A DNA stretch of 63,951 bases, filler included. It is 7 parts of 7 records of this genome, joined end to end, with 100 filler letters (N's around TTAATTAATTAA, not from the genome) between each part and the next. Parts side by side here need not be neighbours in the genome. Positions count along the whole stretch, not along the records: positions 10,044 to 19,104 come from SRR20825006_2298; 6 more parts are not named here. One strand, given 5' to 3'. Position 1 is the stretch's first letter; each line of letters starts with the position of its first letter. Under the pieces are notes generated by a model. That model did no database searches. It saw nothing but the letters and a program-made list of their open reading frames with translations, and had not been told where the DNA came from. Of the stretch, positions 1 to 63,951 are shown piece by piece. Made by a program: the position numbers and the translations under genes.

Positions 1-525
1 CATGGTATAAAAGCGTGAGAGCAGGTATAGCAACAGATGATTCTCTTCATCCAGCAGGTAAGTGTTAGCTCCTTGTTCGGTCAGGTATCCTACGACTGTC
101 CTGCTGTAATATGGGGTGTTGTCTATAAGACGGTATAGGGCTGTGGTCATCTCCTTATAACACATCTCTTTTTTAATTACAAAACCCATAGGATGAAGGT
201 TCTTGAACATGTAACGGATATGGAAATGGTCTGTATAACTCGAAAAGATTACTACCCCAATCCTAGGGGGACGTTCATGTAACTTCTTCACCAAAGTATT
301 CCTTGACAACCCCTCCCAATCCGTAGCGGGGAATATAAAAACATCCAGAAAAACCAAATCAATGGAACCGTCATCCATAAAGCTGAGAGCTTGCCCCAGA
401 GTATAGGCCTTGCTTATCTGGAATTGAATCTCTTTTTCCCTTTTAACTTCACGGATTACTCTTTCAAATGTTTCCATTACATGCCAAGGAACATTAATAT
501 ATAATATGTGGTAACTCTTTCTCAT
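1..525 (-). CDS. NarL/LuxR-type response regulator, atypical receiver (3'-truncated by window edge)
   Basis: Not in the ORF track. Manual translation from ATG 525 is open to position 1: MRKSYHILYINVPW...SIDLVFLDVF...VVIFSSYTD...PMGFVIKK...YYSRTVV...LLDEENHLLLYLLSR, i.e. receiver fold followed by the start of a LuxR HTH. Confidence 0.75.
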   Translation of the reverse strand, partial: MRKSYHILYINVPWHVMETFERVIREVKREKEIQFQISKAYTLGQALSFMDDGSIDLVFLDVFIFPATDWEGLSRNTLVKKLHERPPRIGVVIFSSYTDHFHIRYMFKNLHPMGFVIKKEMCYKEMTTALYRLIDNTPYYSRTVVGYLTEQGANTYLLDEENHLLLYLLSRFYTM

Positions 526-1281
526 ATCCCACCTTTCTATTGACTTTATATTTTATAGAATAGTAAAATTTAAAATTAATAAGTCCGAACGCAGCCCAGG
601 TAGCCGTTATGGATAAAAAAAGTATACATTTAGTCTACTTTGAAAGACTCCGTTTATACCTTCAGTGATCTTCATATTTACTTCTTTCCATTTTGAGGCA
701 TTTCAGTATGACAGAAACCGTTTCCCTTGTAAAGTGCGGTCTGGGGCTCAAAAAGGGGCATATCAATGACCTATCCATACCACTCTTTTATACATGTACC
801 CTTTGATCCAGTGGTTCTCTAAAGCGTTATTCATAGCATCAAAATTTAACATATGGTATGTTATATTTTTATAGGTCGGGGGCATAATGCCCATTCCCTG
901 TTCTTGGGCTAATGAAAAAATCGTAAAGGGTGCATTCCATATATCAAATGGAACAATTCCAGATAGCTAATATGTTTAATTTTCATCAAATACTAAATGT
1001 CAAAATCTGGCTATTTTTTATAAAAATCTGGAATTTTGACCGTACCCCATTATTTAAAGTTGCATCAGATCCGTTTGGATATCTGCACTTCACTGGATTT
1101 CAATGATAAAATTAAGGAGGTAAACATGTCTGTAAGGGATTAAAATGTATCTGAGAGGGATTATTTTAATCAAATTCATGAAAAATTCATGGCTTTTTGG
1201 TATCATACCAAAATGTATAAAATATTGGCTGCAAATACTTACCTGAATCTTTAAAAGCATTAATTTTTTATAGGAATGAAA

Positions 1282-2274
1282 TTACCCTTTTGTGTGACTC
1301 CTAAAGTCGCGATGTTCTTTTTTATAAAGTTCTGCTTCAGGCAAATTTTTAAAATAATCATAGGTAATTTTCATCCCTTCTGTTCTTGAAGTTTTTGGCT
1401 CCCATTCTAATACTTCTCTTGCTTTGGTAATATCTGGTCGCCGTTGTAGTGGATCGTCTGTAGGTAAAGGCTTATATACTATTTTTTGATCTGTTCCTGT
1501 AAGTTTTATAATTTCTTCAGCAAAATCTTTAATAGAAATTTCAGTAGGGTTTCCAATATTTACTGGCTCGTGATAAGTACTCATTAAAAGTTTATAAATT
1601 CCTTCTATTTGGTCGTTCACAAAACAGAAAGAGCGTGTCTGACTTCCATCTCCAAAAACGGTTAAATCTTCTCCTCTCAATGCTTGTCCTATAAAAGCTG
1701 GAATTACGCGTCCGTCATTGAGACGCATTCTTGGTCCATAAGTGTTAAAAATACGGGCAATACGCGTATCCACTCCATGAAAACGATGATATGCCATTGT
1801 GATTGATTCCATAAAGCGTTTTGCCTCATCATAAACACCACGAGGTCCTACGGGACTCACATTTCCGTAATATTCTTCTGTTTGGGGGTGCACCAATGGA
1901 TCTCCATACACTTCGGAAGTCGATGCTACCAGAATTCTAGCTTCTTTATCCTTGGCTAATCCTAATAAATTATGTGTTCCTAGAGCTCCTACTTTTAATG
2001 TTTGAATTGGAATTTTTAAATAGTCAATGGGGCTAGCAGGAGAAGCAAAATGTAAAATAAAATCTAAAGTTCCAGAAATATCAACATATTTAGTTATATC
2101 ATGATGGATAAACTCAAAATACTCACTGCTTCTTAAATGTTCTATATTTTTTAAATCGCCAGTAATTAAATTATCCATTCCAATAACATACATGCCTTCG
2201 GCAAGAAACCGATCGCAAAGATGAGATCCTAAGAAACCTGCTGCTCCAGTAATTAAAATTCGCTTCTTTTCCAA
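1282..2274 (-). CDS. UDP-glucuronate decarboxylase (UDP-xylose synthase) family SDR
   Basis: GAAGFLG NAD motif, [30 protein letters not shown]. Confidence 0.92.
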
Positions 2275-2364
2275 TTCTATTATTTTGAAGACGAAGATAC
2301 TTAAAAAATTGTTTCTTTTTAATTGGGGTTTCTTGATATATAGCCCCTCTTTAAAGAAAAGAAA

Positions 2365-2496
2365 TTGTCTAAAAGTATCTATAGTATAATCTATACGTCA
2401 TCCTGAGCTTGTTGAAGGATTATTTTGATTATATGTTGTTTAAAAACTTCAACAAGCTCCTTTAGACAAGTACAGATTGCTTTTTAGAGAGCCTCT
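2365..2496. repeat. REP/REPIN-like nested inverted repeat
   Basis: GAGCTTGTTGAAG (2405-2417) / CTTCAACAAGCTC (2447-2459) perfect 13-bp IR, nested in TTGTCTAAA (2365-2373) / TTTAGACAA (2461-2469). A related copy lies at 9155-9175. Confidence 0.65.
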
Positions 2497-2543
2497 TTTC
2501 CTAGCTTAAATCTTATAATTCTATACTTGTAATGTATATCAGT

Positions 2544-5500
2544 TTACATATTTCTTCTATACTGCCCTCCTACTTCAAACAATGCTTGTGTTATTTGTCC
2601 TAATGAACACACTTTAGTTGCTTCCATCAAAGCTTCAAATACATTTTTATTCTGAATAGCTGCTGCTTGTATTTTAGCAATCGCATCTTTTGATTCTTCA
2701 CTATAAATGCTATGAAGCTTTTCTAAAGTAGCTATTTGTAATTGTTTTTCCGTTTCTGTTGCACGGATTACTTCCGAAGGAATTACTGTAGGAGAACCTT
2801 TACTACTTAAAAAAGTATTCACTCCAATAATTGGGTATTCTCCTGTATGCTTCAAGGTTTCATAATACAAGCTTTCTTCTTGAATTTTTGACCTTTGGTA
2901 CATGGTTTCCATTGCTCCTAATACGCCTCCACGTTCTGTAATTCTGTCAAATTCTTTTAACACAGCTTCTTCCACCAAATCGGTTAATTCTTCTATAATA
3001 AAGCTCCCTTGAATAGGATTTTCATTTTTTGCCAAGCCTAATTCTTTATTGATAATAAGCTGAATTGCCATTGCACGGCGCACAGAATCTTCTGTAGGTG
3101 TGGTTATTGCCTCATCGTATGCATTGGTATGTAATGAATTACAATTGTCGTAAATAGCGTACAGTGCTTGAAGCGTTGTTCGGATATCATTGAAATCGAT
3201 TTCCTGCGCATGTAAAGACCTACCTGAAGTTTGGATATGGTATTTTAACATCTGTGAACGTGCATCGGCACCATACTTTTCTTTTAATGCTTTTGACCAA
3301 ATTTTACGAGCTACTCTTCCAATTACGGCATATTCTGGGTCAACTCCATTGGAGAAGAAGAAAGATAAATTAGGCCCAAACTTATTAATATCCATTCCTC
3401 TACTCAAATAATACTCCACATAAGTGAATCCGTTTGCTAAAGTAAATGCTAATTGGGTAATAGGATTAGCGCCAGCTTCCGCAATATGGTAACCAGAAAT
3501 TGATACGGAATAAAAGTTACGAACATTGTTTTCTATAAAGTATTCTTGCACATCTCCCATTAATCGCAATGCAAATTCGGTAGAGAAAATACAGGTATTT
3601 TGCGCTTGATCTTCTTTTAAAATATCGGCTTGAACCGTTCCACGAACCTGTGCTATAGTTTTTTCTTTAATTTCTTGATACACATGTTTTGGAAGCACCA
3701 TATCTCCAGTAACCCCTAAAAGCATGAGTCCGAGTCCGTCGTTTCCTTCTGGCAACCCTACTTCATCTGCGCCTTCATTACGAGAAAAACTCTGATATTT
3801 TGGGGGTTCACTATTTTTTTGCTGATAAATTGCCTTGATTTTCGCTTTAACCTCTTTTTCTAAACCATTTTCTTTGATATAGATTTCACACTGCTGATCT
3901 ATGGCTGCATTCATAAAAAAGCCTAATAACATCGGCGCAGGTCCATTAATAGTCATACTTACCGAAGTCATAGCATCTGCTAAATTAAAGCCAGAATACA
4001 ATTTCTTAGCATCATCTAAGCAGCAAATGGAGACTCCTGCATTCCCTATTTTTCCGTATATATCTGGACGATGGTCGGGATCGTTCCCATATAAGGTAAC
4101 AGAATCAAAAGCAGTGGACAAACGTTTTGCAGGCATTCCTAAACTTACGTAATGGAAACGTCTATTGGTTCGTTCTGGTCCTCCTTCTCCAGCAAACATC
4201 CGTGTAGGATCTTCCCCTGTACGTTTGAAAGGGTATAAACCTGAAGAATACGGAAATTCCCCCGGCACATTTTCTTGTAAAACCCAACGTAAAATATCGC
4301 CCCAAGCTTGGTATTTTGGCAATGCTACTTTTGGAATTTGCGTGTGAGATAACGACTCGGTATGCGTTTGCATACTAATTTCTTTGTTTCTAACTTTAAA
4401 AGTATATAATGGTGCTTTGTACTTGGCAACCTTATCTTTCCAACTTAAAATTGTCTCCCAATGATGAGGGTCTAAATTAAGCTTTACCCTATCAAATTCG
4501 CCTACCAAAAGTTTAACAAATTCGGATTGCTTATTATCTTCCGAAGAAATTTCAACTCCATGCTTCGATAAGCTCAAATTTGTATTGGTAACGCTACATA
4601 AGGTTTGATAAATGCCATATAGCTTTTGAGCCACTTCTACCTGCTCATCCACTTTCTTGTCGTAAGCGCGATTATTCTCAGCAATTTCCGATAAATACCT
4701 AGTTCTATTTGGAGGAATTACAAATACTTTTTCACTCATTTCTGAAGAAATCTCAAAACTCGATTTTAAACGAGCGTCAGTTTTTTCTTCAATCTTTTTC
4801 ATTATTTCTTTGTAAAGTGTATTCATACCGGGGTCGTTAAACTGCGCGGCTATGGTACCAAATACAGGAATATCATCTGCTTTAGCTTCCCACATTCCAT
4901 GATTGCGCTGGTATTGTTTCTTTACATCTCTGAGTGCATCTAGCGCCCCACGTTTATCAAATTTATTGATGGCCACCAAATCGGCAAAATCGAGCATATC
5001 AATTTTTTCTAACTGCGTGGCTGCACCAAATTCTGGAGTCATTACATATAAGGATACATCCGAATGATCTAGAATTTCGGTATCGCTTTGTCCTATTCCA
5101 GATGTCTCCAATATGATTAAATCGTATTCAGCAGCTTTTAAAACCTCTACAGCTTCAGCAACATGTCTCGACAGCGCTAGATTTGATTGCCTCGTTGCCA
5201 AGCTACGCATATATACTCGTGGATTATTAATGGCATTCATCCGAATACGATCTCCTAACAAAGCGCCTCCAGTTTTTCTTTTGGAGGGATCTACAGAAAT
5301 AATTCCAATTTTTTTATCATCAAAATCGTTTAAAAATCTACGTACCACCTCATCTACCAAACTACTTTTCCCAGCACCACCAGTACCTGTAATTCCTAAG
5401 ACAGGGATAGCCCCTCCTGACCTCCCCGAAGGAGAGGAATTCTTCATTTTTTCAAATTCTTTAAGAAATATATCGTGGTTATTTTCAGCTAGTGTAATAA

Positions 5501-6017
5501 GTCTTGCTATAGTATTGATATTTTTTTCCTTTAATGCTTCTTCTATTCCCTTCCCCTCGGGAAGGGTTAGGGATGGGTTTGCATAATCAGAATTTTCCAC
5601 CAAATGATCTATCATTCCTTGTAATCCTAATTCCCTTCCATCATCTGGAGAATAAATCTTAGATACACCATAATCCATTAATTCTTTTATTTCCTCCGGA
5701 AGAATAACACCCCCGCCACCACCAAAAATCTTGATATGCGAAGCACCACGCTCTTGAAGCAAATCGTGCATATATTTAAAATACTCATTATGCCCTCCTT
5801 GATAAGAAGTCAACGCTATAGCATTTGCATCTTCTTGGATAGCAGTATTTACCACTTCCTCAACACTTCTGTCGTGTCCTAAATGGATTACTTCCACTCC
5901 AGTTGCTTGGATAATACGGCGCATAATATTTATGGTAGCATCATGACCGTCAAAGAGGGAAGCTGCAGTTACAATTCTTATTTTATTCTTAGGTATATAT
6001 GAGTTTGATTGCTTCAT
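2544..6017 (-). CDS. icmF: IcmF-type fused cobalamin-binding domain / MeaB GTPase / acyl-CoA mutase
   Basis: DGHD B12-binding motif, [10 protein letters not shown]-loop, [17 protein letters not shown]-terminal mutase barrel ([27 protein letters not shown]); 1157 aa. Confidence 0.85.
5410..5577. repeat. Two REP-like palindromes inserted in frame inside icmF
   Basis: CCCCTCCTGACCTCCCCGAAGGAGAGGAAT (5411-5440, +) and its inverted relative at 5545-5577, which holds the perfect hairpin CCCTTCCC-CTC-GGGAAGGG. Confidence 0.7.
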
Positions 6018-6330
6018 TTGTAATAAGATGTGTTTTATACGTACGCAATTTACAGAATTTGCATAAAAAAGGGGCTTATTTTAAGAATAAGTTAATCCTA
6101 TTTTCTTACGTTGTAATTCTACTCAAACTTAAGGAAAATCCTAAAGTCTTTTTATAACATTTTTCAACAATAAGTAACTATAAAACTTAAGAAACCATAT
6201 GCATAATAATCTAAAAGCTATTATTTTTGAAAGAAAAAGATACTCAGTGCATTACGTCTGAATATTACAAATAATAAATTAACCAAACACCTGGTAGCAC
6301 GTCCATTTTTGGAAAGCTATTTTTAAAAAT

Positions 6331-7185
6331 ATGGCAAAAATAACAATACTCATTCACTGTAAAGATACATCGGGAATTATAGCATCGGTAACCAACTTTA
6401 TCCATAAAAACCATGGAAATATTGTGTATATCGACCAACATGTAGATAGACAGAACACTACTTTTTTTATGCGATGCGAAAGCGTATTCAACCCAAAAAC
6501 CTTTCATTACGAAAATTTTAAATCGGTTTTCCAAGAGTTGATTGCAGAAAAATATGAAATGGAATGGCAGGCATATACAGATGACTACAAACCTAAAATG
6601 GCAATTTTTGTCTCGAAATACGATCATTGTTTGTACGATATTTTAGGTCGCTATAATGCTGGCGAACTCAATGTTGAAATCCCATTTATTATTAGCAACC
6701 ATCCCGATTTAAAACATATTTCCGAGAGTTTTAAAATCCCTTTTTACCATGTTCCAGTAACAAAAAATACTAAAGAAATTGCCGAGCAACAGCAATTAAA
6801 ACTATTAGAAGAACACGGAATTGATTTTATAGTATTGGCAAGGTATATGCAAATAGTATCAGAAAAACTTATTGAGCGTTATCAAAATAAAATTATCAAT
6901 ATTCACCACTCCTTCTTACCTGCTTTTGTAGGTGCAAAACCTTACCATTCCGCCTATAAACGCGGGGTTAAAATTATAGGAGCTACTAGCCATTATGTAA
7001 CCGAGGAATTAGATGCAGGCCCTATTATAGAACAAGATGTTGCACGTGTTACACATGCCCATTCTATAGACGATTTAGTTATGAAAGGAAGAGATTTGGA
7101 AAAAATAGTTTTGGCACGGGGAATTAAACTTCATATCGATAGAAAAACGATGGTTTTTAATAACAAAACAATCATTTTTAGCTGA
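6331..7185 (+). CDS. purU: Formyltetrahydrofolate deformylase
   Basis: ACT domain, LARYMQI, INIHHSFLPAF, IIGATSHYVT, GPIIEQ. Confidence 0.95.
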   Translation: MAKITILIHCKDTSGIIASVTNFIHKNHGNIVYIDQHVDRQNTTFFMRCESVFNPKTFHYENFKSVFQELIAEKYEMEWQAYTDDYKPKMAIFVSKYDHCLYDILGRYNAGELNVEIPFIISNHPDLKHISESFKIPFYHVPVTKNTKEIAEQQQLKLLEEHGIDFIVLARYMQIVSEKLIERYQNKIINIHHSFLPAFVGAKPYHSAYKRGVKIIGATSHYVTEELDAGPIIEQDVARVTHAHSIDDLVMKGRDLEKIVLARGIKLHIDRKTMVFNNKTIIFS

Positions 7186-7354
7186 TTCTCAAAGCAGACT
7201 CTTCTAGCGCAACAATTCTAAACAAAATTACCTTCAACTTAATATTTTGGTAATTTCTAGTTAACACTATTTCCTTTCTGTTTATGCAACTTTGTACCAT
7301 CAAAATGAGTTTCATACTTGAATAGTTTGAGTTAGCAGTTAGTTAGTTTAGAAA

Positions 7355-7382
7355 GGCCGATTTTTCCGAATCGGTTTTTTTA
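7355..7382 (+). terminator. Intrinsic terminator
   Basis: GCCGATT-tttccg-AATCGGT stem followed by a T-run. Confidence 0.65.
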
Positions 7383-7518
7383 TGCTTTAAAGTTAATTCC
7401 CTTTATCCAATAAAATGTTTTCAAATACTGAAAAGCATCCTAATATTAAGGGTTAAAAGACATTTTGGAAATATTTTCTCTTTTTTCTTACAGCGAAGCG
7501 GTCTTATATCTTTGTCTA

Positions 7519-8304
7519 CTATATTTTTTTATGCAAACTCTCAAAGTACTTAAATGCATTTTGGAGTCGAGAGCCATACCATGAAAAGTATTCGCCATCC
7601 ACTAAAATAATTTTTACAGAAGGAAGCTCTCGGTGAATTTCATCAATATGTTTTTGCTTAAACGGAAAAGGCTCAGATGACAATAATATGTAATCTATAT
7701 CTTCCATCATTTTCAATTCTGAAAGTAATACTTCTGGATAGCGAGCTTTCTCTCCAAATGCATTTATAAACCTATTCTCTTTCAGCAAAAAATCAATAAA
7801 AGTATTATTACCAGCCACCATCCATGGTTTTCTCCAAATAAAATAAGCCACTTTTTTTTCTGAAGCATCCTTAACAAAAGCTTTAAAACTTTTCCATTCG
7901 CTCGTAATGGTTGTAATTAAATTTTCTGCGGAATTTTCTGCGGAAAATAATTCTCCATATTGTTTAATAAGTGCTAAACTGTCTTGGAGCGTGTAAATAT
8001 CTGAAACATGAACTGTTGAAATCTTCTCTAAAGTCGACACTATTTCCTTAGTATTTTCTTCTTTATTACAAAGAATAACATCTGGCTTAAGCGATTGTAT
8101 AAGTTCGTATTTTACATCTTTTGTTCCTCCAACAACCGTTTTATTCACAAGGGCTCGTTTGGGATGCACGCAAAATTTTGTAACTCCAATAATACGTTCT
8201 TCCAAACCCAAATCGTATAACAATTCGGTTTGCGAAGGCACTAAAGATATAATTCTTTGTGGAGTACTTTTTAGATTAATATGTCGCCCTAATTGATCTT
8301 TCAA
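7519..8304 (-). CDS. BtuF-like periplasmic cobalamin/iron-siderophore binding protein
   Basis: PQRIISLVPSQTELLYDLG, VGGTK, KEEN, LVDGEYFSWYG. Confidence 0.85.
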   Translation of the reverse strand: MKDQLGRHINLKSTPQRIISLVPSQTELLYDLGLEERIIGVTKFCVHPKRALVNKTVVGGTKDVKYELIQSLKPDVILCNKEENTKEIVSTLEKISTVHVSDIYTLQDSLALIKQYGELFSAENSAENLITTITSEWKSFKAFVKDASEKKVAYFIWRKPWMVAGNNTFIDFLLKENRFINAFGEKARYPEVLLSELKMMEDIDYILLSSEPFPFKQKHIDEIHRELPSVKIILVDGEYFSWYGSRLQNAFKYFESLHKKI

Positions 8305-8313
8305 ATTACAGCT

Positions 8314-9123
8314 TTATAAAAAAGAAGCCATTTGTTGCTGCATTTCTAACGCTTTTTCTTTTGCTTTGTCTGCAAAATCTTCTCCATTAGAAGCATATAT
8401 AATTCCTCGAGAAGAGTTTATTAACAAGCCAATATTTTCTGTCATCCCATATTTACAAACATCTTCCAGACTTCCTCCTTGAGCTCCTACTCCAGGAACA
8501 AGTAAAAAACTTTCAGGAACAATTTGTCGAATTTCTTTTAAATATTCAGCTTTTGTAGCGCCCACTACATACATTAAATTTTCAGAGTTTTTGTATGATT
8601 TAGAGGTCTCCAATACTTTTTGATATAAAGGAACTTCTCCTACTTTTAATGTCTGAAAATCAAATGCTCCTTCATTAGAAGTGAGTGCTAAAAGAATGGT
8701 ATGCTTATCTTTAAAAGCTAAGAACGGCTCTACAGAATCCTTCCCCATATAAGGCGCTATGGTAACAGAATCAAACTCCATATCTTCAAAAAAAGCTTTT
8801 GCATACATGGTAGAAGTATTCCCAATATCTCCTCGTTTTGCATCGGCAATGGTAAACAATTCTGGGTAATTCTCATTGATATAATTAATTGTCTTTTTCA
8901 AAGCTTCCCATCCTTTAATTCCAAAAGCTTCATAAAATGCAATATTAGGTTTATAAGCCACAGCCAAATGGTGGGTAGCATCAATAATAGCTTTATTAAA
9001 CTCAAAAATAGGATCTGTTTCCTTCAATAAATGATTCGGTATTTTTTTGATATCAACATCTAAGCCGATACATAAAAATGATTTTTTAGTTCTTATTTGT
9101 TGAATTAATTGTTCTGTTTGCAT
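8314..9123 (-). CDS. pyrF: Orotidine-5'-phosphate decarboxylase
   Basis: [41 protein letters not shown]; start taken at MQTEQ (9123). Confidence 0.93.
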
Positions 9124-9154
9124 TTGTTTTATTTCTGATATAAAAAATGCCATA

Positions 9155-9175
9155 CTTCGACAAGCTCAGCATGAC
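9155..9175. repeat. REP-like element, same family as 2397-2419
   Basis: CTTCGACAAGCTCAGCATGAC; its reverse complement differs from GTCATCCTGAGCTTGTTGAAG at 2 positions. Confidence 0.65.
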
Positions 9176-9222
9176 ATTCTTCATTTAAAATTTATCATTT
9201 AAAATTCAAAATAACATCCAAT

Positions 9223-9942
9223 TTACATTGTTTCACTAGCTTCTTTAAGCTTCTCTGTATTTTCTGTCATTTTAAGTTCTTCCACAATTTTCTGAATATC
9301 GCCATTCATAATATTCGATAAATCGTAAAGGTTTAATCCAATTCTATGATCTGTTACACGCCCCTGCGGATAATTATAAGTTCTAATTTTAGCACTTCTA
9401 TCTCCACTTGAAACCATGCTCTTACGTCTTGCAGAATCCTCCTCTTGCTTTTTAGCCAATTCACGCTCATACAAACGTGAACGAAGTACTTTTATAGCCT
9501 TTTCTAAGTTTTTATGTTGCGATTTTTCATCCTGACAACGCACTTCTATCCCTGTAGGTAAATGCTGTAATTGGATAGCAGAATATGTGGTGTTAACCGA
9601 CTGCCCTCCAGGCCCTGTAGAAGTTGTTCTGATAATTTTTACATCTCCCATATCAAGCTCTACATCAAACTCTTCAGCTTCTGGCAACACCATTACTGTA
9701 GCCGCAGACGTATGCACACGACCTTGGGTTTCTGTTTGAGGTACCCGTTGCACACGGTGTACCCCCGATTCAAATTTTAAAGTTCCGTAGACATTCTCTC
9801 CATTAACCTCAAAAATAATTTCTTTATAGCCTCCAGAAGTTCCTTCATTAAAATCTACCACATTAACTTTCCATCCTCTACTTTCGCAGTATTTGGTGTA
9901 CATTCTATGTAAGTCTCCTGCAAAAATACTAGCTTCATCTCC
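9223..9942 (-). CDS. prfA: Peptide chain release factor 1 (5'-truncated at contig end)
   Basis: [14 protein letters not shown] (PxT motif of RF1), [20 protein letters not shown]. Confidence 0.95.
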
Positions 9943-9943
9943 T

Positions 9944-10043
9944 NNNNNNNNNNNNNNNNNNNNNNNNNNNNNNNNNNNNNNNNNNNNTTAATTAATTAAN
10001 NNNNNNNNNNNNNNNNNNNNNNNNNNNNNNNNNNNNNNNNNNN
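9944..10043. other. Artificial contig linker
   Basis: N-run, TTAATTAATTAA, N-run; 100 nt. Confidence 0.98.
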
Positions 10044-10073
10044 GTGCCGGTTCGATTCCGGCTCCGGGCACCA
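10044..10073 (+). tRNA. 3' end of tRNA-Leu (T-arm, acceptor strand, CCA); left att site
   Basis: GTGCCGGTTCGATTCCGGCTCCGGGCACCA; the first 26 nt are identical to 19079-19104. Confidence 0.85.
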
Positions 10074-10128
10074 TATATATCAACACGTTACAATTTATTT
10101 TTATTTCCTCTGCCACCGCCTCGTCGCC

Positions 10129-10147
10129 ATGTAGACGTTATGTAGAC
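10129..10147 (+). promoter_or_regulatory. Putative integrase arm-type binding sites (left)
   Basis: ATGTAGAC-gtt-ATGTAGAC with 11-nt period; same architecture at 18904-18922. Confidence 0.7.
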
Positions 10148-10285
10148 ACAGGAGCGACTTTCATATCTGGCTGATTATGCGAATACGTCCAAATCTGCTA
10201 CCTTTCATAGCATCGGGTGGAGCACACATATTTTAATCAATTGATTTACAAAAGATAATTGCAATTTATGTGAAGGGAATCCCTA

Positions 10286-10912
10286 GTGTCAGAAATAACC
10301 TCAGAATTTTATCTAACGAACCAAAACACGGATGAAGACGAGAAAGTTGAGATTCATCATGGCCTGTCTGATTTAGATAACCTTTATGCTGATAAAGCAT
10401 GGACACAAGCAAACGCTAATATCTTGGGGGAGATCCTGAAACTGGTTGAAGCTGGTGGCGATATTGAAAGCTTGTTGTCAGAGGTTGATATAGAAGACAA
10501 GCATTGGGAATGGGTTAGAAAGGGATTAGCGCTTAACACAGGAGAATATGAGTGGTTTTATGCAAAAGTTCACGGCTCAGTCGAGGGAATATGTGTAATT
10601 TTTCACCCTCAGCCTAGCCAATTTGATCAAAAAGATATCTTTTACGTGGACTATATAGCGATTGCTCCCTGGAATCGAAAAAATCCCATTTATACCCAGA
10701 AGTTTAGAGGTATAGGCTCGATCCTTATCAAGGAATCTTTAAGGTACTCTGTAGAAAAACTTCAGTACCGACCGGGCTTCAGCTTGCACTCATTGCCTCA
10801 GGCTGTGGGTTATTATGAGAAGATCGGAATGAAAAATTTTGGTGAGGATGAGCAAAAGCAAGGGCTAGTGTACTTCGAAATGAGTGAAGCGAACTCCGAG
10901 ACATTTCTTTAA
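10286..10912 (+). CDS. GNAT family acetyltransferase (putative toxin/effector)
   Basis: YVDYIAIAPWNR, QKFRGIGSILI (motif A), LHSLPQAVGYYEKIGM (motif B); GTG start after GAAGGG. Confidence 0.85.
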   Translation: MSEITSEFYLTNQNTDEDEKVEIHHGLSDLDNLYADKAWTQANANILGEILKLVEAGGDIESLLSEVDIEDKHWEWVRKGLALNTGEYEWFYAKVHGSVEGICVIFHPQPSQFDQKDIFYVDYIAIAPWNRKNPIYTQKFRGIGSILIKESLRYSVEKLQYRPGFSLHSLPQAVGYYEKIGMKNFGEDEQKQGLVYFEMSEANSETFL

Positions 10913-10913
10913 T

Positions 10914-11813
10914 ATGGATGAGTCAATGAAACTGATCAAGGATCTTGCCAATGACGGCGATGATTTCGTTGTCAGTCAGTCCATGATGGACCGCACAAAG
11001 CTCCGTCGGTTATTGCTCAGCTTTGAAGCGATAAAATCAAACATTCCATGGAAAGACATGGAGGCAATGGGCTGGATTGAACATGGGGTAAGATCCTTCT
11101 CCCAAGTACTACCATATCTACTGAGCAATAGCACAAGCGATGGTGCACTTTATCGCAAATCCATCGACGATGAGACTCTTCAAATCAGTTTATGGAAGTC
11201 CAAAGTCCACATGACTTCAACTGCCTTATTGGCAGAGAATCCGAAATTGAGCTTTGAATTAGGTTCTCTCGACACTGAATTCATGTCAAATTTTGTAAAA
11301 ATAAGTCAGAATCCAGCTGCTATTTCAGATTTACCTGATCTACTCTTAGAAAAGGGCATTCTTCTTGTATTTGAAAGAGGGCTTCCGGGAATAAAAACAG
11401 ATGGAATGGTTTTCAAAACGAGTAATGGAATTCCTGTCATTGCGATGACCCTTAGGTATGCTAGATTGGACAATTTCTGGTTCACTTTGTTGCATGAACT
11501 TTCGCATGTCATCAAGCACTATGACTTATTAGATGAAGCGATTGTTGAAGACTTAGATATAGTGTCGACTACTAAAATTGAGAAACAGGCGGACCGCCTT
11601 GCTCAAAATACAATTGTGCCTCGCTATATTTGGGAACGTTGTGAGGCAAAATATACTCACAGTGAAGCTTCAGTTTACAAATTGGCGGAACAAGTTGAAG
11701 TGCATCCGGCCCTAATAGCGGGAATGTTGCGTCGTGAATTGCGGAATTATACGTTGTTTACCAGTTTGGTTAACGCAACAAACACCCGAGAGTTGATCTT
11801 CGGAGAAAACTAA
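10914..11813 (+). CDS. ImmA/IrrE (peptidase M78) Zn-metallopeptidase without N-terminal HTH
   Basis: DNFWFTLLHELSH (HExxH) and downstream EKQAD; IPWKDMEAMGWI. ATG 10914 is 1 nt after the GNAT stop. Confidence 0.85.
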   Translation: MDESMKLIKDLANDGDDFVVSQSMMDRTKLRRLLLSFEAIKSNIPWKDMEAMGWIEHGVRSFSQVLPYLLSNSTSDGALYRKSIDDETLQISLWKSKVHMTSTALLAENPKLSFELGSLDTEFMSNFVKISQNPAAISDLPDLLLEKGILLVFERGLPGIKTDGMVFKTSNGIPVIAMTLRYARLDNFWFTLLHELSHVIKHYDLLDEAIVEDLDIVSTTKIEKQADRLAQNTIVPRYIWERCEAKYTHSEASVYKLAEQVEVHPALIAGMLRRELRNYTLFTSLVNATNTRELIFGEN

Positions 11814-12892
11814 TGGAATATTTTCCTTTCTTGAAAGCGAAGATGAACGAGGTTTCAGGTGTCGCTGAACTTTCCTCGGAAGCGCTACAATCAATCACCC
11901 CCTTCTTCGACATACCTAAGCCAAAAGATGACACTGAGGAAGCAACAGCAAAGGCTATTCAGGTCTCTAAGAAACATCTGACGAAATATTTCCCTGATGA
12001 TAAAGATTATTACCTTGACATATTCGATCTGAACCCACTACTTCGAATTTCAGGTTATCACGTCTATGATTGGACTCTTGGTGAGTTAACCGGTCCAAAC
12101 CTTATACCTGTAGTGGGGCTAGACCGAGACCCAGATCATTTAAAGTCCGTCATCAATTACCTAAAAAATGGAAAAGAAACCAGCAGGAAAGTATGCATAA
12201 GGCTTTTGAGAGCCGATTTCGAAGATTATGAATTGGTTGAGGACGATCTGAAAGATCTCATTTCTCAAATCGAAAAATACGTGGATGACTACGACATTGC
12301 TCTCGATAGCAGGATTGTGTCGAGCGCAGAAGTGAACGTAATATCAAAAGAAATGAAGAGTTTTTTGGACGAAATCTACGCGAAACTTAATCCGCGTCGT
12401 TGCTTCATTGCATCGAGTTCAATCTCGCCGATAACGTCTGAATATGTTCGACCATCCTCAGAAGCGCACCTAAGGAGGTCCGAGAAAGAAATTTGGTCAG
12501 ACCTCTCCAGCATGCTCTCAGGCGCGCAAAGCCGGAAAGTTTTTTATGGAGATTACGGCGTAGTTAGTCCTAATTATTCGGATCCGAATATCTCTCCGGG
12601 ACTATTTAATACCGTGTCCACACCAAAAGCGTTGTACACTTACGATCACGGGTATTTCGCCGTACGCGGAGGTTCGTTTAAAACTCATGGTCGCGAGCAG
12701 TATTATGACTTGGCAGATATTATTGTGTCCAAAAATTTCTTCAGAGGAGCTGCTGCCTCAGCAGGAGATAGCTATATTTCAGAAAGTGCGAAAAGATTAA
12801 CGAAAAAGGGAAGTGCTGGCTCTTGGATTAAAAACACCTTAATCTCTCATATTGAATTCGTACATTATGAAATTCGTTCAGGAGCAATCTGA
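11813..12892 (+). CDS. Beta-family protein (P4 beta / sce7725-like)
   Basis: N-terminal YFPFLKAKMNE..A..ELS....ITPFFDI, C-terminal FYGDYGVVSPNY, SAGDSYI, GSAGSWIK...HI; TAATG-coupled to the peptidase. Confidence 0.8.
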   Translation: MEYFPFLKAKMNEVSGVAELSSEALQSITPFFDIPKPKDDTEEATAKAIQVSKKHLTKYFPDDKDYYLDIFDLNPLLRISGYHVYDWTLGELTGPNLIPVVGLDRDPDHLKSVINYLKNGKETSRKVCIRLLRADFEDYELVEDDLKDLISQIEKYVDDYDIALDSRIVSSAEVNVISKEMKSFLDEIYAKLNPRRCFIASSSISPITSEYVRPSSEAHLRRSEKEIWSDLSSMLSGAQSRKVFYGDYGVVSPNYSDPNISPGLFNTVSTPKALYTYDHGYFAVRGGSFKTHGREQYYDLADIIVSKNFFRGAAASAGDSYISESAKRLTKKGSAGSWIKNTLISHIEFVHYEIRSGAI

Positions 12893-13446
12893 TTATAACG
12901 ATTTGCAAGTGTTCTGCTAATTTCTTTGATTATGAAATCTTTATTATTGGTACTCGCTATTAATTTTGCTAAGTCTTCACGAGTAGCATTTTTTTTAAAT
13001 TTCTTTTCGGTGATTCTTGAGGCAATTTCCTGAAGCTCGGCCTTCCACAGGGCCAAGAGCGCATGATATTTGGAGAAATCTATATTATTAGATGCAGCTC
13101 TTACATAAGCGAATGAAACCTGATCTTCTCGCTTTTTTGCGAGTAATATTCCCCAGTATCTGGGCAATGAAATCAACGCCTTCTCGATGTTTCTTTCTGT
13201 TGTTACAAGGGTAATCTTTGGCGCGACTCTATTGTAATAGACCGCTTGTACTTCCAGCCTGGAAATCTTGTCCAGATCGCCTTTAATTTCATAAAGATGG
13301 AGGGATTTTGAGATCGCGGTTAGATCGGCGATTACATTCCCATTGTGAAACACCTGCTCATGCTTCAAGAGCCCAGTCTTCGGTAGGCGGTTTTTGATGT
13401 GTCGCTCTAAATGACTCCGAATTTGGCGGTCGGATAGCATTTTCAA
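12865..13446 (-). CDS. sce7726 family / P4 cII-like PD-(D/E)XK-fold protein
   Basis: E...NGNVIADL, HLYEIKGDLDKISRLEVQAVYYNRV, PRYWGI, LLALWKAEL; convergent with beta, 28-nt overlap. Confidence 0.8.
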   Translation of the reverse strand: MKMLSDRQIRSHLERHIKNRLPKTGLLKHEQVFHNGNVIADLTAISKSLHLYEIKGDLDKISRLEVQAVYYNRVAPKITLVTTERNIEKALISLPRYWGILLAKKREDQVSFAYVRAASNNIDFSKYHALLALWKAELQEIASRITEKKFKKNATREDLAKLIASTNNKDFIIKEISRTLANRYNQIAPERIS

Positions 13447-13463
13447 TTCCTCGGAAATACGAA

Positions 13464-15140
13464 CTAGTGTACCTCAGTACAGTTATTGACAGAACTCCAA
13501 GGAGGCGCGTTCGCGCCTCTTACTAAAACCTTACACGAGCCGCTGAATTGAAGATCATCTTCAGATGGCTTGGTACGACCGATCGTCCACTCGTAAATCC
13601 TGGTCACCACCCGACCGGCAGAGCCAACTAAGCCTTTCAACTGGTCTGCTAGTTCGTGGTATTTGGTCTCTGTGGTTTTCGGGACCATGAGGGCGCGTAA
13701 CGGTTGGTCCTTTAGCTGGAGGCAAACGCCGCCCATCAGTTCCACGTATCGCTTCCAGTCGCCGTTATCGGCGGCCTGTTCAAGTTGAAGGACGAGTCCT
13801 TTCCGTTCTCCTTCGATATTTCGGAGCCGCCTGAGCTCTCGGTAAACGGTTACACTGGGCGCTCCCATAAACTGAAACTGACGGATGCCCCAGATACTTG
13901 CCCAGGCTCTGATTCGAGCCGCTGACTCGACCGCATCATTCCCGTAGGAGTCCTCGCCAACTTCGAAACCGTCGATGGATTTGGATATGTATTTCGCAAC
14001 ATATCCGGTTGCTCTCCCTTTTTCTGGATCGATTTCCTCAACCACGAAACGATTTTCGAAGGCGCCGCTTTCGTCGCGGTCTTCCTCAAGGGCGTATTTC
14101 CGAAATAGCCGGTTGGCTTCGGGAAGATCCCGCTTTTCAAGGAAGAGCAGCAGATGCCAGTGGGGTGTGCCGTCATGGTGTGGCTCAACAGTGCGGATGC
14201 CGTACCACTTGATGCCTTTGCGTTGAAGGGAGGAGCGGACGCGGGCCCAGACCTGGTTCAGGTAATTCTGCGAATCGAGCGGCGAGGCTCCCTGAAACTT
14301 TCCATTGGCGTGGCCGTTCTGATGGGTCGCGTGGTACTTGGAAGGGCAGGTGATGGTGTAAAAAACGCCAACGTGACCGTGTTCGTTCGCATAGTCCTCG
14401 AGGCCACCGATTCGCATCATGGTCTCATTTCGTCTGTTTCTGGGGTTGCTGACAGACTTCTCTTTCAGGCTGGCGAGGGTTGCGGAATAACCAAACTGAT
14501 TCTCGGCGGTGAGCAGTTCCAATAACTCCTCGTTGCTCGCCTGGGCCGCAAGGTAACGCCTGAAGTTGTATTCGCTGATATAGAGATTCGTGGCTTTGGA
14601 GACCAGTCCCAGCTCGCGGTAAACGCTCTCCGAATTCAGATATGCCTTTCGTCTGAGCTGTCTTCGCCACCAGGCGGGATCGAAAACTCGGGCCAGTCCC
14701 GGAATGACTTTTTCTTTGTCAGAAAGGTCGCCTAAAGAAACAGGAAACTCCATTCCGGTCTTCTCGGTCTCGCGGATCAGAAGGTTAAGGGCTTCTTTCC
14801 CGTTAACAGCAACAGCATGGCCGGTGAACTCGCGCTCAAGCCGCAGGGAGATTTTCTCGGAAAACGACCGGAAAAGATCAAAAGGAGAATCGGCTTTGAG
14901 TCCGCCCAAGTCATCATGCAGGTGCAATCGGTCCAGCAATTCCTCAAGCCACATGTCTGCTTGGTGGTAGGTGGCGCTATCGGCAATGCGGAGGTATCGG
15001 TTGAAGACTCTTTGCTTGAGGTGAGGATGCTTGTTCTCGACGATCCGCAACATCTTTCGGGACCGAATGTCGCCCAGGGTGAAAGGGCGGCCCTCGTTTT
15101 TTAACCAATTAAACGGTCCGACCGGAAGCGTTGCAGTCAT
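13464..15140 (-). CDS. Replication endonuclease, P2 gpA-like HUH rolling-circle initiator
   Basis: FYTITCPSKYH (motif 1), EPHHDGTPHWHLLLF (HUH), GYVAKYISKSIDG (two catalytic Tyr), WGIRQFQF, PWSSVNNCT. Confidence 0.92.
   Translation of the reverse strand: MTATLPVGPFNWLKNEGRPFTLGDIRSRKMLRIVENKHPHLKQRVFNRYLRIADSATYHQADMWLEELLDRLHLHDDLGGLKADSPFDLFRSFSEKISLRLEREFTGHAVAVNGKEALNLLIRETEKTGMEFPVSLGDLSDKEKVIPGLARVFDPAWWRRQLRRKAYLNSESVYRELGLVSKATNLYISEYNFRRYLAAQASNEELLELLTAENQFGYSATLASLKEKSVSNPRNRRNETMMRIGGLEDYANEHGHVGVFYTITCPSKYHATHQNGHANGKFQGASPLDSQNYLNQVWARVRSSLQRKGIKWYGIRTVEPHHDGTPHWHLLLFLEKRDLPEANRLFRKYALEEDRDESGAFENRFVVEEIDPEKGRATGYVAKYISKSIDGFEVGEDSYGNDAVESAARIRAWASIWGIRQFQFMGAPSVTVYRELRRLRNIEGERKGLVLQLEQAADNGDWKRYVELMGGVCLQLKDQPLRALMVPKTTETKYHELADQLKGLVGSAGRVVTRIYEWTIGRTKPSEDDLQFSGSCKVLVRGANAPPWSSVNNCTEVH
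13477..13520 (-). other. Putative double-strand origin (nick site), P2 ori-like
   Basis: Minus strand CCTTGGAGTTCTGTCAATAACTGTAC, preceded by a GAGGCGC/GCGCCTC hairpin; resembles the P2 ori as recalled (GCGCCTCG^GAGTCCTGTCAA), which lies inside the A gene. Confidence 0.7.
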
Positions 15141-15463
15141 GAGTGCTTCCCGGTGACTGTCTGCAGTCGGTCGATTCTATTGGTTAAATGGCAGGGAGAA
15201 TAGGCGGGGCCCTCGTACCTGTACCTTATAGGTTCGTACCCCTTATTTAGCAGGGGGTGCGGCAGGTACGGTGAACCTAATAGGGTGTCCGGGACTCGGG
15301 TTGTACCTGTTAACGAAACGAACCTGAACCTATAAGGTCGAGGCGTATCCGTTAACGGACACAGGGACGGTTCAAAGCCGTTAACGGGAACTGGGTTGGC
15401 GGGTCTGCCAAGTAGTTCGTTAACGGATACCCTGACCGTTAAGGTAACGGTCCGCGTAACCAT
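15137..15463 (-). CDS. Possible translationally coupled ORF over a highly structured palindromic region
   Basis: Start overlaps the alpA stop (TGATG) and its stop overlaps the rep ATG (ATGA); protein unrecognised; region rich in inverted repeats. Confidence 0.35.
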   Translation of the reverse strand: MVTRTVTLTVRVSVNELLGRPANPVPVNGFEPSLCPLTDTPRPYRFRFVSLTGTTRVPDTLLGSPYLPHPLLNKGYEPIRYRYEGPAYSPCHLTNRIDRLQTVTGKHS

Positions 15464-15660
15464 CAGGCGACCTCCGAAGTGGAGTGTCGTATTTGCTGCT
15501 CAATGTATTCCTCAAGGTCGGACAGTCGATAACGAACGGCCCGACTTCCAATCTTGATGAACTGAACGCGTGCTCCGGCCCAGCGGTCGCGTTCAAGGAA
15601 TGCCTTGCTGACGCCGAGAAATTCGGCGGCCTCTGTGGTGGTAAGAAGTGCTTTGGACAT
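15463..15660 (-). CDS. AlpA/excisionase-like HTH DNA-binding protein
   Basis: LLTTTEAAEFLGVSKAFLERDRW...FIKIGSRAVRYRLSDLEEYI; 65 aa; GGAG RBS. Confidence 0.88.
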   Translation of the reverse strand: MSKALLTTTEAAEFLGVSKAFLERDRWAGARVQFIKIGSRAVRYRLSDLEEYIEQQIRHSTSEVA

Positions 15661-15772
15661 TGCGTGTCTCCAACAGAACTGGTTGCTGTGGGAGACACTT
15701 TGACGCTAACCGGGGAGGGTAAATATTCCCGCCTGGCTCAGACGGGGAGTTTCTGGCTCTAGGCGGGTAGTT

Positions 15773-16651
15773 TTAGGTTGATCGGGGCCGGCCACCTTTC
15801 TTGCTCGCCTCTGGCCTGGGGTCTAGATCCTTAACCCAATCGCGCAAGGTGTCTGGTTTCGTGTAATAACGCCCACCGCCGAAACGTCGGATTGCGTCGT
15901 GCTTGCATATTTCGGCAATACTGAGATCCGGAGACTCTTTCCAAAGTTCTTGGGCGATTTCCCGGCATAAAACCCGATGCTTTTGCTTGTCGGCGAGCTT
16001 GGACCAAAATTTGTCGATCTGGTCTTGTTTGACCCGCCCCGGCAACCCATCCTTTTCATCGTTACTGATTTCGTTCGTCAGTTTGTCCTGATGCTCCTGA
16101 CGCTCTACCTGGGTAAACCAGAAAGAGGGAAGTGGTATCTTGAGAATTTCGCACAGCTCGCAAACACTGTTCTTGTTGATATGTACCCGCTCGAGTGTTT
16201 GTCGCTCAAAAATGCGGTTCTTAAAGCATTGCGGGAAATCTTTCGTTGCGGCCGCATGTCGCCTTAACCATCTCTCCGAGAATTCCTGATACCGTTCCCA
16301 GCGCTCATCGTCGGTCAACGGGTTTTCTGGATCCTCATAAGTCGTCGATACATTGACGGTCATGGGTTCTCCAGTTTTCTCATTGATCTCTTCGTGCGTC
16401 GTTTCTTCAGTTATGGCCGATCCGAAATCGACGTAGTGCTCGAAATCGACGAGAGTTCTCTCGTCTTTCAAGACGATTCCATTCTCATTACATACCTGAA
16501 TCTCGTGCCGGTACTGCATTCGTGTAATGGTCCGGAGCATGTCCTGAACAGGCAGGGGTAGAGCGCTCGGATCTGAATTATTCGGGTCCTGATCGTGCCA
16601 CCGATGGGCGACTTCCCAAATGCTCAGGTGGTCAATGTCGGGATGCAGCAT
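15773..16651 (-). CDS. Hypothetical protein with C-terminal HTH-like region (probable regulator)
   Basis: Ends LSIAEICKH...PDTLRDWVKDLDPRPEASKKGGRPR; sits between int and alpA; start taken at MLHPD after AAGGAC. Confidence 0.6.
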   Translation of the reverse strand: MLHPDIDHLSIWEVAHRWHDQDPNNSDPSALPLPVQDMLRTITRMQYRHEIQVCNENGIVLKDERTLVDFEHYVDFGSAITEETTHEEINEKTGEPMTVNVSTTYEDPENPLTDDERWERYQEFSERWLRRHAAATKDFPQCFKNRIFERQTLERVHINKNSVCELCEILKIPLPSFWFTQVERQEHQDKLTNEISNDEKDGLPGRVKQDQIDKFWSKLADKQKHRVLCREIAQELWKESPDLSIAEICKHDAIRRFGGGRYYTKPDTLRDWVKDLDPRPEASKKGGRPRST

Positions 16652-16719
16652 CGAATTGTCCTTAGAGTTCGAAGATGTGAGCAACTTGGCTAGGACCAAA
16701 CTGCAGTTGAAGGATGCGG

Positions 16720-17577
16720 TTACCGGCTTCTGAAATACGTAATGGATGTCGCTCCTTGACCCCGCTCCCGGCGAATATCAAAGAGCCTCGAGGTATGGAG
16801 CAGGTTTGGCCAACTGACGCACCCGTGCGCTTCGGGAGTAAGGTCGGGGTTCTGATTTTTAATAACTTCAACGGCGAGCGATAGGTCAGTCCATCCGTCT
16901 TTGCTAAGCAGGGACTCCGCGCGCTTCAATTCCTCGACGACACTGGCGCTGGGCCAGTCAATATCTTCTCCGGGGATAAAGCCAAACTTGATCCATGCGG
17001 TGAACTGCGGCGAGTGGAGGAAATCCTTCAGTGCGGACATACCTCCTAGCCTTGCTTGGTCCCAACTTTGGAGCCGTTCCATATGGGACTTGAGCATTTT
17101 TCGTACGGTTTCAAGGTGGTCGATAGCCTGCAGACAGGAATCTTGATCGTCCAAAGGAAAGCGCTGAAGGAAATGATGCACAAGCTCATTTCTCGTTTCG
17201 ACCAGGTAGGTCAAATCATCTAGTAATGTCTGATAGTCGTCTCCGCCTGCGACAATGCTAAATTTTGTCTTAAAATGAACTGCATCCGTCGGAAGTAGCG
17301 AATCGTCTATTTCCGATTCCGACTCATTGCCACTCTCGGACGATATATGACTACCGGTAAAGTCACCTATCAACTGACCAAGGGTCTTACTGCTGTAATG
17401 GGATTGTCGCTTATGGAGATTTGTTTGCCAGGTCTCAGGGGCACCTTCCATCTCCAATACTGAAAGAAAACCTTTCATTCCAAGTTCGTATTTTTGAAGG
17501 TTCAGCACACACCGGCCTAAAAGCTCGAAGACTTGCGTTCTGAGCTCTTCAGTTGTTTTGTCGCACTCATCAGACAT
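16720..17577 (-). CDS. OST-HTH/LOTUS domain-containing protein
   Basis: C-terminal DGWTDLSLAVEVIKNQNPDLTPEAHGCVSWPNLLHTSRLFDI (LOTUS-like). N-terminal helical domain with KTLGQL and RNELVH (Rx4H, HEPN-like). Confidence 0.7.
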   Translation of the reverse strand: MSDECDKTTEELRTQVFELLGRCVLNLQKYELGMKGFLSVLEMEGAPETWQTNLHKRQSHYSSKTLGQLIGDFTGSHISSESGNESESEIDDSLLPTDAVHFKTKFSIVAGGDDYQTLLDDLTYLVETRNELVHHFLQRFPLDDQDSCLQAIDHLETVRKMLKSHMERLQSWDQARLGGMSALKDFLHSPQFTAWIKFGFIPGEDIDWPSASVVEELKRAESLLSKDGWTDLSLAVEVIKNQNPDLTPEAHGCVSWPNLLHTSRLFDIRRERGQGATSITYFRSR

Positions 17578-17608
17578 GATGTTTTCTCGCCTTCCGTTGG
17601 TTGTATCT

Positions 17609-18880
17609 CTATCCGTTTGGTCTGAGTTCATCAGGGAGCTGCGACAACGAATGTTGGGCTTGAGCATGATCGTCCAATTTGAACTGAGCTTCAAAAAAGT
17701 CCGTGATTTTTTGCATAGGCAAGCGTAAACGTTCTACATCAAAGATGATGTAACCGTCTGTCACGTCGTTCGGGTCTTTGTGGTTCATCAGGCGCTTGAG
17801 CGCATAGGCCGGAATGTCGAGACGTTCTGCGGCCGTAATGAAGGTGCGTCTCAGATCGTGCAGGGTGAAGGTCACACCGGACAAGGCGCACACCCGCTTG
17901 ATCGCCGTACGCGGCTCGGACAGGTGGCCACGTTCGGCGTCGCTTGGGAACACATAGGGGCTTTCCTGAGCTTTATGACGGCGATCCAACAGAGCTTCGA
18001 TGGCATCACTGAAGGGCAGGCGATGAACCCGCCCGTTCTTGGTGTCCGGGATGGTTAACGTCTTGTCTTTGAAGTCCACCTGATCCCAGGTGAGGGCGGC
18101 GGCCTCCGTGCGTCGAAGGCCGGTCAGCAAAACGAGGTGCAAGTAATCCCGCGTGGTTTGCCTGTTCAGTTGCATGGTCGCATCGTACCAGGCCTTGAGC
18201 TGGTGATCTTTGATGAGGCTTTGCCGGCGCTCGACCTTGTACCAGGCGCGCTGGTGACTCAGGACATTTACAGGATTCGCCACCAGAAAGGGCTTTCCGG
18301 AGGCGTCCTGGTACCGTTGCAGGGCGTGGTTGAACACCGCCCTCAGAATCCGCATCCCGTTATCGGCCCGAGCGGGACTGCGTTGACCGTATTCCGCATG
18401 GCGACTGAGCACCATATCCCGGCTGATGTCCTTGAGGGCTCTGCTCTGCCAGTCCTTGAACATCTCACGCATGGAGCGCTGGTAGTCGTTCAGGGTGTTC
18501 GGTTTGAGGCTTTTTCGGGTGGTCAGGTAGTCGTCAAAGGCGTCTTTGAGGGTAATGCGTTGGGCCCGTTTCTCGCTGACTTCCCGGATCGGATCACCGC
18601 CGCTGGCGACCTTGCCCAGAAACTTCATCGCTTCCTTGCGCGCCTGTTCGACGGTCAGGTTACCATAACGGCCGAGGGTCTTCCGTTTGACACGGCCATC
18701 AATCCGTTTTTCAACAATGAAGGATTTGGCCCCGGCACTCGTCACCCGTAGACCAAACCCCGCGATGGCGGAGTCCCGATAAAAGGCCTGGGTGCCTTTG
18801 CCATCCTTGCCAACGTCGGGCAGGGGAACCTTATCCACGAAACCTTTGGTGATCCTCACTGATGCGCCTCCGCTAGCCAT
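17609..18880 (-). CDS. int: Tyrosine integrase (P4-like, N-terminal arm-binding domain)
   Basis: GFGLRVTSAGAKSF arm domain, LLTGLRRTE, TKNG, HDLRRTF, LMNH, DGY. Confidence 0.93.
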   Translation of the reverse strand: MASGGASVRITKGFVDKVPLPDVGKDGKGTQAFYRDSAIAGFGLRVTSAGAKSFIVEKRIDGRVKRKTLGRYGNLTVEQARKEAMKFLGKVASGGDPIREVSEKRAQRITLKDAFDDYLTTRKSLKPNTLNDYQRSMREMFKDWQSRALKDISRDMVLSRHAEYGQRSPARADNGMRILRAVFNHALQRYQDASGKPFLVANPVNVLSHQRAWYKVERRQSLIKDHQLKAWYDATMQLNRQTTRDYLHLVLLTGLRRTEAAALTWDQVDFKDKTLTIPDTKNGRVHRLPFSDAIEALLDRRHKAQESPYVFPSDAERGHLSEPRTAIKRVCALSGVTFTLHDLRRTFITAAERLDIPAYALKRLMNHKDPNDVTDGYIIFDVERLRLPMQKITDFFEAQFKLDDHAQAQHSLSQLPDELRPNG

Positions 18881-18903
18881 CGTCGACAGTCTCTTGTGTC
18901 CTC

Positions 18904-18922
18904 ATGTAGACACTATGTAGAC
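18904..18922 (+). promoter_or_regulatory. Putative integrase arm-type binding sites (right)
   Basis: ATGTAGAC-act-ATGTAGAC. Confidence 0.7.
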
Positions 18923-19052
18923 AAAATCGGTCAAATTCTAGCGGATTTCTTCAAACAACCGCAAACACTGTTTTCTAGAAAAGCCCTTTAAAGCACTGTT
19001 TTATAGTGCCTATTAAATCGTCTTCCAATTTCTTAAAAGAAGGACGCAAATA

Positions 19053-19104
19053 ACTTAAAATCTCTCGACCTCACGGTCGTGCCGGTTCGATTCCGGCTCC
19101 GGGC
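19053..19104 (+). repeat. Duplicated 3' half of tRNA-Leu(TAA); right att site
   Basis: ACTTAAAATCTCTCGACCTCACGGTCGTGCCGGTTCGATTCCGGCTCCGGGC: anticodon loop TAA, long variable arm, T-arm; upstream sequence is not tRNA-like. Confidence 0.85.
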
Positions 19105-19204
19105 NNNNNNNNNNNNNNNNNNNNNNNNNNNNNNNNNNNNNNNNNNNNTTAATTAATTAANNNNNNNNNNNNNNNNNNNNNNNNNNNNNNNNNNNNNNNN
19201 NNNN
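19105..19204. other. Artificial contig linker
   Basis: N-TTAATTAATTAA-N. Confidence 0.98.
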
Positions 19205-19252
19205 TACCTGTCACAAAAGTCGGTTTTGCTTGGCATCTTACAATTTGTGAAA

Positions 19253-19329
19253 TGGTGCACCCGAGAGGATTCGAACCTCTGACCCCCTGATTCGTAGTCA
19301 GGTACTCTATCCAGCTGAGCTACGGGTGC
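19253..19329 (-). tRNA. tRNA-Arg(ACG)
   Basis: GCACCCGTAGCTCAGCTGGATAGAGTACCTGACTACGAATCAGGGGGTCAGAGGTTCGAATCCTCTCGGGTGCACCA; 77 nt with CCA. Confidence 0.95.
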
Positions 19330-19404
19330 ACTGTGAGGGCGGATTTAGCGAGTGTTGCGGGGGGACGCAAGAGGCCAATGCGCTTTTTTGAAAACTTATT
19401 TGGC

Positions 19405-20856
19405 TTACTCTGCGGCCTCGGCGGTTTCGGCATCGGGCGCTTTCGCATCAGAGGGCGATTGTGCGTAGCCTTTTGGGAGATGGATGGCAAAGGCCGTCCC
19501 CGACGTGTCGCTGCGTTCCAGTAAGAGCCGCCCACCGTGACCACGCACCAGTTCGGCGGCAATCGCCAGGCCAAGCCCAAAGCCGCCCTTGCGTGCGCCG
19601 CCATGGAACGGCTGGAACAAGTGTTCACGCGCCTTCATCGGCAGGCCCGGCCCGGTGTCCGTGACACTCAGCACCCATTCGTCATCATCCTCAAAGGCCG
19701 CCACGGAGATTTCGCCGGGCTTGCCCGTGGCGATAATTGCCTGACGGGCATTGCGCACAAGGTTTGAGAGCACGCGATACATTTGTTCGGTGTCCGCGCG
19801 GATGACCATGGTGTTGGGCACGTCTTCGGCAAAGGACAGATCGAAATCCTCAATGGTCAGCCGTTCGCCTTCAATCACCTCCCCCACCAATTCGGCCAGA
19901 CGCACACCCGCCAGCGCCGGGGCCGGTTCTTCGGCCTTGCCAAAGGCCAAGGTGGATTCGCACAGGTTGACGGCACGTTGGATCGAGTTCACCAGCTTGG
20001 GCGCAGAGCGCATCACGCCGGGATCTTGCGACATTTCAAGCCGGTCGGTGAACAACTGTGCCGTGGTCAAAATATTGCGCAGATCGTGGGACACTTTGGC
20101 CACCGCTCCGCCCAATTGCGCCAGACGTTCCTTTTGGCGCAGCGCAGAGGTCAGTTCGGTTTCCATCGCCTTCAACGCCACTTCCGCCTCGCGCAATTCA
20201 GAAACTTTGGCGGAGGGTTGAATGATCCGGCGGGCGTCTTCGGGCGCTTGGGTGTAGGAGGTCATCGCCCCGATCACCCGTTTGATTGGTCGCACCAAAA
20301 GCGCCCGCACGGCCAGGAACAACAAAAAGGCGGTGAAAAACGAAATCGCGGCAGAGAGGGCAAGAATACGCACGCCGTAGTCGATCATCGCGACGCGTAA
20401 AGGGGCTGTGGGCAGCGTCACCTCGATCAAAAGCCCGGCTTGTTTGACCGGATCGCCAATCACCCGGATCACCCGTTCTTCGGGATCAAACAGGGTGATC
20501 ATCGCGTCCCGGATCAGTTCAAACGCCCCAGCCTCGCGCAGATCATAGGTGGCGTGGATTTGTTCGGGGATCGGGGAGGAGAGCACAAGCTGGCGGATTT
20601 CATTGCGGCGCAGCACAACGTTATAAACACCCGCATTGGCCAGAAGTTCGTCTTCGAGGTCCATATCGAGGCTGTCATTGGCCAAAAGCGCCAGAGAGGC
20701 AATTTGGGCGCGCTCCAGCCGGGACAAGAGGAAATCTTCGCGAAACCGCGCCACCGAGGGCACAAAGATCATGACCTCTGCCGCCATCACAAAGATGAAC
20801 GTCAGCATCAGGAACCGCCCGGTCAGCGAGTTTAGAAATCGAAGAATGGTCATCAT
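19405..20856 (-). CDS. HAMP-domain sensor histidine kinase
   Basis: Two TM segments, VSHDLRNIL H-box, NLVRNA, DTGPG, GFGLGLAI. Confidence 0.9.
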   Translation of the reverse strand: MMTILRFLNSLTGRFLMLTFIFVMAAEVMIFVPSVARFREDFLLSRLERAQIASLALLANDSLDMDLEDELLANAGVYNVVLRRNEIRQLVLSSPIPEQIHATYDLREAGAFELIRDAMITLFDPEERVIRVIGDPVKQAGLLIEVTLPTAPLRVAMIDYGVRILALSAAISFFTAFLLFLAVRALLVRPIKRVIGAMTSYTQAPEDARRIIQPSAKVSELREAEVALKAMETELTSALRQKERLAQLGGAVAKVSHDLRNILTTAQLFTDRLEMSQDPGVMRSAPKLVNSIQRAVNLCESTLAFGKAEEPAPALAGVRLAELVGEVIEGERLTIEDFDLSFAEDVPNTMVIRADTEQMYRVLSNLVRNARQAIIATGKPGEISVAAFEDDDEWVLSVTDTGPGLPMKAREHLFQPFHGGARKGGFGLGLAIAAELVRGHGGRLLLERSDTSGTAFAIHLPKGYAQSPSDAKAPDAETAEAAE

Positions 20857-20873
20857 CCCTTATTAGACGCGGC

Positions 20874-22247
20874 TCACGGCAGGAGCCGTTGAACCAGTTT
20901 CACCACTGTTTTGACCTTGGCATTGTCAAACAGTCTGGGAGTAAAATAGGCACTTGCCGCGCGTTTGTTAAGCTCTGCCAATGTGGGATAAGGCGCGACC
21001 ATGCCCGCAATTTTGCTCATCTTGAGATTTGCGGCGATCGCAAGCGACCAAAGCGAGATCAGCTCACCCGCATCAGGGCCGACAATAGTGACACCCACGG
21101 GACGGCTTTTGACCACCATCAGCTTGATGAACCCGCGCCCTGCCCGCTCGGTCGCAATGGCGCGATCATTGCCCGCGTAGTCCGCGCGCAACACCTCAAG
21201 CGCCTCACCATGGGTCTTGCGTGCCGCCGCCTCTGTCAGGCCAATTTGCGCCAGTTCGGGTGAGGTGTATGTGACATAGGGAATATGATGGGTTGCGGCT
21301 TTCGCCGGCAGGCCAAAGAGCAGCGACCGGATCACCACCCCGGCCTGATAGCCCGCCACATGGGTGAATTGCGGCGTGCCCGAGCCCACATCGCCAATGG
21401 CGTAGACCCGCCGATTGGAGGTGCGCAGATGGGCATTCACTTTGATGCCTCCACGATTGCGATCCACATCGGCATGTTCCAGCGACAGGGATTCGGAATT
21501 GGCAATGCGCCCGGTGGCAACCAAAAGATGGGAGCCATGACACACGGCGCCCTTCTGCAAGGTCAAAGCCACGCCGCCCGGCTCCGTCGCGACCTTGACC
21601 ACGGTGGAATGCTCAAGGATTTGCACGCCTTCCGCGATCAACGTCTCTTTGACCAGCTTGACGGCCTCGGGGTCATCGCGGCCAAGCACACGACCGGCCT
21701 CCAAAATCGTGACCTTCGCGCCGAAACGCCGATGCGCCAGCGCCATTTCAATCCCAATCGGACCACCGCCCAGGATCACCAAATGTTCCGGCAACGCGGG
21801 TTGCGACCACAGCGTCTCATTGGTGAGGTAAGGAACATCTTCGATGCCTTCAATCGGCGGCACCATAGGACGCGAGCCGGTGGCGATGACAAACCTGCGA
21901 GCCTTGATGCGGTACTCGCCCGCCTCCACCGCATCCGGCGAGGTAAACCGCGCATGGGCCCGGATCACGGTACAGCCCAGCCCCTCAAACCGTTCCTGGC
22001 TGTCATGCGGCGCGATAATGTCGATGGTTTTGTGAACATGGGTGAGCGCGTCGGCATAGCTCATACCCTTCGATGCAGCATGGAGCAGCGCCTTGGACGG
22101 AACACAGCCATAATTGAGGCAATCCCCACCCATCTCGCCTTTTTCAATCAGAACGACCCGCGCCCCCATCTGAACCGCACCTGCCGCAACCGACAGCCCG
22201 CCGGAGCCCGCCCCGATCACGCAGAGGTCTGTTTTGATCTGTTTCAT
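20874..22247 (-). CDS. Dihydrolipoamide dehydrogenase-like FAD-dependent disulfide oxidoreductase
   Basis: GAGSGG, GGDCLNYGCVPSK, GGGPIG, AIGD; no C-terminal Cys pair; start at MKQIK. Confidence 0.85.
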   Translation of the reverse strand: MKQIKTDLCVIGAGSGGLSVAAGAVQMGARVVLIEKGEMGGDCLNYGCVPSKALLHAASKGMSYADALTHVHKTIDIIAPHDSQERFEGLGCTVIRAHARFTSPDAVEAGEYRIKARRFVIATGSRPMVPPIEGIEDVPYLTNETLWSQPALPEHLVILGGGPIGIEMALAHRRFGAKVTILEAGRVLGRDDPEAVKLVKETLIAEGVQILEHSTVVKVATEPGGVALTLQKGAVCHGSHLLVATGRIANSESLSLEHADVDRNRGGIKVNAHLRTSNRRVYAIGDVGSGTPQFTHVAGYQAGVVIRSLLFGLPAKAATHHIPYVTYTSPELAQIGLTEAAARKTHGEALEVLRADYAGNDRAIATERAGRGFIKLMVVKSRPVGVTIVGPDAGELISLWSLAIAANLKMSKIAGMVAPYPTLAELNKRAASAYFTPRLFDNAKVKTVVKLVQRLLP

Positions 22248-23017
22248 AATGGCTCCTTGCGTCGTGCTTTGATCAGCATAGGCGCGATTGAGAGCAAACA
22301 CAGACCCAGAATCGGCAGGAGGATTTTCGGTTCAAACAAAACGCTCAGATCAGGCCGACCGCCTTGATCGAACACCTCGCCCAATCCTGCCCCCACAGAG
22401 GTCAGAATGAGAGCGCCGGGAATGATGCCAAGGGCGGTGGAAATCACAAAGCGATGAAAGGCCACGCCGAACAGGGCCGGCAAAAGATTGGCGACGAAAA
22501 ACGGCACCACCGGCATGAAGCGCATCAGGAACAGCATCGACCATTGGTTTTTGTCGATGCCTTGCTTGATCTTGTGAATGCGCCCTTCGGAGGCATCCAA
22601 TTTTGATGCCAACCACTCGCCAAGGCCCCAACGCGCCGCCAGAAACAAAAGCGAGGCCCCCAATGTGGCGCCGGTGATGTTGAAGATCACGCCAGGGAAC
22701 GTGCCAAACAAAAAGCCGCCTGTGAGAGTCGCGACTGTGGCACCCGGAAGGGAAAACCCGACGATCACCGTGTAGGCGGCGACAAATCCCAAGACGGTGA
22801 GCGCATAATGCGCATCGCGCAGCGCGATCAGGCGCATCCGATTCTCCGACAGCGCCTCATAGCTCAAGGCATCACGAAACACATAGGCCAAAGCGAGCGC
22901 CAAACAGAGCAGCACCAGCAGCGGCACAAGATGTTTGCGCTGTGTCGAGGAGGGAGCTTCGGCCAAGATGCAATCCTTTTGGCTATGAATTTGCGCGATT
23001 TCCTGCAAAATGGGCAA
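22244..23017 (-). CDS. TVP38/TMEM64 (DedA-like) membrane protein
   Basis: SLPGATVATLTGGFLFG, LMRFMPVVPFFVANL; start uncertain. Confidence 0.85.
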   Translation of the reverse strand: MPILQEIAQIHSQKDCILAEAPSSTQRKHLVPLLVLLCLALALAYVFRDALSYEALSENRMRLIALRDAHYALTVLGFVAAYTVIVGFSLPGATVATLTGGFLFGTFPGVIFNITGATLGASLLFLAARWGLGEWLASKLDASEGRIHKIKQGIDKNQWSMLFLMRFMPVVPFFVANLLPALFGVAFHRFVISTALGIIPGALILTSVGAGLGEVFDQGGRPDLSVLFEPKILLPILGLCLLSIAPMLIKARRKEPL

Positions 23018-23236
23018 TCAAGCGGCCAGTGACCAGCGTTTTACGCCCGGCTCACGCGGCAGTGATGCCCTGCTCTCAAATTCCCCGACATCGGGGCAGT
23101 TTGTTACAGAAATACGTCGCATGTGAATTGACAAGCGCCCGCTGCCCTCCTATTGGCTGGGCTTCGAAACACTTACCGCCTTCGAATCCCCGTTCTTTGG
23201 GGGTTTGGGCCCTGATCAACCGATGGAGACGGCGCG

Positions 23237-23371
23237 ATGAAACGCACCTACCAACCGAGCAACCTCGTCCGCAAGCGCCGCCATGGCTTCCGTGCCCGTA
23301 TGGCGACCAAAGCTGGCCGTAAAATTCTCAACGCCCGCCGTGCGCGCGGCCGTAAGTCCCTCTGCGCATAA
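23237..23371 (+). CDS. rpmH: 50S ribosomal protein L34
   Basis: Not in the ORF track: [44 protein letters not shown]. Confidence 0.97.
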
Positions 23372-23422
23372 GCCTGCGACCGGGACATCCTTGAGAGTTT
23401 AGACTTTTAGGGGCGAGACCAA

Positions 23423-23866
23423 ATGACACCGCCGGACGCACCCAAGGCAGAGGCAAGCGCCACAGCCGCAGGTCCGCGACCGGCGGTTTTGTCATGCGCC
23501 GATGCCAATGCAAAACCTCAGATGGACACGCTGCGCAAACGCGCCGATTTCCTGAAGGCTGCGCGTGCGCGGCGTCAGGGCACGTCGAGCTTTTTGCTTC
23601 AGGGACGCAAACGGGGCGAAGGCGAGACCGCAAGCGGCATTCGCGTCGGCTACACCTGTTCCAAAAAAGTCGGCAACGCGGTGTTTCGCAATCACGCCAA
23701 ACGGCGCCTGCGCGAGGCCGCCCGCCTTGTCATTCCTGAAATGGGACGAGAGGGCTGGGATTATGTGCTGATCGGCAAAAAGGCCGACACCAGCGCACGC
23801 CCGTTTGATCTTTTGCTCAAAGACCTGAAATACGCGATGCGCAAGGTGCACGGAGACACACGATGA
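23423..23866 (+). CDS. rnpA: Ribonuclease P protein component
   Basis: [32 protein letters not shown]; follows rpmH. Confidence 0.93.
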
Positions 23867-24177
23867 CTCCGCTGGCCTATGTCGTGTCCCTCCCCGTGCG
23901 CGCTTACCGGCTTATTTTCAGCCCGTGGATTGGCTACAATTGTCGCTATCAACCGACATGTAGCGCTTATGCGATGGAAGCGCTGGAAAAACACGGCGCA
24001 CTCAAGGGCAGCTATTTGACCATTCGCCGCATTGGCCGATGCCATCCGCTGGGTGGGACCGGCTATGACCCTGTACCGGACCCGAAAAAGCCACACAGCC
24101 ACACCCATTGCCACCACACCCATTGCCACCACGACCACGTCAAACACGATGGCGCCCCAGATAGCACCGAGGAGTGA
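23863..24177 (+). CDS. yidD: Membrane protein insertion efficiency factor with His/Cys-rich tail
   Basis: [28 protein letters not shown]. Confidence 0.92.
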
Positions 24178-24183
24178 TCCGCC

Positions 24184-25065
24184 ATGCTCGATGATCTCGA
24201 CGACATTCACCCGCTTTTCCACGGTGCCCCGTCCACGACGGAGTTCAAAAAGCTGCGCAAACGCATCATCCGCAATGTGCGCGAGGCGATTGAGCAATAC
24301 GGCATGGTGGAACGTGGCGCAAAATGGTTGGTCTGCCTGTCCGGCGGCAAGGACAGCTACACGATGCTCGCCGCGCTCTATGAGTTGAAATGGCGTGGCA
24401 TGTTGCCGGTGGAGCTTGTGGCCTGCAATCTGGATCAGGGTCAGCCGGGCTTCCCCGCCACGGTTCTCCCTGAGTTCCTCGAGAAAATGCAGGTGCCGCA
24501 TCGCATCGAGTACCAAGACACCTATTCCATCGTCATGGATAAAGTGCCGGCTGGGCGGACCTTTTGTGCTCTCTGTTCACGCCTGCGTCGCGGCAATCTG
24601 TACCGGATTGCCCGCGAAGAGGGTTGCACCGCTGTGGTGCTGGGCCATCACCGCGATGACATTCTTGAGACGTTTTTTATGAACCTGTTTCATGGAGGCC
24701 GCCTTGCGACCATGCCACCGAAATTGGTCAACGAAGAGGGCGATCTTTTTGTCTATCGCCCGCTGGCCCATGTGGCGGAGGAGGATTGTGAAAAATTCTC
24801 CCGCGCAATGAACTATCCGATCATTCCCTGTGATCTCTGTGGCTCCCAAGACGGGCTTCAGCGCCAGCAGGTCAAACAGATTCTCGACGGTTGGGAAAAG
24901 AACAGCCCCGGACGGCGTCAAGTCATGTTCAAAGCGCTGACCAATATCCGCCCTTCACATATGCTGGACCCGAAATTGTTTGATTTCCTTGGGCTTTCGT
25001 TAACGGATGACGAGAAAATTGGAACAAATCTAGAAAATTCTATGGAAATCCCGAAGCTGCGTTAA
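24184..25065 (+). CDS. ttcA: tRNA 2-thiocytidine(32) synthetase
   Basis: SGGKDS PP-loop, [23 protein letters not shown]. Confidence 0.93.
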
Positions 25066-25142
25066 CCGCACGGCCACTTTCTTGGCCCAAGGTCCTGAGT
25101 GAGCGCGCCCTTTGCGCCAGACACAAGACCGGGACGACACCA

Positions 25143-26687
25143 ATGCGCCACATCACCGCGAAGCTTCGCCGCCTGCGCGATGCCCTGATGGGGCCTCAAA
25201 CTCTGGCTTTCATGCCGGCCATCTGCCTCAGCGCTTATTGGTTTGGCGGGGAAACTGCTTTGGTGATCGCGGCTTTGCTCATCCCTGCGCTTTTCGCGGC
25301 AATTGGCACACTTCCATCGCTTGCTTCGTCGTTCACCCGCGACCCGACGCAGGCGCGCGACGGTTTGACGGGCTTGCCTCTACGGCCTACCGTCATTGAT
25401 GCCTTGGATCAAATTCTGGACAGCCGGGATGTCACCGGTCGAACCACCGCGTGTTTGGTCATTGATCTTGATGATTATCGCGCATTGGAGGCCAATTGGG
25501 GAGCCGATGCTGCCGACAATATGCTGAAAACGATCGCAAATCGGTTGGTGAACACGCTGCGCGAACATGATGTTGTCGCGCGTTTAGAGGGCGCGCGTTT
25601 CGCCATTGGCCTCGCCCCGGTGCGTCGCGCTGATCTCGAAACCCTGATTCAATTGGCCTCCCGGCTGCAGGCCGCCCTGTCTGAGCCTTACACACTGAAT
25701 GCAACCAAGGTTTATGCAACCTGTTCAATCGGGTTTTGCATGCCAAACCGCGCCCCCGCCTGTTCAGGGCAGGCATTTTTAGATGCAGCAGAGATCGCTT
25801 TATTGGACGCACGTCACAATGGGCCCGGCTCGATTCGCGCCTTCACGCCCTCGCTCACCCCAAAAACACTTGATCGCGGAACGATCCTGGCCGATGTCGG
25901 CGACGCCTTGGAAAATGGTCAAATCGTGCCGTGGTTTCAGCCCCAAATCTCCACCGACACCGGTGAGGTGTCCGGGATGGAGGCTCTGGCACGTTGGCAC
26001 CACCCGGAAAAAGGCATCATCAATCCCGGCGACTTCATTTCGGCAATTGATGAGCTGGGCCTGACTGAGCGCCTGAGCGAGGTCATCCTATACCACTCTC
26101 TCATGTCTTTGAAAACATGGGATAAGGCTGGATTTCATGTGACCTCTGTTGCGGTCAATTTCTCGCCATCCGATCTCGCAAATCCGAAACTGGTGGACAA
26201 GATCCGTTGGGAACTCGATCGGTTTGAACTCGATCCCTCCAGACTGAGCGTTGAAATTTTGGAAAGTGTCATTGCCTCTTCCGATAATGATACCATCACG
26301 CGTAATATTTGGGCTCTGAAGGAAATGGGCTGCGGCATTGACCTTGACGATTATGGCACGGGCCACGCCTCCATCGCCAATATCCGGCGCTTTGCCGTCA
26401 AGCGGATCAAGATTGACCGTTCCTATATCACGCGCTGCGATCTGGATCGCGATCAGCAAAACATGCTTGCCGCCATTCTGACCATGGCCGAACGCCTTGA
26501 ATTGGACACACTTGCCGAGGGGGTTGAGACCGTTGGCGAACATGCCATGCTGGCGCAACTTGGCTGTGGTCATGTGCAAGGCTTCTCCATTTCACGACCG
26601 ATGGCGTTTGAAAAAACACTTGAATGGATGGACGTTCATAAACGCAAATTGGCCGAAACGCCCCGGATTGGAAAACGCGCCAGTTGA
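25143..26687 (+). CDS. Degenerate GGDEF + EAL c-di-GMP phosphodiesterase
   Basis: RLEGARF in place of GGDEF; EALARW, DDYGTG, IKIDRS, AEGVET, QGF intact. Confidence 0.88.
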   Translation: MRHITAKLRRLRDALMGPQTLAFMPAICLSAYWFGGETALVIAALLIPALFAAIGTLPSLASSFTRDPTQARDGLTGLPLRPTVIDALDQILDSRDVTGRTTACLVIDLDDYRALEANWGADAADNMLKTIANRLVNTLREHDVVARLEGARFAIGLAPVRRADLETLIQLASRLQAALSEPYTLNATKVYATCSIGFCMPNRAPACSGQAFLDAAEIALLDARHNGPGSIRAFTPSLTPKTLDRGTILADVGDALENGQIVPWFQPQISTDTGEVSGMEALARWHHPEKGIINPGDFISAIDELGLTERLSEVILYHSLMSLKTWDKAGFHVTSVAVNFSPSDLANPKLVDKIRWELDRFELDPSRLSVEILESVIASSDNDTITRNIWALKEMGCGIDLDDYGTGHASIANIRRFAVKRIKIDRSYITRCDLDRDQQNMLAAILTMAERLELDTLAEGVETVGEHAMLAQLGCGHVQGFSISRPMAFEKTLEWMDVHKRKLAETPRIGKRAS

Positions 26688-26792
26688 TCACTTTGCTGCA
26701 TTTTCCAAAAGAAATAGCCAAAACCGCTTGACCTTCCGGCCTTGGACGGGTTGAACCAGCCAAGATTATTTTCCAAAAATCGGGCGGCCTTC

Positions 26793-28631
26793 ATGGACGA
26801 TCAAAACAAGAACCTGATTCTTGCCGTAGTGTTGAGCGGCGCTGTCTTGCTTGGCTGGCAGATTTTCTTCCCAGCTCCCCAACCTGTTGTGGACCCCAAC
26901 GCCCCAGTGGTGACGTCGGTTGATCAGGCTGGTGCGGGATCTGTCGCTCTGACACCACCCAGCGCAGACGCAAGCACCGAGGTGGCAGGTGCGAACAGCG
27001 CAACGGCACAACAAGTGCCAGATGCGCCAAGGATCACCATCGAAACGCCCCGTCTGGAAGGGTCCATTTCACTCGTCGGCGGGCGGATCGACGATCTCTC
27101 CCTCAGAGACTACAAAGTCGCGCTCGACAGTGACGAGATCGTCACCTTGCTTCGCCCGGTCGGGAGCGAGAGCCCCTATTATGCCTTGTATGGCTGGGCA
27201 CCAGGTGGCGCTTTGGACTCCTCTGACGTGCCGGGTGCAAACACCACCTGGTCCGTAGAAAGCGGTGACGTTCTGTCTTTGGATGCCCCCGTCACACTGG
27301 CTTGGGACAACGGCAAGGGGCTGGTTTTCCACCGGAACATCGCCATTGACGAGAACTACATGTTCACGGTCACCCAATCCGTGCAAAACAACGGCGCCAC
27401 TCCGGCCCGCATGGCGGCCAACAACGAAGTTGTGAAAATTGGCAAGCCCGAAGACCTGACCCGGTTGCTCGTCCATGAGGGCGCAATTCGTCAGTCCGGC
27501 AAAGAACTCAAAGAGATCAGCTTCAAAAGCTCGATGCTTAAAACCAAGTTCACCGAATTGGATGCGGACCCGCGTTGGGGCCAGCACGCCGAAATCGTCG
27601 ATGTCGAAAAAGACGGTTGGGTCGGCTTTACCGATCACTACTGGATGACGGTTCTGATCCCAAATTCCAGCGATGCGTTCACCTCCGTCGTGTCCTATCA
27701 GGAAAGCGCCGACGTCTATCGGACCGTTGCACGCTACCCGACAATCGAACTTGCGCCAGGCCAGTCCGTTGAAATCACCTCGCGCTTGTTCTCTGGGGCG
27801 AAAGAATGGGAAACCATCCGCAACTATGAGACCGAAGATGGGGTCTATAAGTTCAGCGACTCGACCGATTGGGGTCTGTTCTTCTTCTTCACCAAGCCGA
27901 TTTTCCGCATTCTTCACGCCCTCAATGGCCTGATTGGCAACATGGGCTGGTCGATCGTTCTGCTGACGCTGATCCTCAAAGGCATCATGTTCCCGCTGGC
28001 CTATAAATCCTACGTCTCCATGGCGCGGATGAAAGAGCTTCAGCCGGAGATGGAAAAGCTCAAAGCCTCCGCAGGCGAGGACAAAGAAAAACTCCAGCGC
28101 GGCATGATGGAGCTCTACAAGACCAACAAGGTGAATCCGGCCTCTGGCTGTTTGCCGCTGATCTTGCAGATCCCTGTGTTCTTCTCGCTCTACAAGGTGA
28201 TCATCGTCACCACCGAATTGCGCCAGGCCCCGTGGATCGGTTGGATCAAAGACCTGTCCGCACCGGACCCAAGTTCGATCCTGAACCTCTTCGGTCTTCT
28301 GCCCTTCGCAGCCCCCGAAGCCGGCACCACCTTTGCGATCATCTCGCTCGGGATCTTGCCGATCATCCTCGGTATCTCGATGTGGCTGCAACAAAAGCTG
28401 AACCCGGCCCCCACAGACGCCTCGCAGGCGATGATCATGGCTTGGATGCCTTGGGTGTTCATGTTCATGCTCGGCAACTTCGCCTCGGGTCTGGTGCTTT
28501 ACTGGATTTGCAACAACACGATCACATTCATACAGCAGTATCTCATCATGCGCAGCCACGGGCACAAACCCGATGTTTTGGGCAACGTGTTACGCTCGCT
28601 GCGGCTTAAGAAAAAGGAGGGGGCGTCCTGA
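26793..28631 (+). CDS. yidC: Membrane protein insertase
   Basis: MDDQNKNLILA, DWGLFFF, GCLPLILQIPVFF, WIKDLSAPDP. Confidence 0.95.
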   Translation: MDDQNKNLILAVVLSGAVLLGWQIFFPAPQPVVDPNAPVVTSVDQAGAGSVALTPPSADASTEVAGANSATAQQVPDAPRITIETPRLEGSISLVGGRIDDLSLRDYKVALDSDEIVTLLRPVGSESPYYALYGWAPGGALDSSDVPGANTTWSVESGDVLSLDAPVTLAWDNGKGLVFHRNIAIDENYMFTVTQSVQNNGATPARMAANNEVVKIGKPEDLTRLLVHEGAIRQSGKELKEISFKSSMLKTKFTELDADPRWGQHAEIVDVEKDGWVGFTDHYWMTVLIPNSSDAFTSVVSYQESADVYRTVARYPTIELAPGQSVEITSRLFSGAKEWETIRNYETEDGVYKFSDSTDWGLFFFFTKPIFRILHALNGLIGNMGWSIVLLTLILKGIMFPLAYKSYVSMARMKELQPEMEKLKASAGEDKEKLQRGMMELYKTNKVNPASGCLPLILQIPVFFSLYKVIIVTTELRQAPWIGWIKDLSAPDPSSILNLFGLLPFAAPEAGTTFAIISLGILPIILGISMWLQQKLNPAPTDASQAMIMAWMPWVFMFMLGNFASGLVLYWICNNTITFIQQYLIMRSHGHKPDVLGNVLRSLRLKKKEGAS

Positions 28632-28649
28632 TAGGGCGTCCCACACCAG

Positions 28650-29297
28650 ATGAACCTAAGTTTCCCCATTGCGGATCCTGACGCGGCGGCCCTTGAAAAG
28701 GGCCGCTTGCTGTTTGCGGCACAGACCGAATTTGTCAAAGGCGTGGTCGCCATGGACGGCATGCCGCCCGATGACCGCCTTGAAGTCTGCTTTGCAGGCC
28801 GCTCAAACGTCGGCAAATCATCCCTGATCAACGCTTTGACCGGGCATAAGGCGCTCGCACGTGCCTCGAACACACCGGGTCGGACACAAGAAATCAACTT
28901 TTTCACCGCCTCAGACAGTCATTACCTCGTCGATCTTCCGGGCTATGGCTATGCCAAAGCCCCGATCCAAACCGTCGAAAAATGGCAACGCCTGCTTAAG
29001 GCCTACCTGTCTGGCCGCGCCACGTTGCGCCGGGCCTTTGTGCTGATCGACAGCCGCCACGGGGTCAAATCCGTGGATGAGGAGATCATGGACCGCCTCG
29101 ACAAATCCGCGGTGACCTTTCAGGTGGTGTTGACCAAAGCCGACAAGGTCAAAGAGGTGGAGCGCGCAGCGATCCTCGAGCAAGTACGCACGGCAGTGGC
29201 AAAACACCCGGCCGCCTACCCGGAACTGATCGTCACCTCCTCGGAAAAGGGCTGGGGCATTGATGTTCTGCGCGCCGTGATCGCAACGCTGGTGTAA
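28650..29297 (+). CDS. engB: Ribosome biogenesis GTP-binding protein YihA/YsxC
   Basis: [21 protein letters not shown]. Confidence 0.93.
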
Positions 29298-29364
29298 GCG
29301 ACCCTTGCACCCGCGCCCGGGAACGCGATACTCAGGAGCAACCCCTCCAATGGACTCCCGGGAA

Positions 29365-30255
29365 ATGAAGACGCAAGACATGAACAGAGACTGGATCGCA
29401 ACCGCCCGCACATTGTCACAAGCCCTGCCCTATTTGCAGCGCTACGAAGGCGCGACAGTGGTGATCAAACTTGGCGGTCACGCCATGGGGTCTGACGAGG
29501 CGATGGAAAGTTTCGCCCGCGACGTGGTGTTGATGCAGCAGGTTGGCGTCAAACCGGTGATCGTTCATGGCGGCGGCCCGATGATCAACAAACTTTTGGC
29601 CGATCTGAACATCAAATCCGAATTCGTCAACGGCAAGCGCGTGACCGATAAGGCCACCGTTGAGGTCGTCGAAATGGTCCTGTCCGGCCTTGTGAACAAA
29701 CGCATCGTTCAGGCAATCAATAGCCAAGGTGGGCGCGCGGTCGGGATTTCCGGCAAGGACGCGAACCTGATGATTTGCGAACAAACGCATCCCGATTTGG
29801 GCTTTGTCGGCACGCCAGTCAAAATGGACCCCTCGATCATCAAGGAACTTGGCGATGAAAACCTCATTCCGGTGATCGCGCCTGTGGGCGCGGGTCGCGA
29901 CGGCGAGACATTTAACGTCAATGGCGACACCGCCGCCGGCGCCATCGCGGGTGCGCTTAAGGCCGATCGCCTGTTGCTTTTGACCGATGTGTCCGGCGTC
30001 AAAGGCGCGGATGGCAACGTCTTGACCTCGCTCAACTCCGAACAAATTCGCGCCCTCACCGAAGAGGGCATCATCGCCGGTGGCATGATCCCGAAAACCG
30101 AAACCGCGCTGGACGCGTTGAGCGCCGGGGTGCGCGCCGTGGTGATCTTGGACGGGCGCGCACCCAATGCCTGTTTGTTGGAACTTTACACCGAACACGG
30201 TGCGGGTTCGCTTATTCGCGACAGCCAACCCAGCATGAAACCGCACGGCACATAA
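29365..30255 (+). CDS. argB: Acetylglutamate kinase
   Basis: [26 protein letters not shown]. Confidence 0.95.
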
Positions 30256-30761
30256 TGGGCCTGCGCCTTATCCTGATGCGACATGCAAAATCGAGCTGGG
30301 ATGATCCTCTGAGCGACGATTTTGATCGGGTGCTCAATGCCCGCGGCCAAAGCAACGCCGCCGCCATGGGGATTTGGTTGCGGGACAAAGCCTATCTACC
30401 CGATGAGGTATTGGTGTCTGCCGCCGCACGCACGCGTGAAACCTATGAATGGCTCTCCAACGGCATGGGTCTTTGCGCCAATGTCGAGGTCAAGGACACG
30501 CTCTATCTCGCCTCTGACAGGCGGATCATGTCCCATTTGAAACAGGCCGAGGGCAATACGGTTTTGCTGATCGCCCACAACCCCGGCGTTGGCGAGTTTG
30601 CCGCACGCTTTGCCAACAGAGCGCCGCGGCACAAAGACTTTGCGCGCTACCCGACCTGTGCCACCACAGTGTTTGACGTGGCTGCCCCGACGTGGTCGGA
30701 GATCGCATTTGGCGTGAATCCGGTTGTCGACTTTGTGGTGCCGCGCGATCTGGACGCGTAA
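30255..30761 (+). CDS. sixA: SixA-like histidine phosphatase
   Basis: LMRHAKS, SAAARTRET, IAHNPG. Confidence 0.85.
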   Translation: MGLRLILMRHAKSSWDDPLSDDFDRVLNARGQSNAAAMGIWLRDKAYLPDEVLVSAAARTRETYEWLSNGMGLCANVEVKDTLYLASDRRIMSHLKQAEGNTVLLIAHNPGVGEFAARFANRAPRHKDFARYPTCATTVFDVAAPTWSEIAFGVNPVVDFVVPRDLDA

Positions 30762-30875
30762 CTCTCCCCCTTCGCTTTTTGACAGATCATAACGACGAGG
30801 CCTCCGCGCTGCGCCGAGGGTTTGCATAACCTCAAACAATTCGCCCCATACAGATCGTGATCAAAATCTGCGGTG

Positions 30876-30893
30876 GCGTCATGCGCATGTTAC
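30876..30893 (+). promoter_or_regulatory. Candidate Pho box upstream of phn operon
   Basis: GCGTCAT-gcgc-ATGTTAC: two GTCAT/GTTAC half-sites at 11-nt period. Confidence 0.5.
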
Positions 30894-30938
30894 CAACACG
30901 GCGTAGTCCACATTCATCCGAATGAATGATGGTGGACA

Positions 30939-31655
30939 ATGATCACTCAGAAATGGCGGCGCATCTGTGACGCAATCGAACAAGACATCGCAAATGGCAC
31001 ATTGCAACCGGGGGACAGGCTTCCGACCGAACCCGAATTGGCGGCGCGATATGAGGCAGGACGCCATTCTGTGCGTCGTGCCATCGCTGAACTGGCACGC
31101 GAAGGCAGTGTCAGCGTCGAACAGGGGCGCGGCACCTTTGTTGAATCCGGCCCGATGCTTGAATATGCGATCGGAACGCGCACACGGTTGCACCGCAACC
31201 TGAACTCGCAAGGTGTCGAGGTGACAGGTGAATTGCTGGGCGCTGAAATAACCGCCGCCTCCGAACGGGTCGCGCGCGCACTCGGCCTGCTCCCCGGCGC
31301 TCCCGTGCAAAAAAGCCGCCGCATCACCTATGCTGACACGCTGCCGATCAACATGGGGACCGGCTATCGCTGCGCCAAACGCTTTCCCGATTTTGTCACC
31401 CGGCGTGATCTGATCGGCTCGGTGACCGAGACTTATAAATCCTACGGCATCACCGATTATTTGCGCGCCGAAACCACTTTACACAGCCGCCTTGCCCGCC
31501 CGGAAGAGGCCAAACTTTTACGTCAGCACCCGCAAACCCCGGTCATTGTCGTCCGCGCCATTGACCAATCTTTGGATGGTACGGCGCTGAGTTTCAGCGA
31601 AGTCATCTGGTCGGCGCTGCGCGTCAAATTCACCATGACAAACGAGAGGGACTAA
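30939..31655 (+). CDS. phnF: Phosphonate regulator, GntR/UTRA
   Basis: PGDRLPTEPELAARY, VEQGRGTFV, UTRA domain; precedes phnGHI. Confidence 0.88.
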   Translation: MITQKWRRICDAIEQDIANGTLQPGDRLPTEPELAARYEAGRHSVRRAIAELAREGSVSVEQGRGTFVESGPMLEYAIGTRTRLHRNLNSQGVEVTGELLGAEITAASERVARALGLLPGAPVQKSRRITYADTLPINMGTGYRCAKRFPDFVTRRDLIGSVTETYKSYGITDYLRAETTLHSRLARPEEAKLLRQHPQTPVIVVRAIDQSLDGTALSFSEVIWSALRVKFTMTNERD

Positions 31656-31659
31656 GGCG

Positions 31660-32079
31660 ATGACCCATCCGCATAACCTATGCCTCACCACATTGGCGCG
31701 CAGCGACGCCTGCGCGATCAAGACCTTTGGCGAGGAGCTGCTTGATCACCTTGATCCGGTCGAAGTGCTTTCAAGTCGAACCGGACTGGTCATGTTGCCG
31801 ATGCGCGACACAGCGCAGGGCACGGGGTTTCATCTTGGCGAGGTGCTTGTGAGCGAGGCGCATATCCGAATGGGGGCGCATGAAGGCTACGGCATGCGAC
31901 GGGGGCGCGATCTTGAGGCGGCCATGGCCATGGCACTTGTCGATCTGGCGCTGGACGCGGGCCGTGCGGTGGCGGACTGCACAGCTTTTGTCAGCGAGCA
32001 GGCAAAAATGCAGCAGGCGCAGGATCATGACACCCTGTGCCGGGTCGAAGCGACCCGCGTTGATATGGAGACGTTCTGA
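31660..32079 (+). CDS. phnG: C-P lyase subunit PhnG
   Basis: RTGLVM...FHLGEVLVSEA, EGYG, EATRVDMETF. Confidence 0.85.
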   Translation: MTHPHNLCLTTLARSDACAIKTFGEELLDHLDPVEVLSSRTGLVMLPMRDTAQGTGFHLGEVLVSEAHIRMGAHEGYGMRRGRDLEAAMAMALVDLALDAGRAVADCTAFVSEQAKMQQAQDHDTLCRVEATRVDMETF

Positions 32080-32615
32080 TGCGCACAGCCCCCACACCCT
32101 CGCGTGAGGAAACCCGCGCCAATGCCACATTCGAGGCCCTGATTTGGTCGATGAGCCGTCCCGGCCGCTTGCGCGATTTACCCGAGCGAGGCGAAGCCCA
32201 AATCATTGAGGCGCTGATCGACCGCGAATGTCATGTCTTCTGCGCCGACCCGCTTTTGATGCCCAAAGTGTTGGAAACCGGCGCGCGTATCGCAGCGCTG
32301 GCGGGCGCCGATCATGTGTTTCTGGGCATGCTCACCGATCTGGATGGCCTGAAATCCCTGTCGACCGGCTCCGACCTCTACCCCGACGGTGGGGCCAGTG
32401 TGGTGATCCGCGCGCGCCTTGGTGAAGGATCGCGTCTGCGTCTCACCGGGCCCGGGATTGAGACAGAGGAATGCGTTCATATCGGCGGGGTGCCGGACGG
32501 GTTTTGGTCCCTGCGCCGCGATCTCATCCAATACCCGATGGGGTTTGATGTGTTTTTCATCGACGGCGCGCGGGTTTTGGGCCTGCCACGGTCAACCAAA
32601 GTGGAGATGCTCTGA
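32079..32615 (+). CDS. phnH: C-P lyase subunit PhnH
   Basis: MSRPG, GSDLYPDGGA, LTGPGI, YPMGFD, GLPRST. Confidence 0.88.
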   Translation: MRTAPTPSREETRANATFEALIWSMSRPGRLRDLPERGEAQIIEALIDRECHVFCADPLLMPKVLETGARIAALAGADHVFLGMLTDLDGLKSLSTGSDLYPDGGASVVIRARLGEGSRLRLTGPGIETEECVHIGGVPDGFWSLRRDLIQYPMGFDVFFIDGARVLGLPRSTKVEML

Positions 32616-32759
32616 TGGCCTATGTGGCGACGCGCGGCGGAGAACAGGCGATTGAACAGGCGGAGCGGTTGTTTCGCGCCGAGATGGGCGAGATCACGCC
32701 CGAACGGGTGGCCGAGATCAAAACGGCCCTGCCCTATCTGATCGACCGGGTGATGGGCG
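32615..32759 (+). CDS. phnI: C-P lyase subunit PhnI (3'-truncated)
   Basis: MAYVATRGGEQAI...LIDRVMG. Confidence 0.85.
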
Positions 32760-32859
32760 NNNNNNNNNNNNNNNNNNNNNNNNNNNNNNNNNNNNNNNNN
32801 NNNTTAATTAATTAANNNNNNNNNNNNNNNNNNNNNNNNNNNNNNNNNNNNNNNNNNNN
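32760..32859. other. Artificial contig linker
   Basis: N-TTAATTAATTAA-N. Confidence 0.98.
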
Positions 32860-32860
32860 G

Positions 32861-33490
32861 TGTTTTGACAACTCAAACATTCAAGGAACCAATCCTGTTG
32901 CTGCTTGTGTGGTCTTTAAAGATGGGAAACCTAGCAAAAAAGATTATCGTAAGTTTAATATTAAAACTGTAACGGGAGCTAATGATTTTGCGTCTATGGA
33001 AGAGGTGGTTTTTAGAAGATACAGACGCTTGCTGAATGAAGATGAACCGTTGCCACAATTGATTATTGTAGATGGAGGAAAAGGCCAATTGTCGTCTGGA
33101 GTGAAAGCTTTAGAGACCTTAGGCTTACGCGGAAAGATCGCGATCATAGGGATAGCAAAACGCTTAGAAGAATTGTTTTATCCCGGAGATTCGATTCCGT
33201 TGTATTTAGATAAGAAGAGTGAAACGTTAAAAGTGATTCAGCAATTGCGTAATGAGGCGCATCGCTTTGGGATTACCTTTCATAGAAACAAACGCAGTAA
33301 AGCAGCAATTAATACCGAACTTGAAACTATTCCCGGAATTGGAGAAAAAACGGTGATAGAATTATTAAGACATTTTAGATCGGTAAGCAAAGTGAAAAAA
33401 GCTTCAGAAACCGCATTGAGCGAAGTTATAGGTCCGGCTAAAGCCAAGATCATCATTAAACATTATCAGCAAACCACAAATGAAAATTAA
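32861..33490 (+). CDS. uvrC: Excinuclease ABC subunit C (5'-truncated)
   Basis: CFDNSNIQG, DGGKGQ, IAKRLEE, RNEAHRFGI, HhH IPGIG. Confidence 0.95.
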   Translation, partial: CFDNSNIQGTNPVAACVVFKDGKPSKKDYRKFNIKTVTGANDFASMEEVVFRRYRRLLNEDEPLPQLIIVDGGKGQLSSGVKALETLGLRGKIAIIGIAKRLEELFYPGDSIPLYLDKKSETLKVIQQLRNEAHRFGITFHRNKRSKAAINTELETIPGIGEKTVIELLRHFRSVSKVKKASETALSEVIGPAKAKIIIKHYQQTTNEN

Positions 33491-35744
33491 TTACAGTCTA
33501 CTTTTATTAGTACTCGTGCATTGGGCAGTGATCGCTCAAGACAGTACGGCTGTAGATTTTTCAAAAATTCCGCAAGGTGAAGAATTAAAAGTTGGTCTTG
33601 TGCTGAGCGGCGGTGGCGCTAAGGGTTTGGCGCATATAGGCGTTTTAAAAGAAATTGAAGCCGCAGGTATTGAAATTGATTACATTGGTGGTACCAGTAT
33701 GGGTGCTATCATTGGTGGTTTATACGCCTCAGGCTATAACGCGCATCAGTTAGATTCTATTTTTGAGTCGGTTGATTTTGAAAAACTCATTCAGGATGAT
33801 TTGCCACGAAGTGCGCAGTCATTTTATGAGCGAGCAGATCGCGAGCGCTATGCGATTGCGCTTCCTTTTGAGCATTTTAAAGTCTCTTTTCCTTCGGCTT
33901 TATCTAAAGGTCAAAATATTTATAACCTGTTTACCCAACTCACACATCACGTAAAGGAAACCGATGATTTTGCATCGCTTGACATTCCGTTTTTTTGTGT
34001 TGCTACCGATGCCGAAAAAGGCCAGGCGATCATTCTAGATAAAGGCTGTTTGCCAGAAGCGATAACCGCTAGTGGGGCGCTTCCATCGTTATTCAGTCCG
34101 GTGTTGCTTGATGATCGCGTGCTTATTGATGGTGGTGTGGTAAATAATTATCCGGTGGAAGAATTGCGCAAACGCGGGGCTAATTTTATCATCGGTGTTG
34201 ATGTACAAGATGGCTTACGTGGCAAGGACGAATTAAAAAGCGCACCTGAAATGCTGTTGCAGATCAATAACTATCGTACCATTGAAGCGATGCGGGATAA
34301 AGTCGCACAAACTGATATTTACATCAAACCCAATATTGAGGGTTACACGGTTGTTGATTTTGATCGCGGAGCGGAAATTATCAAAGGCGGTCAGGAAAAA
34401 GCCGAAGCTTATGATGATGCCTTTAGAAAGTTGGCAGCACTTCAGCATAAAACCTATAAAAAACCGGAGCTTAACCTCAATCAGCACGATACATTGCATA
34501 TTAAAAGCGTTGCGATCAACGGCAATGTGTACTATACCCGCTCGTATATTTTAGGAAAGCTAAAGATCAAAACGCCGGCAAAAATGACCTATCAAGAACT
34601 TTTTGATGGGATTAATAATCTCGCAGCGACTAACAATTTTCAGCGTATAAATCACCGGTTAGAACAATATGATTCTGGTGAAAGCCATCTGATCATTAAC
34701 CTTACTGAAAGTGAGACAACAACCTACGCAAAAGCGGGCATTCATTATGATGATATTTATAAAAGTGCGGCGCTGATCAATGTTACTAAAAAACGCTTGC
34801 TGTTTAAAAACGATATTGCTTCGTTTGATCTGGCTTTAGGAGATAATATTCGGTACAACTTTGATTATTATAGCGATAATGGATTTTATATTGGTTTTGG
34901 CCTGCGCTCCCGGTATAACAGTTTTGAAAGTCGCGTAGATGCCCGTTTTGTTGAGGAAGTGAGCGATCTGCCGCTGGAGAATTTCAACAGTTTACAAATT
35001 GATTATACAGATTTTACTAATCAAGTCTATTTGCAAACTTTGTTTCAGAAACAATTTGCTTTAAGTCTGGGGCTTGAGCATAAATTTCTTAAAATAGACA
35101 CCGAAAGTATTCGGGTTGATGAAGACAACGAGGGGAAGTTATACTTTGATAACAGTCATTATTATAGTACTTACGGCCAACTTCTGCTTGATACATTTGA
35201 TAATAAATACTTTCCTACTTCGGGATGGTATTTTAATGGAGATTTTCATTTGTATATTTTCTCCTCTGATTATAATGAGAATTTTGAAGAGTTTTCTATT
35301 GGCAAAGCCGAAGTAAAATATGCTAAAAAGTTGTTTCCTAAATTCTCTATGCAGCTTTCGGCTATGGGCGGATTTAAAATTGGTGCGACCGGAAATGGTA
35401 CGCTTAACTTCGTTTTAGGCGGTTGGGGAAATGATTTTATCAATAACATCGTTCCGTTTTACGGTTACGAATTGATAAGCAGTAATGGCGACGGACTCGT
35501 AAAATCTGAAATTACGTTTGACTATAATTTTTACCGAAAGAATCACCTCAACTTTGGGGCAAACTTTGCCAATCTTGAGAACGATCTTTTTACTACCGGA
35601 AACTGGCTTAGCGCTCCTGACTTTACGGGATATTATGTGGGGTATGGTCTGGAAACTATTGTAGGGCCGTTACAAACTAAAATCTCGTATTCTCCAGAGA
35701 TCGAAGACGTATTCTGGAACTTCAGTTTAGGATTTTGGTTTTAA
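33480..35744 (+). CDS. Patatin-like phospholipase with POTRA and beta-barrel (PlpD / type Vd-like)
   Basis: Signal peptide, SGGGAKG, GTSMG, DGG, POTRA-like segment, C-terminal barrel ending FWF. Confidence 0.88.
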   Translation: MKINYSLLLLVLVHWAVIAQDSTAVDFSKIPQGEELKVGLVLSGGGAKGLAHIGVLKEIEAAGIEIDYIGGTSMGAIIGGLYASGYNAHQLDSIFESVDFEKLIQDDLPRSAQSFYERADRERYAIALPFEHFKVSFPSALSKGQNIYNLFTQLTHHVKETDDFASLDIPFFCVATDAEKGQAIILDKGCLPEAITASGALPSLFSPVLLDDRVLIDGGVVNNYPVEELRKRGANFIIGVDVQDGLRGKDELKSAPEMLLQINNYRTIEAMRDKVAQTDIYIKPNIEGYTVVDFDRGAEIIKGGQEKAEAYDDAFRKLAALQHKTYKKPELNLNQHDTLHIKSVAINGNVYYTRSYILGKLKIKTPAKMTYQELFDGINNLAATNNFQRINHRLEQYDSGESHLIINLTESETTTYAKAGIHYDDIYKSAALINVTKKRLLFKNDIASFDLALGDNIRYNFDYYSDNGFYIGFGLRSRYNSFESRVDARFVEEVSDLPLENFNSLQIDYTDFTNQVYLQTLFQKQFALSLGLEHKFLKIDTESIRVDEDNEGKLYFDNSHYYSTYGQLLLDTFDNKYFPTSGWYFNGDFHLYIFSSDYNENFEEFSIGKAEVKYAKKLFPKFSMQLSAMGGFKIGATGNGTLNFVLGGWGNDFINNIVPFYGYELISSNGDGLVKSEITFDYNFYRKNHLNFGANFANLENDLFTTGNWLSAPDFTGYYVGYGLETIVGPLQTKISYSPEIEDVFWNFSLGFWF

Positions 35745-35855
35745 GAAAATATTAGTCTGTTTAGCTGTGGATTTTACGATATTTGTGAAAAACTATATCG
35801 TTTTCGAAGAATGATTCAAAAGATGTAGTTTCTAGAACTTTAAAATTGAAACGCT

Positions 35856-37016
35856 ATGCCTTTCTATCATCAATTAGGTAAAATTCCTCATAAACGCCAT
35901 ACGCAGTTTAGAAAACCAGACGGGAGCTTGTACTATGAGCAGCTTTTTGGTACCATTGGTTTTGACGGAATGTACAGCAATATGTACCACGAGCAGCGGC
36001 CTACACAAGTAAAAGAAATCAAAGGCAGTAAAAGCGTCAAACCTAAGGTAGCTAAGGCCAATCATATTCAGTCGTATCGCTTTAGAGGTTTTGAGATCAA
36101 GCCCGAAGCTGATTATTTAGACAGCCGGAAACCGGTTTTAACCAACAGCGATTGCACGATTATTTTGGCTGCGCCAAAGAACAAAACGCAAGATTATTTT
36201 TATAAGAATAGCAATGCAGACGAACTGATTTTTGTGCATCGCGGCAGTGGTAAATTCCGTAGTCATCTGGGGAATCTTGATTTTAAATATGGCGATTATC
36301 TGTTGATTCCGCGGGGAACTATTTACAAATTAGATTTTGATACTGAAGATAACAGGCTCTTTATCGTTGAATCTAGAAGACCCATTTACACGCCGAAACG
36401 CTACCGAAACTGGTTTGGTCAATTGCTGGAGCACTCCCCATTTTGCGAGCGTGATCTGCGTAGACCCTACGAATTGGAAACTAACAACGAATCGGGTGAA
36501 TTTTTAATGAAAATCAAAAAGCAAGACGACCTTTTTGATATGGTGTATGCTTCGCATCCTTTTGATGTAGTTGGATATGATGGGTACAATTATCCTTATG
36601 CCTTCTCGATTCATGATTTTGAACCCATTACTGGGCGCGTGCATCAACCACCACCGGTACATCAAACTTTTGAGACTGATGCTTTTGTGGTGTGCAGCTT
36701 TTGTCCGCGTAAATACGATTATCATCCTCAGAGTATTCCGGCGCCATACAATCACAGCAACATCGACAGCGATGAGGTGTTGTACTACGTTGACGGTGAT
36801 TTTATGAGCCGAAATGATATTGAAGCCGGGCATATTTCGTTGCATCCGGCGGGTATCCCACATGGGCCGCATCCCGGAGCTACAGAGCGCAGTATCGGCA
36901 AAACAGAAACCGAAGAACTTGCGGTTATGGTAGATACATTTAAACCGCTGCAGATCTGTGAAGACGCGATGCCAATTGCAGATGAGACCTACTATAAATC
37001 GTGGCTAGAGCATTAA
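35856..37016 (+). CDS. hmgA: Homogentisate 1,2-dioxygenase (Bacteroidota type)
   Basis: PHKRHTQF, YNHSNIDSDEVLYY, HPAGIPHGPHPG; adjacent to hppD. Confidence 0.9.
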   Translation: MPFYHQLGKIPHKRHTQFRKPDGSLYYEQLFGTIGFDGMYSNMYHEQRPTQVKEIKGSKSVKPKVAKANHIQSYRFRGFEIKPEADYLDSRKPVLTNSDCTIILAAPKNKTQDYFYKNSNADELIFVHRGSGKFRSHLGNLDFKYGDYLLIPRGTIYKLDFDTEDNRLFIVESRRPIYTPKRYRNWFGQLLEHSPFCERDLRRPYELETNNESGEFLMKIKKQDDLFDMVYASHPFDVVGYDGYNYPYAFSIHDFEPITGRVHQPPPVHQTFETDAFVVCSFCPRKYDYHPQSIPAPYNHSNIDSDEVLYYVDGDFMSRNDIEAGHISLHPAGIPHGPHPGATERSIGKTETEELAVMVDTFKPLQICEDAMPIADETYYKSWLEH

Positions 37017-37035
37017 TTATTAAATGAGTATTAGA

Positions 37036-37122
37036 AGCTATTTCCTGCTTTCCGCTGTATCTTTTTAATGCTTTCGCCTTTAGGCTCAACCATTAAAAAG
37101 GATGCCGCTGCAATCAGGGCTA
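37036..37122 (+). ncRNA. Flavobacterial structured repeat RNA (Flavo-1-like)
   Basis: CCTGCTTTCCGCTGTATCTTTTTAATG...CATTAAAAAGGATGCCGCTGCAATCAGG; same core at 53610-53696. Family name from recall only. Confidence 0.6.
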
Positions 37123-37134
37123 AAACATAAAACA

Positions 37135-38295
37135 ATGAGTAAAGAATTGAAATCAGTCGATTACGGACTGGAAAAAATATTTGAAGGAGCGCAAGACTTT
37201 TTACCGCTTTTAGGAACCGATTATGTAGAATTCTATGTGGGCAATGCCAAGCAGGCAGCACACTTTTACAAGACGGCTTTTGGTTTTCAATCTTTCGCCT
37301 ACAGCGGTCTCGAGACCGGAAAAAAAGATCGCGTAAGCTATGTGCTCAAACAAGATAAAATCAGAATCGTTTTGACTTCTCCTTTAGGAAGTGCTTCGCC
37401 TATTAATGAGCATATAGTTAAGCACGGCGATGGGGTGAAAGTTGTTGCGCTTTGGGTAGAAGATGCGCAAAGTGCCTTTGAAGAAACCACAAAACGTGGC
37501 GCAAAACCTTTTATGGAACCTCAGGTAGAAACAGACGAGTACGGCGAAGTCGTGCGTAGCGGGATTTACACCTACGGAGAAACCGTACATATGTTTGTAG
37601 AGCGTAAAAACTATAATGGGCAGTTTTTGCCGGGCTTCCGCAAATGGGAGTCAGATTATAATCCGGAGCCTACCGGTTTAAAGTATATTGACCATATGGT
37701 GGGCAATGTTGGATGGGGCGAGATGAACACCTGGGTAAAATGGTATGAAGATGTGATGGGCTTTGTAAACTTCCTAACCTTTGACGATAAACAAATCACT
37801 ACCGAATATTCTGCTTTGATGAGTAAAGTGATGAGCAACGGTAACGGGCGAATAAAATTCCCGATTAATGAGCCGGCAGAAGGCATTAAAAAATCACAAA
37901 TAGAAGAATATTTGGATTTTTACGAAGGTCCGGGAGTGCAGCACTTGGCTGTTGCTACCGATGATATTGTAAAAACAGTAGCTGCTTTAAAAGCCCGCGG
38001 AGTAGAATTTCTTCCGCCGCCACCTCAGGCATATTATGATGATATTCCACGTCGTTTAGGTGCGCATATGGATACGATGAAAGAGGATTTGACCAAGCTT
38101 CAGGAGCTTTCAATTTTAGTAGATGCTGATGAAGAAGGCTATTTGCTTCAAATTTTCACCAAGCCACTTCAAGACCGGCCCACGCTGTTTTTTGAGATCA
38201 TTCAGCGTATGGGGGCAAAAGGTTTTGGTGCCGGTAACTTTAAAGCACTTTTTGAATCTATTGAGCGCGAACAGGCGCAGCGTGGTACGCTTTAG
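37135..38295 (+). CDS. hppD: 4-hydroxyphenylpyruvate dioxygenase
   Basis: IDHMVGNV, SQIEEYL, GVQHLA, LLQIFT, FEIIQR, GFGAGNF. Confidence 0.95.
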   Translation: MSKELKSVDYGLEKIFEGAQDFLPLLGTDYVEFYVGNAKQAAHFYKTAFGFQSFAYSGLETGKKDRVSYVLKQDKIRIVLTSPLGSASPINEHIVKHGDGVKVVALWVEDAQSAFEETTKRGAKPFMEPQVETDEYGEVVRSGIYTYGETVHMFVERKNYNGQFLPGFRKWESDYNPEPTGLKYIDHMVGNVGWGEMNTWVKWYEDVMGFVNFLTFDDKQITTEYSALMSKVMSNGNGRIKFPINEPAEGIKKSQIEEYLDFYEGPGVQHLAVATDDIVKTVAALKARGVEFLPPPPQAYYDDIPRRLGAHMDTMKEDLTKLQELSILVDADEEGYLLQIFTKPLQDRPTLFFEIIQRMGAKGFGAGNFKALFESIEREQAQRGTL

Positions 38296-38534
38296 TTTTC
38301 GATAATCAACAGGAAGAACCTTCTTCGGACAGAGCTGGAAAGCTTGCGTTGAGAACGAAATTCTCCATTTTAATGGCTATTGGGTTGGAATATTAAATCC
38401 TTTGGCTATGCCAATAAATTTTAAAAATCTCTGTTTGTATTCAAGCAGGGATTTTTAGCTTTTGCTACTTTTGGAACAACTCTTGTAAAAGCATGATATA
38501 CAACACCTTTGTTGTGCTTTAAACTAATGTCGCT

Positions 38535-39311
38535 ATGAAAAATAAATACTTAGTATTGTTGATGCTTTTAGTCTCAGGTTTGACCTATGCACAGGAAGCT
38601 GCTTTTCAAGATGGAGAATGGTTTCGGTTTAGGATCAGTTACAGCGGCTGGTGGAAAGCCGGGGAAGCAACTTTATCAGTAACTAACGAAACCCTTAAAG
38701 GAAAGCCTGTGTATCACGTAAAAGGGAAAGGCGTTACCACAGGAATGACCAAACTCTTTTTTGGGGTTGAGGATTATTACGAGACCTATATTGATAAAAA
38801 AACGACATTACCATATCGCTTTATCCGAAAGATTGATGAAGGTGGGCATACTAAAGATAAAATCATTGATTTTAATCAGCAATCTAATGTAGCCACCGTA
38901 AATGATAAGAAGCATAATGAGGTTAAAACTTTTCAGACTGAGCCCAATATTCACGATATGGTTTCGGCGTTCTATTATTTGCGCAACAGTATTGATTCAG
39001 AAAACTTGAAGGATGGTGATGAGACCGTGATCAACATGTTTTTTGATCAGGAAAATTTCAAATTCAAATTGAAGTTTTTAGGTCGGGAAGAGGTGAAGAC
39101 TAAATTTGGAAAAGTAAAGGCGCTAATCTTTAGACCTTATGTGCAAGCAGGTCGCGTTTTTAAAGAGAAAGAAAGTCTTACAGTTTGGATTAGCGACGAC
39201 CAAAATAAAATACCTTTGCAAATCAAAGCAGATTTGGCGGTGGGTTCTTTAAAAGCTGATATTGATGCTTATAAAGGGCTTAAGCACCCATTCTATATTA
39301 TACAAGATTAA
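38535..39311 (+). CDS. DUF3108-type secreted protein
   Basis: Signal peptide, GEWFRFRISY, DMVSAFYYLR, WISDDQNKIP. Confidence 0.75.
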   Translation: MKNKYLVLLMLLVSGLTYAQEAAFQDGEWFRFRISYSGWWKAGEATLSVTNETLKGKPVYHVKGKGVTTGMTKLFFGVEDYYETYIDKKTTLPYRFIRKIDEGGHTKDKIIDFNQQSNVATVNDKKHNEVKTFQTEPNIHDMVSAFYYLRNSIDSENLKDGDETVINMFFDQENFKFKLKFLGREEVKTKFGKVKALIFRPYVQAGRVFKEKESLTVWISDDQNKIPLQIKADLAVGSLKADIDAYKGLKHPFYIIQD

Positions 39312-40264
39312 TGACTTCAAAAAGCAGTCGAGAGACCCAAGAACAACTAGATGCGCTAAAGGACAAATTTGATGCAATGGGGCAAAACCTGGATCATCAG
39401 CTAGAAGGATTTGTACATAGCAAACCGGTAAATTATTGGGATTACATTCAGGTTGATACGCTGCTAAGTCTTCAAAATCAACGCACGTTACTGCCTGATG
39501 AGATGGTGTTTATTATGTACCATCAAATCAACGAACTGCTTTTTAAAATGATTCTGTGGGAAATAGAACAGGTGGCGTATGAACCTGAATTAACCACGGA
39601 GTTCTTTTCTGAAAAATTAAATCGCATCAGCAGGTATTTTGATATGCTCACCTCTTCATTCACCATTATGCGAGAGGGTATGAATATGGAGCAGTACCTT
39701 AAATTCAGACGAACCTTGAGTCCGGCTAGTGGTTTTCAGAGTGCTCAGTACCGGTTTGTAGAATTTGGCTCAACCGAACTTTTAAATCTTATTGATGCGC
39801 GCTTCCGGAAGGATTTTGCTCAAGAAGATGAGGCAGACCTATTGTATTATGACAAGGCTGTAGAGCATTTGTATTGGCAAGCAGCCGGTAAAGATTTTCA
39901 GACCGGAGATAAATCCTATACGTTAAAAGCATTTGAATTAAAATATAAGGAAGATTTCATTCGTTTTCTAAAACGTTACAAAACCTTAAATTTGTGGGCC
40001 AGATTTAAAACCTTACCTCTTTCTGATCAAAAGGATGCAACATTGCTTGCTGCAATGCGTCACTACGATTATACGGTTAATATCACGTGGGTAATGTCAC
40101 ATTACCATACGGCGTTGCATTATCTAAACCAAGGTAAAGAGCCTCTAGAGGCCACAGGAGGAAGTGATTGGGTAAAATATATGCATCCCAAATATCAAAA
40201 ACGCATTTTTTTCCCAGACTTATGGTCGGAGCAAGAGCGTGCAGAATGGGGCCAAAACATTTAA
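39311..40264 (+). CDS. Tryptophan 2,3-dioxygenase family protein
   Basis: YWDYIQVDTLLSLQ, DEMVFIMYHQINEL, PASGFQSAQYR, ATGGS. Confidence 0.88.
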   Translation: MTSKSSRETQEQLDALKDKFDAMGQNLDHQLEGFVHSKPVNYWDYIQVDTLLSLQNQRTLLPDEMVFIMYHQINELLFKMILWEIEQVAYEPELTTEFFSEKLNRISRYFDMLTSSFTIMREGMNMEQYLKFRRTLSPASGFQSAQYRFVEFGSTELLNLIDARFRKDFAQEDEADLLYYDKAVEHLYWQAAGKDFQTGDKSYTLKAFELKYKEDFIRFLKRYKTLNLWARFKTLPLSDQKDATLLAAMRHYDYTVNITWVMSHYHTALHYLNQGKEPLEATGGSDWVKYMHPKYQKRIFFPDLWSEQERAEWGQNI

Positions 40265-40294
40265 ACAAAAGATAAATTTTCAACATACCCTAAA

Positions 40295-41536
40295 TTGAAA
40301 AAACTAAGTATTGTACTACTAGCAATGCTCACATTAATGAGCTGTGCAGACGATGAAAGTAAAGAGAAAGAACCCGTTAAAAAGGAAGTTAAAAAGCCGG
40401 TTAATAAGCGGTTTGGTTATGTGCTTGACGACTATGAAGTAGTTTCTGATACGGTACAGTCTGGTGATAGTTTTGGTCAGATTCTTTTTGAAAACGGGAT
40501 AGATTACGGTACTATTCAGCAAATAACAGATTCTGTAAAAAATACATTTGATACCCGTAAAATTGTCGTGGGTAAACCGTATACGCTTTTAAAAAGCAAA
40601 GATTCTACCAATCAAGCTCAGGTTTTTATTTATGAGCAAAACAGAATTGATTACGTGGTTCTTGATTTTAAAGATGAGGTAGTAAAAGCTGCAGCAAAAA
40701 AGCGTCCGGTAACTATAAAAGAACGCGTGGCGCACGGGGTAATCAATGATAACTTATCAAGTACATTTGATGATCTGGGCGTAAATATTCTTGTAGCCTA
40801 TGGGATGGCTGACATTTATGCGTGGACCATTGATTTCTTCCGACTGCAACCTGGTGACAAGTTTAAAGTAGTCTATACCGAAAAATATATTAATGATACC
40901 ATCCCGGCTGGGTTTGGTGAGATCAAGGCGAGTTGGTTTGAGCATAAAGGCAAGCCCGTTTATGCTTTCGCTTATCAAGCTGATTCTATTAACGGAGGTC
41001 GAAGAGATTATTACGATCAGGATGCCGATAACTTAAGAAGAGCCTTTTTAAAGAGTCCGCTTAAATTTGGCCGTATTTCTTCGCGCTATAATTTAAAACG
41101 CCGTATTGCCTATTATGGAAACCGCATTCGTCCGCACAAAGGTACCGACTTTGCAGCGCCTGTTGGAACCCCAATTATGGCAACTTCAGACGGTACCGTA
41201 ATCGCTTCGGAATACCGCGGCGGAAACGGTAATTACGTAAAGCTTCGACATAATGGAACGTATGATACGCAGTATTTACATATGAGCAAACGAGCCGTGA
41301 GTCGTGGTGATTATGTGCGCCAAGGAGAAGTGATAGGCTACATAGGGATGACCGGGAATACCAGCGGTCCTCACGTGTGCTATCGTTTCTGGAAAAATGG
41401 AAAGCAAGTTGATCCTTTTTCAATAGATTTACCTACATCAGAGCCGCTTGCCGAAGAATTGCAGCCGGCCTATTTTGAATATATCGCTCCATTACGAGCA
41501 GAACTAGATGCTATAACCTTCCAAAAATCAACATAA
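40295..41536 (+). CDS. M23 family peptidoglycan DD-endopeptidase (lipoprotein)
   Basis: LMSC lipobox, [17 protein letters not shown]. Confidence 0.9.
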
Positions 41537-41537
41537 A

Positions 41538-42684
41538 ATGCAAAAAGTAAATCCCACTCAGACTAAAGCCTGGAAAGCGCTTCAGGCACATTTTGAAGAC
41601 ATTAAAGATGTCAAAATGAAAAACCTCTTTGAAGATCAGTCAAGGGCTGAAGCTTTTACTTTGAAGTGGGAAGACTTTTATGTGGATTACAGTAAAAACC
41701 GAATTACTGAAGAAACTAAAACCTTGCTTCTTGATCTTGCTAAAGAGATGAATCTTGAGGAAGCTAAGGCAGCTTATTTTGGTGGTGCAGCCATCAATGA
41801 GACCGAAGATCGTGCGGTGATGCATACGGCATTACGTCAACCAAGTACTGCTAGTGTAACGATTGACGGTGAAGACGTTATTCCTGAAGTAAATGCTGTA
41901 AAGGAAAAAATTAAAGGATTTTGTGATACAGTGATTAGCGGAGCGCACAAAGGCTATACCGGTAAAGCTATTACAGATGTAGTGAATATTGGTATTGGTG
42001 GATCTGATCTTGGGCCGGTGATGGTTGCAGAAGCTCTAGCGTATTACCACAATCATCTCAAGGTACATTTCATCTCTAATGTAGATGGCGATCACGTTCA
42101 CGAATCATTAAAAGACCTAAATCCGGAAACAACACTTTTTGTAATCGTTTCAAAAACATTCACTACACAAGAGACGCTTTCTAATGCAACTACTGCAAGA
42201 AAATGGTTTTTAAGTAAAGTGGCTGGAGCTGTAGAAGATGGTGAGGCAGTAGCTAAACACTTTGTGGCGGTTTCTACTAATGAAACTGCGGTTAAGGATT
42301 TTGGTATTGACCCAAATAACGTGTTCACGATGTGGGACTGGGTTGGTGGTCGTTTCTCACTATGGAGTTCAGTAGGACTTTCTATCGCTTTAGCTGTGGG
42401 TTACAACAATTTTGAAAGTATGCTTGCCGGGGCGCATAAAGCAGATGAGCATTTCAAGAATACACCTCTTGAGGAGAATATTTCGGTAATGATGGCGCTG
42501 GTGACGGTGTGGTATAACAATTTCTTTGGTGCCGAAAGCGAAGCGATCATTCCGTATACACAATACTTGCACCGTTTTCCTGCGTATCTTCAGCAGGCGA
42601 TTATGGAAAGTAACGGTAAAAGTGTAGATCGAAACGGTAAACACGTGGATTACCAAACCGGTCAGATTGTTTGGGGTGAGCCTG
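41538..42684 (+). CDS. pgi: Glucose-6-phosphate isomerase (3'-truncated)
   Basis: [36 protein letters not shown]. Confidence 0.96.
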
Positions 42685-42784
42685 NNNNNNNNNNNNNNNN
42701 NNNNNNNNNNNNNNNNNNNNNNNNNNNNTTAATTAATTAANNNNNNNNNNNNNNNNNNNNNNNNNNNNNNNNNNNNNNNNNNNN
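42685..42784. other. Artificial contig linker
   Basis: N-TTAATTAATTAA-N. Confidence 0.98.
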
Positions 42785-42980
42785 GTGCCAGCCAGCCACC
42801 GACCAGATTGGTGACGATGCCAGCAAATTCATACAGGACAAACAGCAGGGCAATTTCAAATGCGGAATAGCCCAACGCATGAAAATGCAACAGGACCAGC
42901 ATCCGCAATGCACCATCGGTCAGGGTGAAACCCCAATAGGCACTTGTGACCAGCGCATAGTTGCGGATTGCGGCTGACAT
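42785..42980 (-). CDS. arsJ: Organoarsenical efflux MFS transporter (3'-truncated)
   Basis: NYALVTSAYWGFTLTDGALRMLVLLHFH...YEFAGIVTNLVGGW; directly follows gapdh. Confidence 0.88.
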
Positions 42981-42990
42981 GGTGTTTCCC

Positions 42991-44007
42991 CTAAAGACTT
43001 TGCGCGACTTTGGCGGCCAAATCCGCCATTCGGCATACATAGCCCCATTCATTGTCATACCAAGCCAGTAATTTGACCTGACGTTTATCGATCACCATGG
43101 TTGATCCGGCATCAATGATTGAAGACCGGCTGTCATTAAGATAATCGACGCTGACCAGCGGGCGTTCTTCGTAACCCAGAATACCGGCCAGATAGGTTTC
43201 CGACGCTTCGCGCATCAGGCGATTGACGGTTTCAACATCGGTGTCGCGCGCGACTTCAAAAACGCAATCGGTCAGCGACGCATTTAACAATGGCACCCGC
43301 ACGGCAATACCGTTCAGTTTGCCCGTAAGTTCCGGGTAAATCATGGTGATTGCGGTTGCGGATCCAGTGCTGGTCGGGATCAAGGATTGCAGGCAGGACC
43401 GGGCACGGCGCAGATCACTATGGGGCAAATCAACCACGGTCTGGGTGTTGGTCACATCGTGGATGGTTGTGATGGAGCCATGCACAATCCCGATTTGTTC
43501 GTGGATGACTTTGACCACCGGGGCCAGACAATTGGTCGTGCAGCTTGCTGCGGTCAAAAGATTGTGTGTGGCCGGATCATAAAGATCGTCGTTGACGCCA
43601 TAGACGATGTTAAGCGCGCCTTCTTTGACCGGTGCGGCAACGATGACTTTTTTAACACCCTGATCGAAATAAGGCGCGAGTGTTTCAGGCGTTTTGAACT
43701 TGCCCGTGCATTCCAGAACAATGTCACAGCCCATCCCGACCCAATCGGTCTCGCCCGGCGTAGCATTTTCGCTAAACGATATTTTGGTGGTCTGATCAAT
43801 CACCACCTGATCGCCAATGCAGTCAACGCGTTTGGTCCAGCGGCCATGAACGGAATCAAATTCCAGAAGATGGGCCGCAGTTTTAGCCCCGCCTTTGATT
43901 TCGTTGATATGTACAAACTCAAAACTGGGATGACCCCAGCCAGCCCGCAGAACCAACCGGCCCATACGACCGAAACCATTTATGCCGATGCGGATCTTTT
44001 TCGTCAT
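42991..44007 (-). CDS. ArsJ-associated glyceraldehyde-3-phosphate dehydrogenase
   Basis: [29 protein letters not shown]; in ars operon upstream of arsJ. Confidence 0.9.
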
Positions 44008-44061
44008 GACGCGAACCTGAAACCTTTAAGCCGATAGAGGCAGTTTTGAGGGGTGTTTTGT

Positions 44062-45120
44062 TTAATGTGACGTGCTTTGCGATGGCGCAAACCAGCCGCG
44101 GGATCGATTGGCAATCGCAACCAATGACAACATGACCGGGACTTCAACCAGAACCCCGACGACAGTTGCCAATGCCGCACCCGATGAAAACCCGAACAGG
44201 CCAATTGCGGTTGCCACGGCCAGTTCAAAGAAGTTCGAAGCGCCAATCATCGCAGACGGGGCAGCAATGCGGTGCTCTACCCCAAGGAGCTTGTTTGCGA
44301 CATAGGCAATGGCGGCAATGAAATAGGTCTGCAAAATGATCGGCACGGCCAAAAGGGCGATGATCATGGGTTGGGCAATGATTTGCTGTCCCTGAAAGGC
44401 AAACAGCAAAACCAGCGTGCTCAGAAGGGCGATCATGGAAACGGGTTTAAGCTTGGCATCAAACGCATTGAACTGCTCAACCCCGCCTTTCATCATCTGA
44501 TGTCGGATTGCTTGGCCGATAATGACCGGGATGACGATAAAGGCCACGACCGAAATGGTCAGGGTTTGCCACGGAATGGTGATCGCTGAAATGCCGAGCA
44601 ACAAGGCGACAATCGGGGCAAAGGCAAAGATCATGATCGTGTCGTTCAACGCCACCTGCGTCAGGGTGAAATTCGCATCCCCCTTGGTCAGGTTCGACCA
44701 GACAAACACCATCGCCGTACAAGGTGCCGCACCCAGCAGGATCAATCCCGCAATATAGCTTTCAATCTGGGCTTCGGGCAAAAGCGGGCGGAATAAAAAA
44801 CCGATAAACAGCCAGCCAAGGGCGGCCATGGTAAACGGTTTGATCAGCCAGTTCACGCCAAGGGTGACGCTAATGCCGCGCCATTGACGACCGACTTCGT
44901 GCAGGGCACCAAAATCAACCTTCATCAGCATTGGAATGATCATCAGCCAGATCAAAACCGTGACCGGCAGATTGATTTCATAGGCGGTCAGATTACCAAT
45001 GGTCTGAAACAGGTTCGGAAACAGTTGACCCAGCACAATACCAACCACAATGCTAAGTGCGACCCAGACCGTCAGATAGCGTTCAAACAAGTTCATCGGC
45101 GCGTCTTCTTGGGCGGTCAT
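44062..45120 (-). CDS. acr3: ACR3 family arsenite efflux transporter
   Basis: FERYLTVWV, NWLIKPF, APCTAMVFVW, SNFFELAVA, LVEVPVML. Confidence 0.93.
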   Translation of the reverse strand: MTAQEDAPMNLFERYLTVWVALSIVVGIVLGQLFPNLFQTIGNLTAYEINLPVTVLIWLMIIPMLMKVDFGALHEVGRQWRGISVTLGVNWLIKPFTMAALGWLFIGFLFRPLLPEAQIESYIAGLILLGAAPCTAMVFVWSNLTKGDANFTLTQVALNDTIMIFAFAPIVALLLGISAITIPWQTLTISVVAFIVIPVIIGQAIRHQMMKGGVEQFNAFDAKLKPVSMIALLSTLVLLFAFQGQQIIAQPMIIALLAVPIILQTYFIAAIAYVANKLLGVEHRIAAPSAMIGASNFFELAVATAIGLFGFSSGAALATVVGVLVEVPVMLSLVAIANRSRGWFAPSQSTSH

Positions 45121-45629
45121 ACATCCTCACGGTCGGTAATTTGGCCGATTTTGTTCAGTTCCTGTTGTAACGACAGGCGGTCAAGTGACCGGAATGGCAG
45201 GCTGGTGAAAATCGAAATCCGGTTGCGCAACATGCGATAGGTATCGGCGAATGCCAGGCGCTTTTCCGCTTCGCTGCCTTCGACGGCAGCCGGATCTGGA
45301 ACGCCCCAGTGGGCCGTCATTGGTGATCCGGGAAAGATCGGACAGTCTTCATTGGCCGTTGCGTCACACACCGTGAACACGAAATCAAATTTGATCTCGT
45401 CCTGCTCGGAATAGGTTTCCATCGCCTTGGATGAAAAATCTGCCGGATTATGATCCAGACTTTTCAAAAGATCCCGCGCGTAAGGATGGATTTCACCGCG
45501 CGGATAAGACCCGGCACTAAAGCCAAAGAAATGGTCATGACCTTCTTTCTTCAGGATTGCTTCGGCCATGATGCTGCGTGCGGAATTGGCCCGGCACAGA
45601 AAAAGCACGTTATAGATACCACCAGACAT
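45117..45629 (-). CDS. arsC: Arsenate reductase (LMW-PTP type)
   Basis: LFLCRANSARS (CX5R), TVCD, CPIFPG, HWGVPDP. Confidence 0.9.
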   Translation of the reverse strand: MSGGIYNVLFLCRANSARSIMAEAILKKEGHDHFFGFSAGSYPRGEIHPYARDLLKSLDHNPADFSSKAMETYSEQDEIKFDFVFTVCDATANEDCPIFPGSPMTAHWGVPDPAAVEGSEAEKRLAFADTYRMLRNRISIFTSLPFRSLDRLSLQQELNKIGQITDREDV

Positions 45630-45676
45630 ATCGTTTCGTCCTTTGCAAAGGGGCAGTTGGCCGTTGGCAATTTGGG

Positions 45677-46009
45677 CTAACAGCAGCCGTTTTTCGTCGC
45701 AGGTGTCAGTCCACACAATTCAGGCCGGCCGTGGCAGCAATCATCTGTCAGGAATCCCAGAAGGTTGCGCATGACTTCGGGAACGATACGGTAAATCATC
45801 GATCGTCCGTCACGGGTTGCCGCAATCAGTCCCGCATTGCTCAATGTCGCCAGATGCGATGACATTGTGTTGTGCGGGATGCCGATTTTGCGGGCGACGT
45901 CACCTGCGGCCATGCCGGTTTCTCCGGCCTCGGCCAGCAAACGAAACGCTGCCAGTCTGTGTTCCTGTGCCAATGCGGCAAGTGCGCTAATTGCGTTGTT
46001 TGTGTCCAT
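45677..46009 (-). CDS. arsR: ArsR regulator with C-terminal Cys pairs
   Basis: ALAQEHRLAAFRLL, HTH, DDCCHGRPELC...GCC. Confidence 0.9.
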   Translation of the reverse strand: MDTNNAISALAALAQEHRLAAFRLLAEAGETGMAAGDVARKIGIPHNTMSSHLATLSNAGLIAATRDGRSMIYRIVPEVMRNLLGFLTDDCCHGRPELCGLTPATKNGCC

Positions 46010-46010
46010 A

Positions 46011-46028
46011 TGTCGAGAATTATCGACA
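46011..46028. promoter_or_regulatory. Candidate ArsR operator 1
   Basis: TGTCGA-gaatta-TCGACA immediately upstream of the arsR start. Confidence 0.65.
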
Positions 46029-46139
46029 CAATAATAATTTGGCAAGTGACAATTGTGTTTCAGAACAAGGTTTGATGCCGTTTCGACAGGTAGTCGTTTT
46101 AAATCAATGAATTAAATCGGCCGGCAAAAACGTCTTTAA

Positions 46140-46159
46140 ATAACTAGAAATATAGTTAT
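46140..46159. promoter_or_regulatory. Candidate ArsR operator 2
   Basis: ATAACTA-gaaata-TAGTTAT upstream of the second arsR. Confidence 0.65.
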
Positions 46160-46168
46160 AATGAGTGC

Positions 46169-46510
46169 ATGAAAGAAAAAGACATCGCACCGGCCTTTGC
46201 CGCACTGGGTCATGAAGCCCGATTGAAAATCTATCGCCAGCTGGTGAAGGCGGGCGAGGATGGGCTTAATATCGGCGATATTGGACGGTTGCTGGACCTT
46301 CCTGCATCAACATTATCGCATCATCTGGGAATGCTGGTTCAGGCCGGGCTGGTTACGCAGGAAAAGCAGGGCCGCGAAACCCGCAACCGTGCAGATTTTG
46401 AAGCGATGGACAATTTGGTCGGCTTTATCACCGATGAATGTTGCAGCGGGGTTGATCTGACCACGGGTGCGCTGCCCACGGCACGATCGGATAGCGAAAC
46501 GGCGGCGTAA
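46169..46510 (+). CDS. arsR: Second ArsR/SmtB regulator
   Basis: ALGHEARLKIYRQL, LPASTLSHHL, DECC. Confidence 0.88.
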   Translation: MKEKDIAPAFAALGHEARLKIYRQLVKAGEDGLNIGDIGRLLDLPASTLSHHLGMLVQAGLVTQEKQGRETRNRADFEAMDNLVGFITDECCSGVDLTTGALPTARSDSETAA

Positions 46511-46531
46511 TGCCGCCTTTCATTTGATTTA

Positions 46532-46555
46532 ATATACCTACTTTTCTAGGGATAT
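46532..46555. promoter_or_regulatory. Candidate ArsR operator 3
   Basis: ATATACCTA-cttttc-TAGGGATAT (8/9 IR) just before the permease start. Confidence 0.55.
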
Positions 46556-46559
46556 AGAT

Positions 46560-47597
46560 ATGACTGCGCTGGCTTTACAACTTCGCCGTATCGGAACTTC
46601 GGCCCGTCAGGTTGATCGGGTTTTTCTGGCATCAATGGCAATTCTGGCTGCGGTCTATCTGTTGGATCCATCGCAACTGGTGCCAAGTGTCGCCTTTACG
46701 CTTGATGCCTTTGTCGGAACCGCACCCTATTTGCTGCTTTCCATCGCGATTGCGGCGTATGCGACGGCAAGCGGGGCGGATAATTTGATATCGCGTGCCT
46801 TTGCCGGTCATCCGGTGCGCATGGTGTTTACGGCTGCGGCCTTTGGCGCGTTGTCGCCCTTTTGCTCCTGCGGGGTGATCCCGTTGATTGCCGCCTTGCT
46901 TGCCATGGGGGTGCCGTTGGCACCGGTTATGGCGTTCTGGTTGGCGTCCCCTGTGATTGATCCGGCGATGTTTGTTTTAACCGCGGGCACCCTTGGAACC
47001 GATTTTGCCGTGATCAAAATGATTGCCGCCATTGCGCTTGGCCTGATGGGCGGTTTCGTCACCATGTGGTTGGTCGCACGCGGTTTCCTTTCTGATCCGC
47101 TGCGCGAAGGTGTTGGCAATGGTGGATGTGGCGGGGCAAAGGTCCGCACGCATAAGGACGTCATCTGGAAATTCTGGCAGGAGGGTGACCGCATGACAAA
47201 GTTCCGCAAATCCGCCATTTCGAACATGATGTTCCTTGGCAAATGGCTGGCCTTTGCGTTTTTGCTGGAAAGCTTGATGGTTGCCTATATCCCCGCTGAA
47301 AGTGTTAGTGGCCTATTGGGTGGCGAGGGAATTGGCCCGATTGCGATTGCAACGATTGTCGGGGTTCCGGCCTATTTGAATGGGTATGCCGCCCTTCCGA
47401 TTATGGAAGGCTTGATTGCGCAGGGCATGCAATCCGGGGCGGCCATGGCATTTCTTGTTGCTGGCGGGGTGTCGTCGATCCCGGCGGCCATTGCCGTCTT
47501 TGCCTTGGTCAAACGGCCGGTTTTTGCGCTTTATCTGGCCTATGCGCTGTTTGGATCGTTCGCAATCGGGGTGATTTCGCAAGTTTGGCTGGGGTAA
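46560..47597 (+). CDS. arsP: ArsP-family (DUF318) permease
   Basis: LSPFCSCGVIP, FWLASP, GVPAYLNG; ars context. Confidence 0.8.
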   Translation: MTALALQLRRIGTSARQVDRVFLASMAILAAVYLLDPSQLVPSVAFTLDAFVGTAPYLLLSIAIAAYATASGADNLISRAFAGHPVRMVFTAAAFGALSPFCSCGVIPLIAALLAMGVPLAPVMAFWLASPVIDPAMFVLTAGTLGTDFAVIKMIAAIALGLMGGFVTMWLVARGFLSDPLREGVGNGGCGGAKVRTHKDVIWKFWQEGDRMTKFRKSAISNMMFLGKWLAFAFLLESLMVAYIPAESVSGLLGGEGIGPIAIATIVGVPAYLNGYAALPIMEGLIAQGMQSGAAMAFLVAGGVSSIPAAIAVFALVKRPVFALYLAYALFGSFAIGVISQVWLG

Positions 47598-47711
47598 TCG
47601 GGCACTTGCATGGGTGCTACATGTCCGATATGTCGATTTCACGGTGGCAAAAGGCTTAAAAATCGCTACATTGCGCGCCAAGAATTCATATCGGATTAAA
47701 GTTGAGTAACC

Positions 47712-47894
47712 ATGTCGACGATTGAGCAGCAGGTATCGCGTCGCCGTACCTTCGCTATCATTGCGCACCCGGATGCGGGTAAAACGACCCTGACCGAAAA
47801 GCTGTTGCTGTTCGGGGGTGCGATTCAGATGGCCGGCGCGGTGAAGGCAAAAAAGGAACAGCGCGGCGCACGTTCGGACTTCATGAAGATCGAA
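47712..47894 (+). CDS. prfC: Peptide chain release factor 3 (3'-truncated)
   Basis: [28 protein letters not shown]. Confidence 0.95.
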
Positions 47895-47994
47895 NNNNNN
47901 NNNNNNNNNNNNNNNNNNNNNNNNNNNNNNNNNNNNNNTTAATTAATTAANNNNNNNNNNNNNNNNNNNNNNNNNNNNNNNNNNNNNNNNNNNN
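47895..47994. other. Artificial contig linker
   Basis: N-TTAATTAATTAA-N. Confidence 0.98.
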
Positions 47995-48001
47995 ATTGGT
48001 T

Positions 48002-48082
48002 ATGCATCAAGAAAAATTATCAATCCTTTATGTAGTTAGTAAAACTAAAACAAGCAAGACACTCGTGCTAGCTAGAAGATAA
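48002..48082 (+). pseudogene. Possible remnant of a Bacteroidota integrase N-terminus
   Basis: MHQEKLSILYVVSKTKT resembles the first strand of flavobacterial integrase arm-binding domains; stop after 26 codons. Confidence 0.3.
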
Positions 48083-48206
48083 AAAATTAGATTCAAACTA
48101 CACTCATCCTAGTAGAGTTACAAAAAATCCTTTTTTTATTCCCTCTATAAATCAACAACCTCGAGATGAACCTACGAGATATTCAAAAGAAAAATAATTC
48201 TCTCCT

Positions 48207-48222
48207 TTACGGAATTCCGTAA
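48207..48222. promoter_or_regulatory. Perfect palindrome, candidate LuxR/NarL-type operator
   Basis: TTACGGAATTCCGTAA, centred ~30 bp upstream of a Bacteroidota -7 element TACATTTG (48244-48251). Confidence 0.6.
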
Positions 48223-48280
48223 GGAAAATAAATTCTATCATTTTACATTTGAGCTGAAAATAATTCTTAAACTAAAAAAG

Positions 48281-49048
48281 ATGAAAATTAGAAATTTTCC
48301 AATTGCAGCTGTATTATTAACCTTAGCTATGGTTGGCTGTGATGATTCTACTTCGGATGAATTTGAAGAAGTAAATGGAAATGTAAAAGAAAAATACCTA
48401 AAAGGTGTTACCACTTTATCCCCTCAAAACGATTACTACAACAGAACATTCGCCATTGGATACGATTCAAATAATCGTGTTTCTACTGCTTCAAATGGGT
48501 CAGAAAGCAGCATTTTTGTGTATGATGATAATGGGAGTTTATCTAATATTACTGGAGGAAATAGTGATGCTTTTAGTATGAATGAACTTTATAAATCTCC
48601 ATATGATGCCTTTGAAGTAGGGCATGTGGAAGAATATGATGACAATGGAAATCCTAAAATCATCTCATTTATTGAAGAGGATTATGATTATGAAATCCAA
48701 GATTATGTATACGAGCAATATACAGCCGAATTAGAATATGACAACGTTCCAAATCCATATTTCCATACTTTAAAAGCAGCTGGATTTATAGAGGCTATGG
48801 ATAAAGTTCAGCTTAATTTTAGTATGACACCGCAGGCCTCTGAAATTGTAGCAGCTAGAAACCTTTTTCCTAACAATAACCCTACTAGAATTACATATAA
48901 AAATTCTAATAACGAAATAATTTATCTTTATAATGCTGATTATGAATATGATAACGACAATTATCCAACTGAAGCTGTTATTACTACATCAGATCTAAAT
49001 TCAGGTGAAACCAGCCAATATACTGTAATATATAGCTACAAAGATTAA
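48281..49048 (+). CDS. Acidic lipoprotein of unknown function
   Basis: MVGC lipobox followed by DDSTSDE; YDxxG-type (YD-like) repeats. Confidence 0.8.
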   Translation: MKIRNFPIAAVLLTLAMVGCDDSTSDEFEEVNGNVKEKYLKGVTTLSPQNDYYNRTFAIGYDSNNRVSTASNGSESSIFVYDDNGSLSNITGGNSDAFSMNELYKSPYDAFEVGHVEEYDDNGNPKIISFIEEDYDYEIQDYVYEQYTAELEYDNVPNPYFHTLKAAGFIEAMDKVQLNFSMTPQASEIVAARNLFPNNNPTRITYKNSNNEIIYLYNADYEYDNDNYPTEAVITTSDLNSGETSQYTVIYSYKD

Positions 49049-49073
49049 CCAAGCAATGATGCATTAACCAACG

Positions 49074-49106
49074 AAGCCGTTTTGAGAATTTTCAAAACGG
49101 CTTTTT
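49074..49106. terminator. Intrinsic terminator between convergent genes
   Basis: AAGCCGTTTTGAG-aatt-TTCAAAACGGCTT followed by T-run. Confidence 0.8.
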
Positions 49107-49118
49107 ATATGTCCTTTT

Positions 49119-49802
49119 CTAAAGAGAAGGCTCTACATACTTATTGTACATATAGGGCGTAACGGGCTTTAGATGCTCTTTTGTTACTGGATGCTTCCCA
49201 AAATAAGAGAAGTATTCAATAGTGCCATCTTCCATTTTGCAGTAGTATGTTTTTCCTATCTTAACTTCTTTAATATGTATCTTTTTTAATTTTTTATAAA
49301 CTGTAACATCATAAATAATAATTTCATTAGTAGTTTCTGTCTCGCTAATATTACATGATACTATTTCGTACTGAAATTCTTTCCACGACATACATTTCGG
49401 TTCAGATTTGAAAAATATGCTGTAACTAAGCCCTAGTAAGAGTATAATTCCCAAAATTATAAGCAATATCCGCTCACCATTAAATTTATTTTTTGGAGAA
49501 TCTAATGCAACCTTTGCCCCATCTTCTGCATTCTTTTTTATAAAATCTTCGTAATTACTATCTCCAACATAATGCGCCATTAAATCTAATAATTCAATTT
49601 TAAGAGTAACGGACCTGCTAGTATCTTTTAAAAGATAGAAGTTGTATATAGTAGTAAATGTTCTTACCGAAATAGGATGCTTATAATCTTCAGTAAAGAT
49701 AGTCGACAGGTGGGTAGCTTGTCCATTTTTAGTTTTACTGCCACTTTTAGATTTAGCTTTATCAAAAACTCGTTTTACAAGTTCTTCATATGGATTTTTC
49801 AT
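49119..49802 (-). CDS. Hypothetical single-pass membrane protein (cytoplasmic HTH-like N-terminus)
   Basis: N-terminal helical region (ISVRTFTTIY), one TM segment (ILLIILGIILLLGLSY), Cys-containing C-terminal domain. Confidence 0.7.
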   Translation of the reverse strand: MKNPYEELVKRVFDKAKSKSGSKTKNGQATHLSTIFTEDYKHPISVRTFTTIYNFYLLKDTSRSVTLKIELLDLMAHYVGDSNYEDFIKKNAEDGAKVALDSPKNKFNGERILLIILGIILLLGLSYSIFFKSEPKCMSWKEFQYEIVSCNISETETTNEIIIYDVTVYKKLKKIHIKEVKIGKTYYCKMEDGTIEYFSYFGKHPVTKEHLKPVTPYMYNKYVEPSL

Positions 49803-50157
49803 AATTGGATTAAGTTCAGGACTTTAAAAATAAAAATAATTAGACAATCGATGGTCATTTTTGTCGGACATTCTTTTCCATGTTTTGTCCACAATTAAAC
49901 GGCAAACCTCCCTTTCCTTTGCTGTCAAGATTGGTTGAGGTTGTGTTTAGCTAACATAACCAAAGCGCATCAACTTTTCTTACGGAAATCCACAATGTGA
50001 GAAAAATAGTAACAGGGAAGCAGCTATTAAGTAACACATTTGGATCTCCACTTCCCAAAATATTAAGGAGTATTTCCTTACAGATTTTAGTTGCTCTATA
50101 AAAATCTCTGCATAGGCGGACAGCAACTCTATTGTTTAATTTTTTAAATCCATTATT

Positions 50158-50337
50158 ATGAAAAAAATACTTTTAATACTTACTGTAATCTCATTAAATG
50201 CTGTTTTACAATCGTGTACAAAAGAAAGTGTAGCAAGTACAGACGCTCTTTACAATACACAAGCTTCGGAAGACGCAGAAATAAATCAGGATCCAGATGA
50301 GCCCGACGAACCAGAAACTCCAAAAAACGGAGAATAA
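50158..50337 (+). CDS. Small 59-aa lipoprotein / putative signalling peptide precursor
   Basis: Not in the ORF track: MKKILLILTVISLNAVLQSC-TKESVASTDALYNTQASEDAEINQDPDEPDEPETPKNGE; lipobox LQSC; 27 nt before the kinase. Confidence 0.75.
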   Translation: MKKILLILTVISLNAVLQSCTKESVASTDALYNTQASEDAEINQDPDEPDEPETPKNGE

Positions 50338-50364
50338 AGGCTAAATAATTTTTATTTTAGGGGA

Positions 50365-52314
50365 ATGAAAAAACTACTACTAGCATTCCCCTTTTTTTTG
50401 GGTATTTTGTTATGCTTTTTTGCATGCAATATTTCTACTGAAAAAAATAAAACTTCTAATATCCCTTCTGCTGAAAATAGTGTAGACAATCAATTACAAA
50501 AAATAAAGCACTTACGAAAAAGTAATCCTGATAGCGCTCTTCTTTTAAATCAAAAACTTATAAAAAATATCAACACTTATAATGATTCTATTAAAGTTGA
50601 GATTTTATTAACTAGCGCCTCCCTTTTCCGAAATGTAAATATTGATAGTACGCTATTTTATTCCAATAAACTATTAACACTTCAGCAACAAAGAAAAGAT
50701 AGTTTAAGTATAGGAGATGCTTACTTCCGACTTGGGTTTTATTATAGAAAAAACAATGAAATTGCTAAATCGCTTAACGCTTATTACAATTCTATCAAAA
50801 CATACGAGCGTATAAAAGACACTATTGAAGCAGGAATTAAATTGGTAAACCTTACCAATCTTTTAAATTCTATAGGGAACTATAATGAAGCTGAACAAAC
50901 AGGGGTCAAGGCATTACAGTATTTAGAAAAATCTGCCAATAAAAAATACATAGCTGGCACCTACAATGCTCTTGCCATTGCTTCTAAAGAACAAAAAATC
51001 TATAATGAAGCCTTACATTGGTATAACAAGGCTTTAAACGTAGCAAGCGACTCAATTTCAAAAATAAAAATCCTTAACAATATTGCGGTAGTTTACACCT
51101 ACCAAGAAGAATATGAAAAAGCACATACCTTATTAGAAAAACTAGAAAAAAGTTCAGAATTAGAAAACAATACGGATCTCTACACTAAAAACATTGACAA
51201 CAGAGCTTATGTTGCTAGTTTATTAAAAATTTCTAATGCGGAAAACGACCTTAAGAAAGCGCTTGAAATTAGAAAAAGTAATGATGATATCTCTGGTCAA
51301 ACCACAAGTTACCTCCATCTCTCTCAATATTACTTAAACAATAATCAAACAACAAAAGCTAGAAAAATGGCTTTAAAAGCTTTTGAGTTGGCACAGCAAA
51401 CCAAAAGTACCGATGATACCTTAGAGGCCTTATCTTTATTAATAGAATCTTCCCAAAATCCAAAAACATACGCGGTAGTCTATAAAAATCTAACCGATAG
51501 CATTCATACCTCCCAAGGGCGATTAAAAAATACATTTGCCAAAATAAAATACGAAAGTGAAAAAAATCAACAAGAAAACTTAAAGCTTACCAACGAAGCA
51601 AAAATCAATGAATTACGATTAGAAAATCAACAAAGCAGAAACTTACTTTTAATAATTATAATTGGAATCATTCTTAGTGCTGGCTTTATATATTATCGGT
51701 TTATAAAAATAAAGCATCAACGAGAAAAAGTAAACGAAGCTTACCAAACCGAAATGCGAATTTCAAAAAAAATACATGATGAGCTCGCCAACGATGTATT
51801 TAATATTATTGCATTTACCGAAAATACTCCTGTTGAAAAAACTATCAAAAGTAATCTTCTTCTGCAATTAGATGCCATCTATGAAAAAGCTAGAAATATT
51901 GCTAGAGGAAACGGAAAAATAGATTTAGACACCAACTTTTCAGAAAAAATAATATCTCTTATCAATAGTTACTGTAATGAGGATGTTAATATATTAAACC
52001 GTGGGCTAGCTACATTCCCTTCAGAAGAAATCCCTACATATATAAAACGCGTTATTTACAGGTCTCTGCAAGAGCTTTTAGTGAACATGAAAAAACATAG
52101 CAAGGCGTCTGTAGTAGTATTTAATTTTACTTTAGAGAAGAAAAATTTAAAAATTTCTTATTCCGATAACGGACAAGGGACGGACATTTCCAAAAATTTT
52201 ATCATAAACGGATTAGCAAATGTGGAAAACCGTATTGAAGGCGTAGATGGAAACTTTATTTTTGACACAATGCCCGGAAAAGGGTTTAAAGCCACTATAA
52301 CAATTCCAATATAA
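50365..52314 (+). CDS. TPR-repeat sensor histidine kinase (HisKA_3)
   Basis: FFAC lipobox-like start, multiple TPRs, one TM, IHDELAN, QELLVNMKKHS, YSDNGQG, NGLANVENRI. Confidence 0.9.
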   Translation: MKKLLLAFPFFLGILLCFFACNISTEKNKTSNIPSAENSVDNQLQKIKHLRKSNPDSALLLNQKLIKNINTYNDSIKVEILLTSASLFRNVNIDSTLFYSNKLLTLQQQRKDSLSIGDAYFRLGFYYRKNNEIAKSLNAYYNSIKTYERIKDTIEAGIKLVNLTNLLNSIGNYNEAEQTGVKALQYLEKSANKKYIAGTYNALAIASKEQKIYNEALHWYNKALNVASDSISKIKILNNIAVVYTYQEEYEKAHTLLEKLEKSSELENNTDLYTKNIDNRAYVASLLKISNAENDLKKALEIRKSNDDISGQTTSYLHLSQYYLNNNQTTKARKMALKAFELAQQTKSTDDTLEALSLLIESSQNPKTYAVVYKNLTDSIHTSQGRLKNTFAKIKYESEKNQQENLKLTNEAKINELRLENQQSRNLLLIIIIGIILSAGFIYYRFIKIKHQREKVNEAYQTEMRISKKIHDELANDVFNIIAFTENTPVEKTIKSNLLLQLDAIYEKARNIARGNGKIDLDTNFSEKIISLINSYCNEDVNILNRGLATFPSEEIPTYIKRVIYRSLQELLVNMKKHSKASVVVFNFTLEKKNLKISYSDNGQGTDISKNFIINGLANVENRIEGVDGNFIFDTMPGKGFKATITIPI

Positions 52315-52317
52315 ACG

Positions 52318-52983
52318 ATGTTTAAAAAAGTTCTTATTGCCGAAGATATCGATAGCATAAATTTAGGGTTGATAAATACCTTAAGTAAAGCTTATGATTT
52401 TGAAATTGAACACGCCAAATATTGCGATGATGCATATTTAAAAATCAAGAAAGGAATCTTAAAAAATTCTCCTTTCGACCTTTTAATAACAGACCTTTCT
52501 TTTAAGCAAGACCACAGGCAATCTAAAATTGAATCTGGAGACAAACTAGTTGCAAAAATAAAATTAGAGCAACCAGATATTGCTGTTATTATGTATTCTA
52601 TTGAAGACCGCCCACATATGATTAAGTCCTTTTTCGACACCATATTTATTAATGGTTATGTCTGTAAAGGTAGAAATAGCACCAACGAAATGGTTACCGC
52701 CATTGAAACGGTTTACAATAAAGAACAGTACATCCCAGCAAATTTAAAGCATGCCATAAAAGAAACTAAAAATTTAGAAATAGAAGACTATGATATTTTA
52801 TTATTGGACGCTCTTTCTCAAGGAAATTCTCAAGACGAAATTAGAAAAAAGTTCAAATCCGAAGGCATTACACCATGTAGCGTAAGCACTATTGAAAAAC
52901 GCATTAGTAGCTTAAGAATTTCTTTTAAAGCTAAAAACGCCACACATCTGGTTGCTATAGCCAAAGATTTAGGACTTATATAA
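52318..52983 (+). CDS. Response regulator (receiver + LuxR-like HTH)
   Basis: VLIAED, LLITDLSF, GYVCK, SVSTIEKRIS...HLVAIAKDLGLI. Confidence 0.9.
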   Translation: MFKKVLIAEDIDSINLGLINTLSKAYDFEIEHAKYCDDAYLKIKKGILKNSPFDLLITDLSFKQDHRQSKIESGDKLVAKIKLEQPDIAVIMYSIEDRPHMIKSFFDTIFINGYVCKGRNSTNEMVTAIETVYNKEQYIPANLKHAIKETKNLEIEDYDILLLDALSQGNSQDEIRKKFKSEGITPCSVSTIEKRISSLRISFKAKNATHLVAIAKDLGLI

Positions 52984-53027
52984 AATCACTATTTAGTTAC
53001 TTAACTAAGTAGTTTTTGAGGGAAAAG

Positions 53028-53057
53028 ATCCTTACTGATTTTCAGTAAGGGTTTTTT
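53028..53057 (+). terminator. Intrinsic terminator after response regulator
   Basis: CCTTACTGA-ttt-TCAGTAAGG followed by GTTTTTT. Confidence 0.7.
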
Positions 53058-53206
53058 GTATCCTAAAATATCCCCATCATATCAATAGCTCCTTTTTTAA
53101 CCTCAATAGTTGTCATTCTCCATCATAATTCCATACCTTTGATATAAGTTACTGCATCAGCGTAAATTCTGGGCAGGCTTTTGGAAATAAATATTGATTA
53201 TAAGTA

Positions 53207-53286
53207 AACTTTAGGGGTGCCGTGAAAGCCGGCTGAGATAAAACCCTTAGAACCTGATCGCGTTAGGACGTGCGAAGGGAAAAGTT
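53207..53286 (+). promoter_or_regulatory. TPP riboswitch
   Basis: AGGGGTGC...GCTGAGA...ACCC...AACCTGATC...GCGAAGGGA upstream of thiS-thiC; -7 element TACCTTTG at 53134-53141. Confidence 0.92.
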
Positions 53287-53405
53287 GAGACACTACATAA
53301 CGCCATAAATTTGGCTATAGGTACTTTTTTAATTCAGCATTAAAAACTCCTAAGTAATCCACTTTTTTAGGACTTCCTCCTAAAGTTTACAGTAAAACAT
53401 AAGAT

Positions 53406-55615
<2,210 letters not shown>

Positions 55616-55713
55616 TTGAGTTGAAGGTTGAAAAAAGAAAGAGGTCGGAAGGCGGAAGATTAAAGTGAAGAAAGGTAATGAGGTAATGAGTTAAAAGTGG
55701 AGAATTAAGATAA

Positions 55714-55813
55714 NNNNNNNNNNNNNNNNNNNNNNNNNNNNNNNNNNNNNNNNNNNNTTAATTAATTAANNNNNNNNNNNNNNNNNNNNNNNNNNNNNNN
55801 NNNNNNNNNNNNN
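55714..55813. other. Artificial contig linker
   Basis: N-TTAATTAATTAA-N. Confidence 0.98.
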
Positions 55814-55843
55814 AATCCCTAATCCCTAATCCCTAATTCCTAA
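55814..55843 (+). repeat. Heptamer tandem repeat (AATCCCT)n
   Basis: AATCCCT x3 plus AATTCCT at the contig start. Confidence 0.8.
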
Positions 55844-55845
55844 AA

Positions 55846-56142
55846 TTACGCTAGGCTGTGAAGTGTATCCACACTCCAAGCTGCTGCTTTGGCTTTAAAC
55901 ATTGGTTTTGTTACGCTCCAAACGTCTTTAAAAAGCGTACTGTTTCGGTAGTTTTCCAAATCAGCTTCATCATTCCAACGGCTATAGGTGAAAAAGATTG
56001 TTTCATCGTTTTTATCGTTGTATAATTCTAAAAATGTACAACCTGGAAAACTTCGGATTTTCTGTTTTACGGTTTCAAAATTATACAAAAAGGCAGGAAT
56101 GTTTTCTTTTTCAAATTCCATTTTAACGATTCTTGTAAACAT
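55846..56142 (-). CDS. Antibiotic biosynthesis monooxygenase (ABM) family protein
   Basis: MFTRIVKM, FPGC, FFTYSRW, YRNS. Confidence 0.85.
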   Translation of the reverse strand: MFTRIVKMEFEKENIPAFLYNFETVKQKIRSFPGCTFLELYNDKNDETIFFTYSRWNDEADLENYRNSTLFKDVWSVTKPMFKAKAAAWSVDTLHSLA

Positions 56143-56144
56143 AA

Positions 56145-56984
56145 CTATTGTTTTGTAATAAAATTGATCATAATTGCATCTCGATAATCCAATCCAAATA
56201 AAGAAGTTGCGCCTCCAACAGTCTTTGAGCTACTTTTATAGATAGCTAATTCAAGGTAGTTTGATGAATTCCAAAGTGCTAATTTTTTTCCATCTTCTTC
56301 TCTTTTTTCCGGAGGAAGGTCAAAATTTATAGCTTCACTGTAATGTGCGTATATTTTATCGAATTTTGCCGTTCGGGCATTTACAATAAAATCTCTTCCA
56401 CGACCTACCTCTTCAAACATTTTTTTGGTAATATTACTAACCACATTTCCGTAATTATCTATGTAAATTACATTTCCACTAATCTGACTTTCTTTATTAC
56501 TTATTACAGGTTTTATACCCGTAAGTTCTTTAATTTCAGTAATGTTTTTACCAATTACATCTAGTGTTCCGCCTCTTGAAATATGTCCAGCAACTTTCAC
56601 AAATACATCTAAAACTGGAAAATTACTAATTACGCGGTCGTGGATATTTATTTCAACAATTTTTTCGGGACGTACTTCCGAAGTAAGCATTGAAATGATA
56701 CCATTATCTGCACACACAAAATAATGCCCATCCATAAATACTGCAATGTGTTTATTTTCAGGATTTAACTCAGAATCAACTCCAATAACATGAATGCTTC
56801 CCAAGGGAAAACTTTTGTATGCATTTTGAATAATATAAGCGGCTTCGTGTAGGTGAAATGGAGATACAGAATGCGAGATATCAACAACTTTCGCATCTTC
56901 CATTTCAGTATAAATTGCCCCTTTAACCGCGCCCACAAAGTGATCCTTCTCGCCAAAGTCTGTAGTAAGCGTTATTATAGCCAT
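56145..56984 (-). CDS. SAM hydrolase / SAM-dependent halogenase (DUF62) family protein
   Basis: IITLTTDFG, VDISH, ADNG, YIDNYGN, YLELA. Confidence 0.88.
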   Translation of the reverse strand: MAIITLTTDFGEKDHFVGAVKGAIYTEMEDAKVVDISHSVSPFHLHEAAYIIQNAYKSFPLGSIHVIGVDSELNPENKHIAVFMDGHYFVCADNGIISMLTSEVRPEKIVEINIHDRVISNFPVLDVFVKVAGHISRGGTLDVIGKNITEIKELTGIKPVISNKESQISGNVIYIDNYGNVVSNITKKMFEEVGRGRDFIVNARTAKFDKIYAHYSEAINFDLPPEKREEDGKKLALWNSSNYLELAIYKSSSKTVGGATSLFGLDYRDAIMINFITKQ

Positions 56985-57090
56985 AAATTATTGTTGATAT
57001 TTTCTTAAAAGAATTACCACAAAAATAGGTTACTTTTGTTAGTAGCAAAACTATTTTTTGCATATTCCAAATAATAAAACTAAACGCCTT

Positions 57091-58044
57091 TTGAACGAAC
57101 TTATCATTGAACTTACAGAGATTAGCCCAAGGGATTTTTTCGGGCTTGAAAACGCTAATATTGACCTTCTTAAAAAGTATTTCCCAAAACTAAAAATTGT
57201 TGCACGCGGTAATAAAATCAAAGCGTATGGCGATGAGGATGTGCTTGAAGAGTTTGATAGGCGCATTTCAATGTTGTTGGAACAGTTTATGAAATACAAT
57301 AAAATTGACGAAAACGTAATAGAACGTGTGCTTTTAAGTCGAAATAAAGAAGAATATGAAGCTCCAGTTGGTAGTGGAGAAACTATTGTTCATGGCGTTA
57401 ACGGAAAACCAATAAAAGCCCAAACTGCAAACCAACGAAAACTGGTTGGCTTAATGGGTAAAAACGATATGGTTTTTGCTGTTGGTCCCGCCGGAACAGG
57501 AAAAACGTATACTGGAGTTGCACTTGCAGTTAAAGCGCTAAAAGATAAAGAAGTAAAACGAATTATTTTAACAAGACCTGCAGTAGAAGCTGGTGAGAAT
57601 TTAGGGTTTTTACCTGGGGATTTAAAGGAAAAACTGGATCCGTATATGCAACCTTTATACGATGCTTTGCGCGATATGATTCCTGCAGAAAAACTGGCTT
57701 CACATATAGAAACTGGTATTATTCAGATTGCTCCTTTGGCGTTTATGCGTGGTCGAACTTTGGACAATGCCTTTGTTATTTTGGATGAAGCACAAAATAC
57801 CACCCATGCGCAAATGAAAATGTTTTTAACTCGTATGGGAAAAAACGCAAAGTTTATGATTACGGGCGATCCTGGACAGATTGATTTACCACGACGCGTA
57901 ATTTCTGGACTGAAAGAAGCATTGTTGGTTTTAAAAGATGTAAAAGGTGTGGGAATGATTTACTTGGATGATAAAGACGTAATTCGTCATCGTTTGGTAA
58001 AAGAAGTTATTGCTGCCTATAAAAATATTGAAAACGTAGATTAA
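57091..58044 (+). CDS. phoH: PhoH family protein
   Basis: GPAGTGKT, RPAVEAGE, MRGRTL, DEAQN. Confidence 0.92.
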   Translation: MNELIIELTEISPRDFFGLENANIDLLKKYFPKLKIVARGNKIKAYGDEDVLEEFDRRISMLLEQFMKYNKIDENVIERVLLSRNKEEYEAPVGSGETIVHGVNGKPIKAQTANQRKLVGLMGKNDMVFAVGPAGTGKTYTGVALAVKALKDKEVKRIILTRPAVEAGENLGFLPGDLKEKLDPYMQPLYDALRDMIPAEKLASHIETGIIQIAPLAFMRGRTLDNAFVILDEAQNTTHAQMKMFLTRMGKNAKFMITGDPGQIDLPRRVISGLKEALLVLKDVKGVGMIYLDDKDVIRHRLVKEVIAAYKNIENVD

Positions 58045-58107
58045 TTAGAAAATAGATTTTTGAAGTAGAACATTCTATTTCTCTTCAAAAATTTAAAAAA
58101 AGCTTGA

Positions 58108-59058
58108 ATGAGTAATACAATTATAACAACCGACTTTAACTTTCCTGGACAAAAAAATGTATATCATGGAAAAGTTAGAGCAGTTTATACCTTAGAAAAC
58201 AACCTGCTTTTAATGGTTGCCACAGATAGATTGAGTGCTTTTGATGTTGTAATGCCTAAAGGAATTCCATATAAAGGACAAATTTTAAATCAAATAGCCA
58301 CCAAAATGATGCGTGATACGGAAGATTTGGTGCCAAATTGGTTAATTGCAACTCCAGATCCAAACGTTGCAATTGGTGAAGCCTGCGAACCTTTTAAAGT
58401 AGAAATGGTAATCCGTGGGTATATGAGCGGTCATGCTGCTCGGGAATATAAAGCTGGAAAACGAATGCTTTGCGGAGTAGAAATGCCTGAAGGAATGAAG
58501 GAAAATGATAAATTTCCACAACCTATAATTACTCCAGCAACCAAAGCAGAGATGGGCGATCACGATGAAGATATTTCAAGAGAAGATATTATTAAAAAAG
58601 GAATTATTTCTGAAGAAGATTATTTAATCCTAGAAGACTATACACGAAAGCTTTTTCAGCGAGGAAGTGAAATTGCTGCTAAAAGAGGATTGATTTTGGT
58701 TGATACCAAATATGAATTCGGAAAAACTAAGGATGGAAAAATAGTTCTTATTGACGAAATTCATACACCAGATTCTTCACGTTATTTTTATGCAGATGGC
58801 TATGAAGAACGTCAAAAAAATAACGAACCACAGAAACAACTTTCAAAAGAATTTGTGCGTCAATGGCTTATTCAAAATGATTTTCAAGGCTTAGAAGGAC
58901 AAAAAGTTCCTTTTATGAGCGATGAGTATATAACCTCTGTTTCTGATAGGTATATTGAGCTTTACGAAAATATTACAGGTGAAAAATTTGTGAAAGCGGA
59001 CGTTTCAGCAATCAATTCTCGTATTGAAAAAAATGTTTTGAATTATTTTAAGAAGTAA
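58108..59058 (+). CDS. purC: SAICAR synthase
   Basis: [29 protein letters not shown]. Confidence 0.95.
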
Positions 59059-59062
59059 TCCG

Positions 59063-60331
59063 TTACTCTTTCCGGTCTCGAAAATTAAAAGAGTGAACAT
59101 ACCCAATGCTCAGTTCCGTAAAATCTGCTTGACCAAGGTTTGAGTTAAGATTAGCACCAATGTAGATGTTATTTTTTGGCGATTTTTCCATTCCAATTAA
59201 ATAATACTTCAAACCCAATCGGGATGAAATACGTTGTTTTTTCTTATAACTTCCATCTAATTCACCCAAAACCCAACCTTCAGGAATTTCACGCGGTGTA
59301 TTGTCCCAGCCCTCATTAATACGCCATTCTAGCTTGTATGCAGGTTTATAAAGATTATAACCCAATTGCAAATCGATACCTATATGGTTTAAAAGTACTT
59401 CGCCATGAAGACTAATTCCTAGATTGGTTGCATTATACCAAGGGTTATCTGTAAAATAATCAAACTCTCTTCCTACTTGCACTAAAGATTCATTATCTTG
59501 TATATAATCGTAATAATGCTGGTAAAAACGATAGTAAAAACCTAAACCTATTTTAAATGTATTATTGTACACGCGGCCATATTCACCAGCTATAGTGTAT
59601 ACATTTTTTCTATCATTAAAAGCTAGCGCGAAAACATTTTGACCCAACCCAGCTCGCAATGCAAAATAATCATTAATAGATTCTTTATAAGTAGAAGTTT
59701 TTTCTGAAGTAATTACTTCAGGATGCTTCAAAGGATTTTTTATAGCAGCTGAAATACTCACCAAAAATGAATTATATCCTTGGTTTAGCAAGCGTGTATG
59801 CCCGTTAGAATGATGTGAATATCCCAATCCAGTACGCCAATCAATATTTTTAGTAGCATAAACTTGATAATATAAGTACATTCTAAAAGCCCAAGTAATG
59901 TCTGTTGTGACTGCTTGGTTTTGTGGATTTGTTAATGGATCATACTTTTTTGTGAAATAAGAAGCGCCCATTCCAGTTAAAACTTTCCATCGGTTGCTAC
60001 CAAAAGCTTTAAATTCTAAAAAAGGCATTGCGGTGATTGCAAAACCTAGACTGTCCAAGTTTCCGAACTCAGTTACACCAACAGAAAAACCAGTATTAGG
60101 CCCTTTTAATCGCTGCGCCCATTGCTGAGGATTGTTGCTGTGCTGCCGTCCAAAATTTAAAATAATTTGCTTTTGAAGCTCGGTGTCGGGAAAGCCGTCG
60201 TTTGATTCCATTGTTTTCCCAAAAAGCACTTCAGGAGTAAAGGTAAATGCGCTTTTTTGCCAATCGCTACTAGTTTGAGCAATTGTAAAAATTGAGATAA
60301 AAAGAAAAAAAACGGTTAGTTGTTGTTTCAT
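59063..60331 (-). CDS. Outer-membrane acyloxyacyl hydrolase (PagL-like lipid A deacylase) family
   Basis: Signal peptide, beta-strand pattern, YSHHSNG motif. Confidence 0.7.
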   Translation of the reverse strand: MKQQLTVFFLFISIFTIAQTSSDWQKSAFTFTPEVLFGKTMESNDGFPDTELQKQIILNFGRQHSNNPQQWAQRLKGPNTGFSVGVTEFGNLDSLGFAITAMPFLEFKAFGSNRWKVLTGMGASYFTKKYDPLTNPQNQAVTTDITWAFRMYLYYQVYATKNIDWRTGLGYSHHSNGHTRLLNQGYNSFLVSISAAIKNPLKHPEVITSEKTSTYKESINDYFALRAGLGQNVFALAFNDRKNVYTIAGEYGRVYNNTFKIGLGFYYRFYQHYYDYIQDNESLVQVGREFDYFTDNPWYNATNLGISLHGEVLLNHIGIDLQLGYNLYKPAYKLEWRINEGWDNTPREIPEGWVLGELDGSYKKKQRISSRLGLKYYLIGMEKSPKNNIYIGANLNSNLGQADFTELSIGYVHSFNFRDRKE

Positions 60332-60410
60332 TTGGCGTTGCAAGTAACAATTTCCCTGTTAATTTTAAAAATTTTAAGCCTACATTTATACTAAATTTTA
60401 AAAAGCTGGT

Positions 60411-61784
60411 TTGGAAAAAGTAAATGATTTTATAGCAGCGATGGCTTCTTTCGCATGGGGATTACCTTTATTAGTACTTTTAATTGGTGGCGGATTATAT
60501 TTATTGATTCGTATTCAATTTTTACCATTTCGTTATTTAGGTCATGCAATTGCCGTGCTTCGCGGAAAATATGATGATGAAAATGATGCAGGAGAAATTA
60601 CACACTTTCAAGCACTAACTACAGCACTTTCGGCTACCGTTGGTATGGGAAATATTGCTGGTGTAGCTGTAGCCATTGCCATTGGTGGTCCTGGTGCAGT
60701 TTTTTGGATGTGGGTAAGTGCCGTAATCGGAATGTCTACTAAATTTTTTACTGCAACTTTAGCGATTCTCTATCGTGGAAAAGATAGTGAAGGAAAAATA
60801 CAAGGTGGTCCTATGTATTTTATTCGTGAAGGACTAGGAAAAAAATGGTTGCCCATGGCTGTACTTTTCAGTGTTGCAGGATTGGTAGGTGCCTTACCCG
60901 TATTTAATGTAAACCAACTTACACAGGCAATAAATGATATTCTTTTGAAACCGGCAGGGATTTATAACGGTTTTCAAACAGATTTGATAATTGGTTTAAT
61001 CCTAGCTGGAATTACCGCAGTTGTTATTTTAGGAGGATTATCGCGCATAAGTAAAACTGCTTCTAAGCTAGTTCCATCAATGGTTATTCTTTATTTTATA
61101 TTGGTTTTAATCATTTTAGGAACCCATATTGATGTTGTTCCGAAGTATTTGGGACTTATTTTCACCGATGCATTTTCAGCAAATTTTTATAAAGGCGATG
61201 CATTTTTGGGTGGCGTTATCGGTGGAATTATACTTTTAGGGATTCGTCGCGGCGCATTTTCAAACGAAGCGGGGATTGGTACTGCACCAATGGCGCATGG
61301 AGCTGCAAAAACAAATGAACCAATCCGAGAAGGTTTGGTTGCTATGTTAGGCCCTGCAATAGATACATTGATTGTTTGTACGCTAACTGCCTTGGCAATT
61401 TTGGTTACTGGCGTTTGGCAAAGTAGTGATGCAAATGGCGTTAGTTTAACTGCAAAAGCTTTTGAAGAAAGTATTCCTGTTTTTGGAAAATATGGCTTGT
61501 TAGCCTGTATTATAATATTTAGTATCTCGTCACTTTTTTCATATTCATACTATGGTACCAAGTGTATGTCTTTCCTTTTTGGAGCGAAAAATAAAGGGGT
61601 TTATAATTACTTCTACATTATAAGTATCCTTGTTGGCGCCACAACTTCATTAAGTATGATGATTAATTTGATTGATACTTTCTTCGCATTGATGGCTATT
61701 CCAACAATGACGGCCACAATTATTTTAGCACCAAAGGTTATAAAGGAAGCAAAAAAGTATTTTGAAAAACTAAAGAATGCTTAA
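60411..61784 (+). CDS. Alanine/glycine:cation symporter
   Basis: ATVGMGNIAGVA, GGPGAVFWMW, GGPMY, FSNEAGIG. Confidence 0.92.
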   Translation: MEKVNDFIAAMASFAWGLPLLVLLIGGGLYLLIRIQFLPFRYLGHAIAVLRGKYDDENDAGEITHFQALTTALSATVGMGNIAGVAVAIAIGGPGAVFWMWVSAVIGMSTKFFTATLAILYRGKDSEGKIQGGPMYFIREGLGKKWLPMAVLFSVAGLVGALPVFNVNQLTQAINDILLKPAGIYNGFQTDLIIGLILAGITAVVILGGLSRISKTASKLVPSMVILYFILVLIILGTHIDVVPKYLGLIFTDAFSANFYKGDAFLGGVIGGIILLGIRRGAFSNEAGIGTAPMAHGAAKTNEPIREGLVAMLGPAIDTLIVCTLTALAILVTGVWQSSDANGVSLTAKAFEESIPVFGKYGLLACIIIFSISSLFSYSYYGTKCMSFLFGAKNKGVYNYFYIISILVGATTSLSMMINLIDTFFALMAIPTMTATIILAPKVIKEAKKYFEKLKNA

Positions 61785-61803
61785 ACGTTAAAACTTTTAG
61801 CTA

Positions 61804-62889
61804 TTAATCAAAATAGCTAAAAGTTTCACCATCTTTTATATTAAGTAGAGTTTCATAAATTAATTTAATCACATTTTCTACATCATCCCTGTGTACCATT
61901 TCTACTGTAGTGTGCATATATCTTAAAGGCAATGATATCAATGCGCTTGCTACGCCGCCATTACTATAGGCAAAGGCATCTGTATCTGTTCCAGTTGCTC
62001 TTGAAAGTGCCGCTCTTTGAAAGGGAATCAGTTTCTTTTCAGCAGTTTCAACAATTAAATCTCTTAATTTTTGCTGTACGGCAGGTGCGTAGGCAATTAC
62101 AGGGCCACTTCCAATTTCAGCAAAACCTTGCTTTTTCTTATCAATCATTGGGGTAGTGGTGTCGTGGGTAACATCTGTAACAATTGCTACATTTGGTTTA
62201 ATGCGCGCTGCAATCATTTCTGCACCTCTAAGTCCGATTTCTTCTTGTACCGAATTTGTAATGTAAAGTCCAAAAGGAAGTTTTTGTTTATTCTCGTGAA
62301 GTAATCTTGCAACTTCAGCAATCATAAAACCACCCATTCTATTATCTAAAGCACGGCAAACAAACTTGTCTCCATTCAAAATGTGAAATTGATCTGGATA
62401 GGTAATAACGCAGCCTACATGAATGCCCATTTTTTCTACTGCTTCTTTATCCTTTGCGCCAACATCTATAAAAATATTATCAGGCTTTGGTGTTTCTTCT
62501 TTAGCTTTATCTCTTGTATGAATCGCTGGCCAACCAAAAACACCTTTTATAATACCATTTTTGGTGTGAATATTTACAATTTTAGAAGGTGCTATTTGAT
62601 GATCGCTTCCGCCGTTTCGGATAACGTACAGCAAACCGTTATCATCTATATAATTTACATACCATGAAATTTCATCTGCATGCCCTTCAATTACAACCTT
62701 AAATTTTGCATCTGGGTTTATAACTGCAACAGCAGTTCCGTAGGTATCTGTAATAAACGTGTCAACATATGGTTTTAAATAATTCATCCATAGCTTTTGT
62801 CCATCCCATTCATAGCCTGTAGGCGCTGCATTGTTTAGGTATTCTTCTAAAAATTGTAACGATTTGTCGTTTAATATTGATGTATTCAT
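61804..62889 (-). CDS. M42 family metallopeptidase
   Basis: GHADEI, ALDNR, QEEIG, DVTH, GTDTD, RYMH. Confidence 0.92.
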   Translation of the reverse strand: MNTSILNDKSLQFLEEYLNNAAPTGYEWDGQKLWMNYLKPYVDTFITDTYGTAVAVINPDAKFKVVIEGHADEISWYVNYIDDNGLLYVIRNGGSDHQIAPSKIVNIHTKNGIIKGVFGWPAIHTRDKAKEETPKPDNIFIDVGAKDKEAVEKMGIHVGCVITYPDQFHILNGDKFVCRALDNRMGGFMIAEVARLLHENKQKLPFGLYITNSVQEEIGLRGAEMIAARIKPNVAIVTDVTHDTTTPMIDKKKQGFAEIGSGPVIAYAPAVQQKLRDLIVETAEKKLIPFQRAALSRATGTDTDAFAYSNGGVASALISLPLRYMHTTVEMVHRDDVENVIKLIYETLLNIKDGETFSYFD

Positions 62890-63016
62890 AGATTTTTTAT
62901 TCTGAAAAGATAATTGTCTGGTAAAATTAGCAATTTCTTATTAAGCCCAACAAGGCAATTTGCTTATTTTTGAAACGTTTTTGAGTATTATATAGCTTTT
63001 GATTAAAACTATTTGA

Positions 63017-63718
63017 ATGAAAATCAATATTACCTTATATATATGTATAACATTTTTCAGTTGCTCCTCCGTTTTTGGGCAAGTTGAAAATGAATCGTTG
63101 GAAAAACAAAAAGATTCCACCGAGATAATGTACTATATTATTAAAGGAGATACTATAGCTCGTGAAATTATTAACCTGGATGAAGTAGTTCTTTTGAAAA
63201 AGGTTAAATTTATGTCTGAACAAGACAGACGACGTTATTTAATACTTCGCAGAAAGACCAGAAAAGTTTATCCATACGCCAAACTAGCTTCCGAACGATT
63301 AACAACGATGACGGAACGGTTAAATACAATTGAAAAAAACAGCGATAAAAGAAAATATACCAAGCGCGTTCAAAAATATATTGAAGGTGAGTTTTCAGAA
63401 CAACTTAAAAACCTAACACATACTGAAGGTCAAATCCTCGTAAAACTCATTCACAGACAAACGGGGCGCACAGCTTTCGATCTTGTAAAAGAATTACGCA
63501 ATGGTTGGCGCGCATTTTGGTATAACACTACCGCCAGTCTTTTTGAAATATCACTTAAAGAAGAATATAAACCGTTTAATGTAAAGGAGGATTATCTAAT
63601 TGAAGATATATTAGAGCGATCTTTTCAAAAAAACATCCTTGAACGACAAGAAGCTGCTTTTCCAATAGATTATCTTGACTTAAAGGCACATTGGAACAAA
63701 AAAAATGTTGATAACTAA
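63017..63718 (+). CDS. DUF4294-type secreted protein
   Basis: KVYPYAK, GQILVKLIHRQTG, LFEISLKEEY. Confidence 0.75.
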   Translation: MKINITLYICITFFSCSSVFGQVENESLEKQKDSTEIMYYIIKGDTIAREIINLDEVVLLKKVKFMSEQDRRRYLILRRKTRKVYPYAKLASERLTTMTERLNTIEKNSDKRKYTKRVQKYIEGEFSEQLKNLTHTEGQILVKLIHRQTGRTAFDLVKELRNGWRAFWYNTTASLFEISLKEEYKPFNVKEDYLIEDILERSFQKNILERQEAAFPIDYLDLKAHWNKKNVDN

Positions 63719-63951
63719 GAGTATCAAACAGTTGCGTATTATTTAGAAAGATGGTATGTTTGTAGTTCGCTCTTTTATTTTTTTGCAACCAAATATATGT
63801 TCTAGTGGCTTTATTTATCACAATTGCTAGACTTGTGCATTTTTCCTTATATTTTTTAGATTTTTTTTGATCTTTAAAAGGATAGTTTTCAAGGGCTTAT
63901 TTATTCTTGAAAAAAACATTCAAAAAAAAGCATATAATAAGTTTGTGGGAA

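Follow-up and report, generated by a model that had tools for sequence, protein, structure and literature searches.

A single contig of 9,061 nt, at positions 10044 to 19104 of the window (i.e., the whole 63,951-nt stretch of DNA that was analyzed), carries att repeats, a block of cargo genes, a replication gene with a putative origin, an AlpA-like gene, two further core genes, and an integrase gene. The window consists of seven contigs of a mixed assembly joined by N/stop-codon spacers; the spacer linker is present six times, and 100-base spacers (N44-TTAATTAATTAA-N44) flank the contig at 9944 to 10043 and 19105 to 19204. Because the window is made of joined contigs, the flanks of positions 10044 to 19104 are not its neighbors; a low-GC genome (G001) that is without the element matches the left-hand contig at 100% identity. 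Since the coordinates are exactly those of one contig and the tRNA-Leu gene lies outside the window (the sole ARAGORN call was a tRNA-Arg[ACG] at 19253 to 19329, in the next contig), integration in the source genome is not observed here. Similarity to Marinobacter, the only indication of a host, suggests a Marinobacter-like organism. The ten ORFs of the element were searched with profiles from Pfam, PHROGs, NCBIfam, and PADLOC.

The two contig ends carry an identical 26-nt direct repeat (10044 to 10069 and 19079 to 19104). In the left att (10044 to 10073, plus strand), this 26-nt core is followed by ACCA, and the sequence corresponds to the T-arm and acceptor 3' strand plus CCA of tRNA-Leu(TAA); the body of the tRNA would be expected to the left, beyond the contig edge. 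The right att (19053 to 19104, plus strand; core at 19079 to 19104) is the element's copy of the tRNA-Leu(TAA) 3' half, from the anticodon loop to the acceptor stem. The 26-mer also lies inside ARAGORN-called tRNA-Leu(taa) genes of two relatives (L001 and L002), and in contigs of runs X15 and X16, a tRNA 5' half is joined to a 3' half with 2 differences from the right att copy. Candidate arm-type integrase binding sites, which are repeat pairs of family D9, are located in the left arm (10123 to 10148, plus strand; ATGTAGAC) and the right arm (18898 to 18923, plus strand; ATGTAGACA), and such pairs near both att copies are found in L002 as well. The 423-aa tyrosine integrase (17609 to 18880, minus strand) has Phage_integrase (2.4e-21), Arm-DNA-bind_3 (6.6e-14), and SAM-like domains, matches phrog_1 (1.7e-60), and is 85% identical to the copies in L001 and L002. 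It is predicted to be an active P4-type tyrosine integrase with an arm-binding domain.

The rep gene (13464 to 15140, minus strand) encodes a 558-aa HUH endonuclease of the gpA family (Phage_GPA, 3.1e-89, 299.6 bits against a cutoff of 31.4; phrog_91, "nicking at origin of replication," 3.3e-168), which also matches PF23343 (REP_ORF2-G2P, 5.4e-08). Residues 142 to 555 are 43% identical to PSP3 gpA, and all 26 Reps compared share the HUH and Y-x3-Y residues (H327, H329, Y380, and Y384). The protein is a predicted gpA-type rolling-circle initiator with nicking and replication activity. A putative rolling-circle ori (13479 to 13517, minus strand) is situated inside the last codons of rep, exactly at the cargo border, and comprises a GC-rich palindrome (13504 to 13517) followed by a conserved nick-site sequence (13479 to 13508). 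The sequence at the annotated nick site of P2 (AF063097.1) recurs at 13479 to 13508, behind the palindrome; this P2 ori nick sequence with its preceding hairpin at the rep 3' end is a new finding of the present analysis. The HUH and two-tyrosine motifs, together with the P2-type ori, bear out the original prediction of a P2 gpA-type Rep. With up to 4 mismatches allowed, the 20-nt core of the ori was detected in 91 of the 97 sequences scanned (91 of the 93 with a Rep) and in 0 of 40 shuffled loci. The ori is internal to the rep ORF in 61 sequences, and in 31 it overlaps the stop codon or comes after it. Its reading frame also varies, which indicates that the conservation is that of a DNA site rather than of the encoded protein.

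Reps of this type had been ascribed beforehand to P2-like phages and some inoviruses; both were recovered, but the distribution extends to PM2-like corticoviruses, whose prophage Reps are interleaved with the island Reps in the tree. In tblastn searches with PSP3 proteins, portal, terminase, capsid, sheath, and baseplate genes were matched at 22 of 81 loci, none of which belongs to the island class, and two corticovirus protein sets were matched at 10 of 81, with no islands among them. Matches of L002 and L047 to the corticovirus sets fell on HerA cargo.

The 65-aa AlpA-like protein of the HTH_17/excisionase family (15463 to 15660, minus strand; HTH_17, 9.1e-11) matches phrog_66 and NCBIfam TIGR01764 ("excise," 3.6e-07, 30.5 bits against a cutoff of 28.8), with no match to the Pfam Phage_AlpA model, and in 17 loci, homologs that are 59 to 78% identical directly precede rep. 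The interval separating rep from the AlpA-like gene is a probable control region (15137 to 15463), in which a CCGTTAACGG-type repeat occurs three times, along with two inverted repeats (D1, I12, and I24). Matches to the GTTAAC-type repeat here number 9, versus 1.45 expected, and L001 and L002 have GTTAAC repeats at the same place ahead of rep. The 108-aa ORF that spans this region (15137 to 15463) is full of these repeats and is therefore probably noncoding and not a gene; its homolog is absent from both closest relatives.

Two more proteins belong to the core. The first (15773 to 16699, minus strand; likely true start M17 at 16651, giving 292 aa) has homologs at the equivalent position in five betaproteobacterial islands, a poor AlphaFold model (pLDDT, 60.5), and no family match in Pfam, PHROGs, NCBIfam, or PADLOC. 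The second (16720 to 17694, minus strand; likely true start ATG at 17577, giving 286 aa) is 36% identical to a 287-aa ORF of L002 and scored 22.9 bits against OST-HTH, under the Pfam cutoff of 23.8. The names "HTH protein" and "LOTUS protein" previously given to these two thus find weak confirmation at best, whereas the rest of the proposed gene list (att repeats, integrase, AlpA-like protein, HUH Rep, and cargo) is upheld by the profile matches.

The cargo block (10286 to 13446) contains four genes. The first (10286 to 10912, plus strand) encodes a 208-aa GNAT acetyltransferase (Acetyltransf_10, 3.1e-07) that had no PADLOC match and occupies the place taken by a HigB-like toxin in PD-Lambda-2 as described in PMC9519451. 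It is followed by an M78/IrrE-type metallopeptidase (10884 to 11813, plus strand; Pfam Peptidase_M78, 3e-08) that resembles PD-Lambda-2 component B (PADLOC PD-Lambda-2_B, 7.7e-59), by a Beta protein (11813 to 12892, plus strand; Pfam Beta_protein, 1.1e-49) that resembles both component C (PADLOC PD-Lambda-2_C, 4.4e-47) and P4 beta, and by an sce7726-family protein (12865 to 13446, minus strand; NCBIfam NF033832, 6.5e-36; PADLOC "cll," 2.7e-15). Judged by these matches, the GNAT/M78/Beta/sce7726 set is related to PD-Lambda-2 and gop-beta-cII. All four genes occur together at locus L010, behind a Rep that is only 40% identical.

No match to structural, packaging, or conjugation families was obtained for any of the ten ORFs in the four libraries (Pfam, PHROGs, NCBIfam, and PADLOC), as had been predicted. 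Searches of the window with Pfam and PHROGs revealed no Psu, Sid, or Delta of P4, which control capsid size and late genes (E values of ≤0.01 for Pfam and ≤0.001 for PHROGs); no primase-replicase, small terminase, or capsid genes of PICI/cfPICI; no portal, terminase, capsid, sheath, or baseplate genes of P2-like (Peduoviridae) prophages; and no pI/Zot ATPase or coat proteins of inoviruses. No primase or helicase family corresponding to the P4 alpha primase-helicase was matched among the ten ORFs (Pfam, PHROGs, and NCBIfam), and no ORF in the window encodes the double jelly-roll capsid protein or P9 ATPase of Corticoviridae (PHROGs).

A tRNA was present downstream of rep in 25 loci, 16 of which showed exact 24- to 67-nt repeats of the tRNA 3' part bounding an integrated element. 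These 16 att-bounded relatives (6,988 to 11,752 bp), found in many genera of marine Gamma- and Betaproteobacteria and at many tRNA sites, share the layout int-(1-3 ORFs)-AlpA-like-Rep/ori-cargo-tRNA: all 16 have an integrase and a Rep with one to three ORFs between, and most have an HTH_17 match or AlpA homolog upstream of rep. Capsid, portal, terminase, tail, Zot, secretin, relaxase, and T4SS families were matched by 0 of their 139 ORFs, in line with the earlier view of a capsid-less element that is not a decayed prophage. PADLOC matches were obtained in 11 of the 16 cargoes (restriction-modification, SIR2-HerA twice, CBASS types II and III, TIR, kinase, and others). The element family has barely been studied, although it is widespread in Gamma- and Betaproteobacteria of marine and freshwater origin. 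Each of the two island-bearing Marinobacter genomes has one gpA-type Rep, which belongs to the island, and neither has a resident prophage sharing the island Rep/ori. Among the best 80 viral-contig relatives in IMG/VR, identity to the window Rep did not exceed 45%, and the majority looked P2-like.

Metagenome contigs revealed turnover of the cargo. The comparison runs are assembled contigs, in which att identity (at least 30 nt) is not resolvable at k = 31. In run X3, a 17,187-nt contig contains positions 13476 to 19104 at 99.4% identity (34 differences), with unlike DNA on the left and 8.4 kb extra on the right. The core in run X7 was assembled as a 5,604-nt contig, and two more contigs (3,162 and 3,853 nt) have only the ori and att ends in common with the element. 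Identity to the contigs of other samples stops at 13476 to 13479, exactly at the ori, and the same core carries different cargo in different contigs. The element itself is a separate 9,061-nt contig in three assemblies; the depths of short junction contigs are mutually contradictory (64.5 for the element, 48 to 139 for tRNA nodes, and 11.7 for one flank-like contig).

We interpret the contig as one copy of a small integrative, self-replicating defense island, and we assign a probability of roughly 60% to this reading with the following mechanism, helper transfer included. The P4-type integrase, acting with the paired arm-type sites, would insert the circular form at the 3' end of tRNA-Leu(TAA), and the tRNA 3' half that the element brings along would keep the tRNA gene whole. 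Upon a predicted induction, the AlpA-like protein may promote excision, activate rep via the GTTAAC-repeat region, or both. Rep would then nick the P2-type ori in its own last codons and drive rolling-circle replication of the excised circle, and the segment from ori to att would serve as an exchangeable slot for antiphage defense genes. As the element has no particle or conjugation genes, its spread between cells would have to use a helper, most likely a phage in whose particles it would travel in the manner of a satellite. The element would represent a small mobile defense island with a P2-type nicking enzyme and a tRNA-Leu site within a widespread family.

Transfer might instead be conjugative, with the HUH Rep as the relaxase, the ori as an oriT, and the mating pore supplied by a co-resident conjugative element. 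HUH/Rep_trans initiators of some integrative elements are described as performing both replication and transfer (PMC5714925), and many islands are described as hitching on conjugative elements (10.64898/2026.01.13.699239). However, no relaxase, coupling protein, or T4SS match was found in the window or among the 139 ORFs of the relatives, where the only near matches were weak P-loops inside HerA cargo proteins, and all characterized users of the Rep/ori type found here are viruses. We regard a mobilizable element as improbable.

RS1 and TLC beside CTX-phi exemplify satellites extruded by inoviruses, and single strands from rolling-circle replication of the island could similarly be coated and extruded by a helper inovirus. 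The same Rep/ori type is used by the inoviruses Dolos, fs2, and Vibrio PE001 and by a pre-CTX RstA-like protein, which is 37.8% identical to the window Rep over residues 149 to 491, and the outer att of the L047 island adjoins an integrative inovirus that is complete, with genes for a replication protein, a coat, a Zot-like protein, and an integrase. This tandem, however, is seen in only 1 of 16 islands and accounts for the only Zot-like gene among them, located outside the att; its inovirus Rep belongs to another family (phrog_453), inovirus Reps form a clade separate from the island Reps (100% SH-aLRT), and a packaging signal was not found in the element. Extrusion by a filamentous phage is accordingly quite unlikely.

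We give similarly little credence to a free circular, plasmid-like replicon in the sample or to helper-free spread by transformation, vesicles, or generalized transduction. A circle would be expected to yield repeated contig ends and would suit both the separate contig in three assemblies and the complete Rep/ori, but assembly breaks off precisely at the tRNA identity (with a tRNA-Leu gene present, a de Bruijn graph has to branch at that point), contigs with the tRNA 5' half are present in the same runs, and the relatives and the X3 contig are integrated. VEIME-like concatemers are reported in vesicle fractions (PMC9618062); the text and supplements of the VEIME paper make no mention of gpA or a replication endonuclease. 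Finally, origin of the element by decay of a P2-like, corticoviral, or filamentous prophage, with loss of the structural genes, is very improbable: Rep and ori are common to all three virus kinds, P2 likewise has a variable defense hotspot downstream of its replication gene (PMC9519451 and PMC12629846), and truncated or split Reps are known (L004; cluster members of 293 and 231 aa), but the same compact core without a virion gene recurs in all 16 att-bounded relatives across many genera and tRNA sites, the integrase is long, arm binding, and on the same strand as rep (shorter and on the opposite strand in P2-like and corticoviral prophages), and Rep, ori, and both att copies are intact.

Islands with an integrase, AlpA, and HUH Rep were already described in 2025; the kind proposed in the original prediction can fairly be called under-described, but it is known. 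Pseudomonas tmRNA islands encode IntY, AlpA, an "inovirus Gp2-like protein," and defense cargo, and one of them, I55, which has all three proteins, was shown to be a satellite that a jumbo phage transduces, a precedent for transfer by a helper (PNAS 2025, PMC12595487). A 2025 preprint describes defense elements integrated at tRNAs, the E. coli "uncharacterized integrated MGEs"; these encode an integrase, an AlpA-like excisionase, and a rolling-circle initiator of the HUH type, and they are proposed to be minimal satellites (PMC12458937). The island resembles Pseudomonas I23, I44, and I55 and the E. coli elements, as described in these sources, in its terminal tyrosine integrase, the adjacency of an AlpA-like protein and a rolling-circle-type initiator, direct repeats of a tRNA/tmRNA 3' end, defense cargo, and absence of transfer genes. 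An integrase, AlpA-like protein, HUH protein, repeats, and defense cargo, as described for I55-type islands, are all found in the window, and the match of the window Rep to PF23343 (REP_ORF2-G2P) is the one link between the core proteins at the level of homology. The described elements are 23 to 55 kb or have large payloads, carry RadC, YqaJ, or moron modules, are bounded by 14- to 20-nt repeats, and have an initiator named "inovirus Gp2-like" or "HUH," whereas the family here has sizes of 7 to 12 kb and 24- to 67-nt repeats, its Rep is of the full gpA type, and its P2-type ori marks the cargo border.

Established satellite cores differ, as originally stated: that of PICMI is int, alpA, and a primase (PMC10803314). 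Like PICMI as described there, the element is a small marine island with int, alpA, one replication gene, and defense cargo and without capsid-remodeling or packaging genes; PICMI, from Vibrionaceae, has a site next to fis and a virulent-phage helper, with concatemer packaging shown experimentally, whereas the island has an HUH Rep in place of the primase and a site at the tRNA-Leu(TAA) 3' end. Shared with P4 satellites are a long arm-binding integrase, an AlpA-type regulator, a size of about 10 kb, and beta/cII-type cargo, but replication would use a helper-type (P2 A) system, not P4's own. The integration site of P4 is also a tRNA-Leu. RS1 and TLC, which are Vibrio filamentous-phage satellites that use host XerCD at dif instead of an integrase of their own at a tRNA and are not known to have a defense cargo slot, are comparable as capsid-less integrated elements with a helper-type rolling-circle initiator. 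PM2-like corticovirus prophages resemble the island in Rep/ori family, hosts (including a Marinobacter MAG, L048), and genome size (10 to 13.5 kb), with an integrase of another type and orientation. In the P2 early region (int-C-cox-B-A-hotspot), the Rep core is 35 to 43% identical and the ori nick sequence and preceding hairpin match; P2, however, has its integrase on the opposite strand and some 25 kb of virion genes, and its A protein is about 760 aa long with a different N terminus and an ori about 400 nt before the stop codon.

The element, probably a compact integrative island, fills precisely one contig (10044-19104; 9,061 bp). From left to right, its genes encode a GNAT protein, an M78 peptidase (PD-Lambda-2_B match, 7.7e-59), a Beta protein (PD-Lambda-2_C match, 4.4e-47), an sce7726/"cll" protein as the fourth cargo gene, the gpA-family HUH endonuclease Rep (Phage_GPA, 3.1e-89; 13464-15140, minus strand, 558 aa), a 65-aa AlpA-like protein (HTH_17/excisionase), two proteins without a firm family, and a tyrosine integrase with an arm-binding domain. 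The original prediction had named the two family-less proteins "LOTUS" and "HTH protein"; the match supporting the first label falls below the Pfam cutoff, and the second has no family match. Start codons at internal positions (16651 and 17577) are probable for these two genes and agree with homolog lengths. A model of the 308-aa core protein from a six-sequence alignment was poor (pLDDT, 60.5; pTM, 0.41), and its family gave only chance-level matches (E >= 0.24) to the sequences of solved structures, among which Rep had no match at E <= 0.01. A 108-aa ORF between the AlpA-like gene and rep has no homolog in the closest relatives, two Marinobacter loci (L001 and L002). This region contains three CCGTTAACGG-type repeats and two inverted repeats, and L001 and L002 have four or five GTTAAC-centered repeats at the matching position upstream of rep; it is most likely a control region.

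Identical 26-nt sequences open and close the contig. They represent the T arm and 3' acceptor strand of a tRNA; ACCA continues the left copy, and the right end includes a longer part of the tRNA, which starts at the anticodon loop with TAA. No tRNA was called within the 9,061-bp contig, and the tRNA-Leu(taa) genes flanking L001 and L002 contain the same 26-mer. Pairs of ATGTAGAC repeats are located inward of the left and right cores, at distances of about 55 nt and about 155 nt, respectively, and also occur near both att copies of L002; these pairs would fit arm-type sites of the arm-binding integrase. An Rfam search over the 9 kb returned nothing at E <= 1.

Spacers of the form N44-TTAATTAATTAA-N44 (9944-10043, 19105-19204, and around 32804, 42729, 47939, and 55758) divide the window (1-63951) into seven contigs, with the 12-nt all-frame stop linker seen six times. 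The G+C contents of these contigs range from about 31% to 60%. Contig 1, the low-GC left neighbor, is 100% identical to a low-GC genome (G001) that holds no trace of the element and none of the right-hand 60%-GC contig, and the latter does not come from Marinobacter. The window assembly is mixed, with at least three organisms, and the neighboring contigs are uninformative about the host or insertion site of the element. The element copy should not be credited in annotations to the low-GC organism behind the neighboring contig. A tRNA-Arg(ACG) gene at 19253-19329 (minus strand), at the start of the 60%-GC neighbor, has no relation to the tRNA-Leu att of the element.

The same architecture recurs across a family of loci. 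Among the candidates scored in a protein search, 2,748 were Rep homologs, many of them on contigs of only 6 to 11 kb from marine samples. When each species was represented by a single genome, the number of loci encoding a Rep relative was at least 583, and the best 80 of these plus L001 (81 loci) were sorted by tblastn with reference proteins. Fifteen loci formed an island class with an integrase 47 to 86% identical to that of the window and an AlpA-like gene (59 to 78% identical) directly upstream of rep, both on the rep strand; about 10 further loci had a more distant integrase at the same position. P2-like prophages with PSP3-like portal, terminase, capsid, sheath, or baseplate genes accounted for 22 loci and PM2-like corticoviral prophages with a capsid protein and/or P9 ATPase for 10, and about 15 were unclassified. 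In 25 loci, a tRNA gene was present 3 to 7 kb downstream of rep on the opposite strand. An exact 24- to 67-nt repeat of the 3' part of that tRNA (anticodon loop to end) was found beyond the integrase in 16 of the 25, two had 18- to 21-nt repeats in another layout, and no repeat was found in the remaining seven, in some cases owing to cut contigs. The 16 att-bounded elements span 6,988 to 11,752 bp and target tRNAs for Leu, Ala, Arg, Pro, Lys, Met, and Thr.

All 16 elements encode an integrase and a Rep. Pfam searches of their 139 ORFs, which were taken by a simple longest-ORF rule with no gene caller, detected no capsid, portal, terminase, tail, Zot, secretin, relaxase, or type IV secretion system family, the sole near-misses being weak P-loop matches in HerA cargo proteins. 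The original prediction of a capsid-less element, as opposed to a prophage from which capsid, zot, or conjugation genes had been deleted, thus agrees with the content of these homologs. In four betaproteobacterial islands (L047, L058, L066, and L070), toxin-antitoxin-like pairs (ParE or RelE with an HTH protein, and BrnA) are present inside the conserved core, between int and the conserved middle gene and just downstream of int. IMG/VR contained no close relative of the island Rep, with the best 80 matches being at most 45% identical and mostly P2-like; this result is uninformative about encapsidation, because the islands are without the hallmarks used to pick viral contigs.

Residues 142 to 555 of Rep are 43% and 35% identical to the gpA proteins of the P2-like phage PSP3 and of P2, respectively, and the N-terminal 140 residues are common to neither. 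An alignment of 26 family members shows no variation in the HUH histidines or in the tyrosine pair Y380/Y384. In P2, the two tyrosines of the A protein have nonequivalent roles, and A acts in cis. The ori nick is annotated within gene A in the P2 record, where the site reads GCGCCTC-GGAGTCCTGTCAATAACTGT and is preceded by a short palindrome. On the rep strand, positions 13479-13508 of the window read GCGCCTCCTTGGAGTTCTGTCAATAACTGT; this stretch falls in the final codons of rep and comes after the palindrome GGCGCG-AA-CGCGCC. A 20-nt ori core was detected with up to four mismatches in 91 of 97 scanned sequences (the window and 96 loci; four of the loci were unrelated pieces of G001, and the other 93 sequences were Rep bearing) and in none of 40 shuffled loci; the Rep-bearing exceptions were L018 (five mismatches) and L041 (a 2.7-kb fragment with no match). 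The motif (20 to 25 nt; 13479-13498 in the window) is near-invariant in P2-like phages, inoviruses, corticoviruses, and islands and is always preceded by a GC-rich palindrome of variable sequence in these loci. Its reading frame varies: it is located within the ORF in 61 cases and across or after the stop codon in 31, and in many islands a TAA inside the motif itself is the rep stop codon. Conservation despite the changing frame makes it a DNA site, which we read as the origin of replication. The protein clusters of P0001 and P0002 have members of 293 and 231 aa (about 20 contigs each, the longest of 59.6 kb) that look like a split Rep, which suggests a decayed copy fixed in some lineage.

The ori motif also marks the border of the cargo. 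Right after it, L001 and L002 cease to resemble the window, and sequencing runs sharing the element provided the same picture. Sampled words of the element were complete in four runs and present at 0.98 in two more, which may be its source, and about half were found in 12 metagenome runs from six studies. Four runs (X3, X7, X15, and X16), all in the form of assembled contigs, were compared with the window, and X4 to X6 and X8 to X14, with a word share of about 0.5, were left out of the evidence. A 17,187-nt contig from X3, an algal metagenome, includes 13476-19104 with 34 differences (99.4% identity), continues into 3.1 kb of unlike DNA on the cargo side, and extends 8.4 kb beyond the integrase-side att; it is an integrated copy with other cargo, and the integrated state is likewise seen in the relatives. 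In X7 (seawater), the 34 differences recur in a 5,604-nt contig that makes up the core (13479-19082), and two further contigs (3,162 and 3,853 nt) have no more in common with the window than the ori motif and att. Identity in X3 and X7 is therefore bounded by the ori motif and, at the opposite end, by att, and the slot between these fixed borders behaves as an exchangeable cassette. Candidate routes of exchange are homologous recombination on the two conserved ends and Rep-mediated strand transfer. A bold reading of the near-invariant ori beside the cargo is that Rep, or recombination at ori and att, would shuttle defense cassettes among islands, P2-like phages, and corticoviruses.

X15 and X16 each yielded an identical 9,061-nt contig with the same ends, which indicates that these ends are branch points of the assembly graph at tRNA identity. 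Contigs in both runs join a tRNA 5' half to a 3' half with two positions unlike those of the copy in the element. The presence of an identical element in X15 to X18, under four organism labels, was not counted as horizontal spread; because X15 and X16 further share a 2,968-nt companion contig without differences, a single bacterium associated with several cultures is the simpler explanation. Copy number estimates from contig depths were unreliable, as short nodes conflict and the 2,968-nt flank-like contig may be that of another strain.

Cargo proteins matched PADLOC models (E <= 1e-5; per-protein matches rather than system calls) in 11 of the 16 elements. The matches comprised type II restriction-modification with SIR2-HerA, SIR2-HerA alone, CBASS with HORMA/TRIP13, CBASS with E1-E2/JAB and patatin, TIR, kinase, Nsn/AriA-like ATPases, Ppl-like, PDC-M64, and, in two elements, PD-Lambda-2_B. 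All four cargo genes of the window recur in a 10.8-kb contig of a Neptunomonas metagenome-assembled genome (L010, 6363-9400; GNAT, 38% identity; M78, 43%; Beta, 31%; sce7726, 36%), whose Rep is only 40% identical to that of the window. Given this recurrence, GNAT-M78-Beta-sce7726 may be one four-gene system, a PD-Lambda-2 variant with GNAT in the place of the HigB-like toxin. Two islands from different bacterial classes (L015, 11362-15856; L049, 11379-14705) have a common cargo of a small ORF, a PD-Lambda-2_B-like M78 peptidase, an aGPT-Pplase3/amino acid:DNA transferase, and a thymidylate synthase-like protein, which looks like a thymidine hypermodification set. The cargo of L008 (11711-13791) consists of a PP2C phosphatase and a Ser/Thr kinase (PD-T4-6/mad6 models) and recalls the kinase-phosphatase modules beside Phage_GPA and AlpA genes described in PMC11341870.

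On the basis of the protein families, the integrase would insert the island and, helped by the HTH_17/excisionase protein, excise it, after which Rep would nick ori and start rolling-circle replication. Because no transfer gene occurs across the family, a helper would be necessary. A precedent is the Pseudomonas tmRNA island I55, which encodes an integrase, AlpA, and a Gp2-like protein and is described in PMC12595487 as transduced by a jumbo phage. The element lacks the replication and hijacking genes that define P4-like satellites and PICIs, as well as those defining PICMIs as outlined in PMC10803314, and it is without the virion genes of P2-like, corticoviral, and filamentous prophages. By its features, it fits a loose class of islands published in 2025 (PMC12595487 and, for Escherichia coli defense elements, PMC12458937), which occupy tRNA or tmRNA genes and combine an integrase and an AlpA-like protein with an HUH initiator and defense cargo. 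It stands apart within that class in its minimal size, in its full gpA-type Rep, whose P2-type ori marks the cargo border, and in the ties of its Rep modules to those of corticoviruses. A literature search that covered few subscription journals found no paper on this gpA-Rep island family as such; the same Rep family may still appear by name in Table S2 of PMC12458937 or among the supplements of PMC12595487. If our reading holds, a four-part core (integrase, AlpA-like protein, gpA-type Rep, and ori) suffices as a mobile carrier of antiphage defense that is common in marine and freshwater Proteobacteria and would be overlooked by virus- and satellite-finding tools based on capsid, terminase, or primase genes. 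Since the near-invariant ori motif coincides precisely with the edge of the cargo slot, it could serve as a marker in defense mining, with the ori-to-tRNA-repeat interval taken as candidate defense cargo.

The family connects capsid-less islands to the replication modules of three virus groups. In the phage collection, gpA-type Reps are used by Peduoviridae, inoviruses (Dolos, fs2, a pre-CTX RstA-like protein, and Vibrio PE001), and corticoviruses (Cr39582 P12 and Vibrio PE002). In a maximum likelihood tree built from 91 Rep sequences by quick search under LG+G4 with SH-aLRT support, 29 of 31 P2-like Reps, mostly enterobacterial, formed one clade (support, 99), inoviruses formed another (100), and the window grouped with L001 and L002 (100). 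Reps of islands and corticoviral prophages were mixed, as in the pairs L039-L067 (99) and L038-L029 (97). To judge from this interleaving, Rep/ori modules have evidently passed between islands and corticoviral prophages more than once.

To our knowledge, no satellite of PM2-like corticoviruses, which are tailless, membrane-containing phages, is known. The repeated interleaving, together with the presence of corticoviral prophages in the same genera, raises the possibility that the islands are such satellites, i.e., 7- to 12-kb circular double-stranded DNA replicons that have the Rep/ori of the helper and would be replicated and packaged like the viral genomes; on this reading, their size would be matched to the 10- to 13.5-kb genome of the helper. 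Grouping 27 island Reps apart from 12 corticoviral ones cost 158 log-likelihood units and was rejected by the AU test (P = 0.0007), a test weakened by the naming of the groups after the tree had been seen. Against this proposal, the two island-bearing Marinobacter genomes (those with L001 and L002) contain no second gpA-type Rep, and we consider it unlikely. The Rep link across viruses makes the helper question directly testable in cultivable Marinobacter; relatives occur in Marinobacter sp. C7 and M. suaedae.

A Marinobacter metagenome-assembled genome, of the host genus of the closest islands, carries a PM2-like corticoviral prophage (L048, 9935-14701) with a P9 ATPase, a capsid protein, and a gpA-type Rep 35 to 39% identical to that of the window. 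In Methylobacillus methanolivorans (L047, 1-6400), a complete integrative inovirus with a replication protein of another family (phrog_453), coat proteins, a Zot-like ATPase, and an integrase adjoins the outer att of the island at tRNA-Met, an arrangement seen in 1 of 16 islands. Several elements with a gpA-type Rep adjoin a tmRNA gene. Among them, L021 is cut upstream and was grouped here solely through a Rep near-identical to that of L034; L020 and L034, which are unclassified, have the tmRNA directly upstream of rep, whereas it lies on the far side in L053 and L067, two PM2-like corticoviral prophages.
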